Shown in pieces: positions 1 to 11,042 of a stretch of DNA of 11,042 nucleotides (position 1 is the first letter of the stretch; each line of letters begins with the position of its first letter). A program made the position numbers and the translations under genes. The notes under the pieces were generated by a model, which was not told the origin of the DNA, did not search any database, and worked only from the letters and a program-made list of their open reading frames with translations. Origin of the DNA: Candidatus Aenigmatarchaeota archaeon. Lineage in GTDB: Archaea; EX4484-52. The stretch spans positions 1-11,042 of the forward strand of contig JAGLPV010000023.1 of the NCBI GenBank assembly GCA_023137195.1. Direction: 5' to 3'.

Positions 1-9
1 GCCATACAA

Positions 10-870
10 CTAAAAATAAGATATTGATATAATTCCTGTTATTATCAATAAAATTGAAAATCCCTGTGTTATGGAGATTTTTTCTTTGTACGCTATTCTT
101 GCATACAATGTAGAGACTAGCGGGTTTGCGGCCATCAATGCCGCAACAATGCTTATATTTCCGCATTTTATTCCCATGTTAAAAAATAAAGCGCCAATCA
201 CTCCGAAAAAAGCAACAAAGAAAATATAGAGGAGATTTTTTTTGGTTGGGGCGCTGAAGGATGTTTTTGAAATCTTCATATGCATGGCGCTGGATAAAAA
301 ACCTCCCAATTCAATTATAAATGCTGTAAGGATAGGTCCTATTATCATTATTGGGATTTTAAAGAGGACGAATATGAGACCCCATAAAAATGATGTGATT
401 AATGCATAGGGAATGCCGCTTGAGAGTTGAAACAAATTGGATTTTTTTAAGTCATGGAAATTCAATGAAATAAAAAATATGCCTGTTATTATCAGAAGAA
501 TAGAAAATGCCTGACTCATTGAAAGGGATTCTCCGAAAAAAAGAATTGAAAATAAAACAGTGAATAATACTGAGGAATTTGCAACAGGAACTACGACGCC
601 AACTTTGCCTACATCCAATGCCTTGTAAAAAACAACCAGAGGAATGTATCCTATGAATGAAATAAGAAATGCGATTAATATGTACTTCATGGAAAAAGCC
701 ATCTCGAAATTAAAAAGCAACATTAATATTATGAACAAAGAACTTGAAATTAAATTTCGGAAAAAAACAAGTTTTTTGCTTTTTATGTTTTTGGCGGGAA
801 TCTTGGACAAAGCACTGCTCAGACCAAAACCCAGCATTGCAATCAATCCGAATATAATTTCTGCTGACAT
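10..870 (-). CDS. DMT superfamily / EamA-type transporter (two EamA repeats, ~10 TM helices)
   Basis: 286 aa, hydrophobic throughout, with an internal duplication: 'FYKALDVGKVGVVVPV...LFSILFFGESLS...SILLIITGI' vs 'FNMGIKCGNISIVAAL...LYARIAYKEKIS...SILLIITGI', typical of EamA repeats. Confidence 0.9.
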   Translation of the reverse strand: MSAEIIFGLIAMLGFGLSSALSKIPAKNIKSKKLVFFRNLISSSLFIILMLLFNFEMAFSMKYILIAFLISFIGYIPLVVFYKALDVGKVGVVVPVANSSVLFTVLFSILFFGESLSMSQAFSILLIITGIFFISLNFHDLKKSNLFQLSSGIPYALITSFLWGLIFVLFKIPIMIIGPILTAFIIELGGFLSSAMHMKISKTSFSAPTKKNLLYIFFVAFFGVIGALFFNMGIKCGNISIVAALMAANPLVSTLYARIAYKEKISITQGFSILLIITGIISISYF

Positions 871-896
871 ATAATCAAGTTTTATGTGATTGTAAT

Positions 897-954
897 CTTA
901 TAAATATTCGCCTATCCGGAAAAAGATAATCCAAAAAAAACCAAAGTATATATA
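897..954. promoter_or_regulatory. Divergent archaeal promoters (BRE+TATA) for EamA (-) and DUF373 (+)
   Basis: Minus strand GCGAATA-TTTATAAG (TATA 904-897) lies 27 nt from ATG 870. Plus strand CCAAAG-TATATATA (941-954) ends 22 nt before ATG 976. Confidence 0.55.
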
Positions 955-975
955 TTTTCTTGATAAATATTTACT

Positions 976-2124
976 ATGAATAAAGAATCTAATGAAGAAA
1001 AAATACCTGCTGAACAGGAAAATATGCTTCTTGTTTTATGCATTGACCGGGACAATGATATTGGAATGAAAATATCAAAGCAAGGTCCTATTATTGGTCG
1101 CGAGGAAAATTTGAAAACGGCGACAGAACTTGCGATTACAGACCCAAGTGAATCTGATGCAAACTGCATATTCGGGGCAATAAAAGAATATGACAAATAT
1201 GTGAAGCAAAACAAATTATGCGAAATTATTTCTCTTACAGGAAACAGGGATGTGGGAATAAAATCAGACAGACTTATCCTGAAACAACTTGACAATTTTA
1301 TAAGCGGGACAAAATACTCTATTACAGAGGCATCTATTATTTCTGATGGGGCAGAAGATGAGCAATTACTGCCTTTGATTAGGAGCAGGATTGAAATAGT
1401 GCAGTCAAAAAGGATTGTAATAAGCCAGAGCGTTCCGTTGGAATCTATGTATTATGCTATATTGAATTTTTCAAAAAGTATTTTGGAAGACAAAAAACTT
1501 TCACGGGTTTTCCTTGGAATCCCGGCAATTGCATTGCTTATATTTACTGTATTTGGCTCTGCCGGTTTTCGCATCATCCTTGGATTCATGGGACTGATGC
1601 TGTTGATAAAAGGATTTTATCTTGAATCTATTGTTGAGTCATTCTACAATGAAATCTCCAATTCAATAAAAAAAAGGAAATATTCTATATTGTTGTATAT
1701 CGGCTCCCTGTCTTTGATAATAGTCGGGGCATCGACAGGATATTCTGCTGTCCAGTCTGCTATGGGTCCGGATATTATCGTTAAAAGCGCACTGTTTGTA
1801 AAATCATCCGCTGTGTTCTTTTTCCTGTCTGCTATAACAGCAGGTCTTGGAAAGGCGTGGTTTTCAAGAGAAGAAGATAGGAAAGCAAATCTTTTCCCTT
1901 TTTTGACATATTCAAGTCTGTCTTTTTCAGTGATTTATATCCTCTATCACATCAGCGATTTTTTAATTGACAATACCCGTGGATATAAACAAATATTGTA
2001 TGCTGTGGTCATAAGCGTGTTAATTATTGGATTGAGCATGTTTATTGAAAAACGCTTTGGGAAAAAAGAAGAGGCGGTTGCTGAAGAAAAACCAGAACCA
2101 AAAAAAACATCGGGCAAAAACTAA
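976..2124 (+). CDS. DUF373 family archaeal membrane protein (COG2237-like)
   Basis: N-terminal soluble domain with 'LVLCIDRDNDIGMK', 'DPSESDAN', 'ISDGAEDE', 'RIVISQS..LESMYY' and 'FLGIP', followed by about 6 TM segments. These motifs match the DUF373 family as I recognise it. Confidence 0.88.
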   Translation: MNKESNEEKIPAEQENMLLVLCIDRDNDIGMKISKQGPIIGREENLKTATELAITDPSESDANCIFGAIKEYDKYVKQNKLCEIISLTGNRDVGIKSDRLILKQLDNFISGTKYSITEASIISDGAEDEQLLPLIRSRIEIVQSKRIVISQSVPLESMYYAILNFSKSILEDKKLSRVFLGIPAIALLIFTVFGSAGFRIILGFMGLMLLIKGFYLESIVESFYNEISNSIKKRKYSILLYIGSLSLIIVGASTGYSAVQSAMGPDIIVKSALFVKSSAVFFFLSAITAGLGKAWFSREEDRKANLFPFLTYSSLSFSVIYILYHISDFLIDNTRGYKQILYAVVISVLIIGLSMFIEKRFGKKEEAVAEEKPEPKKTSGKN

Positions 2125-2128
2125 AGTA

Positions 2129-2136
2129 TTTATAAT
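2129..2136 (+). promoter_or_regulatory. TATA box for minD
   Basis: TTTATAAT ending 21 nt before ATG 2157. Confidence 0.5.
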
Positions 2137-2156
2137 TAATATCTACTTTACTTATA

Positions 2157-2918
2157 ATGCAAAAAATAATTGCCATTGTATCTGGAAAAGGCGGTGTCGG
2201 GAAGACCTTTGTTTCTATTAATTTAGCTTCGGCACTGCACCAGTTTGGGGAAAAAGTCACTATTGTGGATGCTGATGTTTCTGCATCCAACTTGGGTCTT
2301 CACCTGGGGTATTATTCTTTTCCTGTAAAATTACAGGATGTTCTGGCAGGAAATATGGATATTAAAAAAGCAACTTATGTGCATCCATCCGGGCTGAAAT
2401 TGATTCCTTCTGCTATTGACCTTGCCAACTGCCAGTGTAGTTTGTCTAAATTAAGGGATGTGTTGAGTCCTATTGATGAGACTATTATTGTGGATTCTCC
2501 TCCCGGGCTTTCTGCTGATGCACTGGATGTAATTGCGGCAGCTGATTATATTATTGCGGTCACCAATCCTGAACTGCCGAGCATTACAAATGCCCTTAAA
2601 GTGATACAGACGGCGCAAAATATGAAAAAGACGACACTGGGTGTGATTGTGAATCGTATATATAATGACCAGTATGAAATAAAATCAGAGGAAATAGAGA
2701 TAATGACTGAGTCGCATATTTTAGCTAAATTGAAAGAGTCCAGGGATGTCAAAAAGAGCATTTTTTTGAAGAATCCTCTTATTGTCATTGACCCGCTTCA
2801 TCCTTCTTCTATAGAGTTTAAACACCTTGCGGCAAAATTGATAGGGAAAAAATATGTCCCTCCAAACTATGTTTCAGTGAAAAGATTTCTTAGGAATAAC
2901 GGAATAAATGTTTTTTAA
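2157..2918 (+). CDS. minD: MinD/ParA-family ATPase (archaeal MinD-like)
   Basis: Deviant Walker A 'SGKGGVGKT', 'VDAD...NL', Walker B 'IVDSPPG', 'VTNPELPSITNA', 'GVIVNR', 253 aa. Confidence 0.88.
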   Translation: MQKIIAIVSGKGGVGKTFVSINLASALHQFGEKVTIVDADVSASNLGLHLGYYSFPVKLQDVLAGNMDIKKATYVHPSGLKLIPSAIDLANCQCSLSKLRDVLSPIDETIIVDSPPGLSADALDVIAAADYIIAVTNPELPSITNALKVIQTAQNMKKTTLGVIVNRIYNDQYEIKSEEIEIMTESHILAKLKESRDVKKSIFLKNPLIVIDPLHPSSIEFKHLAAKLIGKKYVPPNYVSVKRFLRNNGINVF

Positions 2919-2943
2919 GATTTAAAAGCTTTTTTTCCTATAA

Positions 2944-3468
2944 ATGAGTATGGCACTGTCTTTTGATACATTAAGGAAATTGCAGGAAAATGAAGAAAAA
3001 AACAGGTACACCCTGCAAAAGATAGATGATAATTTCTACAAGGATTTGAGAGAATACCTGGCTAAAATCAATGAAGAGTATTCTGGTGAAGAAAAGGAAA
3101 ATATCAATAATATAGTGAAGAAGATATTCAAGCTCAGGATGGAAAAGTTGATAAAAATTGCGCGGCTGTCCTTAAATACCCATATGGATGTTGAAAACTG
3201 CACTACCAAGGAAAAGTATTTTATAGAAGACATAAAAACAGTCATACTTGATTATCAAAAAGAACTGGGACCTAAAATATTTCCTTCGCAAAAAGAAGCT
3301 TTTGAGAAAAAGGATGATTTTTCAAAGGTGAAATTCCTGTCGGATGTCTTTTCTTTTGTGATGGATGACATGAAAACATACGGTCCTTATAAAAAAGATG
3401 AGGAGCATCTGCTTCCAAAGAAAGTTGCTATTCTTTTGCTGAAGCATAAGAAAGTTGCTAAATTATAA
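2944..3468 (+). CDS. DNA replication complex GINS protein, Gins51/Gins15 type (A domain then B domain); true start may be ATG 2950
   Basis: N-terminal helical 'LRKLQENE...LQKIDDNFYKDLREYL...IFKLRMEKL' and C-terminal B domain 'VKFLSDVFSFVMDDMKTYGPYKKDEEHLLPKKVAILLL'. TTTAAAAG at 2921-2928 ends 22 nt before ATG 2950. Confidence 0.85.
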   Translation: MSMALSFDTLRKLQENEEKNRYTLQKIDDNFYKDLREYLAKINEEYSGEEKENINNIVKKIFKLRMEKLIKIARLSLNTHMDVENCTTKEKYFIEDIKTVILDYQKELGPKIFPSQKEAFEKKDDFSKVKFLSDVFSFVMDDMKTYGPYKKDEEHLLPKKVAILLLKHKKVAKL

Positions 3469-3512
3469 AATTCTGCCAAAAACTATTTAAATATATGATT
3501 GTAAATATAATA

Positions 3513-6269
3513 ATGTCTTTAACACAAGCAAATTTTTTAACGAAACATACAAAAAAAAAATTCATATTGTATCTAAAGTCCCTTGCGAATTATACCCCTC
3601 ATATACAATACAGAAAATTTATGATTTATTTTATCTCTGTTTTCCTTATTCTTCCCTTTTCCTGTTTTGCAGAAAGCGTCACGCTGACACCGGATGTTTT
3701 GTGGTATAGCGTCAATCAGGCACAATGGATTGGCGGAGGAAACAATAATATTGTGATAACTGCACAATGTTCCAATACTACAACCTGCGCTGTTGCTCAA
3801 ATTAAGATGGGTGCCAATATATTAGCAAAACCTACGATGAGTTATTCTGACGGAATCTACAGCACGACCTACAGACCGCCAAGCGTAAGTCCTTTTGGAG
3901 GAATATATGAAGTTAAGGTCAAATGCGACGATGAATGGATAAATGACACAAAGACATTTTCTATCCATAAGATAAAGGTTGATCTGGATGGAGTTAGTTC
4001 TTTCCAGACTTATGAAAAAACAGTGATGATTGACAAAACAACAGACATTGATGTTTATACTACTGTATTTGACAATGAAGAGCATATTGATATCAATCAC
4101 ATCAGCAGTGACGATGAATTGTCATTTGGTGTAAAAATATATACCGATGACAATGACGTGCTTTATGACAGCGTGGTTAATATTGACAAGAGAGAGCCCA
4201 ATACAAGGACAAATTATGGAGACTGGATTTTGCATCTTGGAAAAATGCCGCAGTCTTCTATTTTAGATAAGGATTACAATGTGAAATTAACCATTAATTA
4301 CAAAGATAAGATTACAAGCAGAATAGAGACTGCTTTTTTTCATTTCAATGGGTTTGATGAGGTGGAAGAAGAAGAGGAAAACAACAATAATGATGAGCCA
4401 GAAGAATACTTATATGCGACAATATCTGATTTGAGCGACCCCTTGTACATTGCCGGGGAAGTAAGCAATGTAGATGCTCATATAAGAATAAATCAATCGC
4501 TTTCTAATTTTGATTTGAAAAAAGAACACTTCAGCGCGGAGTTGTATGATGATGTAGATAAAATTGCTACTTTGAAAATAAATAGCATGAACAAGGATTC
4601 ATCAAAAGAATACACACTTAATCTTGAAGACATCCCTTCACTTGATATTGAAAAGGACGAGTATCATATTAAATTGTATCTTGAATATCCCGGGCAAAAC
4701 GAAATATTAATTGACGTCCCTGTTGAGATGGCAATTGAATTCGGCGGGGTTGTGAAAAAGAAAGATGGTGTTGTTGTCCCAACAACTATAGAGATAAGAA
4801 AGACTGGTTTTTACAAAAAAATAAAGACTGACACAAAGGGGGAGTTTAATTCGATTCTTCCTTTTGACACTTACGATATAAAATTCATGTTCGAGAACGG
4901 AGCAAACAATCCTGTAATTGTAAAAACCAATGGCGTGACATTTGAAAAAACAGAAAGTTCTGTCAATTTCGCAAAAAATTCCATTGTCTATGACAATATC
5001 AATTCCGGCGAAGTGGATATTGATTTAAACGGGATGAGGGTCGCAAACATGATTGTATTCCAGTTTGCTCTTCCATACGAAGACATTGAAGTCCAGACAT
5101 ATTATGATGCTTCAAAAATATACAATGAAGAAAACATCGCAGTGTTTAAATGCACAAACTGGAACAATGGAGCGCAAAACTGCATATCCGGCTTCATACA
5201 GGTCAATGACATTACAAAAAACACGAACAGTGATTTCATAATCATCAAAACTTCGTATCTTGGCAGTTTTATTGTCTCTTCTATAGATTCTGTTAGTATA
5301 GAACTCAATAAAATGAACATGGAATATTATTCAGAAGAAGACATGGTCTTTGAGGGCAATGTTGTTGATATGGAAAATCATGCTCTTGATAAAGCAACAG
5401 TTTATTATTATATTAAAGATACTAACATAGCAGGCGATATAGAAACACAGGAAGACGGCAGTTTTGAGACTATATTTGATGCACCTGTAAAAAGCGGTAT
5501 TTACAGGCTGTATTATTATGCATCAAAGAGTCCTTTTTTCCCGAGCAAAAATGAATCGGTGACTTTCAAAATACTGCAAAAACCGGATTTTGATTTGACT
5601 CTACCCTCGTCTGATTCAAGAAAAATAATATTGGGAGAAAAAGCAAACCTGGATTTTATCCTAAAAAACAATGGAGATATGACAATAAATGATATTCTCA
5701 TTGATGTTCAATGTGATGGGCTTAATGAAAAAGAACAATATAATTATTATCCAAAAACGCTTGATAAGTTAAGTAAAAATGATGAAGAAAAAATCACTTT
5801 TTTTATTGAACTTGATGATGACTATTGTGAATTATATGGATGCAAAACGGTCTATTCCTGCGGGATTACGATTGAATCTAAAGAAAAAACAATAACCGAT
5901 AGTCTTGTACTTCCATTGAACCTGGTTCAAGGAGATATAAAAACAAGCGATAGTCGAAGCACTTCAGCCAATGAGGATAAAGAGATAGAGACTAAAATAG
6001 AGAAAAATAATATTCTTCCAAAATTTTCAATAACCGGGTTTGCATCAAAAATAACAAGTCCGATAAACAAGGATAATATTACAAACATGAAAATAGCGGC
6101 TGTTTTTCTTCTTATAATTGTATCTGTCCTTGTACTTAAAAACAAAAACAATCCGGGGAAGGCGTACAATTACTCCGGTGGAAAGTATAAATACAAAAAC
6201 ATAGCTGCCCGAAAAAGCGTAATCAATTCATTTAATAAAATAAAGGAAGAAGTAAAGGGAAAACTATAA
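3513..6269 (+). CDS. Large secreted, C-terminally membrane-anchored surface protein with Ig-like/CARDB-like beta domains (start could be 3495, 3513 or 3621)
   Basis: Signal-like 'RKFMIYFISVFLILPFSCFA'; acidic beta-rich body; 'TDTKGEF' and 'TQEDGSF' motifs; CARDB-like 'FILKNNGDMTINDILIDV'; C-terminal TM 'IAAVFLLIIVSVLVL' with a Lys-rich tail. TTTAAATA at 3486-3493 favours start 3513. Confidence 0.75.
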   Translation: MSLTQANFLTKHTKKKFILYLKSLANYTPHIQYRKFMIYFISVFLILPFSCFAESVTLTPDVLWYSVNQAQWIGGGNNNIVITAQCSNTTTCAVAQIKMGANILAKPTMSYSDGIYSTTYRPPSVSPFGGIYEVKVKCDDEWINDTKTFSIHKIKVDLDGVSSFQTYEKTVMIDKTTDIDVYTTVFDNEEHIDINHISSDDELSFGVKIYTDDNDVLYDSVVNIDKREPNTRTNYGDWILHLGKMPQSSILDKDYNVKLTINYKDKITSRIETAFFHFNGFDEVEEEEENNNNDEPEEYLYATISDLSDPLYIAGEVSNVDAHIRINQSLSNFDLKKEHFSAELYDDVDKIATLKINSMNKDSSKEYTLNLEDIPSLDIEKDEYHIKLYLEYPGQNEILIDVPVEMAIEFGGVVKKKDGVVVPTTIEIRKTGFYKKIKTDTKGEFNSILPFDTYDIKFMFENGANNPVIVKTNGVTFEKTESSVNFAKNSIVYDNINSGEVDIDLNGMRVANMIVFQFALPYEDIEVQTYYDASKIYNEENIAVFKCTNWNNGAQNCISGFIQVNDITKNTNSDFIIIKTSYLGSFIVSSIDSVSIELNKMNMEYYSEEDMVFEGNVVDMENHALDKATVYYYIKDTNIAGDIETQEDGSFETIFDAPVKSGIYRLYYYASKSPFFPSKNESVTFKILQKPDFDLTLPSSDSRKIILGEKANLDFILKNNGDMTINDILIDVQCDGLNEKEQYNYYPKTLDKLSKNDEEKITFFIELDDDYCELYGCKTVYSCGITIESKEKTITDSLVLPLNLVQGDIKTSDSRSTSANEDKEIETKIEKNNILPKFSITGFASKITSPINKDNITNMKIAAVFLLIIVSVLVLKNKNNPGKAYNYSGGKYKYKNIAARKSVINSFNKIKEEVKGKL

Positions 6270-6292
6270 ATAAATTAAATTAAAGAGAATAT

Positions 6293-6766
6293 ATGGCAAA
6301 TGTAACTAACCTATTATTGGGCAACCTAACAGATATTGGTTTCTTTGAGTTGCTATTACCCTGGATATTATTTTTCACGCTTCTTTATGTGGTTTTTAAG
6401 AAAACGAATCTCTTTGTTGAAGAAACGCAGAATATAACACTTTCCCTTGCGTTGTCTTTATTTATCGTCAATTTTACGCCACTTGGTCTCTCCTTTGCCA
6501 ATATACTGAGTCGTTCGTTTGGATTTATGGCACTTGGCATGGTATTTATATTGATTGCATGGGTCTTTTGCGGGATGCTTGGCGTAGATACAATCTCTCT
6601 TGTCCGAGATAATAGGAATATCTTTTTTGCTATCGGCGTCTTATTTGCATTCATTGTTTCTGTAAAAATTATGGGAAATTATATTGGAGATATTAGTGAT
6701 ATGCTCGTTACACTCTTTTTTGTAGTATGTATTTTTGGCGGGATGTATTACGTTACAAAAAGTTAA
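6293..6766 (+). CDS. Hypothetical multi-pass membrane protein (~5 TM)
   Basis: 157 aa hydrophobic ORF with 'LLLPWILFFTLLYVVFKKTNLF...NITLSLALSLF'. TATAAATA at 6265-6272 ends 21 nt before the ATG. Confidence 0.8.
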   Translation: MANVTNLLLGNLTDIGFFELLLPWILFFTLLYVVFKKTNLFVEETQNITLSLALSLFIVNFTPLGLSFANILSRSFGFMALGMVFILIAWVFCGMLGVDTISLVRDNRNIFFAIGVLFAFIVSVKIMGNYIGDISDMLVTLFFVVCIFGGMYYVTKS

Positions 6767-6786
6767 ATTAATAAAAAACAATTATT

Positions 6787-8523
6787 ATGGCGAAATTCAT
6801 TCTTGCTGATGAAAACATGGAGGCTAATTCTGACGGGAGTAATCCCCTGAATTTTGCCGGGAAAAATCTTGGAAAATGCGTGTTTGTTGCAGGAGCGAAC
6901 CAGAAAAATTATGTTATGAACCCGACCACCAAAAGTGGTGGGATTGCAGGGATATTAACCGGCTCTTTTTTTGAAGCAGGAAAAGATGGATGGACTATCA
7001 AGAAGGGCGCAGAATCTTTTTATTGCCCGATAAGTTTCGTGTCATTCTATCGCAATACGCAGGAAAAAAAAGAAATGCTGTATAATAAAATAAGAGAAGG
7101 GCTGAAAATAATAAAAACAGACATAGAAGAATTTAATCAGCTGGATGATAAAATATCTAAATATAACGCCCAGATAAATCAATTAAACAATCTGAAATCC
7201 GCCAACGAGAGTGCTAAAAAACAGGCAGAACTGTATTTCAAACATATGTTCATCAATGAAATAGATTATTTTAGCGGAAGCATACAAAAAGAAGAAGGAA
7301 AAGCAAGTCTTGTATCTATGCAAAAAAAGAGTTTCCCGACCATTATTGATGATTTTTTAAGCCTGAACAAGGCTTCTGAACTTGAAACAAACAGTTATCT
7401 TAATAATATTCCTACTGTTGAAAAGAACCTCCTTAAAAGTAAACTAACGGCATACAACGAATGGATGCAAATATACCAAAGTACGCTGAAGTCAAGATTA
7501 GATCAATATGGTCAGATAAAAAGAAGCAAGGAATTCGTCATAAACCAGACAAAGGAATCATTGAAACCGCATATTACGCAATATAAACTGTTTAAAGATG
7601 CCTTATCCTCTGCAGGAAAACTGAAAAATGAAGTTTCTTTTTTTATGAAACAGATTGGTTCCCAGGAGCCGTTTGAAAGTTTTATGGTCAATTATCTCGT
7701 CAAAGGATTGACCGATCCCCACCAGACAATGGCTCCGAACCAATTTGTAAGAGAAGCTGAAATGGATGGCGCTTATGGAAAATACGGGTGCTATGATAAG
7801 TTCATGAGAGAAGAACTGGTATTCAATTTTGATCACGGGCTTATCTGTGATTTCCCGTGGATTACAGAAGAATGGGTTGAGAAAGAAGTAAAGGCAATTA
7901 CCTCTGCAGGCTACTGGAAAAAGAATAAACTCTATTTTAATTTCTTTAAACTACAAAGCAACAAGACTATAACCGAACTTCCTCTGGGCAATGGAAATGC
8001 TATTATGGAAGATGCAGATATTATAGCCAGTATGTTTGTCATGAGCAGGAATGTAATGGCGGCAAAAATGCTTGAATTGGCGGCAAAGGAAGAAGAAGCA
8101 GTATTATATGTCGACAAAATGCTTGGTCTTGTTCCGAAAGTTAATGGGAGAAAAATAATAAAATATGAAACAAAGGGATTTAATTATGTTGTTGGAGGAA
8201 ATGTCTATGATTCAAAAGCAAAACTGCTTGAAACTTTTCCAAAAGATAAATTTAACCTAGTAAGGCATAAAAAACCCAGTAAACTTATTGAATCTATAAA
8301 AGATATGTTCTTTATCAATTTCGATTTTAGGGTGCCCGGTGGTCCTTATGAACACCAATTTCACAGATCGCTGAATAAAATATTCCTCAAGGGTCCTGTG
8401 ATTCAAAGGTATAATGGATTATGCGGATTGATTCTAAAAAGAATGAATATTGAAGGACCAATAACGCCACTTCAGTCGGAAGGAATGAAAATATTCCAGG
8501 ATCAGATAAATAGGGATCAATGA
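6787..8523 (+). CDS. Hypothetical soluble protein with central coiled-coil/helical region
   Basis: 578-aa ORF 20 nt after the previous gene, with heptad-like 'LKIIKTDIEEFNQLDDKISKYNAQINQLNNLKSAN'. No catalytic motif recognised. Confidence 0.8.
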   Translation: MAKFILADENMEANSDGSNPLNFAGKNLGKCVFVAGANQKNYVMNPTTKSGGIAGILTGSFFEAGKDGWTIKKGAESFYCPISFVSFYRNTQEKKEMLYNKIREGLKIIKTDIEEFNQLDDKISKYNAQINQLNNLKSANESAKKQAELYFKHMFINEIDYFSGSIQKEEGKASLVSMQKKSFPTIIDDFLSLNKASELETNSYLNNIPTVEKNLLKSKLTAYNEWMQIYQSTLKSRLDQYGQIKRSKEFVINQTKESLKPHITQYKLFKDALSSAGKLKNEVSFFMKQIGSQEPFESFMVNYLVKGLTDPHQTMAPNQFVREAEMDGAYGKYGCYDKFMREELVFNFDHGLICDFPWITEEWVEKEVKAITSAGYWKKNKLYFNFFKLQSNKTITELPLGNGNAIMEDADIIASMFVMSRNVMAAKMLELAAKEEEAVLYVDKMLGLVPKVNGRKIIKYETKGFNYVVGGNVYDSKAKLLETFPKDKFNLVRHKKPSKLIESIKDMFFINFDFRVPGGPYEHQFHRSLNKIFLKGPVIQRYNGLCGLILKRMNIEGPITPLQSEGMKIFQDQINRDQ

Positions 8524-8742
8524 TTGTGTTCTTTCCTGAGTATTGTGTGGCAATAGTATCTCCACAGGATGTGAGAAAATTTCATATTCTTTTTTGCACA
8601 TTCACCTTTGTTGAATGACACATATGGAAGTGCAGAACCGTTAAAATCTACGAGATTCTTACAATCATAGCAGAAAACATAACTATAGCAAAACACATAA
8701 ATAATCATAAAAGTTTCCCCTACGCAAATACTACTTTTAAGC

Positions 8743-9033
8743 TTATTTTCTGCTTACCATTTATACACAGCAGAAAATAATACAAAGATATAAATCTGTA
8801 TTTAGATGGCATTTATGTATTTTGCTAGTATATCGCGCCACACACTTGCATTACTTTTGTGCCGCGATATAATACAATAAGACAGTTGTATTTTCTACTT
8901 GTGTATTTGACTGTGAATAAATTTGAAAGTTAAACAGGCAAATATATACGAAGACACAATTATTATAACAGAAACAATTGTGTTTGAGAATATCTCACCC
9001 CGCATACTCGTAAAACTTTTGTGTTGTGAGATA
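8743..9033 (+). repeat. Diverged tandem duplication (~160-166 nt offset), each unit holding three hairpins
   Basis: 8829-8871 vs 8991-9033 align ungapped at 30/43. TACAAAGATATAAAT (8781) aligns with TACGAAGACACAATT (8947). Hairpins 8743-8780 and 8904-8944 have similar arms. Confidence 0.7.
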
Positions 9034-9092
9034 GCACAGATAATTGAAAATATACAAATCTCGTGGAAATCTGTGGATTAAGTCGGTTCCTG

Positions 9093-9221
9093 TGGGTTAT
9101 TCAATGAAATTGAATATGCAAAAAAGCTCTACTTCATCTGTCTTTGACAGATGTGCAGAAACTCATAGAGATTTTTCCGCATTTTCGCATCCATGGGTTA
9201 TTCAATGAAATTGAATATGCA
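9093..9221. repeat. Perfect 28-bp direct repeat x2 (TGGGTTATTCAATGAAATTGAATATGCA), period 101, internally palindromic
   Basis: Identical copies at 9093-9120 and 9194-9221, each containing TATTCAAT-GAA-ATTGAATA. Confidence 0.95.
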
Positions 9222-9252
9222 GAAAATATAGAATTTTCTCGCATCCTGTGGA

Positions 9253-10506
9253 TTAAAAATCCAAATCCTCGTCTTCGTCAGGAGAGCCGAATATTTTGTA
9301 CATGAGAGATTTCTTTTTCTTCTTGTTTTCAAGCTCTCTTTTTCTTTGCTTTTCCCATATTGGATTTAGTTTTGCTTCTAATCCTTTTAACTCGCCTTTA
9401 TGGTTGCCTATTCCACATGTGTTTCCAACGCCAAAGACCAGTATTTTTTTTGCATCGCTTTCTTTAATGGAGTTTGTCACTTTCTCTATTACTAAATCTG
9501 AGGCATCAAAGACTTTTTTTACTATTGGAACCGATGCTTCTTCCGGCTTCATCTTAACTACAATGCCGTCTATAGGGATGTCGTTTTTTACTCCTACTTC
9601 CTCTATTTTCGACCTGTCGACACCGATGCCTCCCATCATCACTCCAACTCCTTCTGCAACAGAACCTGTTTTTTCGCCTTCCATTTTTCCTGCTGCATCA
9701 ATGGTGATGATGTAGTCAATCTTCTCTTTTTTGTAAAGTTTTTCTATTGCCTTACCATCTTTTCCTAATGCCGAACCCGGTCCTTCTGCCTTCATTACAA
9801 ATACTGTTTTTCCTCCTATTTTTTCTTTACTTACAATAACATCCTCTTCTATTATCTCTCCTTTTTTTGTCTTCAATCTTGCCGCAACATATGGACCTAT
9901 TGCATCGCCAATTGGAATATTATCCAGGAAAGCTTTTGTTGCAATAACATTTGATTTTGCCATTTTTATCAACATTGGCATGTACATCTGGAGTATAAGC
10001 ATTATCTGTATATTTCCTGTTTTTCTTAGCGTTATTATTAAGTGATTCAATATCTTGTATATCTGGTGCACTCCCATAGCGCCCATTGTCGCAAATTTCA
10101 TATCTTTTTTTTCTTCCTTTTTCAAATCTGGCACCATCTTGTTAATAAAATGGTTAAACCTGTTCTCTGAACGGTCTATCACATGCTCTAGCTTTTTTAA
10201 GATTCCGTACGGGTCTATATCAACTGGTGTAGATATAAAGAATTCCATAAAATTACGGAAATTTTGTTTCATTGACCCGGTTACTGGTTTTTTTGTTTTA
10301 GCTTTTATTTTTTTAAACATCAGACTGGATGCTTTCTCATCCCATTTTTTTATTTTCACTAACTGCGCCTCACATCTCCAGACGGTCTGTAGAATCATTA
10401 TCTTCTGTCCAAAAATCATGAAAATAATAAATATTACATAAAATAATATGTTAATAATACTGTTTCCTTCACTTGGACCAAATAAACCAAATAACATTGT
10501 TTCCAT
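9253..10506 (-). CDS. DUF1512 family archaeal protein (N-terminal TM, conserved C-terminal alpha/beta domain)
   Basis: 'PVDIDPYGILKKLEH', 'PIGDAIGPYVA', 'KAEGPGS', 'ITIDAAGKMEGEKTGSVAEGVG..MGGIG', 'GVGNTCGIG' match DUF1512 (COG4046-like) as I recognise it. Confidence 0.88.
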   Translation of the reverse strand: METMLFGLFGPSEGNSIINILFYVIFIIFMIFGQKIMILQTVWRCEAQLVKIKKWDEKASSLMFKKIKAKTKKPVTGSMKQNFRNFMEFFISTPVDIDPYGILKKLEHVIDRSENRFNHFINKMVPDLKKEEKKDMKFATMGAMGVHQIYKILNHLIITLRKTGNIQIMLILQMYMPMLIKMAKSNVIATKAFLDNIPIGDAIGPYVAARLKTKKGEIIEEDVIVSKEKIGGKTVFVMKAEGPGSALGKDGKAIEKLYKKEKIDYIITIDAAGKMEGEKTGSVAEGVGVMMGGIGVDRSKIEEVGVKNDIPIDGIVVKMKPEEASVPIVKKVFDASDLVIEKVTNSIKESDAKKILVFGVGNTCGIGNHKGELKGLEAKLNPIWEKQRKRELENKKKKKSLMYKIFGSPDEDEDLDF

Positions 10507-10526
10507 TTTCCTTTAAAGGCTGAAGT

Positions 10527-10577
10527 TTTATATATCTTTCTAAATATTTTTATAACCCGTATCACAACATATATAAA
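10527..10577. promoter_or_regulatory. Divergent TATA boxes for DUF1512 (-) and MoxR (+)
   Basis: Minus strand GAAAGA-TATATAAA (10534-10527) lies 21 nt from ATG 10506. Plus strand TATATAAA (10570-10577) lies 23 nt before ATG 10600. Confidence 0.55.
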
Positions 10578-10599
10578 TCTTAATATATATTATTTTATT

Positions 10600-11042
10600 A
10601 TGCCCAAAGCAATACAGCTTTTTGAACCGCCTCCTTTTGATGAACAGGATGCCCTTGATTTTCCATCAATTACAGATGCTAATGTCAATAAAAAAATGCT
10701 TGAAGATTACGCTGTTTATATCACTTATTACAATGGAATGATAACCCAGACAATGAAAGAAGTGCACAAAACAATTATCGGACAGGAAGAGACTGTTAAA
10801 TATATTATGCGCGCAATACTTGCAAATGGTCATGTGCTTTTGGAAGGAGCCCCTGGTGCTGCAAAGACCCTTTTGATTAATTCTTTTGCAATGACTGTGA
10901 GAAATTCTATATTTAAGCGAATACAATTTACGCCAGACTTATTGCCTGCGGATGTAGTTGGATTGACTGCATATAGTCCCGAGAAAGGATTTTATACAGT
11001 AAAAGGTCCCTGCTTTGCAAATTTTCTTTTGGCAGATGAAAT
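10600..11042 (+). CDS. moxR: MoxR-family AAA+ ATPase, 3' end runs off the window
   Basis: Manual translation from ATG 10600: MPKAIQLFEPPPF...IIGQEETVKYIMRAILANGHVLLEGAPGAAKTLL...KRIQFTPDLLPADVVG...KGPCFANFLLADE. This gives Walker A, the MoxR signature RIQFTPDLLP and Walker B. Confidence 0.95.
   Translation, partial: MPKAIQLFEPPPFDEQDALDFPSITDANVNKKMLEDYAVYITYYNGMITQTMKEVHKTIIGQEETVKYIMRAILANGHVLLEGAPGAAKTLLINSFAMTVRNSIFKRIQFTPDLLPADVVGLTAYSPEKGFYTVKGPCFANFLLADE

Follow-up and report, generated by a model that had tools for sequence, protein, structure and literature searches.

A long spacer between convergent genes

The window analysed here, an 11,042-nucleotide stretch from the genome of a tiny uncultured DPANN archaeon that resembles Aenigmatarchaeota (1.42 Mb; completeness, 84.8%), contains a region of about 690 bp (positions 8561-9252) bounded by long inverted repeats. 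Is this region a single element, namely, a large RNA, a replication origin or a non-autonomous mobile element, as proposed in the first-pass annotation, or is it made of several? The region is the spacer between the 3' ends of two convergent genes, 729 bp from stop to stop, and the remaining intergenic gaps in the window span 20-105 bp. The left gene (6787-8523, plus strand) is an ORF for a 578-aa protein for which a Pfam search returned no family; it is single-copy, with no other copy in the genome. The right gene (9253-10506, minus strand), also single-copy, encodes a DUF1512 protein of 417 aa (PF07431, 4.1e-37; PF23542, 7.2e-49) and is present in 29 of 31 related genomes. None of the nine large ORFs in the window codes for a transposase, four small ORFs within the region (52-63 aa) have no Pfam match at E <= 0.1, and a tRNA scan yielded no genes.

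The inverted repeats initially reported are all present. A repeat search recovers the outer pair, 8561-8588 with 9225-9252 (28 nt, 89% complementary), with a 21-nt core that on direct reading matches at 20 of 21 positions; the pairing of the left arm with an inner right copy, 8589-8622 with 9093-9126 (34 nt, 79%); and the short pair 8647-8657 with 9057-9067 (11 nt, 91%). GAACCG at 8635-8640 and its complement CGGTTC at 9084-9089 are both read directly in the sequence. In addition, there is a direct repeat, 9093-9125 and 9194-9226 (33 nt, 97%). Across 8300-9500, the best ungapped inverted match scores 19 vs 12.5 +/- 2.0, a value reached by one of 100 dinucleotide shuffles, and aligning the left half, with gaps, to the right half in reverse complement yields a score of 22 vs 10.3 +/- 1.2 (shuffle maximum, 15), which none of 100 shuffles reaches. 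As described originally, the right arm ends directly at the DUF1512 stop codon (9253-9255), and the outer ends carry no clear target duplication, the flanks being ATC/TCCAC on the left and GTGGA/TTA on the right.

Dispersed repeats in the spacer

The BLASTN comparison with the same genome, suggested in the first-pass annotation, shows that every part of the region is repeated and the flanks are not. Positions 8400-9400 produced 144 HSPs, with no coverage at 8400-8559 or at 9270-9400 and a maximum of about 32 within the region; a genome search with the region listed 74 matches. The entire region thus consists of short repeats dispersed through the genome, between two single-copy genes, and the full-length composite matches itself only. 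Genome-wide, nhmmer profiles of the constituent repeats detected 44 matches for A (32 strand-specific loci), 43 for B-short, 29 for B5', 40 for C and 12 for Bins2. We conclude that, very probably, 8561-9252 is not one element but a nest to which two or three families of dispersed repeats contribute at least five copies. Among the three options offered initially, the non-autonomous mobile element comes closest, but the notion of a single element closed by its own inverted repeats does not hold.

From left to right, the first component is a compact copy of family A (8561-8658, minus strand; nhmmer 8629-8567, E 2.6e-13, and alignments) that consists of hairpin a, hairpin c and a tail. This copy is oriented with its tail (TCCACAGGATG...) toward the left gene and its head variant AATCTCGTAGATTTTAACGGTTC inward, and accounts for the entire left arm of the inverted repeats. 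It is followed by an outer family-B-type element, the 'C' variant (8666-9036, plus strand; nhmmer C model 8892-9030, E 6e-31; B-short model 8939-9032, E 6e-12), with its own segments (8666-8685, 8870-8903 and 8993-9036) split by two nested inserts; its second hairpin, TATCTCAC...GTGAGATA, corresponds to TATATCGCG...CGCGATATA of family B with compensatory changes. The first insert, B-long (8684-8871, plus strand), combines a B5' module (8686-8779) with B-short (8774-8870), with nhmmer hits at E 3.3e-22 and 8.9e-25. It sits in the loop of the outer B-type element with TA at both sides, has the termini TATAGC...GATATA, and is represented by full-length copies with 93% identity elsewhere in the genome (C43:7808-8000 and C39:14683-14873). 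The second insert, Bins2, spans 89 nt (8904-8992, plus strand; nhmmer 8895-8998, E 1.4e-15); it is also found within the second hairpin of other B copies, and its presence or absence varies in the B alignment.

The right part of the region is occupied by two further A copies. A-long (9057-9191, plus strand; nhmmer 9085-9128, E 3.6e-11, and 9151-9183) comprises, in this order, the head variant AATCTCGTGGAAATCTGTGGATTAAG, hairpin a (9093-9126), one b hairpin (CATCTGTC TTTG ACAGATG), hairpin c and a tail, and forms the inner right arm; A-long copies of 112-113 nt with 90-93% identity lie at C3:635-747, C44:2027-2138 and six more places. The outer right arm is a compact A copy that lacks the head module (9192-9252, plus strand; nhmmer 9192-9246, E 8.5e-13, and alignment), with the tail GCATCCTGTGGA(TT) entering the DUF1512 stop codon (tail-to-stop distance, -1). 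The long 'nested' inverted repeats exist because the spacer holds three family A copies, one of them reversed, for which opposite orientation alone suffices. This locus shows a route by which such structures can appear in a compact genome, through opposed copies of one small repeat.

In a metagenome contig from one run (X3; 206 nt, depth 4.96), 8683 is directly followed by 8870 and 8903 by 8993. At the first joint, it skips 186 nt (8684-8869) that end in TA..TA, with 2 nt fitting either side. This contig represents an allele that lacks B-long and has a single TA at the joint, the putative TA duplication being read from this one short contig. The nest would have been assembled by small, non-coding, non-autonomous repeats that inserted successively, or inside one another, into a spacer between convergent genes. 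The B-type element between the A copies would itself have received two insertions, B-long at a TA and the 89-nt insert.

Architecture and genomic context of the two families

Family A elements are modular and measure about 60-200 nt; they contain 2-5 hairpins and have terminal inverted repeats of approximately AATCCACAGGAACGCACGGA. In 10 aligned A-long copies and 20 compact copies, the layout is a, then b in 0, 1, 2 or 3 copies, then c. Full copies start with AATCCACAGGAACGCACGGA and end with ...TCCGTGCGTTCCGTGGATT; one end is missing from many copies, among them all three in the window. The terminal-repeat motif occurs in the genome five times exactly and 11 times within two mismatches. The A hairpins are kept by compensatory changes: across 21 sequences, 93.1% of the cells pair, a fraction that drops to 32-49% when the partner is slid, and six pairs change on both sides, for a total of 30 cells, which none of 500 shuffles reaches. 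The flanks of A copies are AT-rich, and no consistent direct repeat was found in them.

Family B is non-coding, AT-rich, strongly folded and multi-copy. All 29 elements found by their termini (49-538 nt) start with TATA(G/A)C and end with (G/A)A(T/C/G)ATA, with unrelated flanks. The terminal inverted repeats are weak, with about 6 of the 11 terminal bases complementary by eye.

Both families are frequent in spacers between convergent genes, which harbor 17 of the 25 classifiable A loci and 16 of the 38 B loci vs 186 of the 1078 background gaps, counts that rest on crude longest-ORF gene calls. Few loci fall inside a called ORF of at least 100 aa (2 of 30 for A and 3 of 45 for B). The tail of A lies within -1 to 4 nt of a stop codon in 10 of the 23 scorable copies, and B copies in the spacers of tandem genes have the same orientation as the neighboring genes in four cases and the opposite one in six. 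Copies would gather between convergent genes if insertions are least harmful there, in a genome with spacers of 20-100 bp, and as a side effect, hairpins and T-runs may contribute to the termination of both transcripts. The combination of compensated hairpins and a very strong convergent-spacer bias in family A fits a host function as well as selfish DNA.

Distribution among related genomes

Among 42 genomes of the order, B yielded matches in four, namely, 33 in the host, 25 in G003, nine in G001 and one weak match elsewhere, and A likewise in four, with 22 matches in the host, six in G003, one in G001 and one weak match elsewhere. Families A and B are confined to this genus. We thus document two or three genus-restricted repeat families in a DPANN archaeon that are undescribed as far as a search of the literature on MITEs in DPANN shows, which turned up neither A nor B; the supplementary MITE tables of PMC11602168 may list the MITEs of this lineage.

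The comparison of this locus with relatives, also suggested initially, gives a divided answer: the gene pair is conserved, with the orthologue of the left gene adjoining the DUF1512 gene as a convergent neighbor in both G003 and G001, but the spacer content is not. In G003, the two stop codons are about 160 bp apart, and this interval is filled by one A copy that is likely orthologous to the 8561-8658 copy, being on the same side and in the same orientation. In G001, the spacer of about 1060 bp contains an extra ORF and none of these repeats. B copies in G001 (L032) and G003 (L037) adjoin genes whose host orthologues have no listed repeat. Two A copies, the one here and another at C24, occupy the same sites in G003, so that some A copies are old and retained. 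For the region as a whole, the original description as a retained functional element finds no support, in view of the different spacer content in both congeners and the metagenome contig that lacks B-long and the 89-nt insert.

Similarity to known repeats and the search for a mobilizing element

As in MITEs generally, the repeats are short and non-coding (under about 600 bp), occur in many dispersed, mostly intergenic copies, and vary in presence and absence; no cognate autonomous IS with the same ends was found in the host genome (84.8% complete) or in the viral and metagenome scans. The elements in this spacer are MITE-like repeats; the families are new, but the kind of element is already known, an ordinary type of selfish DNA in a little-studied host. 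According to PMC11602168, DPANN genomes are among the most MITE-dense in archaea. Family B resembles the TA-duplicating MITEs derived from IS630/Tc1-mariner elements, for which PMC11602168 gives MITEEc1_IS630 as an example, in being short, non-coding, AT-rich, folded, multi-copy and genus-specific, and in having TA at both ends, one allele with a single TA and nested insertions. It differs from these in its weak terminal inverted repeats and in that no IS630-type transposase was found in the host genome, 84.8% complete, and the transposase relics in two congeners are not surrounded by B termini; the likeness described here is one of build. A DDE transposase of the IS630/Tc1-mariner type, which duplicates TA, would mobilize family B in trans, and some transposase that recognizes the A terminal repeats would move family A.

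Family A is reminiscent of the BOX elements of Streptococcus pneumoniae, which are described in PMC3049150 as boxA, boxB repeated n times and boxC. In family A, 0-3 tandem middle hairpins are flanked by an invariable hairpin module on the 5' side and an invariable module on the 3' side, with terminal inverted repeats and tight folding. Like BOX, RUP and SPRITE in the account of PMC3049150, family A is often clustered with other repeat families. It differs from BOX in its archaeal host, unrelated sequence, far stronger convergent-spacer bias and ends that are often flush on stop codons, and the analogy is one of architecture, not of membership. REP, BIME and REPIN elements go with RAYT transposases. 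Family A shares with them short palindromic hairpins at gene 3' ends, compensatory change and occasional inverted doublets, but has terminal inverted repeats and several modules, the doublets are exceptional (two among 32 loci), and no Y1 transposase (PF01797) was found in the host genome.

Searches of the host genome, 84.8% complete, with PF13358 (IS630-type DDE_3), PF07282 and PF01797 returned no match; in a control search, PF01797 matched six of 14 genomes. Four matches to PF01609 in the host genome have ends unlike those of A or B. Broken DDE_3 relics are present in the congeners G002 and G003, with no B termini near them, the nearest being one 13-mer with two mismatches. No inverted pair of A terminal repeats 0.7-3 kb apart was found in the genome. 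Scans of viral contigs with the B core and with the A hairpin pattern gave 0 matches each. A metagenome scan with the 18-nt A terminal repeat retrieved 32 stretches, none of which matches the A or B models; 31 of these have a GC content of 0.46-0.65 and look like chance occurrences, and the remaining one (L079; GC 0.33) contains the terminal-repeat module of A without the hairpins.

Alternative explanations for the region

Could the region be one composite or fold-back mobile element, with the inverted A copies for long terminal repeats, that moves or persists as an intact 690-bp unit? The two outer ends are indeed inverted copies of one A terminus, another two A copies lie head to head at C3:541-603(-)/634-731(+), and a remnant of such a pair lies to the left of C55:10217. 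Nevertheless, we consider this highly improbable because the genome contains no second copy of the whole unit, only two inverted pairs are found among 32 A loci, the others being solo or direct, and no duplication flanks 8561 and 9252. Moreover, each inner part belongs to an independent dispersed family, G003 has a single A copy at the same site, and the contig without the inner B-long looks like a stepwise intermediate.

An assembly artefact, either a misjoin of two loci via the high-copy B repeat or a fold-back chimera, as the first-pass annotation cautioned, is highly improbable. Exact contigs from up to four DNA runs of one study cover 7900-8713 (X1; from 8179 in X2; to 8707 in X3), and overlapping exact contigs tile 8845-9900, so that both outer junctions are covered. 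Between these, at 8714-8844, the highest-copy repeat, none of the four runs provides an exact bridging contig, so that the evidence for the join is the original assembly together with synteny, the flanking genes being convergent neighbors also in G003 and G001; a contig gap of this type is not evidence either way. The shorter allele bridges this gap, its contig linking 8683 to 8870-8903 and then to 8993-9090. Metagenome depth in the four runs is about 16 on the flanks and up to 576 in the bin 8771-8837 (X1). That copies of both families lie at many contig ends could be taken to favor a misjoin and means that these repeats break assembly, which matters for the binning and annotation of such genomes.

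A replication origin, with the A arms as ORB-like Orc1/Cdc6 sites (TCC-N3-GGA dyads) inverted around an unwinding region, is extremely improbable. There is some likeness to archaeal oriC: the motif TCCACAGGA/TTCCTGTGG is similar to the TTCC...GAA core found in ORB and mini-ORB, for which PMC1904270 gives the example TTCCAGTGGAACT; inverted TCC...GGA-type dyads enclose an AT-rich stretch, as in the origins described there; the non-coding stretch is unusually long for a compact genome; and a GINS gene is located 5 kb away. However, the arms are a repeat found at about 30 loci, the center itself consists of dispersed repeats, and the spacer is not conserved in G003 and G001. The GC content is 0.30-0.37 across the region, much like in the flanks, with no trough and no distinct AT-rich core, and the 700 bp contain two TCCNNNGGA dyads, whereas other places have three. 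The sole orc1/cdc6 gene is on another contig (C45:2506-3714), and no cluster of ORB-like motifs was found beside it. There is also a precedent in Pyrococcus, where scattered mini-ORB matches outside oriC are not bound by Cdc6 (PMC1904270).

A single large structured non-coding RNA with a long basal stem is extremely unlikely as well: the fold of 8561-9252 is stable, with paired ends (MFE, -206 kcal/mol vs -132 +/- 7 for 20 shuffles; z = -9.9), but inverted copies of hairpin repeats must fold in this way. Furthermore, the whole window has no Rfam match at E <= 1 on either strand, the arrangement is seen at this locus of this genome only, an allele lacks 186 and 89 nt of the interior, and the parts occur in either orientation relative to neighboring genes, as in the tandem-gene spacers that contain B. 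A false lead is thereby removed, as in all likelihood neither an origin nor a giant RNA is located here.

A possible role of family A in the host

Within the preferred interpretation of the spacer as a nest of dispersed repeats, it is conceivable, though doubtful, that family A is a mobile 3'-end cassette on which the host relies, one that spreads by transposition and lands, or survives, flush on stop codons. The A...T termini beside TA can, on this interpretation, rebuild a TAA stop on either strand, and the compensated hairpins with A6/T6 arms could end or stabilize transcripts in both directions between convergent genes. If so, the nest of 690 bp would amount to a two-way terminator that has overgrown, and certain A copies, such as those here and at C24, would have been kept at the same sites across species.

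Repeat composition of the spacer

The window is one complete 11,042-bp contig (C16) of an archaeal genome (G000; 1.42 Mb in 57 contigs, 84.8% complete) and carries archaeal genes for DUF373, a MinD/ParA-type ATPase, GINS51, DUF1512 and a MoxR ATPase. The host is placed among the DPANN archaea on the strength of its DUF1512 protein, whose closest named relative (81% identity) is from a MAG titled Candidatus Nanohalarchaeota, followed by relatives from Aenigmatarchaeota MAGs. The region examined here, 8561-9252, belongs to the spacer (8524-9252) between two convergent genes, one for a 578-aa protein (6787-8523, plus strand) and the other for the DUF1512 protein recognized by Pfam (9253-10506, minus strand); the remaining intergenic gaps of the window measure 20-105 bp, as the first-pass annotation stated. 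The 578-aa protein, which has orthologues in the congeneric genomes G001 and G003 (54-65% identity), and the 157-aa product of the adjacent gene (6293-6766) both lack a Pfam family match. The DUF1512 orthologue of another genome of the order (G025:C15:1643-2842) is read through two TAG codons, which might mean that the gene is broken or a stop recoded, or that the sequence contains an error.

What decides the nature of the region is its copy number. When 8400-9400 was compared with the same genome by BLASTN, 144 HSPs were obtained (74 matches in a separate listing); they leave 8400-8559 and 9270-9400 uncovered, whereas nearly all of 8561-9255 is present in 5-32 copies. The genome compared with itself has 191 patches matched by at least three other copies, and 31,013 of its bases are matched by at least five; some of these patches are repeats within protein-coding genes, and that in the window (8567-9250, 684 bp) is the largest consisting purely of short repeats. 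Depth summed over contigs in four metagenome runs from a single cold-seep study is about 16 on the flanks and climbs within the region, reaching 576 at 8771-8837 (run X1). The region is a nest of small mobile-type repeats of new families, a real but ordinary structure. Among the options first proposed for it, a non-autonomous mobile element comes closest, although several dispersed families nested in one spacer take the place of a single element; a replication origin and a large RNA do not hold.

Two families, A and B, were resolved by nhmmer profile searches. Family A is represented by a copy at 8561-8658 (minus strand), a long form, A-long, at 9057-9191 (plus) and a further copy at 9192-9252 (plus). 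B-long, composed of the B5' module and B-short, occupies 8684-8871 and has full copies at 93% identity on two other contigs (C43:7808-8000 and C39:14683-14873). The element hosting it is of B type but diverged (the 'C' variant) and has its own parts at 8666-8685, 8870-8903 and 8993-9036, and this outer element also contains an 89-nt insert, Bins2 (8904-8992), present in 12 copies genome-wide. Because copies of these families sit at many G000 contig ends (for example, C12:29-89, C15:24463-24509, C4:270-331, C55:378-432 and C28:1-98), they probably account for assembly breaks.

Architecture of families A and B

Family A yielded 44 nhmmer hits in G000, at 32 strand-specific loci. The aligned copies have a modular build: a left terminal module (approximately AATCCACAGGAACGCACGGAACCCACAGGAA, or the variant AATCTCGTGGA...), hairpin a (ATTCAAC-AAA-GTTGAAT), hairpin b (CATCGGTC-TTTG-GACCGATG), absent or in up to three tandem copies, hairpin c (GAAAATC...GATTTTC) and a right terminal module (...TCCGTGCGTTCCGTGGATT), inverse to that on the left. 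When 20 compact copies among the 44 hits (model positions <=9 to >=60) were aligned with the G003 copy, standard pairs filled 93.1% of 363 cells, and 6 of 18 pairs varied on both sides (30 cells), for instance C-G 13/U-A 7, U-A 11/C-G 10, G-C 11/A-U 5 and U-A 14/G-C 6. Neither the paired percentage nor the covariation score was reached by any of 500 shuffles, tests that are inflated by the relatedness of the sequences; sliding the partner by 1-3 columns lowered pairing to 32-49%. Kinship of the copies notwithstanding, the two variable pairs of hairpin a occur in every one of their four combinations. This architecture resembles that of pneumococcal BOX elements, described in PMC3049150 as boxA and boxC with boxB in varying number between them, bearing terminal inverted repeats, folded, and clustering with other repeats.

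All 29 family B elements found by their termini start with TATA(G/A)C, and they end with GATATA (24), AATATA (3), GACATA (1) or GAGATA (1); their flanks are unrelated and their sizes range from 49 to 538 nt. The short form consists of two hairpins, the second with compensated variants (TATATCGCG/CGCGATATA, TATATCACG/CGTGATATA and TATCTCAC/GTGAGATA), and longer forms are distinguished by inserted modules. B elements of G003 conserve the first ~30 and last ~55 nt around a different interior. Family B resembles IS630/Tc1-mariner-type MITEs that duplicate TA. MITEs are described in PMC11602168 as widespread, with DPANN among the most MITE-dense archaeal genomes.

Movement and distribution

One contig of metagenome run X3 (206 nt, depth 4.96; flank depth 5.9) links 8683 to 8870, skipping 186 nt that carry TA at start and end, with 2 nt fitting either side, and likewise links 8903 to 8993 without the 89-nt insert. 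This single contig appears to be the B-long-free form of the locus, bearing one TA in place of the two of the filled form. Other contig joints, such as 8705 to 8794, were set aside as short-form copies of other loci, given the foreign letters in them. Misassembly of the region might be suspected from the filled centre, which has no independent bridging contig, but exact contigs cover both outer junctions, synteny in two congeners backs the gene order, and the X3 contig spans the centre in the shorter allele.

Four of 42 genomes of the order match family B (33 matches in G000, 25 in G003, 9 in G001 and one weak hit) and four match family A (22, 6, 1 and one weak hit, respectively); neither family matched G002, of the same genus. 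Between the same gene pair, G003 has ~160 bp from stop codon to stop codon, filled by one A copy that is oriented like the window's left copy, and G001 has ~1060 bp with another ORF and no such repeat. This extra ORF, read by eye (L010:598-1330, ~240 codons), is absent in G000 and G003. At orthologous sites, C24:6025-6083 and L040:1507-1565 are shared, and copies in stretches L032 and L037 versus C39 are not.

Origin of the inverted repeats

The nested inverted arms noted in the first-pass annotation were recovered by repeat search and exceed shuffled sequence. The inverted pairs are 8561-8588/9225-9252 (28 nt, 89%), 8589-8622/9093-9126 (34 nt, 79%) and 8647-8657/9057-9067 (11 nt, 91%), accompanied by a direct repeat at 9093-9125/9194-9226 (33 nt, 97%). 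Of 100 dinucleotide shuffles of 8300-9500, one reached the score of the best ungapped inverted match (19) and none that of the gapped match of the left half to the reversed right half (22; shuffles 10.3 +/- 1.2, maximum 15). The outer arms correspond to the tails of a pair of oppositely oriented A copies. The inner arms pair hairpin a of the left copy with hairpin a of A-long, and these same two copies contribute, through their head modules, the TCTACGAGATT/AATCTCGTGGA and GAACCG/CGGTTC pairs.

If the region were a composite element, a second copy might be expected, but there is none, and inverted A pairs occur only twice among the 32 loci. The A motif is reminiscent of the TTCC...GAA core of ORBs, but the region is not a replication origin: its arms are present at ~30 loci, GC stays at 0.30-0.37 with no trough, only two TCCNNNGGA dyads occur in it, the single orc1/cdc6 gene (C45:2506-3714) has no motif cluster alongside, and scattered mini-ORB matches in Pyrococcus are, according to PMC1904270, unbound by Cdc6. 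Nor is it a large RNA: although the fold is strong (-206 kcal/mol, z = -9.9 versus 20 shuffles), it would come from any inverted hairpin-repeat pair, and the region has no Rfam match, no conservation and one allele without 275 nt of the interior.

Gene context

By crude longest-ORF gene calls, A loci lie mostly between convergent genes (17 of 25 classifiable; 6 tandem, 2 divergent), with two more inside ORFs and three at contig edges; for B loci the convergent fraction is 16/38, against a background of 186/1078 gaps, and B loci in tandem-gene spacers show no orientation bias (4 same versus 6 opposite). Among 31 A tail hits, leaving aside 6 without the tail motif and 2 at contig edges, 21 of 23 point towards a gene 3' end, and in 10 of 23, including 9192-9252 (window 9247-9255), the GTGGAT tail lies -1 to 4 nt from the neighbouring stop codon. 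Heads are flush in 8 of 18 rows, two of which duplicate other counts, and a single G003 copy spans its spacer from stop to stop. Placed beside TA, the A termini (A...T) would restore TAA on either strand. The positions of the copies are compatible both with tolerated insertion in tiny convergent spacers and with a role at transcript ends. Position at gene ends is shared with REP elements, but G000 has no RAYT gene.

Candidate mobilising genes

PF07282, PF01797 and PF13358 had no match in the 84.8% complete G000, broken DDE_3 relics in G002 and G003 have no B termini close by, and the search found no inverted A terminal-repeat pair around a gene-sized stretch. Four PF01609 places in G000 (three above cut-off) were rejected as movers, their ends being unlike A or B. 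Viral scans gave no match; a metagenome scan returned 32 stretches, none matching the family models and 31 of them GC-rich and apparently due to chance.

Contig C53 (G000:C53:1-1787) is an insertion sequence encoding a 519-aa DUF772 + DDE_Tnp_1_6 transposase, with ends CAGGCTGTCC...; its 25-nt ends overlap three contig ends (C47, C37 and C57). It is flanked by TAAT on each side and lies within another small repeat, 'E' (ATCCACGAGATT...AATCTCGTGGAAATCTGTGTTAAT). On a metagenome contig (L079:2289-4118), an unrelated 532-aa DDE_Tnp_1 gene follows repeat 'E', within ~3 nt of the C53 insertion point, and 'E' may host an insertion hot spot. A family of about five genes (C4:54392-55219, C2:46844-47693, C55:30016-30867, C48:4077-4835 and C1:63176-63681) encodes proteins of ~275 aa, with an N-terminus that we take to resemble a Bro-N/antirepressor domain; one member is directly followed by an 'E' and an A repeat.

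Follow-up and report, generated by a model that had tools for sequence, protein, structure and literature searches.

What is the hairpin-rich stretch that lies between two convergent genes of this archaeon: one modular RNA, a folded DNA array, or something else? A sequence-only reading had grouped six inverted repeats into two tandem units of three hairpins each (A, B, C and A', B', C'), with compensatory base-pair changes between the copies. It took these to point to an undescribed modular structured RNA or folded single-stranded DNA array on the plus strand. The window analysed here is the entire contig C16 (11,042 nt) of a 1.42 Mb assembly (G000) that comprises 57 contigs and is 85% complete; unprefixed positions refer to the window, and other contigs of the same assembly are given as C1, C2 and so on.

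Genomic setting of the hairpin region

The hairpin region is located within a spacer of ~730 nt (8524-9252) between two convergent genes:

6787-8523 (+): gene of 578 aa without a Pfam family, left neighbour of the spacer
9253-10506 (-): DUF1512 gene, right neighbour of the spacer

A sensitive BLAST search against the assembly's own contigs showed that the spacer consists almost wholly of dispersed repeats. In the congener G003, the orthologous convergent pair is separated by only ~165 nt, which hold one copy of a 33-nt repeat (D1 type) and no element of the two-hairpin (H1+H2) family described below. In the congener G001, the same pair lies ~1.07 kb apart (G001:C53:758-1824), seemingly with an extra ORF. 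The difference between these two lengths marks the spacer as a hot spot for gain and loss.

The Rfam 15 covariance models gave no match at E <= 1 across the whole window on both strands, and ARAGORN reported neither a tRNA nor a tmRNA in it. Bacterial-type scans of the window, which are uninformative for an archaeon, returned 0 terminator-like sites and 8 promoter-like sites (4.7 +/- 2.8 in shuffles). The six runs listed with the locus are all DNA metagenomes. A GINS51-type gene (2944-3468, +; Gins51_C 1.3e-07, Sld5 5.4e-06) adjoins a gene for a ParA/MinD-type ATPase (2157-2918, +), so that functions in replication and segregation are encoded a few kb away from the spacer and its repeats.

Inverted repeats and predicted folding

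The six inverted repeats reported for the region are all present as described in position, pairing and loop size. They are listed here together with a longer stem, H1, that spans several of them:

8743-8754 with 8769-8780 (+): hairpin A, 12/12 Watson-Crick pairs, loop of 14 nt
8788-8795 with 8811-8818 (+): hairpin B, 7 Watson-Crick pairs and 1 G.T of 8, loop of 15 nt
8829-8842 with 8858-8871 (+): hairpin C, which is H2 of element E1, 13/14 pairs, loop of 15 nt
8904-8914 with 8934-8944 (+): hairpin A', 10/11 pairs, loop of 19 nt
8954-8961 with 8976-8983 (+): hairpin B', 8/8 pairs, loop of 14 nt
8991-8998 with 9026-9033 (+): hairpin C', which is H2' of the outer element, 8/8 pairs, loop of 27 nt
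8686-8702 with 8811-8827 (+): H1 stem of E1, inverted repeat I5 of 17 nt, 16/17 (94%) complementary, closing a multiloop

The segment 8684-8875 was predicted to fold more stably than its shuffled versions (z = -7.4 on the plus strand and -5.1 on the minus strand), and none of 200 shuffles was as stable. The segment 8876-9040 lay only weakly above its shuffles (z = -2.4 and -1.6, respectively). The minimum-energy fold forms the 17-bp H1 stem and does not contain hairpin B, which had been read as a hairpin in its own right. With its 3' arm (8811-8818) belonging to the 3' arm of H1, B is probably no real separate hairpin in the modelled structure. In hairpin C, the H2 hairpin, the loop is conserved and the 14-bp stem contains a C x C mismatch that is constant.

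The comparison of the two proposed units confirmed that C and C' are 43 nt each and identical at 30 of the 43 positions. No similarity was detectable between A and A' or between B and B', which come from different repeat modules. These two pairs are therefore unrelated, and only C and C' are homologous, representing two H2 subfamilies. Since B and B' lie in different repeat modules, the 'compensatory' changes that had been read between them compare unrelated hairpins, and the region is not built of repeated three-hairpin modules.

A family of two-hairpin elements

The family to which C and C' belong was delineated by anchoring on a left 22-mer and a right 22-mer, which gave 40 and 29 matches, respectively, with at most 4 mismatches. 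Its core element is non-coding, measures 78-114 nt and consists of hairpin H1 followed by hairpin H2, with variants of up to 538 nt. The H1 stem is TAGCAAAACACATAAAT / ATTTATGTATTTTGCTA, and the H2 loop is TACTTGCA(T/A)TACTTT. Optional modules occupy fixed sites: M5 in the H1 loop, M3+M4 between H1 and H2, and a module of ~80 nt in the H2 loop. The modules and the additional hairpin observed in the window are as follows:

8706-8781 (+): module M5, inside the H1 loop of E1, bounded by the direct repeat AAATAAT
8699-8714 with 8733-8748 (+): hairpin Z, which belongs to M5 together with hairpin A
8904-8992 (+): module M3+M4, two hairpins, A' and B'

M5 is carried by some copies (in C39, C43, C45, C26, C7 and C20) and is missing from the short cores at C1:100477 and C33:4262. 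M3+M4 is also found between H1 and H2 in C8, C20, C19, C50 and at C1:88416; its fixed site in many copies fits subfamily inheritance as well as repeated insertion. The H2' subfamily is present at C1:109330, C56:24226 and C50:2243 as well.

Nested insertions and an empty allele

Mapping these parts onto the window revealed one element that lies inside another:

8666-9033 (+): outer core element E2 (H2' subfamily), its core interrupted by two nested insertions
8666-8683 (+): left end of E2 and 5' arm of H1'
8886-8903 (+): 3' arm of H1'
8991-9033 (+): H2'
8684-8871 (+): nested element E1, consisting of TA, left end, H1 with M5 in its loop, H2 and TA

E1 is 93% identical to C39:14683-14873 and C43:7808-8000, and shorter or longer versions of it occur on more than 15 contigs. 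When Logan contigs of four metagenome runs were aligned to positions 7800-9900, the depth rose from 16 in the genes to 740 in the bin 8794-8864, and loose contig ends clustered at the boundaries of the element, 8684 and 8871-8874. In one contig of 206 nt from run X3, 8683 is followed directly by 8870, so that 186 nt are missing (TA..TA ends, 2 overlapping letters). The same contig then joins 8903 to 8993, skipping 89 nt (TA..TA, 1 overlapping letter), and runs on to 9090. Its depth was 4.96 vs 5.89 for the flanking gene in that run, in which the filled form is also present (a record spanning 7858-8707). This empty allele is a single short Logan contig, and both of its joints are flagged 'between: not known'. 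The 95 nt that remain (8664-8683, 8870-8903 and 8993-9033) make up a full-length core that folds as H1'+H2' and aligns end to end with the cores at C56:24226 (77 identical) and C1:109330 (76 identical).

The existence of a contig without both pieces, and the fact that the remainder is a full-length core, demonstrate the nested arrangement: the region is one outer element with two inserts, the complete second element E1, placed at a TA of its H1 loop, and M3+M4, located where H1 and H2 meet. This one short contig shows that a strain occurring alongside has the locus with neither insert. The units described as tandem are nested instead, with the X3 contig omitting exactly 8684-8869 and 8904-8992 and keeping a single TA. 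In C1:146428, the same site of the H1 loop is occupied by a degraded nested copy. The empty allele could also have arisen by ectopic recombination or gene conversion between copies.

Element ends, copy number and distribution

TA was found at both ends in all 23 complete copies (at most 3 mismatches per end), and in 15 of these no further direct repeat lies outside the TA. The first 26 nt of the element, TATAnCAnnnCACAnAAnTAATnCAA, recur inverted at the other end; compared with the reverse complement of the last 26 nt they are identical at 18 of 26 positions (69%), a score that 3 of 2000 shuffles reach. No ORF is enclosed by any pair of left and right ends in G000. A search with 8684-8875 by nhmmer gave 30 matches in this genome, and the copies inside it are more than 90% identical, which indicates recent spread.

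The distribution across species was assessed using a covariance model, R1 (111 positions, 29 pairs), built from 13 short copies. Such a search had been proposed in the sequence-only reading, and it did return homologues: all four genomes of the genus (g1) contained matches, with 50 in G000, 24 in G003, 14-15 in G002 and 1 in G001, and none was found in the 38 genomes that represent 12 further genera of this class (42 class genomes searched in all). BLAST agreed with the covariance model on this genus restriction. Runs of two to three adjacent R1 matches were seen in G003 (G003:C29:5771-6104, G003:C36:5708-5897 and G003:C6:7514-7697); either these copies are tandem in the true sense, or they are nested as in the window.

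Wider searches yielded no match for the 19-mer of the H2 loop in viral contigs and none for the left-end 22-mer in metagenome contigs. A left-end 20-mer gave 8 loci in genome contigs, namely 7 chance matches in bacteria and one G001 contig. A degenerate loop pattern occurred at 20 loci in JGI metagenome contigs, only 4 of them with a model match, and these 4 add nothing new, as their bit scores are the same as those of contigs of the congener G003. Literature searches on DPANN MITEs, on Aenigmarchaeota transposable elements and on IS630-type archaeal MITEs found no description of the H1+H2 family.

Copies are enriched at the 3' ends of genes, without orientation bias. Among the 33 right-end matches outside called ORFs, 14 are in convergent and 6 in divergent spacers, and of those in co-directional spacers 6 have the same orientation as the genes and 5 the opposite one; the gene context in these counts comes from a crude ORF caller, and a few doubtful matches with 6 mismatches were kept. 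An apparent in-frame copy inside a gene at C1:167160 was rejected, as the crude ORF call runs on across the element, downstream of which the true start of the gene most probably lies.

Covariation, loop conservation and strand

Covariation was analysed on 30 distinct copies that come from the three congeneric species and were aligned to the model. Such fitting favours the structure, a bias that slid controls carry equally; in this alignment, both sides changed in 23 of the 29 pairs, compared with a shuffle mean of 13.5 (0 of 500 shuffles reached 23) and with 10-12 in the slid controls. In the H1 stem this was the case for 14 of 16 pairs in the genus alignment. Pairing cells amounted to 89.1% vs 75.8% in shuffles, and double-change cells to 107 vs 19-30 in slid controls. 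The H2 loop is kept while its stem varies, from CACGCC/GGCGTG to CCAACA/TGGTTGG or CTGAATCC/GGATTTAG. Within G000, the variable H2 pair of 26 copies was G-C in 10, A-T in 8, G.T in 4 and A x C in 4, and the C x C mismatch was constant. The evidence for structure is modest within G000 and strong across the other three species. Selection on secondary structure, which had been suggested for the hairpins as a whole, is upheld for C/C' (H2) and for H1 and not for A/A' or B/B'. Because the C/C' stems covary across the genus around a constant loop, the H2 hairpin matters.

The wobbles had also been read as G.U on the plus strand, an assignment that the counts do not bear out. An A.C mismatch is a G.T on the other strand, and the H2 copies of G000 hold 4 G.T vs 4 A.C; alignment A1 holds 8 vs 9. 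The corresponding count in alignment A2 (G.T 42 vs 24) was set aside as unreliable, the alignment having been fitted on that strand. The loop motif GTA-N6-GTA, in turn, reads on the minus strand. In G000, this motif was located in a loop whose flanks form at least 9 of 10 pairs in 31 of 624 cases (5.0%), compared with 0.36% over all 64 trinucleotide motifs and 2.0% for the next best. Hairpin A and many of the H2 copies are among the matches, in every case on the minus strand; the window's C has GTA-N6-GTG. A stricter test with a perfect stem of at least 7 bp left only 6 GTA-N6-GTA matches and was not outstanding. Several hairpin families of G000 that are otherwise unrelated in sequence have this loop in common.

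Repeats flanking the hairpin region

A second repeat family, D1, lies on both sides of the hairpin region:

8561-8622 (-): D1 copy, a 33-nt D1 hairpin unit with a TCCACAGGATG unit, unrelated to the hairpin elements
9038-9252 (+): two more D1-type copies, 9093-9125 and 9194-9226, with flanking short motifs

The stretch 8561-8622 forms the inverted repeats I1 and I2 with 9093-9126 and 9225-9252, and the D1 stretches of the window as a whole cover 8561-8622 (-), 9071-9125 (+) and 9194-9252 (+). The core of the family is the 33-nt GGGTTATTCAATGAAATTGAATATGCA(G/A)AAA, a small hairpin with the compensatory variants ATTCAATGAAATTGAAT, ATTCAACAAAGTTGAAT and ATTCGATGAAATCGAAT. It is flanked by arrays of short motifs similar to TTCCGTG/TCCTGTGGATTA, which we take to resemble archaeal ORB cores. 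There are 21-24 copies in G000 (for instance C3:563-673, C4:55303-55358, C21:4481-4668 and C38:2266-2320). Among 22 intergenic copies, 19 follow the 3' end of a gene that reads toward the T-run side at a distance of 23-149 nt, and 14 are flanked by convergent genes. D1 could be a terminator-associated or 3'-end element.

Origin of the elements

We consider it likely that the region is a nest of small, non-autonomous MITE-like elements that are moved in trans. The pieces that had been read as one modular structured RNA are copies of a dispersed, genus-restricted repeat that is flanked by TA, ends in terminal inverted repeats and has a presence/absence allele. Small, non-coding and multi-copy, with imperfect terminal inverted repeats and a TA duplication whose empty site is seen in one short contig, they have the traits of MITEs. 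The TA duplication, terminal inverted repeats, small size, copy number, nesting and strain polymorphism together argue for a non-autonomous DNA transposon. The general reading as a dispersed selfish repeat rather than a dedicated RNA gene is held with good confidence, and the chances that the transposase is specifically of the IS630/Tc1-mariner-like type are evenly balanced. In the proposed mechanism, a TA-duplicating DDE transposase of this type, the most likely mover, would be supplied in trans and move the elements by cut-and-paste or copy, and the stems would covary around a constant loop because only copies keeping both hairpin and loop would be bound and propagated.

The candidate enzymes for such a role were sought among the genomes of the genus. 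The IS630-type domain DDE_3 had no match in G000 or G001; two congeners contain remnants, one located at a contig end of G002 (52.6 bits, 2 stops) and a weak one in G003 (24.5 bits), with no left-end or right-end motif beside either. The three DDE_Tnp_1 genes of G000 (in C35, C53 and C7) are single-copy, with ends unlike those of the elements. An autonomous partner with matching ends was not found in the 85%-complete G000; repeated insertion sequences are often left unassembled.

The covarying stems and conserved loop fit a factor that reads folded single strands better than a DDE transposase that reads duplex ends. Such a factor belongs to the alternative in which the hairpins are REP/BIME-like or derived from IS200/IS605 (PATE-like) and are recognised as folded single-stranded DNA by an HUH (Y1) or other single-strand-specific enzyme, through which the modules would spread and shuffle. 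Besides the covariation around a constant loop, the mosaic of hairpin modules agrees with this, as does the GTA-N6-GTA loop that several unrelated hairpin families have in common on one strand. We nevertheless regard it as unlikely: no Y1 (PF01797) and no TnpB (PF07282) match was found in the 85%-complete G000, G.T and A.C show no strand asymmetry in that genome, and TA at both ends, terminal inverted repeats and an empty site with one TA are marks of the DDE type, whereas IS200/IS605 makes no target duplication. The low probability we assign to elements acting as structured RNA, for example as protein-binding or processing hairpins in 3' trailers with dispersal being secondary, is of a similar order. 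The strong predicted folding, the covariation with a conserved loop and the enrichment of copies at gene 3' ends would all suit such a role, and many tRNA genes are followed immediately by a trailer with GTA-N6-GTA in its sense strand, so that at least this trailer family is likely transcribed. A function as RNA is, however, poorly matched by the lack of orientation bias (6 vs 5 in co-directional spacers), by the absence of any Rfam match at E <= 1 and by the confinement of the family to one genus. It also sits badly with within-genome copies more than 90% identical, a sign of recent spread, and with a presence or absence at the locus that differs between strains and species.

A related idea, to which we give a small chance, is that one undescribed factor reads folded single strands, of DNA or RNA, by their loop across several repeat families of the genus. 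These families, among them the elements of the window (hairpins A and C) and the trailers of tRNA genes, are unrelated in sequence and combine a freely varying stem with the fixed loop GTA-N6-GTA on one strand. The factor would either mobilise the modules or use them as a genome-wide tag, for instance in 3'-end processing or replication-linked transposition. If true, this factor would represent a new type of hairpin-guided system in DPANN archaea and not ordinary DDE-type MITEs. On the reading favoured here, the elements are an ordinary class of selfish DNA in a little-studied host. A replication origin, with inverted ORB-like repeats flanking an AT-rich unwinding region with hairpins, is by far the least probable reading. 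It would account for inverted repeats of 28-34 nt on both sides of the hairpin region, for the sequence TCCACAGGA, which presumably resembles the ORB core, for a peak of the cumulative GC skew at ~8400-8800 and for a GINS gene 5 kb away. The flanking repeats, however, are dispersed over many contigs (21-24 copies of the 33-mer and 26 of CTGTGGATTAA) and the only Orc1/Cdc6 gene is on another contig (C45), findings for which the origin was rejected. Moreover, the change of skew coincides with the gene-strand switch, and the central part consists of mobile repeats that are absent from the orthologous G003 spacer.

Comparison with known repeat elements

The interpretation as MITE-like elements places the family close to MITEs derived from IS630/Tc1-mariner and to the Correia elements of Neisseria. 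These are likewise ~100-190 nt long, non-coding, intergenic and present in tens of copies; they have TA ends, one TA at the empty site and terminal inverted repeats, fold strongly in prediction and occur in nested or variant forms with internal insertions. In contrast to them, the terminal repeats here match at only 69% of positions and lie within separate local hairpins, the stems covary across species around a constant loop, hairpin modules occupy fixed internal sites, and a partner transposase was not found for the H1+H2 family. The BOX and ERIC elements of bacteria are also made of a few hairpin-forming boxes, have longer variants that arise via fixed-site insertions and are mobilised by an unknown enzyme, as here. 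They differ in having no sequence relation to the present family, which shows a defined TA duplication and a strain-level empty site.

REP/BIME/REPIN elements with their RAYT transposases (PMC2817692) resemble the family in their dispersed palindromic units at gene ends, in their mosaic modules and in stem covariation with conserved unpaired bases. The present elements differ from these in the lack of a Y1 transposase match in G000, in their TA flanks and terminal inverted repeats and in their archaeal host; the two hairpins of a unit also differ from each other here and are not inverted copies of one REP. According to a survey of prokaryotic MITEs, they are present in 1015 of 8220 archaeal genomes, and DPANN genomes are among the densest, with 146 and 105 per Mb (PMC11602168). 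The locus provides a DPANN example with a strain-level empty site, TA duplication, hairpin-loop nesting at a preferred site and genus-wide covariation. It also illustrates how mobile repeats inserted into one another can take on the look of a modular RNA with compensatory stem changes. Stems that covary around an unchanged loop suggest that the elements are propagated or retained by a factor which reads the fold.

Repeats near tRNA genes

The trailers carrying GTA-N6-GTA form a family of their own, ttaaagg.gagtgagcaaaggaattt...GTA-N6-GTA...accttgaaaagcgcggt, located directly behind roughly half of the 32 tRNA genes reported by ARAGORN (for example at C2:4162, C35:291, C55:6939, C45:43535 and C54:7552). 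This family is distinct from that of the window, and the loop motif is equal. Four of the 32 tRNA genes of G000 have the right end of an H1+H2 element no more than 25 nt away. In three cases it is just upstream of the tRNA 5' end (C20:17017, C54:7552 and C56:24344), and in the fourth it is on the 3' side in inverted orientation (C1:142496).
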